This document shows, one piece after another, positions 1-52,102 of a DNA stretch of 52,102 nt. The DNA is from Rickettsiales bacterium. Lineage in GTDB: Bacteria; Pseudomonadota; Alphaproteobacteria; Rs-D84. The DNA lies in contig JAITQO010000016.1 in assembly GCA_031288835.1 (NCBI GenBank), positions 74,167 to 126,268 on the forward strand. Reading direction: 5' to 3'. The notes under the pieces were generated by a model that saw only the letters and a program-made list of their open reading frames with translations, was not told the DNA's origin and ran no database searches. Position numbers and translations under genes: made by a program. How positions within the stretch are numbered: the first letter of the stretch is position 1; each line of letters opens with the position of its first letter.

Positions 1-6609: not shown

Positions 6610-9411
6610 ATGAAAACAATGTTCGAGGTAATCAAAAGACAAAACGGCGAGAGGTTCGCCAAAATGATACGCGGCTATGACAACGGCATATTCGAAGTTC
6701 CGGACATAGATAAAATCGTCGAGTTCGCGGGAAGGGACGCCGAACCGCTTCTGCCCTATCTGCAATCATTGAAAGATATCAGAATCAATGCCGAGAAAGT
6801 TTCAATATCCCCGTTTGAGCTGTTGGAACAGGCCGGATATCATGCGGAATACGCCGACACCTTGGAAAAGCAAAACAGCATTGCCAAATACTTCCAAAAC
6901 GGGGAGCGGCTTTGCACGTTCCGCGACGACAGCCGATATCAAAGGTATTATATAATCAATGCGGTCAGGCATGATATCGACAAAATAATTCGCGAGGATT
7001 TTCCTAGTCCGATGCGAGAGGACCAATACGGCACGTCCGTAATGTCCATTCAGATTTTGAAGAAAGGCGGCTTCATATCCATCAAGAACCGATATAATCA
7101 TACCGTCAATAATCCCGACAATACGTATTCCAGCAATCCAGACAATATAATCTACGGACTGTCGGCTTCAATCCAGCAATATTTCAACGTGGATTTTTCC
7201 AGTATGAAAATCAGTCCGCCGAACGGCTGGTTCCTGGCGGGCAATAAGTTGCTGAAATACAATTATGAAATAAACAACGTTTATTTCGGCGATGATTTTT
7301 ATTACGGAAACGGAGAGATTAAAAGGCTTGATAGCGGCAGGGAAATAATGCTGGATTATTTCATATTCGATATGAAAACCCGTGAACTTAAAAACCCCGC
7401 CGAGTTGAAGGATGGATTTGTCGACGCCTTCTTGCAAGAAATCGAAGGCAAAAAAATCCAGATTGAAAATACCAAGGAAGGAAACAGGCGGCTTGTCATC
7501 GAAGGCGGTGGGTATGCCGAAACGAGCGGCGGTAAAATCGTATCCCTGTTCATGCCGTCGGTCGGGCGCATCGGCGACAACTTCCTTTGCAAAAATAAAT
7601 CGGCAAAAGAAATCTCGCTGCCGGGGACGCGGTCGGTCGGCTGGAGATTTTTTGACTCATATGATAGCTCATTGATGTCTTTGCTTGGAGATTACCATGT
7701 GATAAAATCACTACTATCCGTTATTCTCCACAAATACAAGATAGGCGATGTTTCTGAGAAAATTCTTGCCGAACATCCGGACCTTTATTCCGTTTATTTA
7801 GAACACAAGCCGGATTTTGAAAACGTGCCGCGGGAATATTGGACTCCGGAATTGGTGCAAAAGTATACATGGGAAAATATAGAGCGTTTTGATACATCGG
7901 TTGAAAATCCCAGTATCATACAGATATTGAGATATTATCCGCAGTTGATACCGTCGTATGTGAAAGAAAAAGGGTTGTCTTTGTTGGTTAAAAGAAAGCT
8001 GGCGGACATAGATTATGACCTAGCCAAACTCGGATTGTCCGCCGGACTATGGAATCTGCGATATGTGCCATCTGAATTAATGGACAAACATCCCGATTTG
8101 TGGAGCGTTTGCGCGGCGAACTTCAGGAATGGCGCCCATGACCTGCCGTTTAATGAATACTGTTATGACGAAGAAAAATATGCATCGCCTGAAGAACAAA
8201 ACAAGCCTGTGCTTGAAAAACTGGTTGAGAACGCGGACGATATGGATATGTTGAACAATATATTATTCAAAAACGTCTCAACATACCCGGGATTGCATGA
8301 TATGGCGCAGAAAAAATATCTGGCGCTGATGGATGCGTGGGCTGAAAAAATACGCGGCTTGGACGAAAACCAGGCGGGAGAGGAAAAAAAGCGCTTTGGC
8401 TGGGCGATTGATAGATTACCAGCCGGATTCGGATGGGAGCGTGACGCATATGATTTTGATTGGGAAATAATGAAAAAAGCGATTCATCTGGACGATGTGA
8501 TAAAACCATATTTTTACAGTTCCGTAGCCGGAAAGATTGCCGAATATCACGCGGATGACATGCGGGTCATGACGGAAATACTTGAAACCCATCCGGAACT
8601 CGGCGACACAATTATGAATAATATCAAAGATGATACATGGGCGTTCATTGCTCCGAAACAGTTAAAAATTTTGTTGTCAGACAATTGTAGCGAATATACT
8701 CTTAGAAATGTTCTTGAGAAGATTCAGGATAAATACAAGATTGATGAACTTTACGATGTCGTGGTCAAAAATAATCCCAAACTGGCATACAAATGTTTCC
8801 CAAAGAGCATGCATACGATTGATATGTATATGAACAAGGATTTTCATGATTATGACGGAGAATTGCTGAAAGATTTTCTGGAAGGCCTACCGGATGAGAA
8901 AAGGGCGGCGGCGTTCGCCAAGGTCGTTAACAACATAGACATGCTGCATTCAAGACATGTGTTAGAATTCAAGATAATCAATATGGCACCGAACGACACT
9001 CTTGCGCTGCATGCTGCGAAAAAACTGGCCGCGACGGGGAGGATGGGACATTATTGCTATGAAAGGATAAAGTCCGAAAATGTCAGAAAAGACAAACAGA
9101 TTTTGGATGCTGCCTTGGCCGATTGGTATAAAACGGATTATTCCGTGACCAATAATGTGATAAAAAAGTTTATCAATTCCATACCGGCCGATATTCGCGG
9201 GAAAATACCGTCTGAAATAAAAAAGGACAATAATCGGAAAATAATAGAAAATTTAAAAAAGATGCCGGCATACATTGCGGAAAATATCAGGAAAAAGGCC
9301 GATAAGATTAAAAAAGACATGCTCGCCAACGCCAAAGAGCGGCTGAAGCATGGTGCGGAGAATCGCGCCGCCCGAAAAATCCCGCCGCATGACGCGGGCG
9401 GAAGAGAATAA
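6610..9411 (+). CDS. Large (about 933 aa) repeat-rich hypothetical protein, effector-like
   Basis: The track ORF 6214..9411 has no credible start upstream, and that part overlaps L5 in antisense. The first ATG with a promoter is at 6610 (MKTMFEVIKRQNGERF). The C-terminal half carries recurring helical modules containing HPDL/HPEL/NPKL (HPDLYSVYLEH, HPDLWSVCAAN, HPELGDTIMNN, NPKLAYKCF). There is a K-rich tail and no signal peptide. Confidence 0.65.
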   Translation: MKTMFEVIKRQNGERFAKMIRGYDNGIFEVPDIDKIVEFAGRDAEPLLPYLQSLKDIRINAEKVSISPFELLEQAGYHAEYADTLEKQNSIAKYFQNGERLCTFRDDSRYQRYYIINAVRHDIDKIIREDFPSPMREDQYGTSVMSIQILKKGGFISIKNRYNHTVNNPDNTYSSNPDNIIYGLSASIQQYFNVDFSSMKISPPNGWFLAGNKLLKYNYEINNVYFGDDFYYGNGEIKRLDSGREIMLDYFIFDMKTRELKNPAELKDGFVDAFLQEIEGKKIQIENTKEGNRRLVIEGGGYAETSGGKIVSLFMPSVGRIGDNFLCKNKSAKEISLPGTRSVGWRFFDSYDSSLMSLLGDYHVIKSLLSVILHKYKIGDVSEKILAEHPDLYSVYLEHKPDFENVPREYWTPELVQKYTWENIERFDTSVENPSIIQILRYYPQLIPSYVKEKGLSLLVKRKLADIDYDLAKLGLSAGLWNLRYVPSELMDKHPDLWSVCAANFRNGAHDLPFNEYCYDEEKYASPEEQNKPVLEKLVENADDMDMLNNILFKNVSTYPGLHDMAQKKYLALMDAWAEKIRGLDENQAGEEKKRFGWAIDRLPAGFGWERDAYDFDWEIMKKAIHLDDVIKPYFYSSVAGKIAEYHADDMRVMTEILETHPELGDTIMNNIKDDTWAFIAPKQLKILLSDNCSEYTLRNVLEKIQDKYKIDELYDVVVKNNPKLAYKCFPKSMHTIDMYMNKDFHDYDGELLKDFLEGLPDEKRAAAFAKVVNNIDMLHSRHVLEFKIINMAPNDTLALHAAKKLAATGRMGHYCYERIKSENVRKDKQILDAALADWYKTDYSVTNNVIKKFINSIPADIRGKIPSEIKKDNNRKIIENLKKMPAYIAENIRKKADKIKKDMLANAKERLKHGAENRAARKIPPHDAGGRE

Positions 9412-9449
9412 TGCCTTCACGCGGGTTGCCGTTTCGCTGATTTTTTCCA

Positions 9450-9526
9450 TGGTGGGTCGGCAGGGACTCGAACCCCGGACCAAAGCGTTATGAGCGCTCC
9501 GCTCTAACCAACTGAGCTACCGACCC
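9450..9526 (-). tRNA. tRNA-Met (anticodon CAT; elongator Met or lysidine-modified Ile2 cannot be told apart here)
   Basis: Reverse strand acceptor GGGTCGG/CCGACCC, anticodon loop CTCATAA, T arm CGGGG-TTCGAGT-CCCTG, CCA encoded. The paired 1-72 position argues against an initiator. Confidence 0.85.
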
Positions 9527-9573
9527 GCAGCGCGCCTATAATACCCGAGCATTTGTGAAAAATCAACATATTT

Positions 9574-10254
9574 TTATCTATGTTTCGCCGCTTTGACGAA
9601 TGCATTGAATATCGCCGCCTGCCGTTCGTCTTTTTCGGCCAGTTTTTCCGGATGCCATTGCACGCCTAGGACAAAGTCCGCCCACGGCGACCGCGGCTCG
9701 ATTGCTTCGATTATTCCGTCGTCCGATATTGCCGCCGTGCCGAACTTGCCGACGGCGGCCACGAATTCGTTATGGCTGGAATTGACCATGATGGAATGCG
9801 CGGCCACGATTTTCATCAAGAGAGAATCCGGACATATTGCCACGTTATGCGCGTATTCGTCCTCGACTCGATGCCCTTTTGCGGGGTTGCCGATTTTGCC
9901 GCCGAGGTACCCGGCCATGGCCTGCATTCCCGCGCATATGCCCAAAAGGGGAATGTGGTGCGCCACACTATAGTTTATCATCTCGCGATATGCATCGAAC
10001 CTAATCCCCGCCTTGCCCGGATAGAACGGTTTGTCGATGTAATATTCGTCCGGAAACGGAAAATCTCCGCCCGGCAGAATCAGGCCGCGCGGATTTACGG
10101 CCGCAAGCTGCATATCTATCAATTCCGGGGTCAAATGCACCGGTATTCCGCCCGCCGCGATGACGTATTTCGAATAGCATTCGTCCACGCGGGTATAGTT
10201 GCCGTCTTTCTCGGCCAAAAGAATCACGATTTTAGGTAGAGACTTGCCCGCCAT
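9574..10254 (-). CDS. Class I glutamine amidotransferase / peptidase C26 (gamma-glutamyl hydrolase, PuuD-like)
   Basis: LLGICAGMQAM nucleophile elbow and GVQWHPE motif. Start taken at MAGKSLPK (10254), 2 nt after the upstream stop. Confidence 0.8.
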   Translation of the reverse strand: MAGKSLPKIVILLAEKDGNYTRVDECYSKYVIAAGGIPVHLTPELIDMQLAAVNPRGLILPGGDFPFPDEYYIDKPFYPGKAGIRFDAYREMINYSVAHHIPLLGICAGMQAMAGYLGGKIGNPAKGHRVEDEYAHNVAICPDSLLMKIVAAHSIMVNSSHNEFVAAVGKFGTAAISDDGIIEAIEPRSPWADFVLGVQWHPEKLAEKDERQAAIFNAFVKAAKHR

Positions 10255-10255
10255 T

Positions 10256-11509
10256 TTATCTGCCTGTTTGCCGCGCCGCAATGGCCGCCAGTTTGTTTTT
10301 TATCTCTGAAAAAGCAATCAGATTGTTTTTGTCGAAGAATATGTCCGAACGCGCGAATTCTTCTTTTGACAATTCCTTCGGGTCATGAAAATGCACGCCT
10401 TTGAACAATATAATCTCCGTTCCTTTCTTTATTTCCCGATTATACGCGAGCGGATAAATCTGTTCGGCAAAGCCATCGCATTCTTTTTTGACCTGCGCGA
10501 CGTGCGCCTTTGACGCGCGTTTCGCCATATCGATTGTGATTATTGGAAATTGGCGGATATCCGTGCATTGAAAATGCCAGTTTTCGTCGTTTGTTCTGGT
10601 AAAGTTCGGAATCGAATCCGCCATTTTCACCAAATAATCCGTGTTCAAGACCGCGTTTTTAAGATATTCCGGCGCGTCGTCCGCCGCCTCCATATGCGTG
10701 GTGAACATCGGCTTTTTCTTTTTTAAAATTTCGTGCGCCAAAGGCTTTACTTTTTCGTTCAGCTTTTGCTCGATAAGCCCAATGGCGTCTTTTTCGGAGT
10801 CCTTCAATTGTTCCAGTTCCGTCCGCATGGACAAGACGAACGAATCGCTTATTTTGCCAAAGTCCCGGCCAATAAATTGAATATCCTGCCATATTTTGCG
10901 CGCCAGCCATTTCGGCTGGGTCAGGGGATTTCCGCGCCCGTCCATCGCCAGCATGTCCATTGCGCCGCCGACGGAATGCGGCGTCGGCCGCAGGTGTCGC
11001 GACAGCAGCAAGTCGTTCGCCAATTTGTTCGCCAACGCCCGCGCTTTTTCCACCGGTGTCCGCGCTTCGTCCTTGTTTGCACAGAACCGGAGATTGATGT
11101 CGCCGTCGTTGAAATCCAGTATGAAATCTTTGTCGGAAACCTCCCAGCGGAATTTTTCGTCGAACGGCGCCGAAAACAGCGTGCTTTCAGGATTTTTTAT
11201 CTTGTTCAGAATGAATTTCTCGATTTGAGTCTCTATGGGGCGCCACGCGTCGTTTATGCGGAACCGGATGCCAAGTTCGCGCCCGCGCCTGTTCAGGATG
11301 TTCGCGGCGACATACGCCTGCGGATTCAGCTGGTAGGTTTCTTTGTAAATTCCCATATCAAGATAATCTTTGGCATAGGAAGGTTCGTATTCAAACATAT
11401 CCAGGCCGTCCAGCGGAATCAAAACCTGATACTCCGGGCCGACGAAGCGCCGCATCGGGTCAATTCCGCGGTTCGTCAAATCGTTATAAATCTCTATCGA
11501 TTTTTTCAT
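10256..11509 (-). CDS. M15-like (VanX / D-Ala-D-Ala dipeptidase-like) metallopeptidase with a large insertion
   Basis: INDAWRP, PHSVGGAMDM (H..D metal ligands) and ENWHFQ (E.WH motif) are M15 signatures, but about 130 aa are inserted between them. Start at MKKSIEIY (11509), since the upstream ATG at 11539 lies inside a TATATAAT box. Confidence 0.6.
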   Translation of the reverse strand: MKKSIEIYNDLTNRGIDPMRRFVGPEYQVLIPLDGLDMFEYEPSYAKDYLDMGIYKETYQLNPQAYVAANILNRRGRELGIRFRINDAWRPIETQIEKFILNKIKNPESTLFSAPFDEKFRWEVSDKDFILDFNDGDINLRFCANKDEARTPVEKARALANKLANDLLLSRHLRPTPHSVGGAMDMLAMDGRGNPLTQPKWLARKIWQDIQFIGRDFGKISDSFVLSMRTELEQLKDSEKDAIGLIEQKLNEKVKPLAHEILKKKKPMFTTHMEAADDAPEYLKNAVLNTDYLVKMADSIPNFTRTNDENWHFQCTDIRQFPIITIDMAKRASKAHVAQVKKECDGFAEQIYPLAYNREIKKGTEIILFKGVHFHDPKELSKEEFARSDIFFDKNNLIAFSEIKNKLAAIAARQTGR

Positions 11510-11596
11510 GATAGAAAAATTATATATGAAAGTTCGCATTTGTCAACTTTTTTGTCGTTGCTTTCGACACCGGTTTGTATTACAGTTGCCAAGGCA

Positions 11597-12877
11597 ATGC
11601 CCGAACAGCCGGTAATTTTGAACGATTCTCAGTTAAAGGCGCTGGATTCGATTGAAAACGGCGGCGCGAACATGCTGATTTTGGGCTCGGCCGGAACCGG
11701 CAAGTCGACGTTCATAACGTATCTGAAAAACGCGTCGCATAAGAAAGTAATCTGCGCGTGCCCTACGGCGGTCTCGGCGCTGAATATCGGCGGGCAGACG
11801 ATTCATTCGATGTTTCAAATTGCGCCCAGGGACTTTATTTTTCCCGAATTTCTGAAATTAAAGTCGAAACCCAGGAACGTTCTGGCGACCGCGGATTTGC
11901 TGGTTATAGACGAAATTTCGATGGTATCGCCGGATTTGCTGGACGCGATGGATATATTATGCCGCCAGGCGCGCAAAAACGACGGGCCGTTCGGGGGGCT
12001 GCAGGTTTTGGCGATAGGCGACTTGTTCCAGCTGCCGCCGGTAATCAGCCGAGCCGCCGAGCCGTATTACGAGCAGGAATACGGCAGCAAGAACGCATAT
12101 TTTTTCGATTCCCACGTCTACAAGCGCGCGGTATTCTCGCACGCGTCGTTCGATTTTGTCTATCGCCAAAGCGACTCGGAATTGCTGGAGCATTTGACCG
12201 AGCTGCGCGGCGGGCATGCCGAAAACTCGCTTTCCTTTTTTAATTCGTTGAAGATAGAAGACGGAGAAAGGCTGAAAAATGCGGTTATAATCACGCCGTA
12301 TCGCCGCATTGCCGACGCGATAAACGGCGCCCGTTTGTCCGAAATCGACGCGCCCGAGGTTCTGTATCGCGGAAAAACCGAAGGGAATTTCGAGGGCAGG
12401 GACCTGCCGTCGCCCGAAGAATTGGTTCTGAAAGTCGGAACGCTGGTGGTATTCACGAAAAACGATTCCAAGCACCGCTGGCACAACGGCAGCATGGGGA
12501 TTGTGAAGGAGCTCGGGACGGCGATAAAGGTGAAGCTGCTCGGCGGGAATGAAATCGTGGAGGTAAAGCCCGAGAAATGGGAAAAAATGGAATATTCGCA
12601 TGACGAGCTTGGAAAACTGACGGAAAACGAGGTCGGGTCGTATACTCAGTTTCCGCTGATGCTGGGTTATGCGATGACAATCCACAAGGCGCAGGGCAAA
12701 ACCCTGGACGCGGTGATTGTGGACATCTCGCGCGGGGCGTTCGCGCACGGGCAAACATATGTCGCTCTGTCCAGGACGCGGAGCGCGCGCGACATGCACA
12801 TAGCGTCGGAGCTGCGCCCGCGCGATGTCATTTTCGACCAAAGGATTATCGATTTCTGCGGCTCCGCGCAGGCATAG
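11597..12877 (+). CDS. SF1B Pif1/RecD-family DNA helicase
   Basis: Walker A GSAGTGKST, LLVIDEISMV, GDLFQLPPV, MTIHKAQGKTLD and YVALSRTRS. The track ORF 10733..12877 is an artefactual upstream extension antisense to the M15 gene; the first sensible ATG is at 11597. Confidence 0.85.
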   Translation: MPEQPVILNDSQLKALDSIENGGANMLILGSAGTGKSTFITYLKNASHKKVICACPTAVSALNIGGQTIHSMFQIAPRDFIFPEFLKLKSKPRNVLATADLLVIDEISMVSPDLLDAMDILCRQARKNDGPFGGLQVLAIGDLFQLPPVISRAAEPYYEQEYGSKNAYFFDSHVYKRAVFSHASFDFVYRQSDSELLEHLTELRGGHAENSLSFFNSLKIEDGERLKNAVIITPYRRIADAINGARLSEIDAPEVLYRGKTEGNFEGRDLPSPEELVLKVGTLVVFTKNDSKHRWHNGSMGIVKELGTAIKVKLLGGNEIVEVKPEKWEKMEYSHDELGKLTENEVGSYTQFPLMLGYAMTIHKAQGKTLDAVIVDISRGAFAHGQTYVALSRTRSARDMHIASELRPRDVIFDQRIIDFCGSAQA

Positions 12878-13023
12878 GCGGACGGGAATCTTGCGCTTCG
12901 GCGACATTTTTGACCACATCCGCCCGCATTTTTTACGTTATGCCGCCTTGCATACGGCAATTACCAAGTATCTCTATGTTTTGCATAGAACGCGTGATTT
13001 TTATTGAAAATCTAAAATTTTGC

Positions 13024-13032
13024 TGGTATTAT
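13024..13032 (+). promoter_or_regulatory. Extended -10-like box (TGGTATTAT) for leader L2
   Basis: TGGTATTAT about 200 nt upstream of the PAP2 start. The analogous TATAAT boxes precede L3, L4 and L5. Confidence 0.4.
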
Positions 13033-13038
13033 CGTATT

Positions 13039-13234
13039 GTCTCTTGAAAACAGGGATTAAGGCATAGTTGGTGAGGTCGGCTTAGAACACCGAAACATTG
13101 CACTGATTCTATGTCCTGGCTCATGGTCAGGATGTCGCCATTCGCAAGACGGCGAGGTCATCAATGTTTGACTGTTCTAACTCCTGACCACCTCTAACTG
13201 GTGGTCTTTTCTTTTATGGAAAAAGGGGGAGAAA
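13039..13234 (+). promoter_or_regulatory. Structured 5' leader copy L2 (upstream of PAP2 phosphatase)
   Basis: P1 TCCTGGC-TCATG-GTCAGGA (13114-13132). P2 TCGCC-ATTCGCAAGAC-GGCGA (13135-13155). Duplicated arm TCCTGACC (13182-13189) overlaps terminator GACCACC-TCTAACT-GGTGGTC plus TTTTCTTTT (13186-13215). SD GGGGGAG follows. Confidence 0.75.
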
Positions 13235-13765
13235 ATGTCAAGACTTAGAACTCTTGGCGCGGTCTTTGTCTGTTCGGTGCTGATAACGGCGAACGAAGTT
13301 TTCGCCAAATCGGCCATTGGAAGGCTCGGCGACCTTACGCAGGTCATAATTCCCGCGTATGCGTTCGGAATGGCCATGAATGAGAAAGATTGGAATGGCG
13401 CCGGACAATTCATATATTCGTTTGGAATGACGGAAATAAGCGTCTTCGGATTGAAATCCATAGTGGATGAAAAAAGACCCGACGGCAGTGATAAGAATTC
13501 GTTTCCCAGCGGGCATGCCGCGGCCGCTTTCAGCGGCGCGACTTTCATTCATAAAAGATACGGAATTAAAAGGGCGATTCTTCCTTATCTGATGGCCGGG
13601 TTTACGGGGTATTCGAGAATATCCGCCGACAAGCATTATTTGCACGATGTGGTCGCCGGCGCGGTGATAAGTGGATTGTTTACTTGGATTTTTGTTGATA
13701 AATATGGCGTTCAGGTATCGGCGGGTCCAGAGTTTATAAAAGTTGGGTTCAGGACAGAGTTTTAA
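13235..13765 (+). CDS. PAP2-family phosphatase with signal peptide (paralogue 1)
   Basis: KRPDGSDKNSFPSGHAAAAF ... SRISADKHYLHDV gives the three PAP2 motifs (KxxxxxxRP, PSGH, SRxxxxxHxxxD). Only 176 aa, N-terminal signal peptide, C-terminal F. Confidence 0.85.
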   Translation: MSRLRTLGAVFVCSVLITANEVFAKSAIGRLGDLTQVIIPAYAFGMAMNEKDWNGAGQFIYSFGMTEISVFGLKSIVDEKRPDGSDKNSFPSGHAAAAFSGATFIHKRYGIKRAILPYLMAGFTGYSRISADKHYLHDVVAGAVISGLFTWIFVDKYGVQVSAGPEFIKVGFRTEF

Positions 13766-13894
13766 TATCTCCTTGAATTTCGCGGGTGGCTGCGTCCGGC
13801 GGCGAAAACAGACGCGAAAAAAAAGCGGCATACGCGGCATGCCGCGCGACGCATTGCACTTGAACTTATTTTATAATAATGTATAGTTGCAAGG

Positions 13895-15061
13895 ATGAAA
13901 AAAATTTGCATATTGGCTTTTGCCGCCTATCTGGCGATTTCGTCCTCGCGCGCGGCGTTTCAGGGTTCCGCGAAATCGTATTATTTGGTGGATTTTCAGT
14001 CCGGACAGGCGATTGCGTCGAAATCTCCGGATGACCTGATGCCGCCGTCCTCGATGCTGAAACTGATGACGGCGGAGCTCGCGTTCGGCGCGCTGAAATC
14101 CGGAAAATTGAAAATGAACGACAAACTGCCGGTATCGCGCGCCGCCGACTATAAGAACCCCGTGCTTGCGGGCGCGTCCAAAGTCTGCCTCGAGCAGGGG
14201 CAGACGATTACCGTCGAGGACGCGCTGGCCGGACTGATTGCGGTTTCGGGCGGCGACGCGGCGATTGTCCTGGCCGAAAAACTCGTGGGCACCGAGCGGC
14301 AGTTCGTGGAAATGATGACGCGGCGCGCGCGGGAAATCGGAATGGAATATACGTCGTTCGGAAACGCTAGCGGATTGCCGGACGCGGATAATCTCTCGAC
14401 GTCGCGGGAATTGATGATTCTGGCCGGGCATATTTTCAGGACGTATCCGGAGTATTTGCATTTCTTCAAGATTCGCCGGTTCGAATTCGTGAACCCGTTG
14501 TCCGATTTTTGCCGCAGCTGGGCGAAGTCGCACGCGATCAATTACAACAAACTGCTGTTCATAATGGGCGGCGCCGAGGGAATGAAAACCGGGCATACGT
14601 CTAAGGGCGGATACGGCGTCGTCGCGGCCGCAAGCCGCAGGGGGAGGCGGCTTATCGGCGTAATCAACGGCCTGCCCGCGAAGAACCACGACGCCTTGGC
14701 GGCCGAGGCGAAGCGCCTTTTGGAATACGGCTATGAAAACACTTTCAATCAGGAAATAAAATCGGAAATCGCCGTTCCCGTGTGGTATGGGGCGGAGGAA
14801 ACAGTCCGCGCGAAAACTAAACATCCGTTCTTCCTGACGTTCGAGAACGGGGCCAATCTGGGCGGATTGCGCGTGGTCGCGCTGGTTTCGGGCAAAATCG
14901 CCGCGCCCGTGAGAAAGGGCGGCGAAATCGGAACGGCGGTCGCGTATATGAACGGCGTGGAAATCAAATCAGAAAAACTATACGCGACGGAATCCGTGCC
15001 GAGGGTTCGCTTCTTTGGCCGCATGTTCAGGAACATAAAATATTTTCTGACGAGGAAATGA
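13895..15061 (+). CDS. D-alanyl-D-alanine carboxypeptidase (S11, PBP5/6 family)
   Basis: Signal peptide, SMLK (SxxK), VSGGD and KTGHT motifs. Confidence 0.88.
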   Translation: MKKICILAFAAYLAISSSRAAFQGSAKSYYLVDFQSGQAIASKSPDDLMPPSSMLKLMTAELAFGALKSGKLKMNDKLPVSRAADYKNPVLAGASKVCLEQGQTITVEDALAGLIAVSGGDAAIVLAEKLVGTERQFVEMMTRRAREIGMEYTSFGNASGLPDADNLSTSRELMILAGHIFRTYPEYLHFFKIRRFEFVNPLSDFCRSWAKSHAINYNKLLFIMGGAEGMKTGHTSKGGYGVVAAASRRGRRLIGVINGLPAKNHDALAAEAKRLLEYGYENTFNQEIKSEIAVPVWYGAEETVRAKTKHPFFLTFENGANLGGLRVVALVSGKIAAPVRKGGEIGTAVAYMNGVEIKSEKLYATESVPRVRFFGRMFRNIKYFLTRK

Positions 15062-15996
15062 TGGCCGTGAGGAAGAAAGAATCTTCGTCTGTTTTCCCGC
15101 GCCCGGTCGACAATCGGAATCTTGTCGGACACGCCGCGGCCAAGGGCGCGTTTCTGGACGCCTGGGCGCGCCGCGATTCGTATCCGATTCATCCGGTGTG
15201 GCTGCTGTCCGGCCCGCGCGGAATCGGCAAGGCGACTTTGGCGTATGACCTGACGCGCCGCATTTTTTCCGACTTGCTCGGCCGGAGCGCCGACGAGGTC
15301 GCCGAACGGATGTCGCAGGGCGGCGTCGGCGATTTGTTCATTGTGGATATAGAGCACAACTTGGCGCCGACGAAGACGATTTCCGTCGACACAATCCGCG
15401 GCGTGATTGAAAAAATGCAGATGTTCAGCATGGGCGAGTCGTGGCGCGTGGTCATAATAGACTCCATGGACGAATTGTCGCGCGATACGCCGAACGCGTT
15501 GCTGAAGACGCTTGAGGAACCGCCCGCGAAAACGATTTTCTTTCTGCTCGCGCATTCGTTGGACAGGGTTCTGCCGACAATCCGCAGCCGTAGTCGCATA
15601 GAGAAACTGCGTCCGTTGTCCGGAATAGAGCTGCGGGAAATTGCCGCCAAATTGATGCCCGGGCGTGAAATCGGGGACGCCTTGGCGAAAGTCAGCGGCG
15701 GCAGTTTCGGGCGCATCGCCAGACTGATTGAATCCGGCGCGGACGGCCTGTTCGACGACGCGGTTCGGATTATAAAGGACGGAACGTCCAATTCGTCCGA
15801 TTATCTGGCGCTTGCGAAACGGATTGCGAGGAATCCCGAAAACATGTCGATTCTTTTGGACGTCGCCGCGCATTTCGGGCTGGCGGAGTTGTATCCGGCG
15901 GCGTCGCGCGGCATCGAAAGAATGGCGAGCGTTAATCTTGAGCCGGAATTGACGGCGTTCAAAATCATAACCGGTATTAAGAAATGCGTATCATAG
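15058..15996 (+). CDS. holB: DNA polymerase III subunit delta'
   Basis: LLSGPRGIGKATLA P-loop-like motif and NALLKTLEEPP. ATGA overlap with the upstream gene. Confidence 0.85.
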   Translation: MMAVRKKESSSVFPRPVDNRNLVGHAAAKGAFLDAWARRDSYPIHPVWLLSGPRGIGKATLAYDLTRRIFSDLLGRSADEVAERMSQGGVGDLFIVDIEHNLAPTKTISVDTIRGVIEKMQMFSMGESWRVVIIDSMDELSRDTPNALLKTLEEPPAKTIFFLLAHSLDRVLPTIRSRSRIEKLRPLSGIELREIAAKLMPGREIGDALAKVSGGSFGRIARLIESGADGLFDDAVRIIKDGTSNSSDYLALAKRIARNPENMSILLDVAAHFGLAELYPAASRGIERMASVNLEPELTAFKIITGIKKCVS

Positions 15997-16697
15997 ACAC
16001 TCATTCGCATTCGATGATTATCGACGGCGTGGATAAAGTCATTTACGCCTGCGCCGACCCGAAGGACGTGGACAAGGTTTTTGGCGCCGCCCGGGAAAAT
16101 CCGCGAATATTCTGCACGCTTGGCATTCACCCGCAATACGCCGGGGCCGAGCCGGATTACGAACATCTGCTTTCCGACCCGAAGGTCGTCGGCGTCGGGG
16201 AAATCGGGCTGGATTACCACGACGGGGACGGCGACAGGAAAGGGCAGCTCGGGTTATTCCGAAAGCAATTGGAAATCGCGCGCCGCGCGAACCTGCCCGT
16301 CGCGATTCATTCGCGCGCCGCCGAAGCGGACACCGCGGAGACATTGAAGGACATGCCCGCGGGCGGCGTCATGCATTGCTTCACATCGGATTACGATTTC
16401 GCGCGCGCGATGCTGGACAGGGGATTTTATATTTCCGCCAGCGGAATAATCACGTTCAAGAACGCCGCCGCATTGCGCGATACGTTCGCGAAAATCCCGG
16501 CGGAGAGAATCCTGTCGGAAACGGATTCCCCTTGGTGCGCGCCCGTGCCGTATCGCGGCGGCGAATGCGCGCCGGCAATGGTGCTCGAGACGATGAAAGT
16601 CCTCGCGGAGGTCAAAAAAATCCCGTTGGTTGAAATGGGGCGGATTTTGTGGGATAATGCGCACAGGTTGTATGCGAAATTATGCCAAGACAAATAA
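15984..16697 (+). CDS. tatD: TatD-family metal-dependent hydrolase
   Basis: IIDTHSH, GEIGLDYH and SETDSPW motifs. Compact at 237 aa. Confidence 0.85.
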   Translation: MRIIDTHSHSMIIDGVDKVIYACADPKDVDKVFGAARENPRIFCTLGIHPQYAGAEPDYEHLLSDPKVVGVGEIGLDYHDGDGDRKGQLGLFRKQLEIARRANLPVAIHSRAAEADTAETLKDMPAGGVMHCFTSDYDFARAMLDRGFYISASGIITFKNAAALRDTFAKIPAERILSETDSPWCAPVPYRGGECAPAMVLETMKVLAEVKKIPLVEMGRILWDNAHRLYAKLCQDK

Positions 16698-17155
16698 TAA
16701 AATCAGGACAGCAGGTGGCTCTGAACCGCAGGGCGCGGTTCGATTACGCAATCGAGGATACCGTCGAGGCGGGGTTGTCCCTTACGGGCGCGGAGGTGAA
16801 GTCAATCCGCTATGGCCTGGTTTCCCTGGCCGATTCGTTCGTGCATTCGAAAGGCGGCGATTTGGTTGTGAAAAATATGGCGGTTGCCCCGCTGTCGACC
16901 GCGAACAAGGCGGTCCGGTTCGACGAACGCAGGGACAAACAGCTGCTGCTTCACAAGAACCAGATGAACAGGCTGCGCGGCAAACTGATTGAAAAGGGCG
17001 CGACAATCGTGCCTTTGAAATTGTATTTCAACAACCGCGGGATTATAAAGGTTTTGCTGGGCGTCGGGTTTGGAAAGTCCAAAATCGACAAGCGCGAGGT
17101 AATCAAAAGGCGCGAATGGCAGCGCGACAAAGCGCGGGTTATGAGAAAATCGTGA
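16682..17155 (+). CDS. smpB: SsrA-binding protein
   Basis: NRRARFDYAIEDTVEAGLSLTGAEVKSIR, typical SmpB. Its tmRNA partner is at 40067-40380. Confidence 0.92.
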   Translation: MPRQIIKSGQQVALNRRARFDYAIEDTVEAGLSLTGAEVKSIRYGLVSLADSFVHSKGGDLVVKNMAVAPLSTANKAVRFDERRDKQLLLHKNQMNRLRGKLIEKGATIVPLKLYFNNRGIIKVLLGVGFGKSKIDKREVIKRREWQRDKARVMRKS

Positions 17156-17234
17156 TTCGCTGTTTGTGAATGTGGTTTCGCGGTGCATGTAACGTCATTT
17201 CTCCCGCTTCCTTCTTTTTTGTCGTTCCATTGCG

Positions 17235-17504
17235 CCCTTCTCCTTGTCATTCCCGCGAAGGCGGGAATAGGGTCTTTCAACCTATATGCAAAAACTTTGT
17301 TCAAATGACAACGGAATGCGCAAGCATGCAGCAAGATGCATTTGTTCCCTGCACAATGTTATTCGCTCTTCGTTATACGTTCTCTAGAAAGACGGCTTGC
17401 TTCGCTCTCGGTTTTATAGACCCTATTCCCGCCGGAGTTTACCCCCGCGAAGTCGGGGGCGGGAATGACAAGTATAAAAAGTGGTGGAAAGACAAGGAGA
17501 AGGG
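17235..17504. mobile_element. MITE-like repeat, copy A
   Basis: A perfect 14-bp terminal inverted repeat, CCCTTCTCCTTGTC (17235-17248) / GACAAGGAGAAGGG (17491-17504), encloses GTCATTCCCGCGAAGGCGGGAAT palindromes. The interior is shared with 30086-30522 and, inverted, 35075-35300. No coding capacity. Confidence 0.75.
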
Positions 17505-17640
17505 AACGGGAATTACAAACCTTTTGAGTTTGTTTTTATTACTGGCTTTCGTTGCCTATGTCCTACGGCGCCGCAACGAACTGACGCCAGCCTTATTCTT
17601 CGTCTCTTGTCCTTTTTTCCCTTGCATTCGTTGTCGACCT

Positions 17641-17650
17641 TGGATATAAT
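17641..17650 (+). promoter_or_regulatory. Extended -10 promoter (TGGATATAAT) for leader L4
   Basis: TGGATATAAT about 250 nt upstream of the 17902 start codon. Confidence 0.45.
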
Positions 17651-17656
17651 TACGCC

Positions 17657-17901
17657 GGAATCCAAAGGGATTTGGGTTCGGGACTGTTAGAAGTCCTTTG
17701 TGTAAGCGGTGCAGAAGCACTGATATCTGAATAAAATATCAACCGCTTTCTGCATTGAGATTATCCCCCGACTGTGGTCGGGGAGCCGCGGTATATAAAA
17801 TACGACAAGCCGAAAAACCGCGGAGTCATTCTTACACATGATTTCTAAACTCCCCGACCGCCAATTCCGTTGACGGTTTTTTTACGACAAAAGGGGGAAA
17901 A
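17657..17901 (+). promoter_or_regulatory. Structured 5' leader copy L4 (upstream of secreted Cys-rich protein)
   Basis: GCACTGA block. P1 TCCCCCGAC-TGTG-GTCGGGGA (17764-17784). Long P2 CCGCGG...CCGCGG (17786-17823). GATTTCTAAAC, then duplicated arm TCCCCGACC (17851-17859) overlapping terminator ACCGCCAA-TTCC-GTTGACGGT plus T7 (17857-17883). SD GGGGGA. Confidence 0.7.
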
Positions 17902-18402
17902 ATGAAAACAACCGGGGCATTCATTTTGATTTTGACATTCGCGTTAATTGCCGGTACCGCATCGGCGGAAAGGTTGTGCCAATTGGATTGGTTCGAGGCG
18001 TGGAAGAACGCGAGCGGCGCGTTGTCTAATTATAGAACGTCGAATAGCCGGGGTGACTATGATAATTCTACTAGTAACGGAGGGATGGGAACATGGGCGG
18101 TAACGTCCGACCAGGGGAGCGCGGGAGTGTATCATACGGTATCGGGGCAATCATTTTGTTCAAGCGTAGGTAATGGCACATTTACTAATTGGTCTCCTGA
18201 TTTTGATACATCTATATCATCAAACAACAAGTATTGTTGGTGTAGAATGACAAGTCCGAACCTTGGCGGGTCTTGGGCGTTCTTGGGCGACTATGGTTCG
18301 GCAGCTGATTGCGCGATCGACTGCGCGCTCCACTGCGCGAATTGTGTTCGGAGCGGCGCGGACGGCTCGTGCAACCGCTCCGCCGTCCTGGCGCTGCCGT
18401 AA
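17902..18402 (+). CDS. Secreted Cys-rich protein, CWCR family paralogue 1
   Basis: Signal peptide MKTTGAFILILTFALIAGTASA. C-terminal block YCWCRMTSPNLGGSWAFLGDYGSAADCAIDCALHCANCV is shared with the convergent neighbour. Confidence 0.75.
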   Translation: MKTTGAFILILTFALIAGTASAERLCQLDWFEAWKNASGALSNYRTSNSRGDYDNSTSNGGMGTWAVTSDQGSAGVYHTVSGQSFCSSVGNGTFTNWSPDFDTSISSNNKYCWCRMTSPNLGGSWAFLGDYGSAADCAIDCALHCANCVRSGADGSCNRSAVLALP

Positions 18403-18482
18403 AATCTTTATCATTCTGTTTTGTCGCCGTTCGGATGGTCGCCGGAACGACGGCCTATGGGTTGCGAACGCGACCCTTCGTT

Positions 18483-18980
18483 TCAATCACTTGTTTTGTT
18501 CGCAGGCGCTTGACAAAGCTTGGCGCGGAAGTCGGAACTGAGGCTGACGTAATTCACGCAGCTGCTTGCGCAAAACTGGGCGCAATAGGGCGCCGAATCA
18601 TAATCGCCCAAGAACACCCATGCGCCCGAAAGGCCCCCGTTCTTTATCCGGCACCAGCAATGCCGGCCCTTGTCCGCCTTCGGCTTGTCTATATCCAGGT
18701 ATGTTCCGCCCGTGCCCGAACATCTCGAATTTCCACGCGCCGTCACCGGTGCTCCGGCGCGTCCCCACGGGCCGCTCAATTTCCATGTTCCTTCCGCGGC
18801 ATCCTTGCTGTAATCGTAAACGTTTCCGTTTCCGTCTCCGCCGCGCGCCGCATTCTCGATTATCGGACACGCAAAGCCTACGGCCTCTTTTCGTGTGACT
18901 TCGCCGCACGCGGCTGCCAGAAGGCATAGCGCCGCTGCGATTGCTTTCCGCATCGAAATACATTTTTCTGTTTTTTTCAT
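18483..18980 (-). CDS. Lipoprotein, CWCR family paralogue 2
   Basis: Lipobox LLAAAC (the start may be the internal MRKAIAA at 18953). HCWCRIKNGGLSGAWVFLGDYDSAPYCAQFCASSCVNYV aligns with the 17902 protein. Confidence 0.75.
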   Translation of the reverse strand: MKKTEKCISMRKAIAAALCLLAAACGEVTRKEAVGFACPIIENAARGGDGNGNVYDYSKDAAEGTWKLSGPWGRAGAPVTARGNSRCSGTGGTYLDIDKPKADKGRHCWCRIKNGGLSGAWVFLGDYDSAPYCAQFCASSCVNYVSLSSDFRAKLCQAPANKTSD

Positions 18981-19002
18981 TATTCCGTTCGCGCGTTCCG
19001 AA

Positions 19003-19899
19003 TCAAATCCATGTCCACGGCTTCAGGATTTTCAGCAATCCCAGCGCCGTCCTTTTATCCGAGAACGCGTGCCCGCAGTTCGGACAGACTATGAACGGGG
19101 CGACAATCGCCTTCACTTTCTTGAAGGCCATGAACCACAGCAGCAGCGCGGCCGCCCACGCAATCAGGACCAGCCCCCACGCGACGTATCCGAAGTATCC
19201 GTTGATTGTGGACATGATGATTTGCACGGTGGATTTCGACGAACGCTCGATTTCCGCGTAAATCTTGTTGGAAACCGGCCACGTCGAAGGGCGCCACGGC
19301 GCGATTGACTTCACGTTATATTTGGCGAGCATCACGTTCGACATTCCGCCCGTCGCCTTGTCCAGCTGGCCGCGCACGGCCTGGTCTATCATCGCGTCGA
19401 CCTCGAGTTGCCCGGCCTTGACCAGTTCCTTTTCGATTTTGTCCAATTGCTTGTTTACTGCGTTCGCTGTGTCGTCGACACCGCCGGCGATATTGTCGAC
19501 CGCTTTGGTTTTTACGCCCAATTTTCCCGCGATTCCTGTCAATTTGCTTACCTTTTGCGTCTGCTTCTGAACGGATTCGAGCGGCTTCGACGCGGCCTTG
19601 ACCTTCGCGATTGCCGCGTTGACGGGCTTTTCAAGATTGATTGATTTTTTTATGCCGTCCATCAGCTTGGAATATTGCTCGGCGATTCCCTGCTGTAGGT
19701 CGAAGAACATGGACACGACGATTGATTTTTTAATCGGCTCGGAATATGTGTTTTTCACATGCAGCGGAAACCACGCCGCCAGCGCGAGCCAAACCGCCGT
19801 GAATGACAGAAACGCGATTTTTACCTTTTTGACCCACGATGATTTTTTCGCGATGTATTTTTCTCCGCCGCGTTCCGTGAACTTTGCCTCTTTCGCCAT
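19003..19899 (-). CDS. Membrane protein with coiled-coil region and C-terminal CPNCGH motif
   Basis: Start at MAKEAKF (AAGGA SD). TM segments IAFLSFTAVWLALAAWF and YVAWGLVLIAWAAALLLWFMAF. No recognised family. It lies 22 nt upstream of the lipoprotein gene. Confidence 0.6.
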   Translation of the reverse strand: MAKEAKFTERGGEKYIAKKSSWVKKVKIAFLSFTAVWLALAAWFPLHVKNTYSEPIKKSIVVSMFFDLQQGIAEQYSKLMDGIKKSINLEKPVNAAIAKVKAASKPLESVQKQTQKVSKLTGIAGKLGVKTKAVDNIAGGVDDTANAVNKQLDKIEKELVKAGQLEVDAMIDQAVRGQLDKATGGMSNVMLAKYNVKSIAPWRPSTWPVSNKIYAEIERSSKSTVQIIMSTINGYFGYVAWGLVLIAWAAALLLWFMAFKKVKAIVAPFIVCPNCGHAFSDKRTALGLLKILKPWTWI

Positions 19900-20012
19900 G
19901 TCTTTCCGTCCTTTTTTAATAATGATAACAGCAGGATTGGGGATAGTCAATAGTTCGAAATATGAAATCCGGAAACTGAAGTGGTTTTTGAAAAAATCAT
20001 TTTATGATTTTA

Positions 20013-20480
20013 TTAAAAACATATTTTTATTATTTCTAATGCGGCCGCGCCGTAAAACCCCGCAACGACGTCGTCCAGCATCACGCCGTGCGCGTTCAAA
20101 ACCTTGGCGTCGAAGAACCTCGCGGGCTGCGGCTTCGTTATATCGAACAGGCGGAACAGAAAAAACGCGCCCAGCCACCACCATAGTTGCCCCCAATTCA
20201 AAAAGCGCGCGATGGGCAGAACCGTCAGCGTCTGCCCGGCGATTTCGTCAACCACCACGACGGACGGGTCGTGCGCGGTATATTTCAGAACCTCGCGCGT
20301 TGAAATCGTCCCGATGATGTAAACAAGCGCGGCCAGCGCGGCCACGCCCCATGTTCCGAAAAAATACGCCGCCGCGAACGCGGGCGGCAGCGCCGCAAGG
20401 CTGCCCGCCGTGCCGCTGGCGAACGGAAAGTATCCCGCGCCGAATCCGGTTGCGAAGACATATGACAGAGTTTTTTTCAT
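20013..20480 (-). CDS. pgpA: Phosphatidylglycerophosphatase A
   Basis: FGAGYFPFASGTAGSLAALP and FRLFDITKP are PgpA signatures. Confidence 0.85.
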   Translation of the reverse strand: MKKTLSYVFATGFGAGYFPFASGTAGSLAALPPAFAAAYFFGTWGVAALAALVYIIGTISTREVLKYTAHDPSVVVVDEIAGQTLTVLPIARFLNWGQLWWWLGAFFLFRLFDITKPQPARFFDAKVLNAHGVMLDDVVAGFYGAAALEIIKICF

Positions 20481-20489
20481 ATCCTGACG

Positions 20490-20831
20490 CTATTCTTGTT
20501 TTTGCCGATTGTCCTGCAAAAGTTTTTGCCGCACAAGTTGTTCTTTTGTAACCGGCGGGTAAATCACATTTTCTTTGGCCATGATGAAACCCCGCCGCGG
20601 GCGGAAATAGTCCGGCGTTTCGTCGTATTCGCCGCTCGCCCCCGACAGCAACGCGTCTATTTCCTCCGGCGTCAGCGCGCCGTCGTCGATTGCGCGCCTT
20701 TCCAGCATGTCATCGATTTCTTTATTCGCCGGCGCTTCGACGACGGGAAATATGTTTTTGTCGCCGGAATCGCCGACTATTTTTGCCGGCAGGTTGTTTT
20801 CTTCTTTTCTTTCCGATATTTTGTCGCTCAT
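20490..20831 (-). CDS. Acidic hypothetical protein
   Basis: 113 aa, tightly packed between tgt and pgpA on the same strand. No recognised family. Confidence 0.5.
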   Translation of the reverse strand: MSDKISERKEENNLPAKIVGDSGDKNIFPVVEAPANKEIDDMLERRAIDDGALTPEEIDALLSGASGEYDETPDYFRPRRGFIMAKENVIYPPVTKEQLVRQKLLQDNRQKQE

Positions 20832-20832
20832 T

Positions 20833-21927
20833 TCATTTTCCTTTCGAATATTCCATTATAAAGTCGTTCTTGAACTTTGCAAAGTTTTTTCGTTCTATCG
20901 CGTCCCTGATTCCGAGCATCAAGTCCTGATAAAACTTCAGGTTGTGCCTGGTCAGCGCAATCGCGCCCAGAATCTCGTTCGCCTTCGCAAGATGATGCAG
21001 ATACGCCAGCGTCAGGCCTGTGTCGCCGAGGATGGCGGGGTCGTCTTTATATTTCGCGTTCCGAAGATTGATTGTCCCGTTTTTTGTGAACGCCTGCGCC
21101 GTCCGGCCCGCGCGGGTCGGCATCACGCAGTCGAACATGTCGACGCCGCGCTCCACCGCGCCGAGGATATCAAGCGGCGTTCCGACGCCCATCAGATACC
21201 GCGGCTTCGCCGCAGGCAGTATGCCGTTCGTTATGCCGAGCATGTCGAACATGACGTCCTGCGGCTCGCCCACGGCAAGCCCGCCGATTGCGTATCCGTC
21301 GAAGTCCATGCCGACCAGCCCGCGCGCGGATTTCTCGCGCAGGTCGGCAAAGTCCGCGCCCTGGACGATTCCGAAAATGCCGTATCCGTCACGAGCGGCG
21401 AACGCCGCCTTGCTTCGCGCCGCCCATCGCGCGACGCGCTCCACGTTTTTTTCCACGACGTCGCGCGGCGCGGGCAGGCGCAGGCATTCGTCCAGCGCCA
21501 TGGTGATGTCGGAATCCAGCTGGCGCTGGATGCGGACGGAGTCCTCGGGCGTCATGAAATGCTTTATTCCGCCGTCGATGTGCGAGGTGAACTCCGCTCC
21601 GTCTTCGGTCATTTTCACCAGGTTGGACAGCGACATGATTTGGAATCCGCCGCTGTCGGTGAGGATTGTCTTGTTCCACCCGGAAAACTTGTGCAGGCCG
21701 CCCATTTTTTCAATCAGGCCGCCGCCCGGCCTCATCATCAGGTGATAGGTGTTTCCGAGAATCACCTCGGTTCCCGTTTCCGCAACCATGCCCATGGTCA
21801 TCGCCTTGACGGTCGCCGCAGTTCCGACCGCCATGAACGCCGGCGTCTGGAATTTTCCGTGCGCCGTTTGGACGCATCCGCGCCGAGCGTTTCCATCCGT
21901 CGCGATAAGATTGAATTTTAATGACAT
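20833..21927 (-). CDS. tgt: Queuine tRNA-ribosyltransferase
   Basis: FMAVGTAATVKA, LGNTYHLMMRPG and TDSGGFQ. Start chosen at MSLKFNLIATDGNARRG by similarity to Tgt N-termini (ORF extends to 21990). Confidence 0.92.
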   Translation of the reverse strand: MSLKFNLIATDGNARRGCVQTAHGKFQTPAFMAVGTAATVKAMTMGMVAETGTEVILGNTYHLMMRPGGGLIEKMGGLHKFSGWNKTILTDSGGFQIMSLSNLVKMTEDGAEFTSHIDGGIKHFMTPEDSVRIQRQLDSDITMALDECLRLPAPRDVVEKNVERVARWAARSKAAFAARDGYGIFGIVQGADFADLREKSARGLVGMDFDGYAIGGLAVGEPQDVMFDMLGITNGILPAAKPRYLMGVGTPLDILGAVERGVDMFDCVMPTRAGRTAQAFTKNGTINLRNAKYKDDPAILGDTGLTLAYLHHLAKANEILGAIALTRHNLKFYQDLMLGIRDAIERKNFAKFKNDFIMEYSKGK

Positions 21928-21986
21928 TTCTTCGGGCATATGATTCCTTTTAAGATGCATGAATCTTAATGCCGCGGATGCCTTTG

Positions 21987-23006
21987 TCAAGTTTTTTTAA
22001 ATAACAGGCAGCAGTCGCCATACGAAAAAAATCTGTATTTTTCAAGGACGGCGTGCGCGTAGGCGGCCTTCATCTCATTCGTTCCGGCGAACGCGCATGC
22101 CAGCATGAACAGCGTCGATTTTGGCAAATGAAAATTGGTCAGCAATACGTCGGCGGCCTTGAAATCATATCCCGGCGTGATGAAAATATTCGTCGTGCCC
22201 GAAAACGGCGCGATTCTGGCGCCGGCATTTTGTTTCGCCGCGGCGGATTCCAACAACCGCAGCGATGTTGTGCCGACGGCAACAACGCGTCGCGCTCCGT
22301 TGATGATTTCCGCCTGTTCGGGCGCTATGACGCCCCATTCGCTGTGCATTTTGTGGTCTTTGGTGTCTTCGGCTTTCACGGGCATCCAGGTCCCGGCGCC
22401 GACATGAAGCGTTATCTTTGCGATTTTCGCGCCCGCCTTTTCTATCGCGCCCAGCAGTTCCGGCGTGAAATGAAGCCCGGCGGTCGGCGCGGCCATGCTG
22501 CCCGGCGGCTCCGCGTAAACCGTCTGATACCGTTCGCGGTCTGCGTCGTCGCCATCGCGTTTTATATACGGGGGCAGGGGGATTTTTCCAACTTTATCCA
22601 ATGCGTCGAAAACATCTTCGCGGTCGAAACGAATCAGCAGGCCGCTTTCGTCGTTTTTTTCGATTATTTCAATTCGGGTTCCGTCGGCCAGCGTCAGTTT
22701 GTCGCCGATTTTCAATTTGCCGAACTTTTTGGCGAATCCCCACCAGCGCCCTCCGGCCGCCCGGGTGTGCAATGTGATTTCATACGCCGCGCCGTCCCCG
22801 GCGGCCGCGTCGAACCTGCACGGGACGACCCGGCTGTCATTGAATACGACCGCGTCGCCCGGCCGCAGGAAATCGGCAAAGTCGCGGATGCCTTTGTCCA
22901 GCAATTCTTCGCCGACGACAAGCATCCGGCCGGCGTCGCGCCGCGCCGGCGGTTTCTGCGCAATCAGTCCCTCCGGCAAATCAAAATCGAATTCGGACAC
23001 CAGCAT
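21987..23006 (-). CDS. queA: S-adenosylmethionine:tRNA ribosyltransferase-isomerase
   Basis: MLVSEFDFDLPEGLIAQKP, AAPTAGLHFT and TNFHLPKSTL. Confidence 0.92.
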   Translation of the reverse strand: MLVSEFDFDLPEGLIAQKPPARRDAGRMLVVGEELLDKGIRDFADFLRPGDAVVFNDSRVVPCRFDAAAGDGAAYEITLHTRAAGGRWWGFAKKFGKLKIGDKLTLADGTRIEIIEKNDESGLLIRFDREDVFDALDKVGKIPLPPYIKRDGDDADRERYQTVYAEPPGSMAAPTAGLHFTPELLGAIEKAGAKIAKITLHVGAGTWMPVKAEDTKDHKMHSEWGVIAPEQAEIINGARRVVAVGTTSLRLLESAAAKQNAGARIAPFSGTTNIFITPGYDFKAADVLLTNFHLPKSTLFMLACAFAGTNEMKAAYAHAVLEKYRFFSYGDCCLLFKKT

Positions 23007-23009
23007 TTT

Positions 23010-23660
23010 TTAGAACAGCGCTATCAGTCCGGCGATAAAGATTATTTCGACGGCCACAATCCCCATGACGCCGAGGACGCGCCCTGCGTAATCAAAGAAG
23101 GTTCTGTCATCCAGCGAGACCGATATGCCGGCGTAATTCACATTGCCGAGCGTCCGTTTTTTTCGCATTTCCAGATTTTGGATTTCAGTATTGACGCGCT
23201 CCAATTCCCTTTCTATTTTCAGCGCGTCGTCGACATTGGGCGCCTTTTTCAGCAAAGCCATGTATTTGCTTCTGCTGGCGGTCAGCACGGCCAGCCGCGA
23301 ATCGATGTCGATATACGAATCCGTGATGTCCGTCGCCCTTTTGTTCATATCTTTTATTGTTCCGACGTCGCCGCCCAGAAAATCCAGGAACCCGTCCATT
23401 TTGTCCGCGGGTATCCGAACCGTGATATTTTCTTTGGATTCGAAGGAGACATAGCCTTTCAATTCGCCGGCCTTTATTCTTATTTTTTCCTTTGATTTAT
23501 CTATGTCCCCGACTTTTACATTCGCGCTTACCTCGTGGGAAACCATCCTTTCGGCCGTTTCCGGTCCGCCGGCGTGCGCGGCCGCCTCGGACGGAGCTTG
23601 TCGTCCGCCGCATCCGGACAAAACCGCGCAGAGGGCGCAAATCAAAAACCTTTTAATCAT
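23010..23660 (-). CDS. Lipoprotein, DUF4349-like
   Basis: Lipobox LSGC, coiled-coil middle, C-terminal TM VMGIVAVEIIFIAGLIALF. This architecture is typical of DUF4349 (assignment from memory). Confidence 0.55.
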   Translation of the reverse strand: MIKRFLICALCAVLSGCGGRQAPSEAAAHAGGPETAERMVSHEVSANVKVGDIDKSKEKIRIKAGELKGYVSFESKENITVRIPADKMDGFLDFLGGDVGTIKDMNKRATDITDSYIDIDSRLAVLTASRSKYMALLKKAPNVDDALKIERELERVNTEIQNLEMRKKRTLGNVNYAGISVSLDDRTFFDYAGRVLGVMGIVAVEIIFIAGLIALF

Positions 23661-24627
23661 ATTCGGTCCTTTTGTTTATGAACGCCTGCAATTTTGGAAT
23701 GATGTCGACCACCGCCTGCGCCAGCGTCCCCTCCATTTCGAACCCCGCCGCCATCAGATGCCCGCCGCCGCCGAATCCCGCAACAAAGCCGTTTATGGGC
23801 TTCGTCTTGCTGCGTATGCCGACCAGGATTTTCCCATCGTCCACTTCCTTGAACGTCGCGGACGCCTCGACATCCTTGACGGACAAGATTTGCTGGTGCA
23901 GCCAGGCGGTCTCGCGGTGCGGCCGGTCTCCGTCGTTTGTTTTTTTAACGCTGAACGCGACGTACCCGATTCTGCCGTCGTCGGTGAACAGCGCGCGCGA
24001 AAGGGTTTCGATGTTGTTCCGGAACGTCTCCCTTGCCTTTTGCCCGATTTTGCGCACGATGTCGGCGTGGTTCAGTTTTCCTTCCTCCATAATGCGCGCC
24101 GCCTGCCGCATCGTGTTCGGCGACGTGTAGTCGAAGGTGAACCCGCCTGTGTCGGTATAGATGCCGGCATACAGGAATTCGGCGATTTTCGGCGTGATTT
24201 TCCATCCGTTTTCTTCGGCGATTCCGGCGATGATTTCCGCCGTGGCCCCGGCGGCCGCGATTATGTTCGCGTCGGCGTTTTCCGCGCTGTTTATATGGTG
24301 GTCTATTTTTATCTTCCGCTTCGCGTTTTTGAAAACCGCGCGCGCTTCGTCGTCGAGTTGTCTGTCGTCGTCGGCGACGTCCACCAGAATCGCAAGGTCG
24401 AAAACGCAGCCCTTTATCCCCTCCGCTTTTTTCAGCCACCAGCCGTTGGACATAAAGCGCAGATTGTCGGGAATGACCCCTTCGAACGCCAAGACCGGCT
24501 CTTTGCCGAACTCGTTCTTGCAGAAATGCCCCATGGCGAGCATCGAGCCCAAGGCGTCGCCGTCAAGGTTTTTGTGCCCCATAATCACTATGCTGCCCGC
24601 GTTTCTTATTTCGTCATTGTTTAACAT
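23653..24627 (-). CDS. nrnA: DHH/DHHA1 phosphoesterase (NrnA-like oligoribonuclease / pAp phosphatase)
   Basis: HKNLDGDALGS, IKIDHH and GGGGHLMAAGF motifs. Start at MLNNDEIR (ORF extends to 24660). Confidence 0.85.
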   Translation of the reverse strand: MLNNDEIRNAGSIVIMGHKNLDGDALGSMLAMGHFCKNEFGKEPVLAFEGVIPDNLRFMSNGWWLKKAEGIKGCVFDLAILVDVADDDRQLDDEARAVFKNAKRKIKIDHHINSAENADANIIAAAGATAEIIAGIAEENGWKITPKIAEFLYAGIYTDTGGFTFDYTSPNTMRQAARIMEEGKLNHADIVRKIGQKARETFRNNIETLSRALFTDDGRIGYVAFSVKKTNDGDRPHRETAWLHQQILSVKDVEASATFKEVDDGKILVGIRSKTKPINGFVAGFGGGGHLMAAGFEMEGTLAQAVVDIIPKLQAFINKRTEYD

Positions 24628-25507
24628 ACGCCAACCCCTGCTCGCTGTAATGCTCCGCATTGTTTTCCCAGTCCTCTACGCGGACGAAAAGTTTCAGCCG
24701 CGCGTTGACGCCCCATTCATCCTGAATCTCGCGGCGCGCCAGCGTTCCGATTTTCTTCAATTGTTCGCCCCCCCTGCCGATGATTATTTTTTTATGCCCG
24801 TCGGTTTTCACGTAAATCGTCTGCGCGATTTCGACGACTCCCTCTCCATCGGTTTCCATTTTGTCCGTGGATACGTGGATGTGATACGGCAGTTCCTGGT
24901 GGATGAACCTGTAAATCTTCTCGCGGGTTATCTCCGCCAGCCACAGGGCGTCCGGAACGCCGACCGAATCCTTCGGGTCGAACAGATACGGCGATTCCGG
25001 CATCGCCTTCGCCAGCGCGTCCAGCATTTCCCCGATACCTTTGTTTTTCAGCGCGGAAATCATGAAGATTTCTTGAAACACCCCGAAGTCCGACAATTCT
25101 TTCGCCAAAGGCAGCAGGTGTTCCTTTTTGACCGCGTCGACTTTGTTGATTGCGGCGAATATGTTTTTTCCATTCAGTTTTTTGACGATTTCGGAAATCG
25201 TTCCGGTGATTCCGTGATTCGCGTCAATCAGCAAAAGAACCGCGTCGGCGTCCGCGAGCGAATCGAGCGCGCTTTTTACCATCGCGCGGTCAAGCGTCCT
25301 CGCCGGCCTGAAAATCCCGGGCGTGTCGACAAGAATCAGCTGGGCGTCGCCAATCATCTTCACGGCGCGGAGCTGCGTCCGCGTGGTCTGAACCTTGTGC
25401 GAAACGATTGAGACCTTGCGCCCCATGATTGCGTTCAGGAGCGCGGATTTCCCCGCGTTCGTGGGGCCTATAATCGCGACGAAACCGGACAGGGTCTTTT
25501 TTTCCAT
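24614..25507 (-). CDS. era: GTPase Era
   Basis: GFVAIIGPTNAGKSALLN (G1), DTPG, NKVD and a KH domain. Start at MEKKTLSG (25507). Confidence 0.92.
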   Translation of the reverse strand: MEKKTLSGFVAIIGPTNAGKSALLNAIMGRKVSIVSHKVQTTRTQLRAVKMIGDAQLILVDTPGIFRPARTLDRAMVKSALDSLADADAVLLLIDANHGITGTISEIVKKLNGKNIFAAINKVDAVKKEHLLPLAKELSDFGVFQEIFMISALKNKGIGEMLDALAKAMPESPYLFDPKDSVGVPDALWLAEITREKIYRFIHQELPYHIHVSTDKMETDGEGVVEIAQTIYVKTDGHKKIIIGRGGEQLKKIGTLARREIQDEWGVNARLKLFVRVEDWENNAEHYSEQGLAYVKQ

Positions 25508-25548
25508 GTGCCGGGGCAGTCTAGCATCAATCAATCGGTTTTTCAAGA

Positions 25549-25715
25549 CTTTATTCGGCAATTATATGGATGGCCGCGCAAGAAATCAAAACGCCATATC
25601 TAACCGCTAGTATCTCGCGTATATTTATAAAGAACAACGAAAATACGCATTTTTCAAGATTGCAATGGAAAATACATCAACGCAACTTGCAAATATAGTA
25701 ACGTCAGATAAAAAT
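25549..25715. repeat. About 170-nt intergenic module, copy A (inverted relative to 36511-36684)
   Basis: The reverse complement aligns with 36511-36684 over CTGACGTTACTATA, TTGATGTATTTTCCATTRCAATCTTGAAAA, TAGCGG and the promoter-like CNTATAATTGCCGAA. A partial third copy lies at 26871-26918. Confidence 0.7.
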
Positions 25716-25767
25716 CAAAATAAAATCCACCCAATAATTACGGGCTGTTTTTATCCAAAAAATAGAT

Positions 25768-25795
25768 TTGACAAATATATAAACTGTGTTACGAT
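25768..25795 (+). promoter_or_regulatory. Sigma-70-like promoter TTGACA-16-TACGAT
   Basis: TTGACA (25768-25773), a 16-nt spacer, then TACGAT. GGAGG SD 8 nt before the ATG at 25824. Confidence 0.5.
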
Positions 25796-25823
25796 ATGCG
25801 CGCACAGCAATGGAGGCATCAAA

Positions 25824-26693
25824 ATGGCAATAATCAAAAAGACTCCTTTCGGGCAGAGACAGAAGGAAATCTTTCGTTTGCAAGACGAAGTAAAAGCTTT
25901 GAGGGCACAGCTTGCGCAAAAGAACATTAAATCTGACGAGATGGCCGAACAATTCGGCGAAAGGATGCAGCGATGCGATGAAGAATGCGCGGCAGAGGTT
26001 TTTGCGCATGAAGAAAGGGCAAAACAGGAATCCGCGCGCGAGTTCCGTTTCAACCAGCTTTCGAACACCATCAAAAAACATTTGCAAGACGGACAGTATT
26101 TTGAAGTTAAAAGCGGAATGGAAATCAGCCTTGGCAAAGACGCCGGATTCCGCAAAGTGTTCTTCAGAGGCAGTACTCCCGACGAATTGTGGGATTGGAG
26201 AAACAGCACATGGAAACCGGACGCCGAAAAGAAAGAGGCCGACCCGCTGATGTGGGATTTTTCCAGCAAGGGAGCGTTTGGCGAAAGCGGATTGAAATAT
26301 GGGGAAACGCTCGACGAAGTCCTTAACGTTAAAAACGAGAATGAAACATTGATTGTGTTTTATGACGGAGCGCATTGTTTCCTGGTCAGAGCCCGCACGG
26401 AAGCTGAAAAAGCCAAAGCCCGCGACATAGTGAAAGACCTCCGCGAGCACGGAAGATTTTCGAGCTCGCTTCTGGAGGCATGTTCGTACGGTCTCATACT
26501 TCTCAACGATTCGAGATTCGACGGGCAAAAAATCGGCGACCTTAGTGGAGTCATCGACGATGTGCCAAACAACGGAGTTATGGACCCTGAGGAAAACGAT
26601 AAGCTTGATTTGATGATGAGGCGTGGAAAGAATTTCGCGGATAATAATAAAAACTTCGCCATGCTGATGGCGGCGGGCCAGATTGTCAGATAA
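25824..26693 (+). CDS. Hypothetical protein
   Basis: Start at MAIIKKTPFG with a good SD (track ORF begins at 25665). N-terminal coiled-coil. No recognised family. The long antisense ORF 25704..26726 was rejected. Confidence 0.6.
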   Translation: MAIIKKTPFGQRQKEIFRLQDEVKALRAQLAQKNIKSDEMAEQFGERMQRCDEECAAEVFAHEERAKQESAREFRFNQLSNTIKKHLQDGQYFEVKSGMEISLGKDAGFRKVFFRGSTPDELWDWRNSTWKPDAEKKEADPLMWDFSSKGAFGESGLKYGETLDEVLNVKNENETLIVFYDGAHCFLVRARTEAEKAKARDIVKDLREHGRFSSSLLEACSYGLILLNDSRFDGQKIGDLSGVIDDVPNNGVMDPEENDKLDLMMRRGKNFADNNKNFAMLMAAGQIVR

Positions 26694-26747
26694 CAGATTC
26701 GATAGATAGCGAAAAGTTCGAATCATTCTTTGACAATCATGCCCAAG

Positions 26748-26772
26748 AACCCGCCTATCCCGGCGGGTTTTC
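26748..26772 (+). terminator. Intrinsic terminator
   Basis: AACCCGCC-loop-GGCGGGTT followed by TTTCG. Confidence 0.5.
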
Positions 26773-26923
26773 GATTAACATTACAGACCGAGCATTTACA
26801 TTATAGTTTGGTAGATTACAGCCATATTCTTACGGGCTTCCGCGACTTTTGCTAAAAACATGCGGATTGCTGGCGGCTAGATGTCGTTTTAGATGTTTGC
26901 GTAAATCGTATAATTGCCCTTTA

Positions 26924-28579
26924 TTATCTGTCTTTGATATACTTTTCCGTCATCTCCGCGATTTTGTCGCTGTCAATCCGCTCGAACAGATTGTCCGGAA
27001 CGGAAAAGGATTCTCCGTCCGCGACGCGGCGCGCGTATTTTTCCGGCCATGACAAATCACGCTTTGCTTCAAAAATCGCCAGGATTTTTTCCGCGGTCGC
27101 CGGAATGAACGGCGCCGAAACCCGCGCGTAAAAGTCAATCAGTTGAAAGCATTCGTTCAAAACCGCGCCCGCCGCGCCCGTTTCGCCGTTTTTGACCAAA
27201 TCCCACGGCGCCTTTTCGCTCATATATTCGTTGCCGAGCGCCCACATTCCGCGCAGCGCCTCGACCGCCTTTCTGAACTCGCATTCGTCCAGCGCGCCCG
27301 TCAATTCGGCAAGTTTTTCATTCATCGCCTTTTCCAATCCATTGTCTTCCGCCCCTTGTCCCTTCGGAACGGCGGCCCCGAAACTCTTTTCCGTTATTTT
27401 GGTCACGCGCGAGACGAAGTTCCCGAGCATTCCGTTCAGGTCTTTGTTCACGACGTCGGCGAACCGCTGGATCTTAAAGTCCGTGTCGTCGGTCTCCGGT
27501 GCGGACGCGATCACGGCATAGCGCCACGCGTCCGCCGGCGCGTCGTCCAGCGCCTGGTCCAAAAATATTCCGCGGTTCTCGGATTTGGAGAATTTGCCGC
27601 CTTCGAAGTTCAGAAACGCCATGGATTTCAGCATGTCGACGGTTTTCCAATTATCGTTCATCGCCAATTCCTGTTCCGGGAAAAATACCGAATGAAACTT
27701 CACGTTATCCTTGGCCATGAACTGCGCGTAGTGGCAATCGGGATTCTTCCACCAATCGGCCCAGTTCGGATTCGCCGCCTGAGAAATGGAAACGTATCCC
27801 CACGGCGCGTCGAACCAGACGTAGAAAACCTTGTTTTCGTATCCCGGCTTGTTCACCGGAATACCCCACGGCAGGTCGCGCGTGATGGACGTGTCGCGCA
27901 ATCCCTCGTTCGCCCAGCCGCGCGCGATGTCGCGCGCGTATTTTGACCAATGCGGGGCGTGGGCGGCCAGCCATTCCTTCCATTCTACTTCGATTTTCGA
28001 GGCCAGGAAGAACAGATTTTTCGTCGGCCTCATCTCGACCGCGCCGCCGGACAGGGCGGAGCGCGGATTGATTAATTCTTCCACCTCGAACGCGGCGCCG
28101 CATTTCGGGCATTCGTTGCCGGCCGCGTTTTCGTATCCGCATTTCGGGCACGTGCCGCGCACATACGCGTCCGCCAAAAACATTCCGTCGTCGACGCCGT
28201 ATGGCTGGATTGTCTCGCGCTCCTCGATTAGTCCGTTTTCGTCTAGTTTCGAGAAAATCCCATGCATCAGTTTTTCATGAGCCGGCGTGTGCGTCCGGCC
28301 GTAGTAATCGAACGACATATTGAAATCGGCGACGTATTTCTTTTGTTTTTCAAACCACTTGTCGTTGTATTCCAATACCGGCATACCCGCCTTTTTCGCG
28401 GCAATCAGCGACTTCGTTCCGTGTTCGTCGGCGCCGCATACGAACAGAACGTCGTCGCCGCGGGCGCGGCAGAACCGCGCGTAGATATCGCTTGGCGCCA
28501 GGTGTCCGACCAGGTTTCCGATGTGCAGGTCTCCGTCGACATAGGGCAGGGCGGATGTTATCAAAATTTTCTTCGGCAT
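26924..28579 (-). CDS. metG: Methionine--tRNA ligase
   Basis: ALPYVDGDLHIGN (HIGH), KFSKS (KMSKS), and CPKCG...CPKCG zinc knuckles. Confidence 0.95.
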   Translation of the reverse strand: MPKKILITSALPYVDGDLHIGNLVGHLAPSDIYARFCRARGDDVLFVCGADEHGTKSLIAAKKAGMPVLEYNDKWFEKQKKYVADFNMSFDYYGRTHTPAHEKLMHGIFSKLDENGLIEERETIQPYGVDDGMFLADAYVRGTCPKCGYENAAGNECPKCGAAFEVEELINPRSALSGGAVEMRPTKNLFFLASKIEVEWKEWLAAHAPHWSKYARDIARGWANEGLRDTSITRDLPWGIPVNKPGYENKVFYVWFDAPWGYVSISQAANPNWADWWKNPDCHYAQFMAKDNVKFHSVFFPEQELAMNDNWKTVDMLKSMAFLNFEGGKFSKSENRGIFLDQALDDAPADAWRYAVIASAPETDDTDFKIQRFADVVNKDLNGMLGNFVSRVTKITEKSFGAAVPKGQGAEDNGLEKAMNEKLAELTGALDECEFRKAVEALRGMWALGNEYMSEKAPWDLVKNGETGAAGAVLNECFQLIDFYARVSAPFIPATAEKILAIFEAKRDLSWPEKYARRVADGESFSVPDNLFERIDSDKIAEMTEKYIKDR

Positions 28580-28708
28580 GTTTTATCCTTTAGATTAGGA
28601 GTTATAGTTTTTTAATTATGAATTTTGTAAATCGTTGATTGCGAATAGAAGGTCATGCGCTGACGCGCATCATTCGGGAATATTCGAAACGCGAATTCTT
28701 TCTTGTCA

Positions 28709-29023
28709 TTATTTTACGAATTTCACGGCGGTTCCGTAGACTATGACCTCGGCCGCGCCCTGCATAATCGCGCTGGTGGAATAGCGGATGTTGATGATGG
28801 CGTCGGCGCCCAGCTTCGTCGCCTCCTCGGCCATGCGTTTCGTGGCGGTCGCGCGCGCCTCGTCCATCATTTTGTTGTATCCGCGCAATTCGCCGCCAAT
28901 CATGTGCTTGAATCCTTGGGCTATATCCACGAACAAGTTCTTTGTCTTGACCATCGTTCCCTTCACGATGGAAAGGGTTTCCAGTTTTTTTCCGGAAATG
29001 AAATCAGTATTCACCAGTATCAT
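28709..29023 (-). CDS. YbjQ/UPF0145 family protein
   Basis: 104 aa. IVKGTMVKTKN...GGELRGY...EARATATKRMAEEATKLGADAIINIRY is characteristic of this family. Confidence 0.85.
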   Translation of the reverse strand: MILVNTDFISGKKLETLSIVKGTMVKTKNLFVDIAQGFKHMIGGELRGYNKMMDEARATATKRMAEEATKLGADAIINIRYSTSAIMQGAAEVIVYGTAVKFVK

Positions 29024-29252
29024 CGTCGTCTCCTTTTGTTATTTCCCGAATGCGCTGAGCCACGGCCCATATCAGCCACAGGAACACGCAAATATTTAGT
29101 ATCCGGAGCGACCATGTCAGCCATTCCTCGGCGAAACGTCGGTCTGCGAATCCGAACGGCCACAGGAACATTGCGAACCACGCGAGCGCGAACAATCCCG
29201 TGGCGACGGTTCCGATTATAGCCGATGAAGAAATCTTTTTTTTGTTTTTCAT
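29004..29252 (-). CDS. Small membrane protein
   Basis: 82 aa with two predicted TM helices. Overlaps the ybjQ-like start by 20 nt. Confidence 0.5.
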   Translation of the reverse strand: MKNKKKISSSAIIGTVATGLFALAWFAMFLWPFGFADRRFAEEWLTWSLRILNICVFLWLIWAVAQRIREITKGDDDDTGEY

Positions 29253-29263
29253 CGCGTCAAGCT

Positions 29264-29340
29264 TGGTGGGTGAAATTGGACTCGAACCAACGACCTTTAC
29301 GATGTCAACGTAACGCTCTAACCAGCTGAGCTATTCACCC
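29264..29340 (-). tRNA. tRNA-Val (anticodon GAC)
   Basis: Reverse strand acceptor GGGTGAA/TTCACCC, anticodon stem TTACG/CGTAA with loop TTGACAT, T arm GTTGG-TTCGAGT-CCAAT, CCA encoded. Confidence 0.88.
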
Positions 29341-29433
29341 GCGCACGGCCGAATTATAAACATTTTGCGGAAAAAGTAAAGTTTTTTATAAAGGGGCGAC
29401 TGGCCGCCGGGCGGCGGAGCGACGAAGTCGGCG

Positions 29434-29763
29434 TCATTTCGTCGGGCCGCCGCGAATCGCGCCGCGCCGCGCCAGCCTGTGCTCGACGTAACTTTCTATC
29501 AGATGCGATTCCGGGTGCTTGTTCGTCCCTATTCCTTCGAGGTCCAGCAGGTTTTTTATGGATGCTTTTATATCCTCGCGCAGGTCGGCGCCCGCCTTCG
29601 CGACGCCGGCCTTGGATTCCAGCACCCTGCTTTCTATCAGGTCTAGATAATCCTCCATGGCGTCGTCATTGGACTGAATCGCCAAAAACACGTCGTCGAC
29701 GATATTCTTGATGATGTATCTGTTTACTATTTTTCTTGCGAATTCATCGGTATCTTTTGCCAT
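29434..29763 (-). CDS. Hypothetical protein
   Basis: 109 aa, no signal peptide. AAAGGTGGAAA SD region. Preceded by leader-like element L6. Confidence 0.55.
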   Translation of the reverse strand: MAKDTDEFARKIVNRYIIKNIVDDVFLAIQSNDDAMEDYLDLIESRVLESKAGVAKAGADLREDIKASIKNLLDLEGIGTNKHPESHLIESYVEHRLARRGAIRGGPTK

Positions 29764-29946
29764 TTTGTTTCCACCTTTTGGTTGTTTGTTATGTGTCCTA
29801 AAAAGGCGGCGGGATTTTGAAACAATCGTAGTCGAACGACCCCGCCGTATAACCGGCGCAATCCCGCCACTGCGGGATAGTATTGTCTGCGCCTATCCGT
29901 GCGCATCGACCACGAGATGTTTCAAGTCTCGGTTCCTTTCGGATAC
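29764..29946 (-). promoter_or_regulatory. Leader-like element L6 (divergent relative of L1-L5)
   Basis: Reverse strand: TATGAT box. Long-range TATCCG...CGGATA pairing. GACAATACTATCCCGC-AGTG-GCGGGAT P1 (29861-29878). Hairpin GCGCCG-GTTATA-CGGCG. GATTGTTTCAAAATCCCGCCGCC repeats the P1 5' arm and is followed by T5 (29800-29815). Confidence 0.45.
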
Positions 29947-30085
29947 GCGTTAATCATAACACGCGGCGAAGCGAAAGTGAAATGAAAAATTAGGGGAAAG
30001 GGACGAGAGACAAGGGATGGGGAAAGCGACAGAACAGAGTGACGCAGTGACGAAGTGACAAAGTTTGAGTCATTCTTTCCTACCT

Positions 30086-30522
30086 CTTTCTCCTTGCCAT
30101 TCCGCCACTTTTTATACTTGTCATTCCCGCCTGTCTCCTTGTCATTCCCGCCCCCGCCTCCTTGTCATTCCCGCGAAGGCGGGAATAGGGTCTTTTAACC
30201 TGCACGCAAAAACTTTGTTCGAGCAATGGAAGAATGCATAAGCAATTAAAATGCGCAAGCATGCGGCAAGGTGCGCTTGTTCCCTGCACATTGTTGTCTG
30301 CTTTACTATTATTCGTTCTTCGTTATCTGTTCTATAAAATAAAAGATGGTTCGCTTCGCTCACGGTTTATAGACCCTATTCCCGCCTTCGTGGGAATGAC
30401 AAACCATTCGGGTTTGTTTTGGTTTTCGTTTCCGCTCCTTTCCCCTTGTTATTCCCGCCGGAGTTTACCCCCGCGAAGGCGGGGGCGGGAATGATAAGTG
30501 CAAAGAGTGGCGGAATGACAAA
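30086..30522. mobile_element. MITE-like repeat, copy B (composite, with triple tandem CCTTGTCATTCCCGCC)
   Basis: Shares the GTCATTCCCGCGAAGGCGGGAATAGGGTC ... GACCCTATTCCCGCC core with copy A. Terminal modules CCACTTTTTATACTTGTCATTCCCGC (left) and GCGGGAATGATAAGTGCAAAGAGTGG (right) are inverted. Three tandem about 21-nt units lie at 30117-30174. Confidence 0.7.
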
Positions 30523-30580
30523 ATCGCTTTGTTTTTTTGTTTCGGAGGGCGGATACGGGTCCCCGGGTGTCGAGCCTGTT

Positions 30581-32662
30581 CTATTCCCCAAGGAAACTGC
30601 GCAGTTTCCGCGCGCGCGTCGGGTGCTTTAATTTCATCAGCGCTTTCTGCTCGATTTGCCTCACGCGCTCGCGCGTGACGCCCAGGTATTTTCCGACGTC
30701 CTCCAGCGTGCACGGCTGGTTCGTCGACATTCCGAACCGCATCCTGATGACAGTCTCCTCCTTCGGGTCCAGACCGTCCAGCGTTTGCGATACTATTTTA
30801 CGAAGGTTCTTTTGCGCCGCCGCGATGAACGGATTCATGGCCGTTTCGTCCGCGATTATTTCTATGCGCGACGAATCATCCTCGGTCCCGACGGGCGCCT
30901 CCAGCGAAATCGGCTTCAAGTTCACTTTCATCGCCTTGTGGATTTTGTCCACGGGCAGGCCGATTAGCTTCGACAGTTCCTCCGCCGTCGGCGGGCGCCC
31001 GTTTTTGTGCACGAACTGCCTCGACGCCTTTTGGATTTTATGAATGTTGTCTATCATGTGCACGGGAATGCGGATTGTCCGCGCCTGGTCGGCGATGCTG
31101 CGGCTGATTCCCTGCTGTATCCAGTTCGTCGCGTATGTCGAGAACTTGTTGCCGAGCCGATAGTCGAACTTGTCCACCGCCTTCATCAGTCCGATGTTCC
31201 CGTCCTGAACCAAATCGGAAAAATCCAGCCCCAGCCCGCGGTTGCTGGATTTCTTCGCGAACTTTATGACCAGCCGCAGGTTCGCCTCTATCATCTCGCG
31301 CTTCGCCCGCGCCGATTCCGCCTGTCCGCGGCGCACCAGTTCCACCACCTTTTTATACTCGTTCGTCGGCTGCCCGGTCTCAATCGCGATGCGGAGAATC
31401 TCGGATTGTATTTTCTGGATGTCGTTCGCGTGCCTTTCGGCGAACTTCTGCCATGCCGATTCCTTTTTCCGGGATATGTTTCTGACCCAGTTTCTGTTCA
31501 GTTCGTTGCCGGAATATTCCCTTATAAAATCGTCGCGTTTGACCTTCATCGTGGTCGCGAGGCGCAGAAGTTTTCCCTCCAATCCCATCAGCAGCGCGTT
31601 CCGTGCCGTCAATTTCTCCAAAATCTCGCTGATTCTGTCGTCGTTCAGCCGGATTTGGTTCACGCATTCGTATAGTCTCAGTTTTTCGCGCGCGTATTCC
31701 TTTTCCAGCCGTTCGTCCAGTTTCGACGTTTTCATCAGGTTGTCGACGCGCGTCTGCTGCATTTTTTCCATCTTGGCGAAAATCTTTTTGATTTTTGCGA
31801 ACAGTTCCATGACCTGCGGCATCACCGCCTCCTCCATCACGGGAATCGGGACGCCGGAACTGCCGCGCGCGGGTTTTTCCGCCGCCGCCTCTTCCGCGTC
31901 TTCGGATTCGACGTCTTCTTCCTCCTCTTCCTCCGCGGCGTCTTCCAGAACCGCGTCGTCGAGGTCTTCGTCGTCCAGCGCGTCCACGTCCTCGACGCCC
32001 TTCGATTTCAGCGTGTCGACCAATTGCGCCAGCGACTTCTTTTCCGAATCTGACGAATACATGACCTCGAGATTAACGACATACCGCAGATGAACCTCTT
32101 CGTTCAGCAGCTGCTGATGCCATTCCAGCATCGCGCGGATTGTCATCGGAGATTCGCACAGCCCGTAAATCAAAAGCTTGTTCGCCGCTTCGATTCTCTG
32201 GGCAATCGCGATTTCCCCGGCCGCCGTCAGCAATTGCACCGTGCCGATTGATTTAAGATACGACTGCACCGAATCCTGAATTCCGAGCGCGATTGTCCCG
32301 ACGGACGAGCGCTCCAACTGCTTCGCGTAATGCTCGTCGAGTTCGTCGCCGACGTCCACCTGCTCGGCGTCCGAATCCAGCATTTTGCCTATATCGCGCC
32401 GTTCGGCCTCGCTTTCCTCGTCCGTAAATTGCTCGAGCCGTTTGTCGAACAGCGCCGCCTCCAGCACCTCCAGCCCCAAATCCTGCTGGAAAAAGGACAG
32501 GGTTTCGTCGTGCTCTTCGTCTGGGATTTCGTCCGCCGCCATCGCGTTCTCGAAATCCAATTGCGACAGGAAACCGTTCTCGCAGGCGGTGTTCGCCAAC
32601 GCGCGCAGGTTCTCCGGCAGCGAGTCCATCAGAAACTTTGTCGTTTCGTCGATTTTCTTCAA
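30581..32662 (-). CDS. rpoD: RNA polymerase primary sigma factor
   Basis: 693 aa with an acidic region-1 insert. [27 protein letters not shown] (region 2) and [19 protein letters not shown] (region 4.2). Confidence 0.95.
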
Positions 32663-32672
32663 GTTTTCCGCC

Positions 32673-33191
32673 TTATTTTTTTATTTTCGCCAATTGCTCC
32701 TGCAAGGCGGATTCCGTCGTCAGACCAAGAACGAGCGGGGATTGAATGTGAATTTCGTTATAATTCTTGTGCGTTCGGCCGCGGATTGACGCGACCGTCG
32801 GCCTGGTCGAGCGCATCAGTTTCGCCACCTGTCCGTCCGACAGGTCCGGGTAGTTTTTCACCAGCCACAACACGCCGCCAAGGCGGTTTTTGCGGTGCAT
32901 CATCGGAGTGTATCCGATGCCTTTTTTATCTTGGGATTTCTGAACCGCGACGACGTTTTCGTTCAGAATCAGGCGCTTCGCCGGGTCCGCTTCGCACTCC
33001 GCGATGCTTTCATGCGTCAGCTGTCCGGAAATTATCGGGTCCAGCCCCTGGATTTTATGCGTTTCGGCATCCGCGATTGATTTCACCTCCAATTCGTGCA
33101 GACCGCAGAAATCTGCGATTTGCTCGAATGTCAAAGATGTGTTTTCTATCAGCCACAGGGCGGTGGATTTCGGCATATACGGATAATTCAT
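32673..33191 (-). CDS. DUF1013 (TrcR-like) protein
   Basis: MPKSTALWLIENTSLTFEQIADFCGLHELEVKSIADAE matches the alphaproteobacterial DUF1013 N-terminus. Start at MNYPYMPK (33191). Confidence 0.8.
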   Translation of the reverse strand: MNYPYMPKSTALWLIENTSLTFEQIADFCGLHELEVKSIADAETHKIQGLDPIISGQLTHESIAECEADPAKRLILNENVVAVQKSQDKKGIGYTPMMHRKNRLGGVLWLVKNYPDLSDGQVAKLMRSTRPTVASIRGRTHKNYNEIHIQSPLVLGLTTESALQEQLAKIKK

Positions 33192-33295
33192 AGAAAGGCC
33201 CTTATTTAAGTTGGTGCCAAGAATATAGTGCATTTAAGTCTTGTTTTCAAGTGATTTTTTAGTTAATATCATAATAATTGGGAGAGGAGGGCGAT

Positions 33296-34054
33296 TTGCG
33301 GGGATTCGTTTTGTCGATTTTTCTATTTATTTCCTGCGCCGCCGGCGCGGCGGTTTATACAGGAAACAGAACAGATCTGCCCGCCTTGATGCGCGCGCTG
33401 GTCGCGTCGCGCTCGGTTCCGATTGGAAATTCGTCGCCGCGCCTGAACAGCGCTCCGCCGACGGGGGCGGCGCAGGCGGGAATGGCGGAACAGGCGGAGG
33501 CATACGAGCCCGCGAACTATACGAAACAGCAATATATCGCGTTTTTGAAAACCGCCAATATCGGCGGCCGCGGCGATTGCCAGGACAGATACAACAAATA
33601 CAACGATTTCTTCAGGTATGATTCCAGCCTGGGGGGACAGATTTCCCCAAGGGACGGCGGCCCCTCGAACGGAAGGCTGGACAACGTGTGCAATTTTCTG
33701 GGATATTCGCACTGGTGCTTCGCGCTCGGATTCGCATACGCCGTCAGGGACTTGGACGACCCGATACGGGCCGGCATCGGAAACAGATGCTTCACGTATC
33801 AGGAGTTCTGCTCCAACGTGAACAAGGCCGCGGATTCGTCCAAAATCGACGAGTATTTGTCCAGAATCATCGACGAAATCATGGTTTACTATTCGAGCAT
33901 AAGGAACACGACCAGAAACACCGTGGCCATAACGACGGAGACGTCGAAAGGCGGGGCGCTGGTCAGCAGCACCAGCTACAGGGTTTATGATACGGACACC
34001 TGGGTTCGCGAGCGGGTGTCAACCGCGGAAATGATAAAATTGCTGTGCAGATGA
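33296..34054 (+). CDS. Secreted or lipoprotein hypothetical
   Basis: TTG start 6 nt after a [13 protein letters not shown]. Signal LRGFVLSIFLFISCAAGAAV. No recognised family. Confidence 0.55.
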   Translation: MRGFVLSIFLFISCAAGAAVYTGNRTDLPALMRALVASRSVPIGNSSPRLNSAPPTGAAQAGMAEQAEAYEPANYTKQQYIAFLKTANIGGRGDCQDRYNKYNDFFRYDSSLGGQISPRDGGPSNGRLDNVCNFLGYSHWCFALGFAYAVRDLDDPIRAGIGNRCFTYQEFCSNVNKAADSSKIDEYLSRIIDEIMVYYSSIRNTTRNTVAITTETSKGGALVSSTSYRVYDTDTWVRERVSTAEMIKLLCR

Positions 34055-34067
34055 ACGGACGCGGCGG

Positions 34068-34301
34068 CTATGCCCCGCAAACCGCGCCATGGGCGGCATT
34101 ATTCCAGTCAATCTGGCGGATTGTTTCCGGAGTGTCCGAGTTGTAGTCGGCGAAAATCGGCGAATAGATTATACAAAAATCATTTGCGGCTATATTTTTC
34201 GCGCAGCCTGCGGATAAAATCGGAATCGCCAAGCATAGAGCGCGCGCGCATAGCCGCCGCGATATTTTTGCGGACAGCCTCCGTGTTTTTGATTTTTTCA
34301 T
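34068..34301 (-). CDS. Rz1-like o-spanin lipoprotein, overlapping the upstream gene out of frame
   Basis: MKKSKTRRLSAKISRRLCARALCLAIPILSAGC lipobox. The short mature part, CAKNIAANDFCIIYSPIFADYNSDTPETIRQIDWNNAAHGAVCG, has the C...PI...DT..T..QI..N...C pattern of alphaproteobacterial Rz1-like proteins. Overlaps 34180..34398 by 122 nt in another frame. Confidence 0.6.
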   Translation of the reverse strand: MKKSKTRRLSAKISRRLCARALCLAIPILSAGCAKNIAANDFCIIYSPIFADYNSDTPETIRQIDWNNAAHGAVCGA

Positions 34302-34398
34302 CTTGTCTCCCTTTTCGTTTTCCGGCGAAATAGGCGGCGCAAATAACCATGGCCGCAATTCCGAAGGCAATTAAAAAGTTTTTTATTTTTGTCAGCAT
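34180..34398 (-). CDS. Membrane-anchored Rz-like (i-spanin-like) protein
   Basis: 72 aa with an N-terminal TM FLIAFGIAAMVICAAYFAG, then a charged helical tail. The embedded lipoprotein ORF fits the spanin arrangement, but this protein is short for an i-spanin. Confidence 0.45.
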   Translation of the reverse strand: MLTKIKNFLIAFGIAAMVICAAYFAGKRKGRQDEKIKNTEAVRKNIAAAMRARSMLGDSDFIRRLREKYSRK

Positions 34399-34418
34399 TT
34401 TTTATACATATTTTGATG

Positions 34419-34560
34419 TCCGTCATTCCGGAATCCCGACGATATGGGCGGGAACGCCGAAATCTAGGTCAATATTGTGTACGCAGGGTTTTGCTTCACG
34501 TGTTTTTTTATCACATGGCTCCCATTATCGGCGCCGCCACGGAATGACGAATCTAGGTTA
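34419..34560. mobile_element. Short MITE-like repeat, copy D
   Basis: Inverted termini CGTCATTCCGGAATC ... CGGAATGACGAATC, each followed by a TCTAGGT box. The interior TGTGTACGCAGGG resembles the larger copies. Sits between the endolysin-like and spanin genes. Confidence 0.55.
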
Positions 34561-34598
34561 CAAAAAAAATTATTTCACATGAAATAAGAATGGTTTCT

Positions 34599-35006
34599 CT
34601 AGGATATTTCAATTCCTTTTATCATTTCCATATCGCTATACGGGCAATTCCCGTTTTCATGTCTGATAATAGCTTTGCATAAAGAGAGCAAAGTTTTCCC
34701 GTCCGAAACGTTCAGAGAATCGTTTGCGCCGCGTCTGAGCGCGGCGCAAACCGAGTCGACATAACTTCGCGTGTCGTTTTCGTTCGGCGGCGCCCACCGG
34801 CCTATGATTTGCGCGGCGGTATCCAGCCCGTATTTTTTGTTGTAATTTCTCAACAGCGCCGCCATTGCGCGGATGCCGTGCCTTGCGTCCGCGAATCTGC
34901 AGAACTCTCCGTCGCTCGGCGGGTTTGCCAGCCCCAGCCATCGCGTTCCGTTATACCTGATGTTTCCGGGATTATTGTTTCGTATGCCGCGCGGGATGTT
35001 ATTCAT
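34599..35006 (-). CDS. Phage-type cell-wall hydrolase-like protein (P5 / RNNNPGNIR family)
   Basis: GIRNNNPGNIRYNGTRWLGL ... IIGRWAPPNENDT ... IIRHENG matches the family usually annotated as structural protein P5 or virion-associated lysin (recollection). Confidence 0.65.
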   Translation of the reverse strand: MNNIPRGIRNNNPGNIRYNGTRWLGLANPPSDGEFCRFADARHGIRAMAALLRNYNKKYGLDTAAQIIGRWAPPNENDTRSYVDSVCAALRRGANDSLNVSDGKTLLSLCKAIIRHENGNCPYSDMEMIKGIEIS

Positions 35007-35074
35007 GGATATTCCTTTTCTATAGGTGATGAAACGTCGGAATGAAGAAAGATGATTTGCGAATCATTCGCTGC

Positions 35075-35300
35075 AAGTTTGTTGCGGGGGCGCAGCGAAT
35101 AAGCGCGCCTTGCCGCATATTTATGCGTTTTACAATCGTTCGAACAAAGTTTTTGTGTGCAGGATTGAAAGAGACCATATTCCCGCCGGGGTTTACCCCC
35201 GCCTTTATATTTGTCATTCCCGCGAAGGCGGGAACGGGAATGACAAAGAGGATGACAAAGAGAAAAGCGCGACGAAATGACGAAGCGCAATGACAAGCGT
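35075..35300. mobile_element. MITE-like repeat, copy C (inverted orientation)
   Basis: CCTTGCCGCAT ... GAACAAAGTTTTTGTGTGCAGG ... GACCATATTCCCGCC is the reverse complement of the copy A/B interior. Followed by GTCATTCCCGCGAAGGCGGGAAC. Confidence 0.65.
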
Positions 35301-35320
35301 ACTGCTGCGGGATTATTTAA

Positions 35321-35551
35321 TTACCGGGCATTTGCATATTCGGGCATTCTTTTCAAACATTCCTCGCATTTAATGATATCAAAGGAATGAACGCCGGATT
35401 TTATTTGTTTTATGAAGCGCTCTCCAGGTTCGTCACAAACATTGCACAACGTCTTGTATGCGCTGCATCCTGTGCACTTGCACCCGTCTGCCGGGGGAAT
35501 CACATGCGCCCCATGATACCCGCACATGACGTATTTGGAAACGGATTCCAT
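35321..35551 (-). CDS. Cys-rich (10 Cys) small protein, putative zinc-binding
   Basis: 76 aa. Starts 2 nt after the rpmB stop. CxC..C, C..C and C..C pairs. No family recognised. Confidence 0.55.
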   Translation of the reverse strand: MESVSKYVMCGYHGAHVIPPADGCKCTGCSAYKTLCNVCDEPGERFIKQIKSGVHSFDIIKCEECLKRMPEYANAR

Positions 35552-35553
35552 GA

Positions 35554-35919
35554 TTATTTTTTCGCCGCTGTTTTCTTTACCAGCCGGGCGCTGCGGTTCG
35601 GCTTCTTCACGGATGTTTTCGCCGCGGGTTTCGCCGGCTGTCCGATTTTCTTCACAATCGCCTTTTTAATCGCCAGCATCTCCGGCGACAATTTGCCGTT
35701 CGGTTTCGTCATGACATACAAATCAATCCCGCCGTGCTTGATTAGCGTCCTCAATCCGTTTGTCGAAACGGACAAGGTGAAATCTTTGCCCAATATCTCG
35801 CTATGGAACTTCAATTTCTGCAGATTGGCCTTGAAAGTTCTTTTTGTATGCCGCGCGGAATGCGAAACATTCATTCCGACCTCTGTTTTCTTTCCCGTAA
35901 CCTGGCAATGTTTGGACAT
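35554..35919 (-). CDS. rpmB: 50S ribosomal protein L28 with Lys/Ala-rich C-terminal extension
   Basis: MSKHCQVTGKKTEVGMNVSHSARHTKRTFKANLQ is the L28 signature. 121 aa, against the usual 80-100. Confidence 0.9.
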   Translation of the reverse strand: MSKHCQVTGKKTEVGMNVSHSARHTKRTFKANLQKLKFHSEILGKDFTLSVSTNGLRTLIKHGGIDLYVMTKPNGKLSPEMLAIKKAIVKKIGQPAKPAAKTSVKKPNRSARLVKKTAAKK

Positions 35920-35994
35920 TTTTGAAACCTTTTATAGCGTGCGTCAGTATATCACAAACCGCCTGAAAAGTCAAGCGAAAAGTTGGCAATTACC

Positions 35995-36333
35995 CTATTG
36001 CATTTTATGCGAACGATAATTATTCAAACTGTCTGCCCACATTTCTGCATACAGCTTCCAATCATCTTCCATATCCGAGAGCATTTTGACTGCCTTGATT
36101 GCTTCTTCTTTATTAACACTTGCTATGAACGCAGCTAATGAGAACTTCTTTGTGTTATATTCAATCTTGCTATTCATGTTTGTAATCACGTGTGTGGCCA
36201 TTTCTTCACTCGTTTGTTCAGCAATATCCGATCTCAGTTCGTCAATTGATTTTTTAAGCTCGGATGTGTTTCCATGCCAAACAAAAAAAATCTCTTCTAT
36301 TCGTTTTTGCCAATTTATATTGTAATGATTCAT
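35995..36333 (-). CDS. Hypothetical protein (AT-rich gene)
   Basis: 112 aa, helical, no signal peptide. Locally lower GC. Confidence 0.5.
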   Translation of the reverse strand: MNHYNINWQKRIEEIFFVWHGNTSELKKSIDELRSDIAEQTSEEMATHVITNMNSKIEYNTKKFSLAAFIASVNKEEAIKAVKMLSDMEDDWKLYAEMWADSLNNYRSHKMQ

Positions 36334-36510
36334 AATAACATCCTTTTTAAGTTATCCACGCATAAATATATTACAATAATATGTATTTGTCAATCATAGT
36401 GTGCAAAAACGCTCCAAAAGTTGTCTATTGAGTTAATGGATTTTGCTATTTCAATACCCCTTGTTTCTTGTGGAGTATATCAGATAGAGTTTGCAAAAAA
36501 AAAACGGCAG

Positions 36511-36684
36511 ATTTTCACCTGACGTTACTATAATTCAAGTTACATTGATGTATTTTCCATTACAATCTTGAAAAGTGCAGATTTCCGTAGTTTTTTATAA
36601 AAATTAGCGGATTTCAGCAGGTTTTATATGCTAGGATTTAGAGTTTTTACTTCTTGCTTATCTATCCGTATAATTGCCGAAAAG
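36511..36684. repeat. About 170-nt intergenic module, copy B (inverted relative to 25549-25715)
   Basis: See copy A. It ends in CCGTATAATTGCCGAA with TATAAT at 36669-36674. Confidence 0.7.
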
Positions 36685-36793
36685 TTATAAATTGCAAGTT
36701 ATAAGTCGGATTTGATTGACGGCAGTGCGCTTTCTATAAAAACGTGCATGCGCGCCGCATCGACTTATAACTTATAATTTATAACTGTTTTTT
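36683..36793 (+). ncRNA. Long imperfect hairpin (26-bp arms) with T tract: candidate about 110-nt sRNA and/or bidirectional terminator
   Basis: 5' arm AGTTATAAATTGCAAGTTATAAGTCG (36683-36708) pairs at 24 of 26 positions with CGACTTATAACTTATAATTTATAACT (36761-36786), followed by GTTTTTT. It begins about 8 nt after the TATAAT at 36669-36674. On the other strand it follows the stop of 36810..37049. Confidence 0.45.
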
Positions 36794-36809
36794 GCCGCAG
36801 GCGAAAAAC

Positions 36810-37049
36810 CTAGCGGCGATACGAATGATGTCCGCCCTGCTGACTCGCGGACTTCTTCGACAAATAACGCGCGGCAATCAGCGCCAGCCATTCAACCAGC
36901 AGCATACAGATTTCAAACGACGCGACAGAGTTGAGAATCAGCCCGCCGCTTACGATGTTTATAATCGAAAAAACCAATTGCGCCGCAAACAGCGCATACA
37001 ACACTCCGAAGATTGCCGGAAAAAACACGCGCTTGACTTTCGATAGCAT
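36810..37049 (-). CDS. Small two-TM membrane protein
   Basis: Start at MLSKVKRVFF with an AAGGGG SD (the track ORF extends to 37343 through non-coding-looking sequence). Confidence 0.5.
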   Translation of the reverse strand: MLSKVKRVFFPAIFGVLYALFAAQLVFSIINIVSGGLILNSVASFEICMLLVEWLALIAARYLSKKSASQQGGHHSYRR

Positions 37050-37176
37050 GATTGCACCCCTTATTGTTGGTTCCTTCATAACGAATATATCATATAAAAT
37101 AAAAGAATCAAGTCGGCGCAATTCCGGAACGAAGACTAGGATTTTAATCCGAAATATGGTATAATAAGTTGTAAAA

Positions 37177-39933
37177 ATGAGGTTTTTAAAGAAACTTTTG
37201 TTGCTTTTATCGATTTTGGCGCCGTTGTCCGTCGAGGCGGCCGAATGGAAAGATTCGGATTCCTCCGGAAATGTTTCGGCCGACCCGATTCTGTCCGCCG
37301 GGCGAAAAACCGCGGACGGCCCCATTTGGGGAAACACCAGCATTTCAGGAACAAGTTTGTATGTAAAAAACGGAAACTCTTTTCATCTTCTTTCCGACGG
37401 GACATCAATGGGTTTTATGAAAACGTCTTCTTTCGCCCCGGGATTCGGAGAAATAGTCATCGACGGCGATTTGATTCACGACAGGAACGAGCCGTTGGTA
37501 AACACCTCGGGCTCGGTGAAGTTCGAAGTTAGAAAGGTTGACGTGACCGCCCTGAACCTCCACGTTCGCGACATCATAAACGGATTGAACAACGACCTGT
37601 CCGGCCCAAGCGCGGTGCCGGAGGAATTAAACCTGAATGTGCTGAGCATATCGGCCAGGAAATTGATTGAAAACGGGGGAAAAGTGCATATTTTGGAGGA
37701 CGGAATCCCTAACTTTTGGAGTTCGTCCCCGAAAATGACAATCAGCGAGGAAGTGAGGGTCGCGAGCAACATATACATGGGCGCGAAATCCTCGGCGCCG
37801 GGCACGGGAGTCGTCATAGTGTCGAACGATGCCGGTAACCGCTATGAAATAGACGCCAGCGCCGCAAACGCCGTTATTAGGGCGGACATTATCAATGCGG
37901 AAACGGGATTTTTGGACCTGCGCGTCTATGATTTGTTCTCAGGAACTGTCCGCGGGAACGTGAATATATTCCCAAGCGCGAATTCAATAAACATATCCGC
38001 GCTGTATGGGAACAGTTTCGTATACAATCCGTGGGACGATTCCGTCAAGCGGCATTACGCATACAACGATTCCGCGAAGGCCGGCGGGCTCGGTTCGTTC
38101 GTGAATCCGGACAACGCGAAATTGGTCACGTGGTATTTTGACAATCTCAGCCATTTGCAGCTGGTGCTGGAGGACACGGCTTTCGACCCTCTGAATCCTG
38201 AGGCGGCGGACGCGCTGTTCAAACTGAATTCGTTCGACGCCACCGGGGTGACGGCGAACATGGACGCCGCCGGGAAAAGCAAATTGGAGGTCTTGGTGGA
38301 CATAAAGCAGGGCGCGAACAACAATCTGCGCAGGATTAAGCTGATAGAGGCGGATTACATAAATATCGGCGACTATTTGGACCTAGTGGACTTGCATTAT
38401 TACAATGATTCGTCCGATTACGACAGGAAGGTGCAGGGAAACCTGATAATAGAGGATTGCGGAACCGGAAAGAAATGCCTGTATGCGGTTCTTGATTTCA
38501 TCCGCCCGCTGCAAAGGATTGTCCGCGACGCAAAGAACGGCTGGGATAAAAACGCAGACCAGATGGCGGCCGCGTTCGACGCGTTCATATACCAAAGATT
38601 CAGCGATTATAACAAGGCGAATGCCGGCTCGGAATTGGATTTGGACGTGAACAATATAAATTTGGTGTTCGCGGGGATGCCGGAATGGATGCAGCGTTTG
38701 TTCGTAGGCGACAGAATTGACAGCGACGGCGATACTTTTTTTGACGGAGACGGGATTTATTCGGCCGAGGAGTTGATTAGGGAGAACTCGCCCGCCAGCA
38801 GGACGCCCCAGGCGGCGCTGGATTTTGTGAAGCCGTTCGGCCCGGGGTGGGGCGCGGAGGCGGCGCGCGCGGCGCACATGTCTTCGGAACTTTTCCGCAT
38901 CGCGTTCGAACAGCATTTGGTTGACGAGGAGCATTGGGTACGCAGGGCGTCCGACAAGACGGCGTGGGCGAACTTTGCGCGCGGTTCCGATTCCAGAGGA
39001 AGCGCGCTCGGCATCATTGGCGGGTTTGACTCCAAAATCAGCAGGCGTTCCATCGTCGGCGGATTCGGCGGCGTTTCCAGGGCCGGAGCCGGGGATTTTG
39101 CCGAAGAGTTCGGAGTCGGAGTCGGCGCGTATGGAATGTATCACGCCAGACCGCTCGGACGACTGTATGCCATGGCGAGCGCGGATTATCACATAATGCG
39201 CGCCAGCGGGATGGATTTGCCGGCCGTGGGCGCCGCAAGGACCGAGTTCGGCCGGCTTGATTTCGGATTCCAGGGCGGACTGATGCACAGGATTTATCAG
39301 AATTATGTTCGCGGGCGCGGATACGCCGGCGTGAAGAAAATCGGCGAATGGAACGCCGACATAAAAACCCATATGGGAAAAATCATGCAGGCGAAACAGG
39401 AAGCGGCGGCGGTTCCGTATGCCGGATACGAAATATCGCTGGCAAAGGATATACAGATTGACGACGAGTCGTGGATGAAGGCGTTCGCGAAGATTGGGGC
39501 GGAATATAGGCTGGCCGCGCCGAGCTCGGACACGGCGTATCGGTTTATCGGCGCGAACGAATGGTTCGATTGGACGGACGCGAATCCGCTTTCAGACGGA
39601 TTTCACGCCAGATACGGGGTCGGGCTGGAATATAACCGCGGGATGGGCATCGGGCTTGTTTTGTCGTATGACAGGGTTGGGGAAATCAACATCTTCAGGG
39701 TCGGCGGGAAATACAGATTCTGCACTGGCAGATGCCGCATGCCGGAGGAGATAGACGCGGAAATGCTGCGGGAAGAGGGCGCAGCCGTAGGCAGGACAAA
39801 ATCCGAAAATGAAATCGATTACGGAATAGTGCCGAACGAAATAAGGGAATCAATCAAGCATTACGGTCTGCCGCCGAGACAAGAATGGCACCGCCGCAGA
39901 CGCAGACGCCAGGCGCAGCAAGACTTCGATTGA
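37177..39933 (+). CDS. Autotransporter outer-membrane protein with an unusual C-terminal tail
   Basis: Signal peptide MRFLKKLLLLLSILAPLSVEA and a long passenger. The beta-barrel domain runs from about AWANFARGSD to GVGLEYNRGMGIGLVLSYDRVGEINIFRVGGKYRF. A further 70 aa follow the terminal aromatic motif. Confidence 0.8.
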   Translation: MRFLKKLLLLLSILAPLSVEAAEWKDSDSSGNVSADPILSAGRKTADGPIWGNTSISGTSLYVKNGNSFHLLSDGTSMGFMKTSSFAPGFGEIVIDGDLIHDRNEPLVNTSGSVKFEVRKVDVTALNLHVRDIINGLNNDLSGPSAVPEELNLNVLSISARKLIENGGKVHILEDGIPNFWSSSPKMTISEEVRVASNIYMGAKSSAPGTGVVIVSNDAGNRYEIDASAANAVIRADIINAETGFLDLRVYDLFSGTVRGNVNIFPSANSINISALYGNSFVYNPWDDSVKRHYAYNDSAKAGGLGSFVNPDNAKLVTWYFDNLSHLQLVLEDTAFDPLNPEAADALFKLNSFDATGVTANMDAAGKSKLEVLVDIKQGANNNLRRIKLIEADYINIGDYLDLVDLHYYNDSSDYDRKVQGNLIIEDCGTGKKCLYAVLDFIRPLQRIVRDAKNGWDKNADQMAAAFDAFIYQRFSDYNKANAGSELDLDVNNINLVFAGMPEWMQRLFVGDRIDSDGDTFFDGDGIYSAEELIRENSPASRTPQAALDFVKPFGPGWGAEAARAAHMSSELFRIAFEQHLVDEEHWVRRASDKTAWANFARGSDSRGSALGIIGGFDSKISRRSIVGGFGGVSRAGAGDFAEEFGVGVGAYGMYHARPLGRLYAMASADYHIMRASGMDLPAVGAARTEFGRLDFGFQGGLMHRIYQNYVRGRGYAGVKKIGEWNADIKTHMGKIMQAKQEAAAVPYAGYEISLAKDIQIDDESWMKAFAKIGAEYRLAAPSSDTAYRFIGANEWFDWTDANPLSDGFHARYGVGLEYNRGMGIGLVLSYDRVGEINIFRVGGKYRFCTGRCRMPEEIDAEMLREEGAAVGRTKSENEIDYGIVPNEIRESIKHYGLPPRQEWHRRRRRRQAQQDFD

Positions 39934-40066
39934 ATAAAAGAATACCTGTTTAGCGATTAACTTGAAAGTCGATGGTCGTTCCGGCGTAGACCGGAATAAC
40001 AAAAGAGTAAAGGCGCGGTGAATGACGCCAATTTTGCCACTCAGCCGCTATGTCGATAATATGATA

Positions 40067-40380
40067 AAGAGCGCCCGATTCTGTTGCCGGGTTCGGGCGG
40101 ACCCCGCGATGCGCGTAACGATGCTTTGACCAATCGGCCTCCGCATCAAGCCAATTTAGGCGGCCATCGCAAGGCGAACGTTGTCGTTCGCAGGAATGTT
40201 TTTAGCATTCATTTAACGGTTTTTTCGGAAACCACTCCGGAACACAAGCGTTGCCTTTCAATCCCTGTCGAATCTATGTCAGCCCCGTAAACAAATCAAT
40301 TGGTGGAGCTGTGGGGTGCCGCCCCCCAGTCCAAAAGACCTATTGCACAGCGCACTCAGTGTCATCTTCGCCGAAGCGAC
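40067..40380 (-). ncRNA. ssrA: Two-piece (circularly permuted) tmRNA gene
   Basis: Reverse strand: TATAAT (40387-40392). Acceptor piece ends GGGGGGCGGCACCCCACAGCTCCACCA (CCA at 40301-40303). Short spacer. Coding piece starts GGGGCTGACATAGATTCGACAGGG (5' end 40286). Tag reading frame GCG AAC GAC AAC GTT CGC CTT GCG ATG GCC GCC TAA = ANDNVRLAMAA (40156-40191). Terminal hairpin plus CTCTTT near 40067. Confidence 0.8.
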
Positions 40381-40473
40381 ATTCTTATTATAGCGCGCGC
40401 CGGCCGAATTTTCAAGCGCCCGGAAAATATCCTGGACAGGCGTTCCGAATAATTGTTATCATAAAGCGTTTAA

Positions 40474-42069
<1,596 letters not shown>

Positions 42070-42117
42070 CGCCGCGCAGAGCGACGGGCGTTTTTTTGCG
42101 CGTCTCTTCGTGTTTTT

Positions 42118-43017
42118 TTAATCCGTCCAGCGGTTGTCTTTTTTGAATCTGCTTAATTTCGTCAAAGAATAAACCAATGATTTTTCGTATCCGGAGACGG
42201 TTCCGCAGTCGAGGTAAACGTCATTTTCCGTCGTCTTGCATTTTTGCAGCGCGTTCGTCGCAAAATCCGCGTCTATGGAGCGATTCAAGGCGTTCATATA
42301 TACCAATTCTCCGCCGACAAGCCCGTCGATTTCTTCGCCCCTTTCCAGCCGCAGCGCGTCTTTGTAAAACTCTTGCCCGACCGATTTATCAAAAATTACA
42401 AGGCTGACCACAGAATCGCGGCTGGTCGCCTGTTTCGGTTTTTCCAGCAAATATCCGTCCTGGACAACGCCCCATCTGGACGGGTCGTCGACTTCGCGCG
42501 TAATCGCCAGATTTCCCCGGCCGCCGTTTTCGGAATACTGGCGGACGGCGCGGCTGTAAATATGCTCGGCGCCGTTTTCCGCGACAATCATGTCATCCGG
42601 AAAAACCATGGCCAGATTGCGTCCGGAATCGCGGACGGCGGCATAGGCCAGCCCCATCGCCTGTCCTGTTCCGCGCGGCGTCCCCTGAATCACATACTTT
42701 ATGTCCATATCGTCGGGCAGGCGGACGCCGCGAACCAATTCCAGCATTTCCGCGTTGCCGGCCTTGGCGAACTTTTCCTCGAGCGCCGGCTCTGGGCGGA
42801 ACGCGTCTTCGAAGTGTCTCACAACCGATTGGTCGGAAACGACCAGAGTTACATGGCGCGCGCCGGCGTCGGCCAGACGCAGCATGATTTCGTCTATGAT
42901 TTTATGGTCTGAAAACGGCATCAGGGATTTGTGCGGCAATCCCTTGGATTGCGGATAATTGCGCGTGGATTTTCCCGCGGCGAGAATTACGAACTCCAGA
43001 TTTTCCGCACAATTCAT
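42118..43017 (-). CDS. Sugar-phosphate nucleotidyltransferase (GalU/RmlA-like fold)
   Basis: FVILAAGKSTRNYPQSKGLPHKSLMPF is an N-terminal nucleotidyltransferase signature. Substrate not assignable. Confidence 0.7.
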   Translation of the reverse strand: MNCAENLEFVILAAGKSTRNYPQSKGLPHKSLMPFSDHKIIDEIMLRLADAGARHVTLVVSDQSVVRHFEDAFRPEPALEEKFAKAGNAEMLELVRGVRLPDDMDIKYVIQGTPRGTGQAMGLAYAAVRDSGRNLAMVFPDDMIVAENGAEHIYSRAVRQYSENGGRGNLAITREVDDPSRWGVVQDGYLLEKPKQATSRDSVVSLVIFDKSVGQEFYKDALRLERGEEIDGLVGGELVYMNALNRSIDADFATNALQKCKTTENDVYLDCGTVSGYEKSLVYSLTKLSRFKKDNRWTD

Positions 43018-43097
43018 ATTTTCATCCCGTTTTTATCGGCGCGTCGGCTCCGTCCGTTCGCATTTCGGTTCGCGCGTTCCCGCCATTTTTTGGCCTT

Positions 43098-44870
43098 TTA
43101 TTTCAGCACAAAGTGAACGTTGATTTGCGGCTTTTTATCAAAGCCGAACGCGTCTTTGGTGATTTTGTGAATCACGGAGACGACTTCGTTTTCAATGTTC
43201 TTTTGGTCTTTGCGCGCCTTTTTGGTCATGCCGTCCACCGCCTTTCGTATTTCCATCTGAATCTGGCGCCGCATGATTCCGTGCGGGTCTGTCTCGAAAA
43301 TCCCGGACGAAGACACTTCGGGCACGCCCTTCAGGAACCCTTTCTTGTCGACCGACATGGTCACGAACACCGCGCCGTTAAGAAGCATTTTCCGACGCGC
43401 CTTGAACACCGGCGAATCGCCCGCGTGCTCGGTGTCGCCCTCGATGACGATAAATCCGGTTTTTATGGTTTCGGAGACATACGGCGCGTCGCCCCGCCGC
43501 AGCACCACCACGTCGCCGTTTTTAACCAGCATCATGTTCTTCGCGCCGCCGCGTTCCATCGCCATTTTCGCGTTCAGCATTTCCGCGACGTATTCGCCAT
43601 GCATCGGAATTATTGTCGCCGGATGAGCCATATCGTAGAATCGCTCGAACTCCGGCCGGCCGGCGTGCCCGTTCGCGTGCAGTTTTTCGGTGTCGAAAAT
43701 CGTCCGCGTCGCTATGCCGAGCTTTGCCAGCTTGTTATACAGGAACGATACGTCTTTCTCGCGCCCGGGTATTATGATTGCCGAAAAAACCACCGTGTCG
43801 GTCGACTGCAGCTTCAACTCCCTGACCTGGCCTTGGACAAGCCTGGTCAGCATAGCGTATTTTTCCCCCTGCGAGCCGGTCAGAAAAATCGCCTGCCTTT
43901 CCGCCGGCAAATCCTTGACGTCCTTATACAGCAGCAAATCCTCGACGCCGAGATATCCGTATTCGATTCCTATTTCCCGGAACTCGGGCAGGCCGACATA
44001 CGGCACGGCCTTGGACGACGAGCGCTCCTTGATTGCCGGAACGCGCCCGGCGCGCCGCGCCGCGTCCGCGAATTGCTTCAGCCGCGCGATGCTGCGCGAA
44101 TATCCCGTGACAAACACGCGCCCCGGCGCCTTTTCCATAACCGATTCCAAAGTCACGCCGACTTCGGCCTCCGTCGTCTGCGGCGGCTGGCGCGATATTT
44201 CGGTCGAATCGCACACGCATGCCAGCAGGTCGGGGTCTCTGCCCAATTCCTCCAGCCGCGCATAGTTCGTCTTCGCCTCAATCGGATTATCGTCGTTGAA
44301 CGTCCAGTCGCCAGTGTGCAGGATTTTTCCCTGCTCCGTCTTGATGACAATCATGTTCGCCTCGGGCACCGAATGCGACACGTGGAACGTTTCGATGTCG
44401 AACGGGCCAACCTGAAAATTATCGCCTTCGTGGCTGAATCGGACGAATATGTTCGGCGAAAAGTCAATCTCCGCGCCGCGGAACACCTTGGTCATGAAGT
44501 TCTTTACGAACCGCGTGCAATAAATCGGACAACGAAACTTCGGCCAAATGTATTTCAATCCGCCGGTATGGTCTTCGTGCCCGTGCGTTATTATGATTCC
44601 GACGACGTCTTTTTTGTGCTTTTCCAAATACGACGTGTCGCAATAGCGCGTGTCCGCGCCCTCGTATTCTCCGTCCAGAAATCCCATGCCGCAGTCGACC
44701 ACAAGATATTTGCCCTTGTATTTGTAGACATACATGTTCTGCCCGACGTGCTCCAGCCCGCCCAGCGCGAAAAACTGCACCGCGTCATCCGACACTTTTT
44801 TATGCCTGGGCTCCTTCGGCTCCTTTGCCGCGCCGACCGTTTCTTTCTTCTTTTCCTTTACCCTTACCAT
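43098..44870 (-). CDS. rnj: Ribonuclease J
   Basis: FFALGGLEHVGQNMYV, ITHGHEDHTGG (HxHxDH) and a beta-CASP layout. Confidence 0.9.
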   Translation of the reverse strand: MVRVKEKKKETVGAAKEPKEPRHKKVSDDAVQFFALGGLEHVGQNMYVYKYKGKYLVVDCGMGFLDGEYEGADTRYCDTSYLEKHKKDVVGIIITHGHEDHTGGLKYIWPKFRCPIYCTRFVKNFMTKVFRGAEIDFSPNIFVRFSHEGDNFQVGPFDIETFHVSHSVPEANMIVIKTEQGKILHTGDWTFNDDNPIEAKTNYARLEELGRDPDLLACVCDSTEISRQPPQTTEAEVGVTLESVMEKAPGRVFVTGYSRSIARLKQFADAARRAGRVPAIKERSSSKAVPYVGLPEFREIGIEYGYLGVEDLLLYKDVKDLPAERQAIFLTGSQGEKYAMLTRLVQGQVRELKLQSTDTVVFSAIIIPGREKDVSFLYNKLAKLGIATRTIFDTEKLHANGHAGRPEFERFYDMAHPATIIPMHGEYVAEMLNAKMAMERGGAKNMMLVKNGDVVVLRRGDAPYVSETIKTGFIVIEGDTEHAGDSPVFKARRKMLLNGAVFVTMSVDKKGFLKGVPEVSSSGIFETDPHGIMRRQIQMEIRKAVDGMTKKARKDQKNIENEVVSVIHKITKDAFGFDKKPQINVHFVLK

Positions 44871-44872
44871 TT

Positions 44873-45502
44873 TTATTTTTTGCCTTTATTTATGAACTCT
44901 GCGATTTTTCCATATTTTCCCGACAGCGTTTCGCCAGAGTTCAAAACGAAATCGCCGGGGGCTAATTTTATTTCCGCCAGTTTTCGGCCGTCCCATTCGG
45001 CGCCGGAAACCGCGTCGCGCGCGGCGGCGCACAATTCCAAGAACGCGCCCGAGTCGATTGCGACAACGCCGTCCACCTCGCCGTCCGTGAATCGGAATTG
45101 TTTCCAAAAATCCGCGTCGCCGCCGGAGAGCAGGGCGCAGCAGACGTTCGCGAACACGCGGTCGATAATCGGCGTTCCGTCCTTCTTTTTCATGTCCGCA
45201 ACCCAGACGATTTCGTCCACAAACTCGGCGCCTTCAATCTTTAATCCTATTTCTTGGGCGATTTCGCGTTCGAACGCCTGTTTCAGCGTCTCGCCCGCCG
45301 ACACGTGCCCGCTGGCGGTTGTGTAGAGTTTTCCCGCGTTGTTGTCGAGGTTCCGCGAACGGCGCTGAAAAATGATTTTTCCGTCGACTCCAATCCAGCA
45401 ATGCACAGTTCTGTGCCACAATCCCGCGGCATGAACGACATTCCTGTCCGCCGTGCCCAACAATTTTCGATTCGCGTCATAAACGTCCAGCATTTCCGCC
45501 AT
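44873..45502 (-). CDS. NUDIX hydrolase
   Basis: Nudix box GHVSAGETLKQAFEREIAQEIGL. Start at MAEMLDVYD (45502). Ends 2 nt before the rnj start. Confidence 0.85.
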   Translation of the reverse strand: MAEMLDVYDANRKLLGTADRNVVHAAGLWHRTVHCWIGVDGKIIFQRRSRNLDNNAGKLYTTASGHVSAGETLKQAFEREIAQEIGLKIEGAEFVDEIVWVADMKKKDGTPIIDRVFANVCCALLSGGDADFWKQFRFTDGEVDGVVAIDSGAFLELCAAARDAVSGAEWDGRKLAEIKLAPGDFVLNSGETLSGKYGKIAEFINKGKK

Positions 45503-45631
45503 TTTATTTCCCCTTGTTCTTCCCCAACGGTATTTCGAAAAGCAGCGTCGGAAGCGGGCATATATAAAGAATCCTGTTTTTCCGGTCATAGTATGCCCCG
45601 ACCCAAATATCATACCAAGCAAACTTTATCC

Positions 45632-47365
45632 TCATTCCGCGCCCCCTATCACCGCCTTGATTCTGCGGACGCCCGCGGCGGACGACTCCTCCTTCACAAT
45701 CTTGAAGCGCCCGATGTCGCCCGTGTTTTCGACGTGCGGGCCGCCGCAGATTTCCATGTCGTATCCTTCGATTGTGTATACCTTGACCATTCCGCCGTAT
45801 TTGTCGTCGAATATTCCGACGGCACCCGACGCGCGCGCCCGGCCGATGGGCAGGTTTTCGCAGACGACGGGGATTTTTTTATCAATCGCGTCGTTGACGA
45901 TTTCCTCAACCTTTGCGATTTCTTCCGGCGTCAGTTTTCTGTCGAACGAGAAGTCGAACCGCGTCCGTTCGGCCGTGATGTTCGCGCCGCGCTGAAACAC
46001 CGATTCGCCCAGCACTTTGCGCAGCGCGCCGTGCAGCAGGTGCGTAGCCGTGTGCAGCTTTGTCGTTTCGACGCTGTTGTCCGCGAGGCCGCCTTTGAAC
46101 TTCTGTTCGGCGCCCGCCCGCGATTTCTCCTGGTGCTCGGCGAACAATCTGTCGAATCCGGCCTTGTCGACGGAGATATTGCGTTCGGCCGCCAGTTCCT
46201 GCGTTAATTCCAGCGGAAATCCGTAGGTATCGTATAAATGGAACACATTTTCGGCGTTCAATTCGCCGTTTTCTATGTATTTTTTCGCGATGCGGAGACC
46301 GGTTTCGAGCGTGCGGCCGAACAATTCCTCCTCGCGTTCCAGCTGTCTGGCGACAAAATCTCGATTGCGCGCCAATTCCGGATAAACGTCGCCATAGTTT
46401 TCGATAACGACCTCGGCAATTTGGCGCATTGCAAGTTTCGGCGCACCCAGTTGATTCAGGTAGCGATACGCGCGGCGAATCAGTCGGCGCAAAATATAGC
46501 CCTGGTCCACGTTCGACGGGCCGACCGCCTTGTCGTCGCCCAAAATGAACGTCGCGGCGCGCATGTGGTCGGCGATAATGCGGAATGCGCGCAATGTCGC
46601 GTCTTCGCCATACTTTTTGCCGGTCGATTTTTCTATTTTTTTGATAATCGGGACAAAAAGCTCCGTGTCGAATACGCTTTCCGCGCCGGTAAGAACCGCC
46701 AGAGTGCGTTCCAATCCCAGCCCGGTATCCACGTTTTTTTGAGACAAAGAGGTGTATTTCCCATCCGCGTCCTTGTAATATTGCATAAAGACGTCGTTCC
46801 AAATCTCCACTTTTTCCTTGCCGGTGCCATAGAACATTTCGGTGTCGGGCCCGCAGGGTCCCGTTGTTCCGGCAGGGCCCCACCAGTTGTCGGCCTTCGG
46901 CAGAAAACTAATTCGTCCGTCCGGATAGCCCAGCGACCGCCACGCGTCCGCCGCCTCGTCGTCGCGCGGCGCGTCGGCGTCGCCCACAAAACACGTCACG
47001 GAAATCTTTTCCTGCGGGATTTTCAGAACTTCGGTCAGAAATTCATGGCTCATTTCCACCGCTTCTTTCTTGAAATAGTCGCCGAGAGACCAGTTGCCCA
47101 TCATTTCGAAGAACGTCAGGTGCGTGGCGTCGCCGACCTCGTCGATGTCTCCGGTGCGGAGGCACTTTTGACAGTCCACCAGGCGTTTGCCCATCGGATG
47201 CGGCTCGCCAAGCAGATACGGCACCAAGGGATGCATTCCGGCCGTCGTGAACAAGACGCTCGGGTCGTTTTCCGGTATCAGGGACGCGGACGGAATTTCC
47301 CTGTGCCCCCGCGCCGAAAAAAAGTCTATATAAAGTCTCCGCAATTCTTTTGCCGTCATTTTCAT
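45632..47365 (-). CDS. alaS: Alanine--tRNA ligase, compact form (577 aa)
   Basis: [24 protein letters not shown], and editing-domain HTATHLLH and CGGPHV. The protein ends about 20 aa after the editing domain, so there is no C-Ala domain. Confidence 0.9.
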
Positions 47366-47471
47366 TCCTCTGCAATTCGGCGCATTCTACTAATTATACG
47401 CGGAGATGTCAAACTTAGTTTAAACCTGGCGCGGGACAACATAATTCGTTTTACTTTTCAGATTTTTATAT

Positions 47472-47477
47472 TATAAT
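47472..47477 (+). promoter_or_regulatory. -10 box TATAAT for leader L3
   Basis: TATTATAAT about 205 nt upstream of the PAP2 paralogue 2 start. Confidence 0.4.
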
Positions 47478-47483
47478 GGATAT

Positions 47484-47682
47484 TGATGCAAGCTGGTTGC
47501 CTGTGTTGGGGTGTAGTTACCTCGCAGAAAGCGTCCGTAGACGATAAATACTCCTTATGCCATGGCAAGGAGGGTGACAGAATAAATCGAATATGTCACA
47601 CAATTCTTTCTGATTGTAACTAACCTCCTGCCACCAGAACCATTCCGGTGGCTTTTAATTCCGCCGGCAAAGGAGGCGCAAT
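47484..47682 (+). promoter_or_regulatory. Structured 5' leader copy L3 (upstream of second PAP2 phosphatase)
   Basis: GCGTCCGTAGACG hairpin. ATACTCCTTATGCC-ATGG-CAAGGAG P1 (47551-47572). P2 GTGACA-GAATAAATCGAATA-TGTCAC (47574-47599). GATTGTAACTAACCTCCTGCC (47624-47632) overlaps terminator GCCACC-AGAACCATTCC-GGTGGC plus TTTT (47630-47656). The real RBS GGCAAAGGAGG mimics the P1 3' arm. Confidence 0.72.
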
Positions 47683-48231
47683 ATGTCCGTCAAAAAAAAC
47701 GTATTTGTCATATTGCCGCTTATCGCGGCGATAAGCGGGGCCGAGGCGCGCAAAAATCCCTATGCCGCGGAAATAATGAAAATCGGCGATTTTATAAAAA
47801 ATATTTCTTGGGTATACGCATACGGAACCGCACTGTATCACCGCGACAAGCTGGGCGCGCTGGAATATTTCGTCGCCGACGGGCTTGCGAGGCAAACGTC
47901 TTCGTTCCTGAAACGCAATGTCGATGAATCAAGGCCGGACAAATCGCAAAACGACAGTTTTCCTTCGGGGCATGCGACAACCGCCTTTTCAATGGCGACC
48001 TTCATCCACGCGAGATATGGGATTGAAGAAGCAATCGTTCCGTATGTAATGGCGACATACGTCGGATTTTCGCGGGTATACGGCAGGCGCCATTATATTC
48101 ACGACGTGGTCGCCGGCGCGGCCATCGCCGGCATGTTTTCATGGATAATCGCGGACAAATATCCAGACAAAAAAATAACGCTGTCGGCTGATTCGGAACA
48201 TGTGTATCTGGGATTTTCAACAATGTTTTAA
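47683..48231 (+). CDS. PAP2-family phosphatase with signal peptide (paralogue 2)
   Basis: SRPDKSQNDSFPSGHATTAF ... SRVYGRRHYIHDV. 182 aa, with the same architecture and C-terminal F as 13235..13765. Confidence 0.85.
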   Translation: MSVKKNVFVILPLIAAISGAEARKNPYAAEIMKIGDFIKNISWVYAYGTALYHRDKLGALEYFVADGLARQTSSFLKRNVDESRPDKSQNDSFPSGHATTAFSMATFIHARYGIEEAIVPYVMATYVGFSRVYGRRHYIHDVVAGAAIAGMFSWIIADKYPDKKITLSADSEHVYLGFSTMF

Positions 48232-48286
48232 TTCGGAATAATGCATGGCCGGCTTGCAACTTATGATTCATAACTTGTAATTTTTA

Positions 48287-48295
48287 TGCTATAAT
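48287..48295 (+). promoter_or_regulatory. Extended -10 promoter (TGCTATAAT), probably giving a leaderless mRNA
   Basis: TATAAT ends at 48295 and the ATG at 48302 lies 7 nt downstream, with no SD. Confidence 0.45.
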
Positions 48296-48301
48296 ATGGG
48301 C

Positions 48302-48793
48302 ATGAAAATCAAGAATCTGATTTTGCTGTGGTGCCTGCTTGGAATCGCAATCATAGTGGCGTCCACGAACGGATTCCAACTGCGTCCGTCCCAGCCCATA
48401 GCGCTGTCCGATTCGGTGGCGGGAACGGCATTGTTCGTATGCCCCGCGGCAAGCCCTGGATTCGAAAGCGCGGCCAAGGAATTGGGCGTTTACAGGCAGG
48501 CGCTATCAATCGCATTCATGTTTCTCGCGCTATTGTGGGCGGCGCTGACGGCGTGGGCAGTATATGTTTCCCTTTTGAATGACAAGTTCGAGCACAAACC
48601 CTATGAAATTCCCATATTTCTGGCAAAATTTTTGATTTTCTCGTTCGTTTTGGCGATAATCATGCTGAAAACCCCGAATCATTTCCGCCGCGTGTTCGTC
48701 CAGGGCGCGGAAGGCGCGTGGGTTTTGTGCGAAAGAGACACCCCCGGCGCGAAGGCGGTGCGGCAAGAGGCGGTGTTTGCGGACGGAAAATAA
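48302..48793 (+). CDS. Membrane protein (3-4 TM), hypothetical
   Basis: MKIKNLILLWCLLGIAIIVA. The track start at 48296 sits inside the promoter spacing, so 48302 is preferred. Confidence 0.6.
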   Translation: MKIKNLILLWCLLGIAIIVASTNGFQLRPSQPIALSDSVAGTALFVCPAASPGFESAAKELGVYRQALSIAFMFLALLWAALTAWAVYVSLLNDKFEHKPYEIPIFLAKFLIFSFVLAIIMLKTPNHFRRVFVQGAEGAWVLCERDTPGAKAVRQEAVFADGK

Positions 48794-48874
48794 ATCTATT
48801 GACAGAAAGTCTAAAAATCTGCAAGAATTGCGGCAAGAAGCAAATAAATTGTTTCTACATAAAGGAGAAAAAAC

Positions 48875-49147
48875 ATGAATAAAGCAGAACTGATAGAAGC
48901 AATTGCCAGCGAGATTGATTCGTCCAAGGCGATTGCCGGCGGCGCATTGGATGCCTTCATCAACATCGTCACAAAGACGTTGAAAAAGAAGGGCGAGGTC
49001 CGCCTGGTCGGATTCGGAACATTCACAACGTCAAAACGCAAGGCGACGACGGGACGCAACCCGCAGACCGGAGCGGCAATCAAAATCGCGGCGACCGTGC
49101 AGCCGAAGTTCAAGGCCGGAAAGGCGCTGAAAGACGCCCTGAATTAA
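48875..49147 (+). CDS. hup: HU-family DNA-binding protein
   Basis: [11 protein letters not shown] ... GFGTF ... [11 protein letters not shown] ... [13 protein letters not shown]. Confidence 0.93.
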
Positions 49148-49170
49148 AAATCGCCGCGAGGCGATTTTTA
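49146..49170 (+). terminator. Intrinsic terminator after the HU gene
   Basis: AAAAATCGCC-GCGA-GGCGATTTTT, a symmetric hairpin flanked by A and T tracts. Confidence 0.75.
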
Positions 49171-49313
49171 ATTTAATGGTTAATAGCCCGATAATGGGCG
49201 GCGACAATATTTGCGCGCGTTTCCACGACTATTCGCCATCAAGCTGTCGGCCGCAAGACCCAATAATTATTTTCTTGAAAAACGGAATCAAATATGCAAA
49301 TATAGAAATCGCT

Positions 49314-49390
49314 GCGGGCGTAGCTCAGTTGATTAGAGCGCTACCTTGCCAAGGTAGAGGTCGAGGGTTTGAGCCCCTTTGCCCGCACCA
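49314..49390 (+). tRNA. tRNA-Gly (anticodon GCC)
   Basis: Acceptor GCGGGCG/TGCCCGC, anticodon stem CTACC/GGTAG with loop TTGCCAA, CCA encoded. Confidence 0.88.
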
Positions 49391-49472
49391 ATGTTTTCTC
49401 CGATTCCTGCCGGTTCTGCGACAGGAATCGGGGATTTTTTTGTTTATTTTTATCCCATTGTATTATTGAAAA

Positions 49473-49563
49473 TGGCGGAACGGGCGAGATTCGAACTCGC
49501 GATGCCCTTGCGGGCATACCACATTTCCAATGTGGCGCACTAGACCAACTATGCGACCGTTCC
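49473..49563 (-). tRNA. tRNA-Ser (anticodon GGA)
   Basis: Reverse strand acceptor GGAACGG/CCGTTCC, anticodon stem CCACA/TGTGG with loop TTGGAAA, long variable arm ATGCCCGCAAGGGCAT, T arm GCGAG-TTCGAAT-CTCGC, CCA encoded. Confidence 0.88.
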
Positions 49564-49567
49564 CTAA

Positions 49568-49972
49568 TTATTCGGATTGTGTTTCCACCGCCTCGGCCGT
49601 GCCTTCGGATTCCTCTTCCAAATCCTCGGCGGCTTCGATTTCTTCCTTCTTCGCCGCCTCGCCGGACAATTCTTCGTCCAGCTCCTTCAATTCCGGGGCG
49701 CTGGCGTCGGATTCCAAGGTATCGGCCGCATTATCGTCGACAACCGGAACCTTTTTATACGATTGGATGAACTCTCGCCGCAGGGCGTTGATGTTGAGCT
49801 TTCCGCTGGCGATTTCGCGCAGCGCGATAACCGGCGGCTTGTCCCCGTCCTTCATAGAAACCAGCGGCTGCTCGCCCCCGTTAAGGTCCCGGACGCGCTG
49901 TCCCGCCAGCATGCCGAGTTCATACTTGCTTTCCACGAACGACAAATCATCGGAAATAGTAATGCGTGCCAT
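49568..49972 (-). CDS. rpoZ: RNA polymerase subunit omega with acidic C-terminal tail
   Basis: MARITISDDL...SKYELGMLAGQRVRDL...DKPPVIALREIASGKL is an alpha-type RpoZ pattern. Start at 49972. Confidence 0.85.
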   Translation of the reverse strand: MARITISDDLSFVESKYELGMLAGQRVRDLNGGEQPLVSMKDGDKPPVIALREIASGKLNINALRREFIQSYKKVPVVDDNAADTLESDASAPELKELDEELSGEAAKKEEIEAAEDLEEESEGTAEAVETQSE

Positions 49973-50028
49973 ATCGCCCAACCCCTTGTTGCATTTGTTT
50001 TTTGCCGGATTATAATGGCACAATAAAA

Positions 50029-51096
50029 ATGAAAAATCAAGGAAAAATACAAATATGCGCGCTGGGATGCCGACTGAACGCGCTGGAGGCCGAGAAAATC
50101 CGCGCAATGCTGGACGCGACGGGCATGGGGCGCGCCGTTGTCATAAACACCTGTTCGGTCACCAACGAGGCGCAGAGGCAATCCCGGCAGGCGTTTCATA
50201 AAATCCTGCGCGAGAATCCCGGCGTTCCAATTTTCGTCACGGGATGCGGAGCAACGCTGAAACCCGGCGACTTTGCCGGCGCGACGGTTGTTTCCAACGA
50301 AGACAAGTTCAATCCGGCGGCATACGGACTGCGAATCGCGAATCGCGAACCGCGGGTCGCGAAATATGAAAAAATGCAAAAAAAGGGATTTGTGCAAATC
50401 GGCGACGGATGCGACCGGCGGTGCACATACTGCGTCACGCGGATTCTGCGGGGCGGGGCGAAAAGTTTCCCATACGACCGGATTATGGCGGACGCGCGCG
50501 CGCTGCTGGACAACGGGTATGAGGAAATCGTCCTGACAGGCGTGAATATCGCCGATTACAATGGAAAAGGGACAGGGAAAAAGGGATTGGATTTGGCGGG
50601 GCTTTGCCGGAAACTGCTGACGGATTTGCCGGAAATGAAGCGCCTGAGCCTGTCGTCGCTGGACCCTGCGGCGGACATCGAATCGATAATCGGTTTGATT
50701 GCCGGCGAACCGAGAATGACCCCGCATCTGCACCTGTCCGTGCAGAGCGGCAGCAATGAAATCCTGCGCAGAATGGCGCGGCGCCACACGCGCGAACGGA
50801 TTCGGGAAATCATGTCGCGGGCGCCTATTATCTCTTGTCCCTCGTCTCTTGTCCCTGATATAACCTTTTCGTGGGATATAATTTGCGGATTTCCGGGGGA
50901 AACCGAGGAAATGTTTGACGAGACGCTGGCGCTGGCGCGGGAATTGAGGCCTGTAAAAATCCATGCGTTTCCGTTTTCCGCGCGTCCCGGCACGCCCGCG
51001 GCGGACATGCCGGGTAAAATCCCACGCGCCGAAGCCAAGGAAAGGGTGCGGCGGCTTATTTTGCCGACCAGCGGGCAGGGGAATAAAATAGGATAA
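50029..51096 (+). CDS. mtaB: Radical-SAM methylthiotransferase (MtaB/MiaB family)
   Basis: ALGCRLNALEAE, INTCSVT and radical SAM GCDRRCTYCVTR. Start at MKNQGKIQI (50029). The antisense ORF 49852..51159 was rejected. Confidence 0.85.
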   Translation: MKNQGKIQICALGCRLNALEAEKIRAMLDATGMGRAVVINTCSVTNEAQRQSRQAFHKILRENPGVPIFVTGCGATLKPGDFAGATVVSNEDKFNPAAYGLRIANREPRVAKYEKMQKKGFVQIGDGCDRRCTYCVTRILRGGAKSFPYDRIMADARALLDNGYEEIVLTGVNIADYNGKGTGKKGLDLAGLCRKLLTDLPEMKRLSLSSLDPAADIESIIGLIAGEPRMTPHLHLSVQSGSNEILRRMARRHTRERIREIMSRAPIISCPSSLVPDITFSWDIICGFPGETEEMFDETLALARELRPVKIHAFPFSARPGTPAADMPGKIPRAEAKERVRRLILPTSGQGNKIG

Positions 51097-51171
51097 AAAA
51101 CTTGACAAATGGAATATATTTGTGTTAGAATTATGCTGGAAAACAAGAACCCAATTCAAAAAGGATTGACA

Positions 51172-51711
51172 ATGTTAAACAATAAACCGTCTGGCAATAA
51201 AAAACAGAAATCGTCGAATGTAAAGCCGATAATAGCGGGCTTCGGGATAGGTTTGATGACGTTTGCCGGATGCGGAGATAAAAACGGGGGCGGTATCACA
51301 AACCCGCCGGCATGCAATTGTCCGGATAAAATCCATGGCAACGCGCCATACGATTGCGGCGGCATAGATTGTGAATGTGAACAAAGATATTATACACTTA
51401 ATTGCGGAATTGTATTAGAAGATACGACGGGGCAGATTATTGCTTCCCATATTGAGATTATTAACGAAATTTTAGATGAGTGTGAGACAACAGGTATTAA
51501 TAATCTAATAAACAAGGGCATAAGAATAAAAGTTATATCAGGTAATTCCAATAGCAGAGATGGGGCTGAAATTAGTATAGGTATTGATAATTGGAATAAG
51601 GGAAAATTAGAAGAAATTTTAAGTGACAACTTTATTGAAATACTTTCTCATGTGAATAATTTTAATTCTAATATTCACCTTACAAAATGGAATCTAACGC
51701 CTCAAAAGTAG
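51172..51711 (+). CDS. Lipoprotein, hypothetical (AT-rich 3' half)
   Basis: Lipobox LMTFAGC, Cys-rich N-terminal segment CNCPDKIHGNAPYDCGGIDCEC. TTGACA-18-TAGAAT promoter-like at 51101-51130. Start at MLNNKPSG preferred. Confidence 0.55.
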   Translation: MLNNKPSGNKKQKSSNVKPIIAGFGIGLMTFAGCGDKNGGGITNPPACNCPDKIHGNAPYDCGGIDCECEQRYYTLNCGIVLEDTTGQIIASHIEIINEILDECETTGINNLINKGIRIKVISGNSNSRDGAEISIGIDNWNKGKLEEILSDNFIEILSHVNNFNSNIHLTKWNLTPQK

Positions 51712-51974
51712 GTTATGAGAGAATTGGCGTGGCAACGCAGCAAGGATGCGAAAACGATTGTTCGTAACCGTGTCTTCAATAATTATTTCCAAAGGGTGGG
51801 ATGGGCATAATCTGTATTGTATAATTTTTGTTTTAAATAGGTAAAAATGGAAAACGGCGCAGGCCTGTTTCCGTTTGGTAGCTGCCTGCGCGGCAATTCA
51901 AGGGCCCATGGCGGCTCGTAAATAGCCGGAATGTTAAACGCCATTTAGGTAGTCGAAAAGACAAGGAGGAAAAA

Positions 51975-52102
51975 ATGGAAAAAAAATTGTTTTGTTTTTT
52001 GTTTTTCGCGGTGGTTTTTGCGGGGTTTGTTTCAGCTCAGACCTATAGTGATTCTGAAGCAAGACAAATACTGCAAAATGCTGGTATCAGTGTTAATGCC
52101 TC
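51975..52102 (+). CDS. Secreted protein, N-terminal fragment (runs off the window)
   Basis: AAGGAGG SD 7 nt upstream. MEKKLFCFLFFAVVFAGFVSAQ signal peptide. Not in the track because there is no stop in the window. Confidence 0.5.
   Translation, partial: MEKKLFCFLFFAVVFAGFVSAQTYSDSEARQILQNAGISVNA

Follow-up and report, generated by a model that had tools for sequence, protein, structure and literature searches.

Divergent sRNA-Xcc1-type leaders with a putative three-segment switch upstream of exported-protein genes in a Rickettsiales bacterium

sRNA-Xcc1 was first described as an independent RNA of about 88 nt in Xanthomonas campestris, where it was detected in Xcc 8004 by Northern blot and RACE (PMC2996969). 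The canonical RNA starts at its closing stem and has been described as trans-acting. In Xanthomonas, the integron cassette of widest distribution carries it ahead of symE (bioRxiv 10.1101/2025.06.18.660453), in APSE phages it stands 5' of an ORF6N gene (bioRxiv 10.1101/2020.03.17.996009), and in Xylella five tandem copies are spaced about 385 nt apart (PMC12189769). A position directly 5' of a same-strand gene, as in the symE cassettes and APSE, is also seen in phage Aaphi23, where Xcc1 sits 38 nt upstream of ant, and in Stx phage P13803, where it is located downstream of isrK and C4. Canonical Xcc1 could not be taken as a universal 5' leader, since in a Neisseria prophage it is followed not by a gene but by a late-promoter-like site.

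Multi-copy structured RNAs of about 200 nt are also known from an alphaproteobacterium, namely Brt1-9 of the Brt1-9/Trp1-9 loci of Bartonella, for which a dual role as riboswitch-like attenuator and trans-acting sRNA has been proposed (PMC5387305). We describe a set of leaders of similar length whose core resembles the Xcc1 fold and which probably act in cis as three-segment switches.

Six leaders and their relation to sRNA-Xcc1

In the 52,102-nt stretch of DNA analysed here (the window), which comes from an uncultured alphaproteobacterium of the gut, six intergenic loci of about 200 bases share one architecture, and covariance models recovered all six of the loci named in the preliminary description at the positions given in Table 1. 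Each contains, from 5' to 3', a promoter, a subtype-specific 5' domain, the strand C1, a G-arm, hairpins P2 and P3, a junction, the strand C2 and a helix specific to the OFF state. Model R1, trained with L1, L2 and one metagenomic PAP2 leader, recovered L4 (38.9 bits, E 2e-9) and L6 (21.8 bits, E 2.6e-4), both of which lie outside its training set. Model R2, trained with 21 family members from which L3 and L5 had been left out, recovered these two with filters off (31.4 bits, E 3.6e-6 and 20.7 bits, E 1.6e-3, respectively). Searching the whole 52 kb with R2 in this mode gave exactly six copies and none further, the best match outside L1-L6, seventh in the window, reaching 11.4 bits (E 0.32).

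Table 1. Positions of the six leaders and of the parts of L2 and L6, with energies (kcal/mol) of the OFF and ON folds from constrained folding
Feature	Position	Strand	OFF	ON	Remarks
L1 leader	5647-5830	-	-37.2	-28.7	core 5663-5770; upstream of gene for 137-aa Cys-rich secreted protein (5233-5646)
L2 leader	13039-13234	+	-37.0	-27.9	upstream of PAP2 phosphatase gene
L3 leader	47484-47682	+	-30.2	-27.5	core 47549-47660; upstream of second PAP2 gene (47683-48231)
L4 leader	17657-17901	+	-34.9	-39.9	type-B 5' domain; core 17763-17886; Rfam Xcc1 match 17777-17866; upstream of gene for 166-aa Cys-rich secreted protein
L5	6351-6528	-	-26.2	-21.0	orphan copy of the L3 subtype
L6 leader	29764-29946	-	-37.6	-35.9	core 29785-29881; C2 29808-29816; upstream of 109-aa gene
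L6 sequestering helix	29801-29809 / 29771-29779	-			CCGCCUUUU / SD region AAAAGGUGG
L2 promoter-like site	13004-13032	+			TTGAAA-17 nt-TATTAT, TG upstream of -10 box; predicted start near 13039
L2 5' domain, type A	13039-13110	+			small 5' hairpin, then stem GUUGGUG/CACUGAU around hairpin UCGGCUUAGAACACCGA
L2 C1	13113-13121	+			GUCCUGGCU; 5' arm of P1; proposed anti-antiterminator strand
L2 G-arm	13125-13133	+			GGUCAGGAU; partner either C1 (P1) or C2 (closing stem of three-way junction)
L2 Xcc1-type three-way junction domain	13125-13197	+			closing stem, P2, P3, junction, C2
L2 P2	13135-13155	+			GCAA tetraloop cap
L2 P3	13156-13173	+			junction 13174-13181
L2 C2	13182-13189	+			UCCUGACC; 3' strand of closing stem; last 4 bases = first 4 of terminator stem
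L2 intrinsic terminator	13186-13215	+			GACCACC-loop-GGUGGUC (13186-13206), then UUUUCUUUU
L2 SD	13225-13231	+			GGGGGAG
PAP2 phosphatase gene incl. SD	13225-13765	+			ATG 13235; 176 aa; signal peptide

Closer inspection of the individual parts changed the anatomy that had been proposed from sequence reading. The stretch GATTGT/GACTGT, formerly regarded as a linker, belongs to a third hairpin, P3 (GGUCA/UGAYU), of which it makes up the 3' strand. The strands of P3 are GGUCA/UGAUU in L1, GGUCA/UGACU in L2, ACAAU/AUUGU in L3 and ACUAU/AUAGU in L5, and an 8-nt junction containing UAAC follows toward C2. Likewise, the supposed TCGCAAGA loop of P2 turned out to be a C-G-closed tetraloop, GCAA in L1 and L2 and GUAA in the relatives L004 and L008. 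A terminator with a T tract had been claimed for all six loci; it is found in most of them, but not in L5, which is without a T tract and a downstream ORF and has a degenerate P2, nor in L6, which carries an SD-sequestering helix instead of a terminator.

No match was found on the six loci at Rfam gathering thresholds, under which the window yields only tRNAs and a two-piece tmRNA. The gathering score of RF02221 (sRNA-Xcc1) is 53 bits, and this family was exposed only in E-value mode. In that mode L4 scored 41.2 bits (E 1.6e-4) and L1 and L2 22.3 bits each, all below the gathering score and all aligned over the full length of the model (positions 1-87), and L3, L5 and L6 gave no match. Eleven relatives with a type-B 5' domain scored 36.6-49.4 bits. 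The preliminary description had assigned the fold to no known family and had named a significant Rfam hit as decisive against a new class; the leader of an orthologous PAP2 gene (L017:136-224) supplies such a hit with 55.9 bits, and the new-class claim has to be given up. In its place, the G-arm:C2 duplex together with P2 and P3 corresponds to the three-way junction of RF02221, in which a closing stem surrounds two hairpins and is followed by a C-rich tail. Homology is confirmed by the intermediates, and it is through them, rather than through the scores of the window copies themselves, that the window leaders are placed in the Xcc1 family as divergent members.

Points of agreement are the closing stem, which is G-rich/C-rich and 8-10 bp long, the long P2 and short P3, the 6-8 nt of the 3' junction and the C-rich tail (aCCC / CACC). 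The P2 motif AUACAAUACCC..GGGAA is kept in many alphaproteobacterial relatives and reads AUACAAUACCC..GGGAAAG in leaders of PAP2 orthologues from other MAGs. The apical motif of Xcc1 P2, AUACAAUACCCGaAAGGGGAA, occurs in many PAP2 leaders of other MAGs, including L017, L015 and L022, and is recognisable in L4 (AUAAAAUACGACAAGCCGAAAA); it is absent in L6 and in L1 and L2, where a short P2 carries a GNRA tetraloop in place of the apex. Unlike canonical Xcc1, the alphaproteobacterial elements add a 5' domain of about 70-110 nt with the C1 arm, as well as either a true U-tract terminator or an SD-sequestering helix. They also differ in being chromosomal and placed before genes for exported or surface proteins rather than in mobile elements, association with which is a trait of Xcc1; PAP2 leaders have housekeeping genes as neighbours, for example rplY, dnaK, nusG, PBP5 and tRNAs. 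The literature we searched contained no description of an alphaproteobacterial clade, the C1 arm, the terminator platform or a cis-regulatory reading. A 19-bit match to CcsR1 at 14563-14663 falls within the PBP5 gene and was treated as chance.

At least four subtypes of 5' domain precede this core. Type A, in L1, L2 and most PAP2 leaders, contains CAUAGUUAGUAG..GGGCUUAAUCACCC..UACUGAU and is kept with compensatory changes in PAP2 leaders of other MAGs. Type B, in L4 and most metagenome matches, consists of the hairpins GAAUCCAAUGGGAAUUGGGUUC, GGGGCUGU..AGCCC and CGGUGCGAAAGCAUCG, and its conserved 5' end begins 6-7 nt after the TATAAT box. Type C comprises L3, L5, L031 and L073b, the L3 subtype having the arms GGCAAGGAGG / CCUCCUGCC, and type D comprises L6, L049 and L019b. 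The 5' domains gave no match to Rfam, either in the window (to E 5) or in 20 metagenome loci (to E 0.01). A sequence in the 5' domain of L1 that could be a third C-arm (CACCCGAC) was dismissed, being unconserved in L2, L017 and L024, and so was a leader peptide, for the ATG at C1 of L2 is replaced by CAG, TTG or ACG in relatives and has no upstream SD. L2 has a single promoter-like site, upstream of the leader; because this predicted promoter lies about 85 nt upstream of the G-arm, an L2 RNA longer than the ~88-nt Xcc1 transcript is expected.

Covariation of two alternative folds and their expression platforms

Structural alignments were taken from covariance models, as MAFFT misplaced P2 in L4 relative to L1 and L2, and arms were assigned by means of curated anchors and duplex folding. 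That the 3' arm of P1 covaries with a distal copy of its 5' arm, as had been noticed within the window, held for the family at large: C1 and C2 are complementary to the same G-arm in 22 of 22 curated members, with C1 always 1-8 nt upstream of the G-arm; in the window copies a loop of 3-9 nt separates the two. The G-arm:C2 duplex is more stable than the P1 duplex in every one of these members, and in most members it reaches 2-3 bp further inward than P1, by which a toehold is offered. Arms fall into about 10 sequence classes, among them GGUCAGGA, GGUCGGGA, GUCGGGAAGU, GGUCGGGGAG, GGCGGGAUU, GACAGGAGG and GGCA(A)GGAGG, and both partners of the G-arm change together in each class, so that C1, G-arm and C2 covary three ways. 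The arms of the 69 loci derived from a DNA search pattern were partly fixed by that pattern, and variation in arm class therefore comes mainly from the window and from loci found through proteins.

Both folds were scored in two alignments. Alignment A6 is independent of the search pattern and holds 20 distinct sequences from loci recovered through PAP2 proteins. Here the ON fold (closing stem, P2 and P3) had 95.1% of cells paired, with 16 of 20 pairs changed on both sides, and the OFF fold (P1, P2, P3 and terminator) had 90.4% of cells paired, with 15 of 23 pairs changed on both sides. None of 500 shuffles attained the observed values for either fold, and pairing dropped to 31-52% when partners were shifted by 1-3 columns. 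Alignment A8, with 72 distinct homologues, gave 96.0% paired cells and 16 of 19 doubly changed pairs for the ON fold (again 0/500 shuffles), and 96.4% and 17 of 23 for the OFF fold. By helix, the closing stem was 95%, P2 95% and P3 99% paired in these 72 sequences; the terminator stem was 95% paired, five of its six pairs having changed on both sides. At column 28 the G-arm has G in 49 and A in 18 of the 72 sequences, and C1 column 4 and C2 column 134 then have C or U, a pattern that represents direct three-way covariation. The mutually exclusive P1, antiterminator and terminator pairings suspected earlier are therefore backed by strong covariation for both states.

The two states meet at the base of the expression platform. 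The GAC(C) at the end of C2 is, in most members, also the beginning of the terminator stem, an overlap of 3-4 bases, so that the terminator hairpin cannot close down to its U-tract while the closing stem holds these bases. Subtype D is without a U-tract, and its three members have an SD-sequestering helix that is different in sequence in each: the L6 helix is listed in Table 1, that of L049 is formed by CACCUUUC / GAAAGGUG and that of L019b by UUCCUUUUGG / CCAAAAGGAA, the last without overlap with C2. An anti-SD role for the C-rich segment, with P1 as an SD decoy, had also been considered; it stands for the L6 subtype, in which the C2 tail pairs with the real SD, but is not clear elsewhere. 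That one domain is followed by a terminator in some members and by an SD-sequestering helix in others is what a cis-regulator would be expected to show. Anatomy, covariation in either state and the existence of two types of platform are established at the level of sequence comparison.

The predicted balance between the two folds was uneven among the copies (Table 1). OFF was clearly favoured in L1 and L2, by about 9 kcal/mol in both, and also in L5; L3 and L6 were near balance, and ON was favoured by 5 kcal/mol in L4. Going by these modelled energies, the leader copies appear to be differently tuned.

Homologues, the putative switch and its alternatives

With each GTDB species represented by a single genome, a protein-guided scan for PAP2 homologues yielded 42 loci, almost all of which belong to uncultured alphaproteobacteria of the gut (goat rumen, termite, horse). 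R1 found the leader directly upstream of PAP2 in 13 of them, along with extra paralogous copies, and at least 13 PAP2 orthologues of 41-72% protein identity keep the leader. A degenerate DNA pattern matched 69 metagenome contigs and one of 2.9 million viral contigs, the latter being a predicted viral contig. Pattern-derived and earlier loci together gave 82 elements confirmed by R2, 72 of them distinct, with rumen, termite and human gut metagenomes as sources. In most of the 82 for which downstream sequence is available, an SD-bearing gene starts 13-30 nt after the element. About 70% of the 68 unique downstream products begin with a signal peptide or lipobox, and their Pfam families include PAP2, GT2 and GT92 glycosyltransferases, TupA-like ATP-grasp proteins, OMP beta-barrel / Opacity porins, TRL lipoproteins, BspA-type LRR proteins and an EcoRI-type methylase. 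The envelope-related regulon that six copies in the window had suggested extends to dozens of genes for exported and surface proteins in related metagenomes.

We consider it probable, on the strength of these comparisons, that each locus is a cis-acting 5' leader with its own promoter, in which a divergent Xcc1 core and an expression platform form a three-segment switch. In the OFF state, C1 and the G-arm would pair as the local hairpin P1, the first to form during transcription, leaving C2 free, so that the terminator hairpin could close down to the U-tract or, in the L6 subtype, the C2 tail could pair with the SD. The gene would then be off and an RNA of about 170-190 nt would be released. 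In the ON state, the G-arm would instead pair with C2 and close the Xcc1 three-way junction around P2 and P3; the closing stem would hold 3-4 bases (GAC/GACC) of the terminator stem base, and RNA polymerase would read through into the gene 13-30 nt downstream. P1 would thus serve as anti-antiterminator, the Xcc1 junction as antiterminator and the third helix as terminator or SD-sequestering helix. The leaders show the mutually exclusive helices, joining a conserved domain to a terminator or to SD sequestration, by which a cis-acting attenuator is recognised. We infer the direction of the switch, with P1 as OFF and the junction as ON, and likewise that a putative factor sets it by stabilising the junction or displacing C1. 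Given that the controlled genes are diverse, though mostly for exported products, we favour an RNA-binding protein or a general physiological signal as candidate trigger over a metabolite specific to one gene. Since the arms of paralogues differ within a genome, a factor or signal reading the junction or the 5' domain is also favoured over a metabolite or an antisense RNA. A CsrA-type protein might bind the GGA of the G-arm, an idea that was considered and set aside.

Several observations speak against such a switch. The overlap between closing stem and terminator amounts to only 3-4 nt, the sequestering helix of L019b does not overlap C2 at all, and the thermodynamic balance varies among the copies. 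The subtypes have different P2 apices and different 5' domains, and hence no one pocket is common to all of them. Moreover, canonical Xcc1 was reported as an independent RNA (PMC2996969), and the Neisseria prophage copy stands before a promoter.

The last point leads to the alternative that survives best, in which the loci would be free-standing genes for trans-acting sRNAs, the terminator ending the sRNA and the C-rich C2 serving as seed for SD-like targets. The detection of sRNA-Xcc1 as a discrete RNA of ~88-100 nt (PMC2996969) agrees with it, as do the SD-like G-arms and the OFF fold, where J3 and C2 form an unpaired, first A/U- and then C-rich stretch before a terminator with a U-tail, so that J3, C2 and terminator resemble the 3' module of an Hfq-type sRNA. 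However, with an SD-bearing gene beginning 13-30 nt past the U-tract in most elements, a promoter would not fit in between; subtype D carries an SD-sequestering helix rather than a terminator; and arms that differ among paralogues of one genome provide no common seed. L5 has no downstream gene, as free-standing sRNA genes would allow, but this copy looks degenerate. We therefore hold free-standing sRNA genes to be improbable, although a terminated leader could act in trans as well, which would be compatible with a cis attenuator, as proposed for Brt1.

Genes for surface polysaccharides and surface proteins typically have dedicated antitermination systems (JUMPstart/RfaH, EAR). The alphaproteobacterial copies precede genes of these kinds, and canonical copies adjoin Q, late-promoter or terminator modules of temperate phages, from which one could argue for processive antitermination, the Xcc1 junction being an RNA of the put/EAR type that acts on RNA polymerase and is gated by C1/P1. 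Yet the overlap of C2 with the terminator base suffices for ordinary attenuation, many downstream genes are single and small, subtype D targets the SD and not termination, and Rfam scans revealed no similarity to put or EAR, leaving processive antitermination with a slim chance. Finally, a duplicated promoter-leader cassette or repeat spreading within genomes without any switching function, as might be suspected from six copies in 52 kb, frequently adjacent tRNA genes and one copy on a predicted viral contig, is very hard to reconcile with strongly diverged paralogues that keep every helix through compensatory changes, with retention upstream of PAP2 orthologues down to ~41% protein identity and with only 1 match in 2.9 million viral contigs.

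Implications and comparison with known attenuators

sRNA-Xcc1 is catalogued as trans-acting, and a large divergent clade was found here below the Rfam gathering threshold. Under the cis-acting switch that we prefer, this clade would wire the Xcc1 fold as the antiterminator of a three-helix switch before cell-surface genes, giving an orphan RNA family a testable mechanism. Regulation of surface architecture by RNA would thereby be indicated for organisms with very small genomes, and annotation pipelines seem to overlook this Xcc1-type regulon. A bolder proposal, which we put forward tentatively and regard as doubtful, would be that the Xcc1 junction serves a widespread orphan riboswitch as its sensor domain, or is bound by a dedicated antitermination factor, that it answers a general host or envelope signal and that it has been multiplied into a surface-gene regulon; the catalogued sRNA-Xcc1 might then be the terminated or processed leader of a cis-regulator. 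If so, one regulon in reduced-genome gut alphaproteobacteria would take in dozens of genes that remodel the surface (those for PAP2 lipid phosphatases, OMPs, lipoproteins and glycosyltransferases), and the same domain would gate ant and symE in phages and integrons.

Among known systems, and compared by description only, the closest functional analogue is Brt1-9, each copy of which lies directly upstream of a gene and has a terminator-like 3' end. The genes downstream of Brt1-9 all encode XRE-type HTH regulators, and the family is reported as genus-specific (PMC5387305); by contrast, no HTH family was detected at the Pfam threshold used among the downstream genes examined here. The c4 RNA of phages P1/P7 and IsrK (RF01695, RF01394) are alike in that repeated complementary boxes flank a structured RNA within one transcript, and they occur together with canonical Xcc1 in Stx phage P13803 and, as reported, in Xylella (PMC12189769). 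They differ in being processed antisense RNAs that act on an RBS, and Rfam scans of the window gave no match to C4 or isrK. The PyrR-controlled pyr leaders of Bacillus subtilis are three-helix attenuators with an anti-antiterminator. The leaders described here share their logic of anti-antiterminator, antiterminator and terminator, with one strand shared by successive helices, but have no sequence or structural similarity to them, the putative antiterminator being instead a long-range stem that closes a conserved three-way junction.

Pairing asymmetry between P1 and the closing stem

In the alignment of 72 distinct leader homologues, the pair of hairpin P1 (C1:G-arm, OFF fold) at columns 7/25 is a G-U wobble in 39 sequences, while the same G is Watson-Crick paired at columns 25/137 of the closing stem (G-arm:C2, ON fold) in 69 of the 72, an asymmetry that is biased because the search pattern fixed C2. 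P1 would be systematically weakened by the wobble at columns 7/25. The reverse of this majority was found in one locus outside the window (L013), which showed the opposite asymmetry.

Genes and RNA genes around the leaders

Both PAP2 paralogues of the window are small and carry cleavable-looking signal peptides, and no Pfam match was found for the Cys-rich secreted proteins encoded behind leaders L1 and L4. The RNHCP-domain gene lies about 330 nt 3' of the gene behind L1, on the shared strand. The two-piece tmRNA, taken with protein matches in MAGs, assigns the window to an uncultured alphaproteobacterium of the gut.

tRNA genes were frequent immediate upstream neighbours of leaders, with a gap to the leader start of about 90 nt for L1 and of 160-320 nt in several metagenome copies. 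A PAP2 orthologue outside the window (L001) also has a tRNA upstream, yet lacks a leader.

A mechanical ORF of 1065 aa (6214-9411, +) spans L5 on the opposite strand. Its true start is probably near 6640 (MKTMFEV...). With a start there, L5 would fall within a divergent intergenic region and have no gene of its own.

Genes, RNA genes and tRNA-adjoining sites
Feature	Position	Strand	Details
PAP2 paralogue 1	13235-13765		176 aa, C-terminus ...TEF; putative control by subtype A leader upstream
PAP2 paralogue 2	47683-48231		182 aa, C-terminus ...TMF; putative control by subtype C leader upstream
Gene behind L1	5233-5646	-	Cys-rich secreted protein
Gene behind L4	17902-18402	+	Cys-rich secreted protein
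RNHCP-domain zinc-ribbon protein gene	4585-4905	-	Pfam PF12647, E 7.5e-28
tmRNA	40070-40419	-	two-piece (permuted) alphaproteobacterial type, 152 bits
tRNA-leader neighbourhood, window	5919-6000	-	
tRNA-leader neighbourhood, L059	1196-1360		
tRNA-leader neighbourhood, L068	1295-1365		
tRNA-leader neighbourhood, L076	133-601		

Phage and viral copies

The sole leader copy on a viral contig is of type B and is preceded by a reverse-transcriptase-like gene (324 aa) with a YVDD motif (L123, 3772-5110). In Stx phage P13803 (L011, 463-650 and 1486-1569), isrK, C4 antisense RNA and sRNA-Xcc1 follow one another on a single strand, in a stretch of about 1.1 kb of an immunity/antiterminator region; in Xylella, isrK, C4 and sRNA-Xcc1 are likewise listed adjoining one another (PMC12189769).

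Follow-up and report, generated by a model that had tools for sequence, protein, structure and literature searches.

A folded RNA leader with competing helices before a secreted cysteine-rich protein gene of a gut alphaproteobacterium: a candidate attenuator related in design to sRNA-Xcc1 and phage c4 RNAs

The leader and its locus

The window analysed here (the whole stretch of 52,102 nucleotides) is part of a 789-kb, 16-contig alphaproteobacterial assembly in which an alpha-type tmRNA is present, and the public genomes nearest to it are MAGs that bear the labels "Rickettsiales bacterium" and "Candidatus Enterousia". At about 17657-17901, before the gene for a small secreted cysteine-rich protein of the CWCR family, lies a real folded RNA leader of ~245 bases (copy L4). 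The motifs listed by the initial annotation were all found in place: TCCCCCGAC at 17764-17772, GTCGGGGA at 17777-17784, the distal TCCCCGAC at 17851-17858 and CCGCGG at 17786 and at 17818. Folding of the region 17640-17905 gives -90.2 kcal/mol, whereas dinucleotide shuffles average -67.2 ± 4.7 (z = -4.92; 0/200 shuffles as good), and this, together with the covariance model described below, agrees with the earlier view of a structured RNA leader; L4 belongs to the same family as copies L1 and L3. The features of the unit are the following.

17622-17650, + strand: promoter, with -35 TTGCAT (17622-27), a 17-nt spacer and -10 TATAAT (17645-50); predicted start near 17657
17658-17679, + strand: SL1, a GAATCCAAA-GGGA-TTTGGGTTC hairpin with a GNRA-type loop; covariation in 36 leaders
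17680-17696, + strand: SL2 hairpin, the loop of which carries a1 (TTAGAA, 17687-92) and pairs with J3/1 (PK2); stem 80% paired
17699-17706, + strand: b1 linker TGTGTAAG, partner of the P3 loop in PK1; duplex -9.2 kcal/mol
17706-17757, + strand: SL3, a long hairpin of variable length (GCGGTGCAG...CTGCATTG) that folds at -16.8 kcal/mol
17764-17772, + strand: C-rich segment of anti-P1 (formerly taken as the P1 5' arm); its CCCCGAC (17766-72) pairs with 17777-83
17776-17785, + strand: P1 5' arm GGTCGGGGAG, placed by the Rfam sRNA-Xcc1 alignment; helix 1 is 98% paired in 34 leaders
17786-17823, + strand: P2, a CCGCGG/CCGCGG stem whose internal loop is A-rich (TATATAAAATA / GAAAAA) and whose P2b hairpin is degenerate; covariation
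17824-17843, + strand: P3 hairpin, the loop of which (TCTTACAC, 17830-37) carries b' (CTTACACA, 17831-38); stem 96% paired
17843-17849, + strand: J3/1 junction strand, with a' (TTCTAA, 17843-48); in all copies examined it is complementary to the SL2 loop
17850-17859, + strand: P1 3' arm CTCCCCGACC (the former distal copy), with the GCCA tail (17860-63) after it; pairs with the 5' arm at -21.1 kcal/mol
17857-17883, + strand: intrinsic terminator, ACCGCCAA (17857-64) / TTGACGGT (17870-77) plus T7 (17877-83); stem covaries
17891-17899, + strand: Shine-Dalgarno sequence (SD) AAGGGGGAA, 3 nt before the ATG (17902)
17902-18402, + strand: CWCR-family gene, 166 aa, with a Sec signal peptide (…AGTASA/ERLCQ) and 8 conserved cysteines

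The best explanation of this arrangement is a monocistronic unit of promoter, leader and CWCR gene, of which L4 would be the 5' leader. A CCTTGCA...N17...TATAAT box is found 6-8 nt 5' of SL1 in the paralogous copies and in the relatives, a position that places the start at about 17657, the left border originally drawn. The consensus promoter scan missed the L4 promoter because its -35 is weak, and it is the retention of the box in paralogues and relatives that supports a promoter belonging to the leader itself. The expanded 5' domain described earlier is likewise confirmed. No Pfam family includes the CWCR protein and therefore this cargo gives no functional clue.

Distribution and downstream genes

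An nhmmer search with L4 as query recovered 23 related stretches in its own genome, 12-14 of them with a complete 5' domain. A covariance model (R1) built from 13 own-genome copies and extending from anti-P1 to the terminator gives L4, whose inclusion in such a model had been suggested, a score of 119.6 bits. R1 detects at least 30 copies in the 789-kb genome, and matches in 44 of 61 related genomes, spread over most genera of its family and over two other families of the order. The numbers per genome range from 0 to at least 58, with two genomes of about 1 Mb having at least 58 and at least 50. Within the window a direct R1 search recovers, at E < 0.001, L4, L1, L3 and a copy at 5667-5771 on the minus strand, and the whole-genome search adds a weak fifth copy at 29800-29883, also on the minus strand.

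These copies are found in front of genes. Behind the hairpin, usually at a distance of 16-60 nt, 26 of the 30 own-genome copies have the start of a same-strand ORF equipped with an SD, and most of the downstream products carry signal peptides or are envelope proteins (a glycosyltransferase, a YadA anchor, a PAP2 protein). The initial annotation had asked whether CWCR homologues elsewhere have the leader, and had made its proposal depend on conservation of the element upstream of orthologues. That conservation is found, since all four close homologues, in two other MAGs, carry it directly upstream (their leaders include L011 and L013). More distant homologues mostly have no detectable leader or lie at contig starts. 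In the own genome at least six paralogues with the KLCQLDW...CWCRMTSPNLG signature have one (C12:9154, C11:42645, C13:19804, C9:240, C5:25818 and C1:216); the convergent CWCR paralogue at 18483-18980 has none. The leader subtype is independent of the gene family: the closest own-genome paralogue (60% identity) has the short-P2 subtype, and leaders of the L4 type are also found before a glycosyltransferase, a YadA-anchor protein and others. Promoter and leader thus behave as a module.

The core junction

The core of L4 is a three-way junction formed by P1, P2 and P3 (17776-17859). For its analysis a covariance-model alignment was chosen, with permutation tests for the long-range pairs, because SL3, anti-P1 and the pseudoknot strands came out misaligned when full-length leaders were run through MAFFT. 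In 34 leaders from about 28 genomes, 96.1% of the cells are standard pairs and 26/30 pairs change on both sides, figures that come from an alignment fitted to the model and hence favouring the structure. The covariation score is 0.370, compared to 0.163 for shuffled alignments (0/500 as high) and at most 0.098 when partners are slid. Despite the model-fitted alignment, we consider the core helices secure on account of the slid controls and the variety of pair types. Paralogous copies are non-independent samples, a concern lessened by the use of about 28 genomes in the tests.

P1 is where our reading departs from the earlier one. The pairing then named P1 (the C-rich segment with the G-rich arm immediately after it) turns out to be an alternative hairpin, which we call anti-P1, and both the covariation and the Rfam match identify the pairing then called distal as P1. 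This helix had been given as 8 bp and measures 10 bp, GGTCGGGGAG at 17776-85 with CTCCCCGACC at 17850-59. Its arms have 0.88-0.90 identity across the family, and directly 3' of it most copies have a tail R-C-C-A or R-C-C-T. In L4, P1 has a G:C first pair and is followed by GCCA, a possibly tRNA-like end, and the same bases also form the terminator stem.

In P2 all six outer pairs and all three P2b pairs change on both sides across the family. The A-rich internal loop is the best conserved unpaired part (0.79 pairwise identity). The P2b hairpin is capped by interchangeable GNRA or UUCG loops in the family and is degenerate in L4, with 2 bp left. The P3 strands in the Xcc1-model alignment of L4 are GAGTCAT...ATGATTT, and no part of the core varies more than the P3 loop (b'), with 0.37 identity; even so, this loop is in every case complementary to the b1 of its own copy. 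Insertions and deletions are confined to the SL3 apex, P2b and the loops, as expected from the earlier statement that only peripheral elements tolerate them.

Docking of the 5' domain

The 5' domain is made of SL1, SL2, the b1 linker and SL3. SL1 is well supported in 36 leaders (92% of cells paired, 6/9 pairs changing on both sides), and SL3 has a conserved base and an apex that differs between copies. By sequence comparison there are two copy-specific long-range helices that dock this domain onto the junction, and both of these covarying pseudoknots are new relative to the initial annotation. In L4, PK1 joins TGTGTAAG (17699-706) to the complementary CTTACACA (17831-38), and PK2 joins TTAGAA in the SL2 loop (17687-92) to TTCTAA in J3/1 (17843-48). 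Each copy has its own sequences at both sites, while the 5'-domain partners stay a constant 10-12 nt apart. For PK1, cognate complementarity averaged 7.5 nt vs. 5.6 for non-cognate combinations in 23 own-genome copies, and 7.67 vs. 4.77 in 30 leaders of other genomes; for PK2 the values in the latter set were 6.77 and 5.18. In none of the three tests was a value as high reached in 20000 permutations. The leaders L011 and L013 of the CWCR homologues differ from L4 at both sites and are fully compensated.

The nested minimum free energy (MFE) structure of the terminated RNA contains a continuous 17-bp long-range helix, in which the SL2 3' half and the linker pair with the P3 loop through J3/1. 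We have rejected it as the native fold because its middle part has no covariation whereas the SL2 and P3 stems covary, and for the same reason treat it as a possible OFF conformer.

Anti-P1, terminator and Shine-Dalgarno sequence

The C-rich sequence is present twice and the two copies, anti-P1 and the P1 3' arm, compete for a single G-rich arm, as had been proposed. In L4 the anti-P1 hairpin consists of CCCCGAC (17766-72) and GTCGGGG (17777-83), 7 perfect bp at -13.8 kcal/mol, so that the bulge formerly thought necessary in this proximal hairpin is not needed. Folded against composition-matched shuffles, a hairpin of at least 6 bp is found in 46/52 copies, with a mean of -12.0 kcal/mol and a mean z of -2.2. 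Moreover, anti-P1 tracks the P1 arm in all of the latter's 17 different sequences (for example CTCCAAC with GGTTGGAG, CTCCTGC with GGCAGGAG, ATCCCGCC with GGCGGGAT and TCCCTGACT with AGTCGGGGA).

The terminator was correctly described as fused to the distal arm and followed by T7, with ACC at 17857-59 common to the P1 3' arm and the terminator stem. Throughout the family the terminator stem begins with the final 3-4 bases of the P1 3' arm, and this overlap covaries three ways: GGT/ACC/GGT (L4-type), GGC/GCC/GGC (L3 and C2b, i.e., C2:126833) and TGT/ACA/TGT (L024:364). The shared pairs adjoin the U-tract, and intrinsic terminators are in general most sensitive at the pairs next to this tract. 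What had gone unnoticed is a C17861/A17873 mismatch in the L4 stem, which is reduced to -6.8 kcal/mol vs. -12 to -15 in sibling copies; because of it the consensus terminator scanner did not call the L4 terminator. With its terminator weakened by a G-to-A change, and with P2b degenerate, this copy is probably leakier than its siblings. A U-tract is found in about 26/34 leaders, and about 8/34, including the CWCR homologue leader L011, are without a good one.

The SD of L4 has two potential pairing partners, anti-P1 (-13.2 kcal/mol) and the P1 3' arm (-10.3 kcal/mol). Pairing with the C-rich segment, as formerly suggested, is therefore possible in this copy, but its copy-specificity across the family is only marginal: in 25 copies the cognate pairing averages -7.9 vs. 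-7.2 kcal/mol for non-cognate (p about 0.05), an excess to be expected for any pyrimidine-rich arm against a purine-rich SD.

For the RNA of terminated length the unconstrained MFE is the fold with anti-P1 and terminator, at -83.8 kcal/mol, and the P1-closed fold reaches -76.7 kcal/mol without pseudoknots, which the program cannot score. As these would add to the latter value (PK1 alone contributes about -9), the two modelled states are plausibly close in energy. With P1 closed, the nested MFE of the full-length RNA has anti-P1 paired to the SD.

A proposed attenuator and its alternatives

The helices, their covariation, their mutual exclusivity and their conserved position before genes are established at the level of sequence comparison; from them we infer that termination is conditional, and which state would be ON. 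The explanation that we favour, with a confidence somewhat better than even, is that L4 is a three-tier transcription attenuator in which anti-P1 is the anti-antiterminator and the docked P1 the antiterminator of the terminator that follows. The C-rich segment of anti-P1 would capture the P1 5' arm as soon as this is transcribed. Were the hairpin to persist, the P1 3' arm would stay free, the shared ACC would complete the terminator stem and transcription would end in the T7 tract, which precedes the start codon by 19 nt (OFF). Alternatively, the P1 3' arm would displace anti-P1 and the docked junction would close, withholding from the terminator the three pairs beside the U-tract, and RNA polymerase would read into the CWCR gene (ON). 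Candidate inputs that might tip the balance are a metabolite, a protein, the binding of RNase P or folding kinetics. Read-through would in any case be needed for any expression, since no other promoter fits between the terminator and the SD.

The regular position of the family before genes, the covarying core and docking helices, the close energies of the two folds, the preservation of anti-P1 in 46/52 copies, where it tracks the P1 arms, and the three-way covariation of the overlap between P1 and terminator speak for this attenuator. The overlap involves only 3-4 nt, however, at the fraying end of P1, so that the terminator could form regardless and be merely leaky, and the leaders devoid of a good U-tract imply that the hairpin may have another role. 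In L4 itself the weak terminator and the degenerate P2b could mean that the copy is relaxing. These same facts (short overlap, copies without U-tract, weak L4 terminator) would suit a constitutive structured leader without a switch, whose fold stabilises or insulates the mRNA while the hairpin and T-run are a fixed partial terminator that gives a low basal level or a by-product small RNA. We think this rather improbable, as a static structure does not need alternative pairings, let alone an anti-P1 that covaries with P1 in 17 arm classes and an overlap with the terminator that covaries three ways. A pairing of anti-P1 and SD in the P1-closed RNA would work against an ON output in translation, and raises the question of whether translational control is the main output, anti-P1 or the P1 3' arm masking the SD and the P1 5' arm titrating both as an SD mimic. 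The two SD duplexes of L4 and its full-length MFE would be consistent with it, and in a few copies an unusual SD matches an unusual arm (e.g., AATCC with GGATT in C2:125612). Nevertheless, the cognate advantage over 25 copies is the marginal one given above and some copies combine an AGGAG SD with non-matching arms (e.g., C6:34570), which makes SD masking as the main output very unlikely.

The remaining alternative comes from the phage c4 RNAs. C4 antisense RNA with its a1/b1 sites is the immI-type module of phages P1, P7 and APSE. Its mechanism was reportedly described by Citron and Schuster in 1990 and by Biere and colleagues in 1992. L4 could be a self-addressed riboregulator of this type, in which RNase P recognises the tRNA-like G:C first pair and GCCA tail and cuts at G17776, the released RNA of ~100 nt using a' and b' to act in trans; another version has RNase P itself, bound at the GCCA tail, block the terminator. 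The only targets would be a1 and b1 on nascent transcripts of the own locus, giving gene-by-gene autoregulation. The topology matches that of the APSE-1 c4 module through ACCGCCAAT, the R-C-C-A/T tail follows P1 in most copies, and b' diverges to 0.37 identity although paired (the P1 arms keep 0.88-0.90), as one would expect of addresses that must not cross-react. The precursor of the P1/P7 C4 RNA is also an RNase P substrate, to judge from the title of Hartmann et al. (1995) as cited in PMC11143913. Against this, Rfam has no C4 or c4-a1b1 match here, R1 misses the APSE C4, and there is no a2/b2 copy near the RBS; the variability of b' could be neutral drift of otherwise unconstrained helices, and the terminator stem also explains the conservation of GCCAA. 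On balance this explanation appears unlikely. Its boldest form, in which each of the 30 to at least 50 leaders per genome would be an orthogonal self-addressed device that, by means of RNase P and the tRNA-like P1 with GCCA, releases a junction RNA specific to its own locus or blocks the terminator at RCCA, we regard as quite improbable. If true, a phage immunity RNA would have been turned into a genome-wide control layer, gene by gene, for surface and secreted proteins in bacteria without Hfq.

Returning to the attenuator that we favour, its hosts are uncultured gut Alphaproteobacteria with reduced genomes of about 0.7-1.1 Mb ("Rickettsiales bacterium" and Candidatus Enterousia MAGs), in which a sizeable share of the genes encoding secreted, cysteine-rich and envelope proteins is preceded by one RNA design. 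Should this design act as a switch, it would be the chief regulatory layer visible for their cell surface. Natural compensatory variants are available for every helix, making the design directly testable, and the address helices, each specific to its copy, are interesting as RNA parts that are orthogonal by nature. The family would also link sRNA-Xcc1 and phage c4 with a1/b1, both poorly understood, to a chromosomal cis-regulatory role.

Comparison with known RNAs

The closest model in Rfam is sRNA-Xcc1 (RF02221), discovered in Xanthomonas campestris as an sRNA of 88 nt (PMC2996969) and encoded in integron cassettes upstream of symE (bioRxiv 10.1101/2025.06.18.660453). At gathering thresholds an Rfam scan of the region gave nothing. 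A permissive scan placed 17777-17866 on RF02221 with 41.2 bits (E = 5.7e-6 locally, 6.6e-4 for the window), the best Xcc1 match in the window and below the gathering score of 53 bits. Own-genome copies score 22-46 bits and the best of the family 51.5 bits (L011), also below the gathering score. L4 aligns end to end, over model positions 1-87, and shares with sRNA-Xcc1 the closing helix, P2 with its A-rich internal loop and capped hairpin, P3, the junction strand and the RCC tail; in Xanthomonas, too, the RNA lies upstream of a gene in the same orientation. However, sRNA-Xcc1 is a free-standing RNA of ~88 nt from integron cassettes or phages, whereas the L4 core is part of a ~245-nt leader that has its own promoter and stands 19 nt before a chromosomal gene. 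Its family adds a conserved 5' domain, a competing anti-P1 and a fused terminator of the intrinsic type, is found on the chromosome in 30 to >50 copies per ~1-Mb genome, and fronts secreted and envelope protein genes of gut Alphaproteobacteria.

With the c4 module the likeness is one of architecture. The C4 antisense RNA and the a1/b1 sites (RF01695, RF03163; isrK RF01394) were described by Weinberg et al. (2010; PMC2864571). We scanned APSE-1 as a yardstick and found c4-a1b1, isrK and C4 one after the other ahead of the anti-repressor gene, with a1 (UUGAGAC) in the loop of the second hairpin and b1 (GCUAACAAGG) in the linker. APSE-1 and L4 share the order promoter, first hairpin, second hairpin with a1 in its loop, b1 linker, third hairpin and junction; in both, b' is in the loop of the second hairpin of the junction, a' in the junction strand, and the gene comes last. 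The a/b sequences are specific to each locus, and a 9-nt string, ACCGCCAAT, is common to L4 and the tail of the APSE-1 C4 RNA (ACCGCCAAU, identical). However, the Rfam models for C4, c4-a1b1 and isrK, which the same scan finds in APSE-1, gave no match at 17500-17950 (E up to 10) or at 20 family loci (E up to 1), and R1 does not find the APSE C4; membership of the L4 family in any of these was therefore rejected. The APSE-1 module has a second copy, a2/b2, over the RBS, unlike the alphaproteobacterial leaders, and repression through downstream a2/b2 sites was discarded, as cognate complementarity to the 130 nt downstream did not significantly exceed the non-cognate values (4.91 vs. 4.69 and 5.29 vs. 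5.13). The closing stem has 10 bp in L4 and about 17 in c4, L4 adds the anti-P1 hairpin and the overlapping intrinsic terminator, and the context is not phage immunity. A dependence on Hfq, suggested by the analogy with isrK, was also dismissed, Hfq being absent from all 61 genomes searched.

The third comparison is with three-hairpin attenuators and terminator riboswitches, which L4 resembles in its three successive, mutually exclusive helices (anti-P1, P1 and terminator) and in the U-tract before the SD. It differs from the classical cases in having no leader peptide, no tRNA specifier and no recognised aptamer (no aptamer family matched in the Rfam scans of the L4 region). In addition, its putative antiterminator is the closing helix of a large pseudoknotted domain and overlaps the terminator by only 3-4 nt. 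As judged from their sequences, these leaders adjoin Xcc1 by model score, and what they have in common with c4 is an architecture rather than detectable sequence homology. L4 is best regarded as an RNA of the c4/Xcc1 type that has been recruited as a multi-copy, terminator-fused chromosomal leader.

Copy number and other copies in the window

Numerous contigs of the 789-kb genome start or stop within a leader or within a paralogue of the secreted, Cys-rich CWCR protein family. Assembly thus fails at members of the family, whose real copy number is above 30.

Contig-end leaders or CWCR paralogues: C12:1-137, C4:1-139, C1:216-318, C9:240-342, C13:19740-20101, C5:25818-26125, C7:8902-9130

Besides leaders L1, L3 and L4, the window holds two more copies of the leader core, one of them with a weak score, and the genes behind them encode one 137-aa secreted Cys-rich protein and one 109-aa protein.

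5667-5771 (-), leader core
29800-29883 (-), leader core (22.6 bits)

No Hfq gene was detectable in any of the 61 related genomes, an order-level sample, even though dozens of structured leader RNAs are encoded in these genomes.

Surroundings and internal elements of L4

The intergenic space from smpB to the L4 promoter holds a repeated element of ca. 270 nt, with 85-100% identity among its copies and with nested palindromes inside it (GTCATTCCCGCGAAGGCGGGAAT; TATTCCCGCC...CCCCCGCGAAG.CGGGGGCGGGAAT). The ORF that overlaps it is probably spurious.

17232-17500, repeated element upstream of L4
30150-30520 and 35167-35234, further copies
17170-17649, overlapping ORF

Within L4, the boundary between SL1 and SL2, two stem-loops of the 5' domain (GGGTTCGGGA, 17675-17684), is similar to the 5' arm of the closing helix P1 (GGTCGGGGA). 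The GGGA at this boundary is paired to UCCC in the 3' arm of P1 when the terminated L4 RNA is folded to its nested MFE structure, and this third G-rich copy may or may not take part in the proposed switch.

Convergent to the L4 gene is a CWCR-family lipoprotein paralogue that lacks a leader of its own, with a membrane protein gene 22 nt upstream with which it is probably co-transcribed.

18483-18980 (-), CWCR lipoprotein paralogue, 165 aa
19003-19950 (-), membrane protein, 315 aa, CPNCGH motif

Variant leaders

In L011 (G003:C35, 1600-1730), a same-genus CWCR homologue, the leader has retained the terminator hairpin and lost the T-tract (GGTCATTA); it also has an insert of ca. 100 nt with an inverted repeat ahead of the gene.

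One sub-type of the leader carries, within its 5' domain, a GC hairpin and then 8-9 consecutive T, directly 5' of a shorter anti-P1 (the C-rich competitor; CCCCG, 5 bp).

Own genome: C10:103179-103422, C11:18230-18473
Other loci: L015, L017, L018, L023-L025, L027, L029, L030

These copies may be tandem attenuators. Their GC hairpin with 8-9 T resembles the terminator that ends isrK, an RNA of phage c4-type modules.

Follow-up and report, generated by a model that had tools for sequence, protein, structure and literature searches.

The leader of the second PAP2 gene

The window, by which we mean the entire 52,102-nucleotide stretch of DNA analyzed here, encodes two PAP2 proteins: PAP2a (13235-13765, + strand), assigned by Pfam, and PAP2b (47683-48231, + strand), a protein of 182 amino acids with an N-terminal signal-like segment (Pfam PAP2, 8.3e-18) whose NCBIfam matches are confined to sub-threshold ones to undecaprenyl-diphosphatase and LpxE models. 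The region ahead of PAP2b (47484-47682, + strand) is a real, highly structured leader RNA, with a folding z-score of -3.5 and none of 200 shuffled sequences folding as well. Upstream of it lies a sigma-70-like promoter (47450-47477, + strand) composed of a -35 box TTTACT (47450-47455), a 16-nt spacer and a -10 box TATAAT (47472-47477), which gives 10 of 12 matches in a consensus scan, and the transcript probably starts near 47484.

All features of the leader are on the + strand. It opens with a hairpin, P0 (47508-47523; GGGGU-GUAGUU-ACCUC), whose loop and first 3′ stem bases (UAGUUAC, 47514-47520) provide the 5′ strand of a pseudoknot. A second small hairpin (47532-47543; CGUC-CGUA-GACG), read from the sequence without statistics, is followed by an A-rich linker and has equivalents in two other copies of the leader described below (CGUCA-GGCA-UGACG in copy B and GUCA-GUGA-UGAC in copy L9a). 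Next comes a competitor arm, a5 (47551-47561; CTCCTTATGCC / CUCCUUAUGCC), previously labeled the 5′ arm of a helix P1, which pairs with c5 to give an alternative hairpin according to both the MFE fold and a cognate-pair test. The segment c5 (47564-47573; GGCAAGGAGG, with A47568 bulged) is the 5′ strand of the closing helix of a three-way junction that continues through P2 (47574-47599; stem GUGAC/GUCAC, 16-nt loop AGAAUAAAUCGAAUAU), P3 (47600-47617; stem ACAAUU/GAUUGU, loop CUUUCU) and J3/1 (47616-47623; AACUAA), where GUAACUA (47616-47622) is the pseudoknot 3′ strand that partners the P0 loop, and ends with the 3′ strand c3 (47624-47632; CCTCCTGCC, RNA CCUCCUGCC), after which ACCA follows. 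An intrinsic terminator (47630-47660) consists of the hairpin GCCACCAGAA-CCA-UUCCGGUGGC (47630-47652) and the U tract UUUUAAUU (47653-47660); its arms GCCACC (47630-47635) and GGTGGC (47647-47652) are followed by TTTTAATT, and because its loop exceeds 8 nt when the stem is taken as a perfect 6-bp helix, a simple terminator scan missed it. The RBS GGCAAAGGAGG (47666-47676) is the same as c5 bar one extra A, and only 22 nt separate the U tract from the ATG (47683).

A sequence-only reading of this region had named c5 as a Shine-Dalgarno-like decoy and c3 as an anti-SD, together with the terminator hairpin and the RBS, and all four segments are present at the positions given above. It also had the anti-SD shared with the terminator, which agrees with the finding that the last 3 nt of c3 (47630-47632) are the bottom 3 bp of the terminator stem. 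Its picture of three competing segments is right in that these are mutually complementary, with the decoy:anti-SD pairing compensated across 13 copies, but it is incomplete in that a5 forms a fourth arm which also competes for the decoy.

A family of leaders at many loci

The PAP2b leader, hereafter copy E, is one of six copies of an element in the window, where five had been counted before; four related genomes of gut alphaproteobacteria contribute eleven more, each at a locus of its own. The genes behind them encode PAP2 proteins, Cys-rich secreted proteins, a YadA-anchor protein, products of small ORFs or, in one case, a likely cytoplasmic protein, and one copy has no gene behind it. Copy A (5647-5836, - strand; junction 5756-5691) lies upstream of a 137-aa Cys-rich ORF (5233-5646) with an N-terminal hydrophobic segment. 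Copy B (6351-6533, - strand; junction 6449-6380) is an orphan with a degenerate P2, no U tract and no ORF after it. Copy C (13034-13234, + strand; junction 13125-13189) precedes PAP2a, copy D (17652-17901, + strand; junction 17776-17859) precedes a gene for a 166-aa Cys-rich secreted protein (17902-18402), and the sixth copy, F (29764-29960, - strand; junction 29868-29808), precedes a 109-aa ORF (29434-29763) that has no N-terminal hydrophobic signal-like segment. Copy F also has no separate terminator hairpin; GCC and U5 follow its closing helix. By eye, similar TTGxxx-N17-TATAAT boxes lie about as far upstream of the window copies and of those in genomes L009 and L172.

We built two covariance models, R2 from 11 family copies including copy E and R3 from a set devoid of subfamily I, the subfamily to which copy E belongs. 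R2 recovers all 13 of the copies then known, two of them untrained, and the sixth window copy, which was likewise untrained (33.5 bits); copies C and D score 47.1 and 56.8 bits, and copy E scores 36.9 bits at 47564-47638 (E = 3e-6 in the window, filters off). R3 places copy E exactly where R2 does (20.3 bits, E = 0.028 in 108 kb), detects copies B, L9a, L9b and L9c as well, and gives copy C 72.6 bits. In 2.13 Mb of unrelated control loci R2 has no match at E ≤ 1.

The copies are dense where they occur, with six in the 52 kb of the window and five in 19 kb of L009, and a D-type leader is kept upstream of the orthologous Cys-rich protein gene in L171. An AlaRS-anchored scan of GTDB genomes found no element-bearing genome besides L009, and roughly 21 kb each of L010 and of L007, the closest relative by AlaRS (81%), contain no copy. 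The genes that follow the element adjoin housekeeping genes (AlaRS, smpB and L25/dnaK).

A covarying junction and a long-range pseudoknot

Comparison of the copies identifies the decoy:anti-SD helix as the closing helix (c5:c3) of a covarying three-way junction, completed by P2 and P3, in every copy; the earlier view that this pairing is peculiar to two of the leaders (labeled L3 and L5) is thus superseded. In a hand-made alignment of 13 copies, 247 of 247 cells are standard pairs and 19 of 23 pairs have changes on both sides, including 6 of 7 in P2 and 6 of 6 in P3; since both this alignment and the pseudoknot segments were hand-picked, the 100% pairing figures arise partly by construction. 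The junction has a covariation score of 0.614, which none of 500 shuffles attains (shuffles, 0.188), and in slid controls pairing is at most 58%. MAFFT misaligned the helices in whole leaders, and N-padded manual alignments were used instead, with the pseudoknot pairs counted by script.

Alignment-free tests point the same way. Cognate c5:c3 pairs have -16.5 kcal/mol vs -10.3 kcal/mol for non-cognate ones, and the competing a5:c5 pairs -12.5 vs -7.4 kcal/mol, with 0 of 20000 permutations as extreme in either case; c5:c3 is the stabler of the two in 13 of 14 copies and equal in the fourteenth. Every copy can also pair its P0 loop, in the 5′ domain, with J3/1 (-7.4 kcal/mol for cognate partners and -4.8 kcal/mol for non-cognate ones; 0 of 50000 permutations), a pairing that the sequence-only structure had left out. 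Across copies 9 of 9 positions of P0:J3/1 have changed on both sides, its sequence is different in each of the six window copies, and one copy has a compensatory one-base insertion (UUAGAAAC:GUUUCUAA against UUAGAACA:UGUUCUAA).

Certain features are kept at the level of sequence. The closing helix opens with GG in 14 of 14 copies (GGU in 9, GGC in 4, GGG in 1), its strands are purine-rich on the 5′ side and pyrimidine-rich on the 3′ side throughout the family, and 11 of 14 copies have RCC after it (RCCA in 9 of 14). The apical part of P2 ranges from 9 nt to 33 nt between copies, and copies E, B, L9a, L9b and L9c have the P2 loop motif GAAUAWAUYGAMU in common.

Relation to sRNA-Xcc1

Model matches and shared architecture mark the core of the element as a divergent, shortened and only distantly related form of sRNA-Xcc1 (RF02221), an RNA of phages and integrons. 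The Rfam model scores copy D at 41.2 bits (E = 3.4e-6 locally, the best in the window), copy L172b at 46.2 bits and copy L9b of L009 at 28.1 bits, with matches that span exactly the junction; all copies lie below the gathering cut-off of 53 bits, and true sRNA-Xcc1 members in E. coli prophages score 79.6-79.8 bits. The link surfaced only on scanning relatives and copy D: a search of 341 nt around copy E gave no sRNA-Xcc1 match at E ≤ 10, a gathering-threshold Rfam scan of the window returned tmRNA and tRNAs only, and an E-value scan of the region of copy E returned nothing relevant. In the reverse direction R2 finds one of two E. coli sRNA-Xcc1 loci (L175, 2486-2567, 21.4 bits, E = 0.055, spanning the same stretch as the Rfam match) and misses the other (L176), and R3 finds neither.

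The two RNAs have in common a three-way junction with a closing helix of 7-10 bp (GG...CC), a purine-rich 5′ strand, P2, P3, a U/A-rich J3/1 and an RCC tail, and the Rfam consensus closing helix, GgCcGGggG/CccCCgGcC, displays the same purine and pyrimidine strands. The internal loop of P2 is UAUAAAACA/AAAG in the longer copies (D, L172a, L172b and L9e) compared to AUACAAUA/GAA in Xcc1, and the inner P2 stem is capped by a stable tetraloop in both (GNRA; UUCG in L9e), as in L172b, where UAUAAAACA/AAAG encloses the inner stem GUC-GCAA-GAC. In copy E, P2 is reduced to 5 bp and a 16-nt loop, leaving the loop GAAUAAAUCGAAUAU, and this looks like the Xcc1 internal loop with its inner stem deleted. 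Like the present leaders, sRNA-Xcc1 has its own promoter and is closely followed by a same-strand gene (for true Xcc1 elements an ant, KilA-N, BRO-N or ORF6N gene, some 40 nt further on), occurs in several copies per genome (PMC12189769) and has an upstream hairpin loop complementary to J3/1 (CUCAAAA:UUUUGAG in phage leaders; UCGAAA:UUUCGA in Aaphi23), a feature absent from the Rfam model. It differs in that the leaders here have a competitor arm that covaries, along with a canonical terminator that overlaps the closing helix, whereas we found no covarying competitor in the phage leaders; in that the context here is chromosomal genes for envelope and secreted proteins of gut alphaproteobacteria, whereas Xcc1 is found in integron cassettes (symE) or at prophage antirepressor genes; and in that the literature describes Xcc1 as a trans-acting sRNA. 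By Northern blot and end mapping, sRNA-Xcc1 is an RNA of about 88-100 nt (PMC2996969), and its relatives travel in integron cassettes and prophages (10.1101/2025.06.18.660453).

PAP2 as one client of the element

Both PAP2 paralogues carry a leader of one family and from two subfamilies, as the sequence-only reading had it: the PAP2a and PAP2b leader junctions are 31% identical, and the PAP2b leader is nearest to the orphan copy B (59%). The further idea that the leaders diverged alongside the PAP2 paralogues does not fit, given that each leader is closer to leaders of unrelated genes and that PAP2b and its leader are absent from the syntenic locus of four relatives. A PAP2b of identical sequence is encoded on a contig in SRR14710895. 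A comparative look at PAP2 genes, which that reading had proposed as a check, came out divided. C-type leaders are kept before PAP2a-type genes in L009, L177 and L178 (PAP2a orthologues of 63-70% identity), and the smpB-adjacent PAP2 gene of L009, which is 40% identical to PAP2b, carries a leader as well; no leader was found at the closest PAP2b homologues (≤42% identity), at 83 loci of PAP2 homologues in other lineages (≤49% identity), at the PAP2 gene of L007, or in a metagenome scan with a PAP2 alignment, which returned distant homologues only (≤49%). Because copies also front Cys-rich, YadA-anchor, small and 109-aa ORFs, and one copy has no gene, the element is not specific to PAP2: PAP2 is one client of the element and its chemistry is not the reason that the element exists.

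Proposed attenuation and its alternatives

The reading that we favor, and to which we would give an even chance, is that region 47484-47682 is a cis-acting 5′ leader working as a transcription attenuator with an Xcc1/c4-like fold. In the ON state the junction would be complete, its closing helix holding the last 3 nt of c3 and with them the bottom of the terminator stem, such that polymerase would read through into PAP2b and the junction would serve as the antiterminator. In the OFF state a5 would capture c5 in a simple hairpin, thereby freeing c3, allowing the terminator to form and stopping transcription, and in transcripts that escape, the Shine-Dalgarno sequence could be masked by the free CCUCCU of c3. 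The P0 loop clamps onto J3/1 as a pseudoknot within the core architecture, but this pseudoknot could be present in both the ON and the OFF states, which counts against the reading. The comparison shows the helices and how they covary, overlaps that exclude one another, close energies for the two states and the order of the genes; that the switching is regulated we infer. In our judgment a cellular factor that recognizes the conserved junction, or processes it, is a likelier trigger than a metabolite linked to the chemistry of PAP2, because the same element fronts functionally unrelated genes.

Several observations are consistent with such a switch. In leader E the antiterminator and terminator pairings are mutually exclusive; a promoter precedes them, a U tract comes after, and the gene shows no separate promoter. 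More broadly, a promoter-like box lies upstream of the element in each copy read, most copies have a hairpin and U tract overlapping c3, and the start codon, where there is one, is about 20-50 nt past the U tract in most copies, with no visible room for a separate promoter. The ON and OFF folds of copy E are isoenergetic (-29.4 vs -29.9 kcal/mol), and the gap is ≤1.5 kcal/mol in 5 of 13 copies and ≤9 kcal/mol in all 13. Against it are copy F, which lacks a terminator hairpin, and copy B, which lacks a U tract and a gene. The overlap of closing helix and terminator is also only 3-4 nt, and antitermination is not guaranteed because the MFE fold of copy E keeps the inner closing helix together with the complete terminator. 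As in trp-type attenuators and ON riboswitches, the four segments a5, c5, c3 and the terminator 3′ arm pair either 1:2 and 3:4 or 2:3; unlike in those systems, the antiterminator is not just a hairpin but a large conserved junction that includes a pseudoknot. Rfam scans gave no match to T-box, PyrR-type or known riboswitch families. A leader peptide was considered and rejected: in five copies the reading frames closed by the conserved J3/1 TAA run for 2, 26, 2, 29 and 48 codons and share no start. ORFs from the P1 loop vary with compensatory stem substitutions, and conservation is therefore at the RNA level.

Control of translation may contribute. As in switches that sequester the Shine-Dalgarno sequence, c3 (CCUCCU) can pair with either an SD-like decoy or the true SD, and GGCAAGGAGG and GGCAAAGGAGG are nearly identical in copy E, where the c3:RBS duplex (-13.2 kcal/mol) is the strongest of the family. 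Unlike in such switches, the RBS is separated from the switch by a terminator, and c3:RBS pairing is only modestly better for cognate than for non-cognate pairs (10 copies, p = 0.017). In copy E, a5 is complementary to the RBS too and, going by the centroid fold, could mask it even when the switch is ON, which makes a purely translational reading ambiguous.

Phage P1 c4 RNA acts by base pairing on the icd-ant mRNA, and a related arrangement here is possible though doubtful: RNase P would cut the junction out at the invariant GG, the terminator or U run would provide the 3′ end, and the freed RNA of about 100 nt would pair, in cis or in trans, via J3/1 (by then parted from its own P0) or c3 with the P0 loop or RBS of transcripts that have the same 7-9-nt address. 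The c4 architecture is matched by the closing stem and two hairpins upstream of the controlled gene in one transcript, by the GG that opens the stem and by a complementary partner site upstream in the transcript, and the GG and RCC/RCCA counts given above as well as the length of the detected sRNA-Xcc1 RNA (PMC2996969) would suit excision, for which C4 itself sets a precedent, with RNase P releasing it from a longer transcript at the stem-start GG (PMC5320573). Multi-copy bacterial expansions of C4 are also known (PMC5320573). Xcc1 precedes ant, KilA-N, BRO-N and ORF6N genes, and one E. coli prophage, in which C4 (77.4 bits with RF01695, our positive control), isrK and Xcc1 share a region, has Xcc1 downstream of the other two. 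The P3 loop can pair over 7 nt with the RBS region in two E. coli prophages, with a compensatory difference, and the P0:J3/1 sequences differ among all six window copies, as orthogonal addresses would. However, the C4 model (RF01695; phages P1/P7, isrK) has no match in the window at E ≤ 1, and whereas two C4 loops pair with the RBS region, the alphaproteobacterial family shows no cognate preference (P3-loop:RBS p = 0.20; P2-loop:RBS p = 0.31; J3/1:downstream p = 0.10). The RCC tail doubles as the GC-rich terminator 5′ arm, a possible cause of its conservation, and c4-like processing leaves the covariation of a5 with c5 unexplained.

We consider it improbable that the junction is the aptamer of a small-molecule or ion riboswitch in which a ligand, e.g., an envelope-stress-related ion or nucleotide signal, would stabilize the closing helix and turn the gene on. 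The layout is of the ON type, a covarying junction and pseudoknot have a terminator overlapping the closing helix, unpaired stretches are conserved (AUAUAAnA...GAA in the P2 loop, UU..AA in J3/1) and the ON and OFF energies are balanced; but the genes (PAP2, Cys-rich, adhesin-anchor and 109-aa, and for the relatives phage antirepressors and symE) are too heterogeneous for a regulon built around a metabolite, P0:J3/1 (the most conserved tertiary contact) is Watson-Crick and copy-specific in sequence and hence offers no conserved pocket, the apical part of P2 varies as described, and no Rfam riboswitch family matches. Similarly low in probability is an unregulated element, either a dispersed cassette of promoter and structured 5′ UTR or a small-RNA gene with a leaky terminator, whose alternative pairings are incidental. 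The density of copies in the window and in L009, the orphan copy B, the insertion-like appearance of PAP2b and its leader vs four syntenic relatives, and the mobility of Xcc1 relatives in integron cassettes and prophages (10.1101/2025.06.18.660453) speak for this reading. Yet the three-way covariation of a5, c5 and c3 would be hard to keep without selection on both pairings, leaders stay with orthologues at genus-level divergence (AlaRS 74-78%, PAP2a 63-70%) with their helices compensating, and an unsystematic reading of the loci turned up no terminal repeats or target-site duplications.

Implications

sRNA-Xcc1 is annotated across many proteobacterial genomes, prophages and integrons, and the present family offers a model for this widespread RNA that is testable by mutation: an Xcc1-type junction is displayed in a clear leader order (promoter, junction, overlapping terminator, RBS, gene), and compensatory changes back two competing pairings as well as a long-range pseudoknot between the P0 loop and J3/1 that lies outside the Rfam model. 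A more far-reaching idea, which we think unlikely, is that the leaders are genome-wide, self-addressed, c4-like riboregulators with a private P0:J3/1 code of 7-9 nt, in which RNase P would release the junction at its GG and the freed J3/1 would bind, in trans, the P0 loop of nascent transcripts from the same locus only and block the pseudoknotted ON fold, such that each envelope gene would be autoregulated independently. If this were true, sRNA-Xcc1 would be an unrecognized immunity-type RNA over the antirepressor genes (ant, KilA-N, BRO-N) of many temperate phages and over symE in integrons. For the uncultured gut alphaproteobacteria themselves, one leader type marks lineage-specific envelope and surface genes, among them those for PAP2 lipid phosphatases, Cys-rich secreted proteins and an adhesin-anchor protein.

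A conserved pseudoknotted junction in leader E

Leader E (47484-47682, + strand) is bordered on one side by a divergent gene for a short alanyl-tRNA synthetase (AlaRS; 45632-47365, - strand) and is followed by a 182-aa ORF (PAP2b; 47683-48231) identified as a PAP2 phosphatase by Pfam (8e-18). The ORF behind leader C (PAP2a; 13235-13765) is also a PAP2 protein by Pfam, the two paralogues being 47% identical. A sigma-70-like promoter (TTTACT-16-TATAAT, 47450-47477) predicts a transcript start at about 47484, and the transcript folds more stably than its dinucleotide shuffles (z = -3.5). All segments quoted in the sequence-only reading are found on the + strand: the competitor arm a5, there the P1 5' arm (CTCCTTATGCC, 47551-47561), the decoy c5 (GGCAAGGAGG, 47564-47573), the anti-SD c3 (CCTCCTGCC, 47624-47632), the terminator arms GCCACC and GGTGGC (47630-47635 and 47647-47652) followed by TTTTAATT, and the RBS (GGCAAAGGAGG, 47666-47676). 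Leader E is a real element, and the original observation was correct.

By comparing the copies we find that the decoy:anti-SD pairing is the c5:c3 helix that closes a three-way junction. The other two arms are the hairpins P2 and P3, the latter having conserved arms of the GGUCA...UGAUU type (ACAAUU and GAUUGU in E). In a manual alignment of 13 copies every cell is paired (247/247), two-sided changes occur in 19 of 23 junction pairs, and the covariation score of 0.614 is reached by none of 500 shuffles (0.188 in shuffles); slid controls pair at no more than 58%. Because this alignment was fitted by hand, we added alignment-free duplex tests, in which cognate partners are favored both for c5:c3 (means of -16.5 versus -10.3 kcal/mol for non-cognate; 0/20000 permutations) and for a5:c5 (-12.5 versus -7.4 kcal/mol; 0/20000); a5, c5 and c3 therefore covary three ways. 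The last 3-4 nt of c3 double as the base of the terminator stem, adjoining the U tract. The alternative folds of E have practically the same energy (-29.4 kcal/mol with the junction enforced, -29.9 with c3 barred from upstream pairing), and the gap is at most 1.5 kcal/mol in 5 of the 13 copies folded and at most 9 in all 13.

The loop of P0, a hairpin of the 5' domain, is complementary over 6-9 nt in every copy to J3/1, the junction strand directly 5' of c3. In E the partners are UAGUUAC (47514-47520) and GUAACUA (47616-47622); they are UUAGUAAU and GUUACUAA in B, UUAGAACA and UGUUCUAA in C, UUAAAGCA and UGUUUUAA in A, UUGAAACA and UGUUUCAA in F, UUUGAAAAG and UUUUUCAAA in L172a (one of two copies in the relative L172), and UUAGAAAC and GUUUCUAA in the relative L177, which differs from C by a compensatory one-base insertion. 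Cognate duplexes average -7.4 kcal/mol versus -4.8 for non-cognate ones (0/50000 permutations), all nine pseudoknot positions show two-sided changes in the extracted segments, and re-dealing the partners among copies gives a mean pairing of 65% (maximum 82.5%). The SD mimicry proposed earlier is a true property of copy E, but the proposal overlooked the setting of the helix, which is part of a conserved, pseudoknotted junction of the Xcc1-like type.

Copies and subfamilies

Searches with nhmmer and patterns recovered four related leaders in the window besides E: A (5836-5647, -) and D (17652-17901, +), each upstream of a Cys-rich secreted protein, C (13034-13234, +) upstream of PAP2a, and the orphan B (6533-6351, -), which has neither ORF nor U tract. 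A covariance model later added F (~29960-29764, -), upstream of a 109-aa ORF lacking an N-terminal hydrophobic signal-like segment; F was missing from the earlier count of five copies and has no separate terminator hairpin, GCC and U5 lying directly 3' of the closing helix, so that its 3' end closely resembles the one in the Rfam Xcc1 consensus. No conserved leader peptide was found across the leaders. Copy B, the nearest relative of E, has a degenerate P2 and no ORF up to the tRNA at 5919-6000; its c5 (GGCAGGAGG) perfectly complements the c3 strand of E over 9 nt, unlike the c5 of E, which is bulged. B might be decaying, or it might be an RNA in its own right that cross-talks with E.

The junctions fall into two groups, one comprising A, C, D and, from relatives, L9d, L9e, L171, L172a and L172b, with F resembling it, and the other E, B, L9a, L9b and L9c. 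The claim that the PAP2 leaders come from two subfamilies holds, the junctions of C and E lying in different groups and being only 31% identical. A model trained on the first group plus F only (R3) recovers every one of the five second-group copies, full-length and where they were expected (L9a 29.8 bits, L9b 20.5, L9c 20.5, E 20.3 with an E-value of 0.028 in 108 kb, B 18.0). E therefore belongs to the same family, in a reduced form. In E, P2 has 5 bp and the loop GAAUAAAUCGAAUAU, which appears to resemble the internal P2 loop of longer copies minus the inner stem.

Occurrence in relatives

Among the loci searched, leader copies outside the window genome occur in four relatives only. L009 (isolate Gx481_bin12) has five within 19 kb, upstream of a PAP2 gene adjoining smpB, a YadA-anchor protein and three small or uncertain ORFs; L172 has two; and L171 has one, upstream of an orthologue of D's Cys-rich protein. 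PAP2a orthologues flanked by rplY and dnaK keep a C-type leader in L177 (70% identity) and L178-L183 (63%). No copy was found in L007 (AlaRS 81%) or L010, in 79 further AlaRS loci of GTDB genomes, or at 83 loci of more distant PAP2 homologues. The proposed association with PAP2 is real for PAP2a, three more genomes having kept it, but the element is not specific to PAP2 genes; and since the two PAP2 leaders belong to different family branches, they did not diverge together with the paralogues.

PAP2b and leader E (to 48231) appear inserted between AlaRS and a 165-aa gene when compared with L007, L009, L010 and L173, where the syntenic AlaRS/165-aa gene/HU locus has neither (4/4); leader plus gene is therefore cassette-like. 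The AlaRS is a short form (577 aa) with its best homologues in gut MAGs; close homologues (64-81% identical) come from uncultured gut genomes labelled Rickettsiales or Alphaproteobacteria, and several at 66-69% are labelled Clostridiales or Oscillospiraceae, the closest named ones being labelled alphaproteobacterial, which suggests mis-binning or gene transfer. The window encodes a permuted, alpha-type tmRNA (40070-40419, -; 152 bits), and a permuted tmRNA lies directly upstream of the L171 leader.

In this clade's short PAP2 proteins, and in homologues of these, the last residue is aromatic (F or W; 48226-48228, 13760-13762) and is preceded by a beta-strand-like pattern, which recalls the C-terminal signature of outer-membrane proteins. 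The Cys-rich secreted proteins (17902-18402, +; 18483-18980, -; L171 4602-5315, -) share a C-terminal CWCR...C..C...C motif and match nothing in Pfam or NCBIfam; two members lie behind D-type leaders. GC-rich palindromic repeats of the GTCATCCCGCG...CGCGGGAT type cluster at ~16950-17330 and ~30080-30500, in L009 at 9700-9900 and in L171 at 5340-5430; they give spurious ORFs with PAFAGMT-like translations, and some lie between leader terminator and gene.

Relation to sRNA-Xcc1

None of the leaders scores at or above an Rfam family cut-off (53 bits for sRNA-Xcc1, RF02221). E-value scans give sub-threshold but significant RF02221 matches that span exactly the junction, in D (41.2 bits; E-value 3.4e-6 in 271 nt), L172b (46.2 bits) and L9b (28.1 bits), and no match in leader E itself. 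Conversely, R2, a model of 11 family copies including E, scores a true E. coli prophage Xcc1 (79.8 bits in Rfam) at 21.4 bits (E-value 0.055). Xcc1 is an RNA of ~88-100 nt from Xanthomonas (PMC2996969), occurs in several copies per Xylella genome (PMC12189769) and precedes symE in integron cassettes (10.1101/2025.06.18.660453). In records of phages and prophages it has a promoter in front and is followed after ~40 nt by an ant, KilA-N, BRO-N or ORF6N gene in the same orientation. As in the alphaproteobacterial leaders, J3/1 has a complement in the loop of a hairpin further upstream (CUCAAAA:UUUUGAG in phages of E. coli, Acinetobacter and Moraxella; UCGAAA:UUUCGA in Aaphi23).

In the E. coli prophages L175 (2486-2612) and L176 (2486-2610), the P3 loop and the RBS region of the downstream BRO-N/ORF6N gene are complementary over 7 nt, with a compensatory difference between the two prophages (CUUUGCA:UGCAAAG versus CUACUUG:CAAGUAG), and the CUCAAAA loop, able to pair with J3/1, recurs in a second hairpin 3' of the junction. 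D-type and phage Xcc1 leaders carry an extra hairpin and U run (...UUUUUUAUG...) upstream of the junction (L171 5560-5590; L172 13895-13915 and 150-175, -; L175 2428-2462), which looks like a first terminator within the leader.

A model for control

The best-supported reading of the leader is a four-segment attenuator, of which we infer the switching, the direction of control and the signal. In the OFF state, a5 would pair with c5 and the terminator would form; in the ON state, c5:c3 would close the pseudoknotted junction and so keep the base of the terminator stem from pairing. The freed pyrimidine strand c3 could also mask the SD. Such translational control, part of the sequence-only reading, is weakly supported by c3:RBS pairing, which in E (-13.2 kcal/mol) is the best of its matrix row and column and across ten copies is modestly better for cognate partners (p = 0.017), but a5, too, is able to pair with this RBS. 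Given how diverse the genes behind the element are, we favor as the signal a cellular factor that acts on the conserved junction, rather than a metabolite related to PAP2.

The main rival is a processed RNA like c4 of phage P1, whose architecture the family recalls. RNase P cuts c4 from its leader at a GG, and c4 targets, by pairing, the RBS region of the gene that follows (PMC5320573). Context and sequence hallmarks speak for this reading, the closing helix beginning with GG in 14 of 14 family copies and being followed by RCCA in 9, but loop:RBS complementarity is not cognate-specific in the alphaproteobacterial leaders (p = 0.20, 0.31 and 0.10). For the orphan sRNA-Xcc1 family, these leaders supply a model of cis-regulation that can be put to the test.
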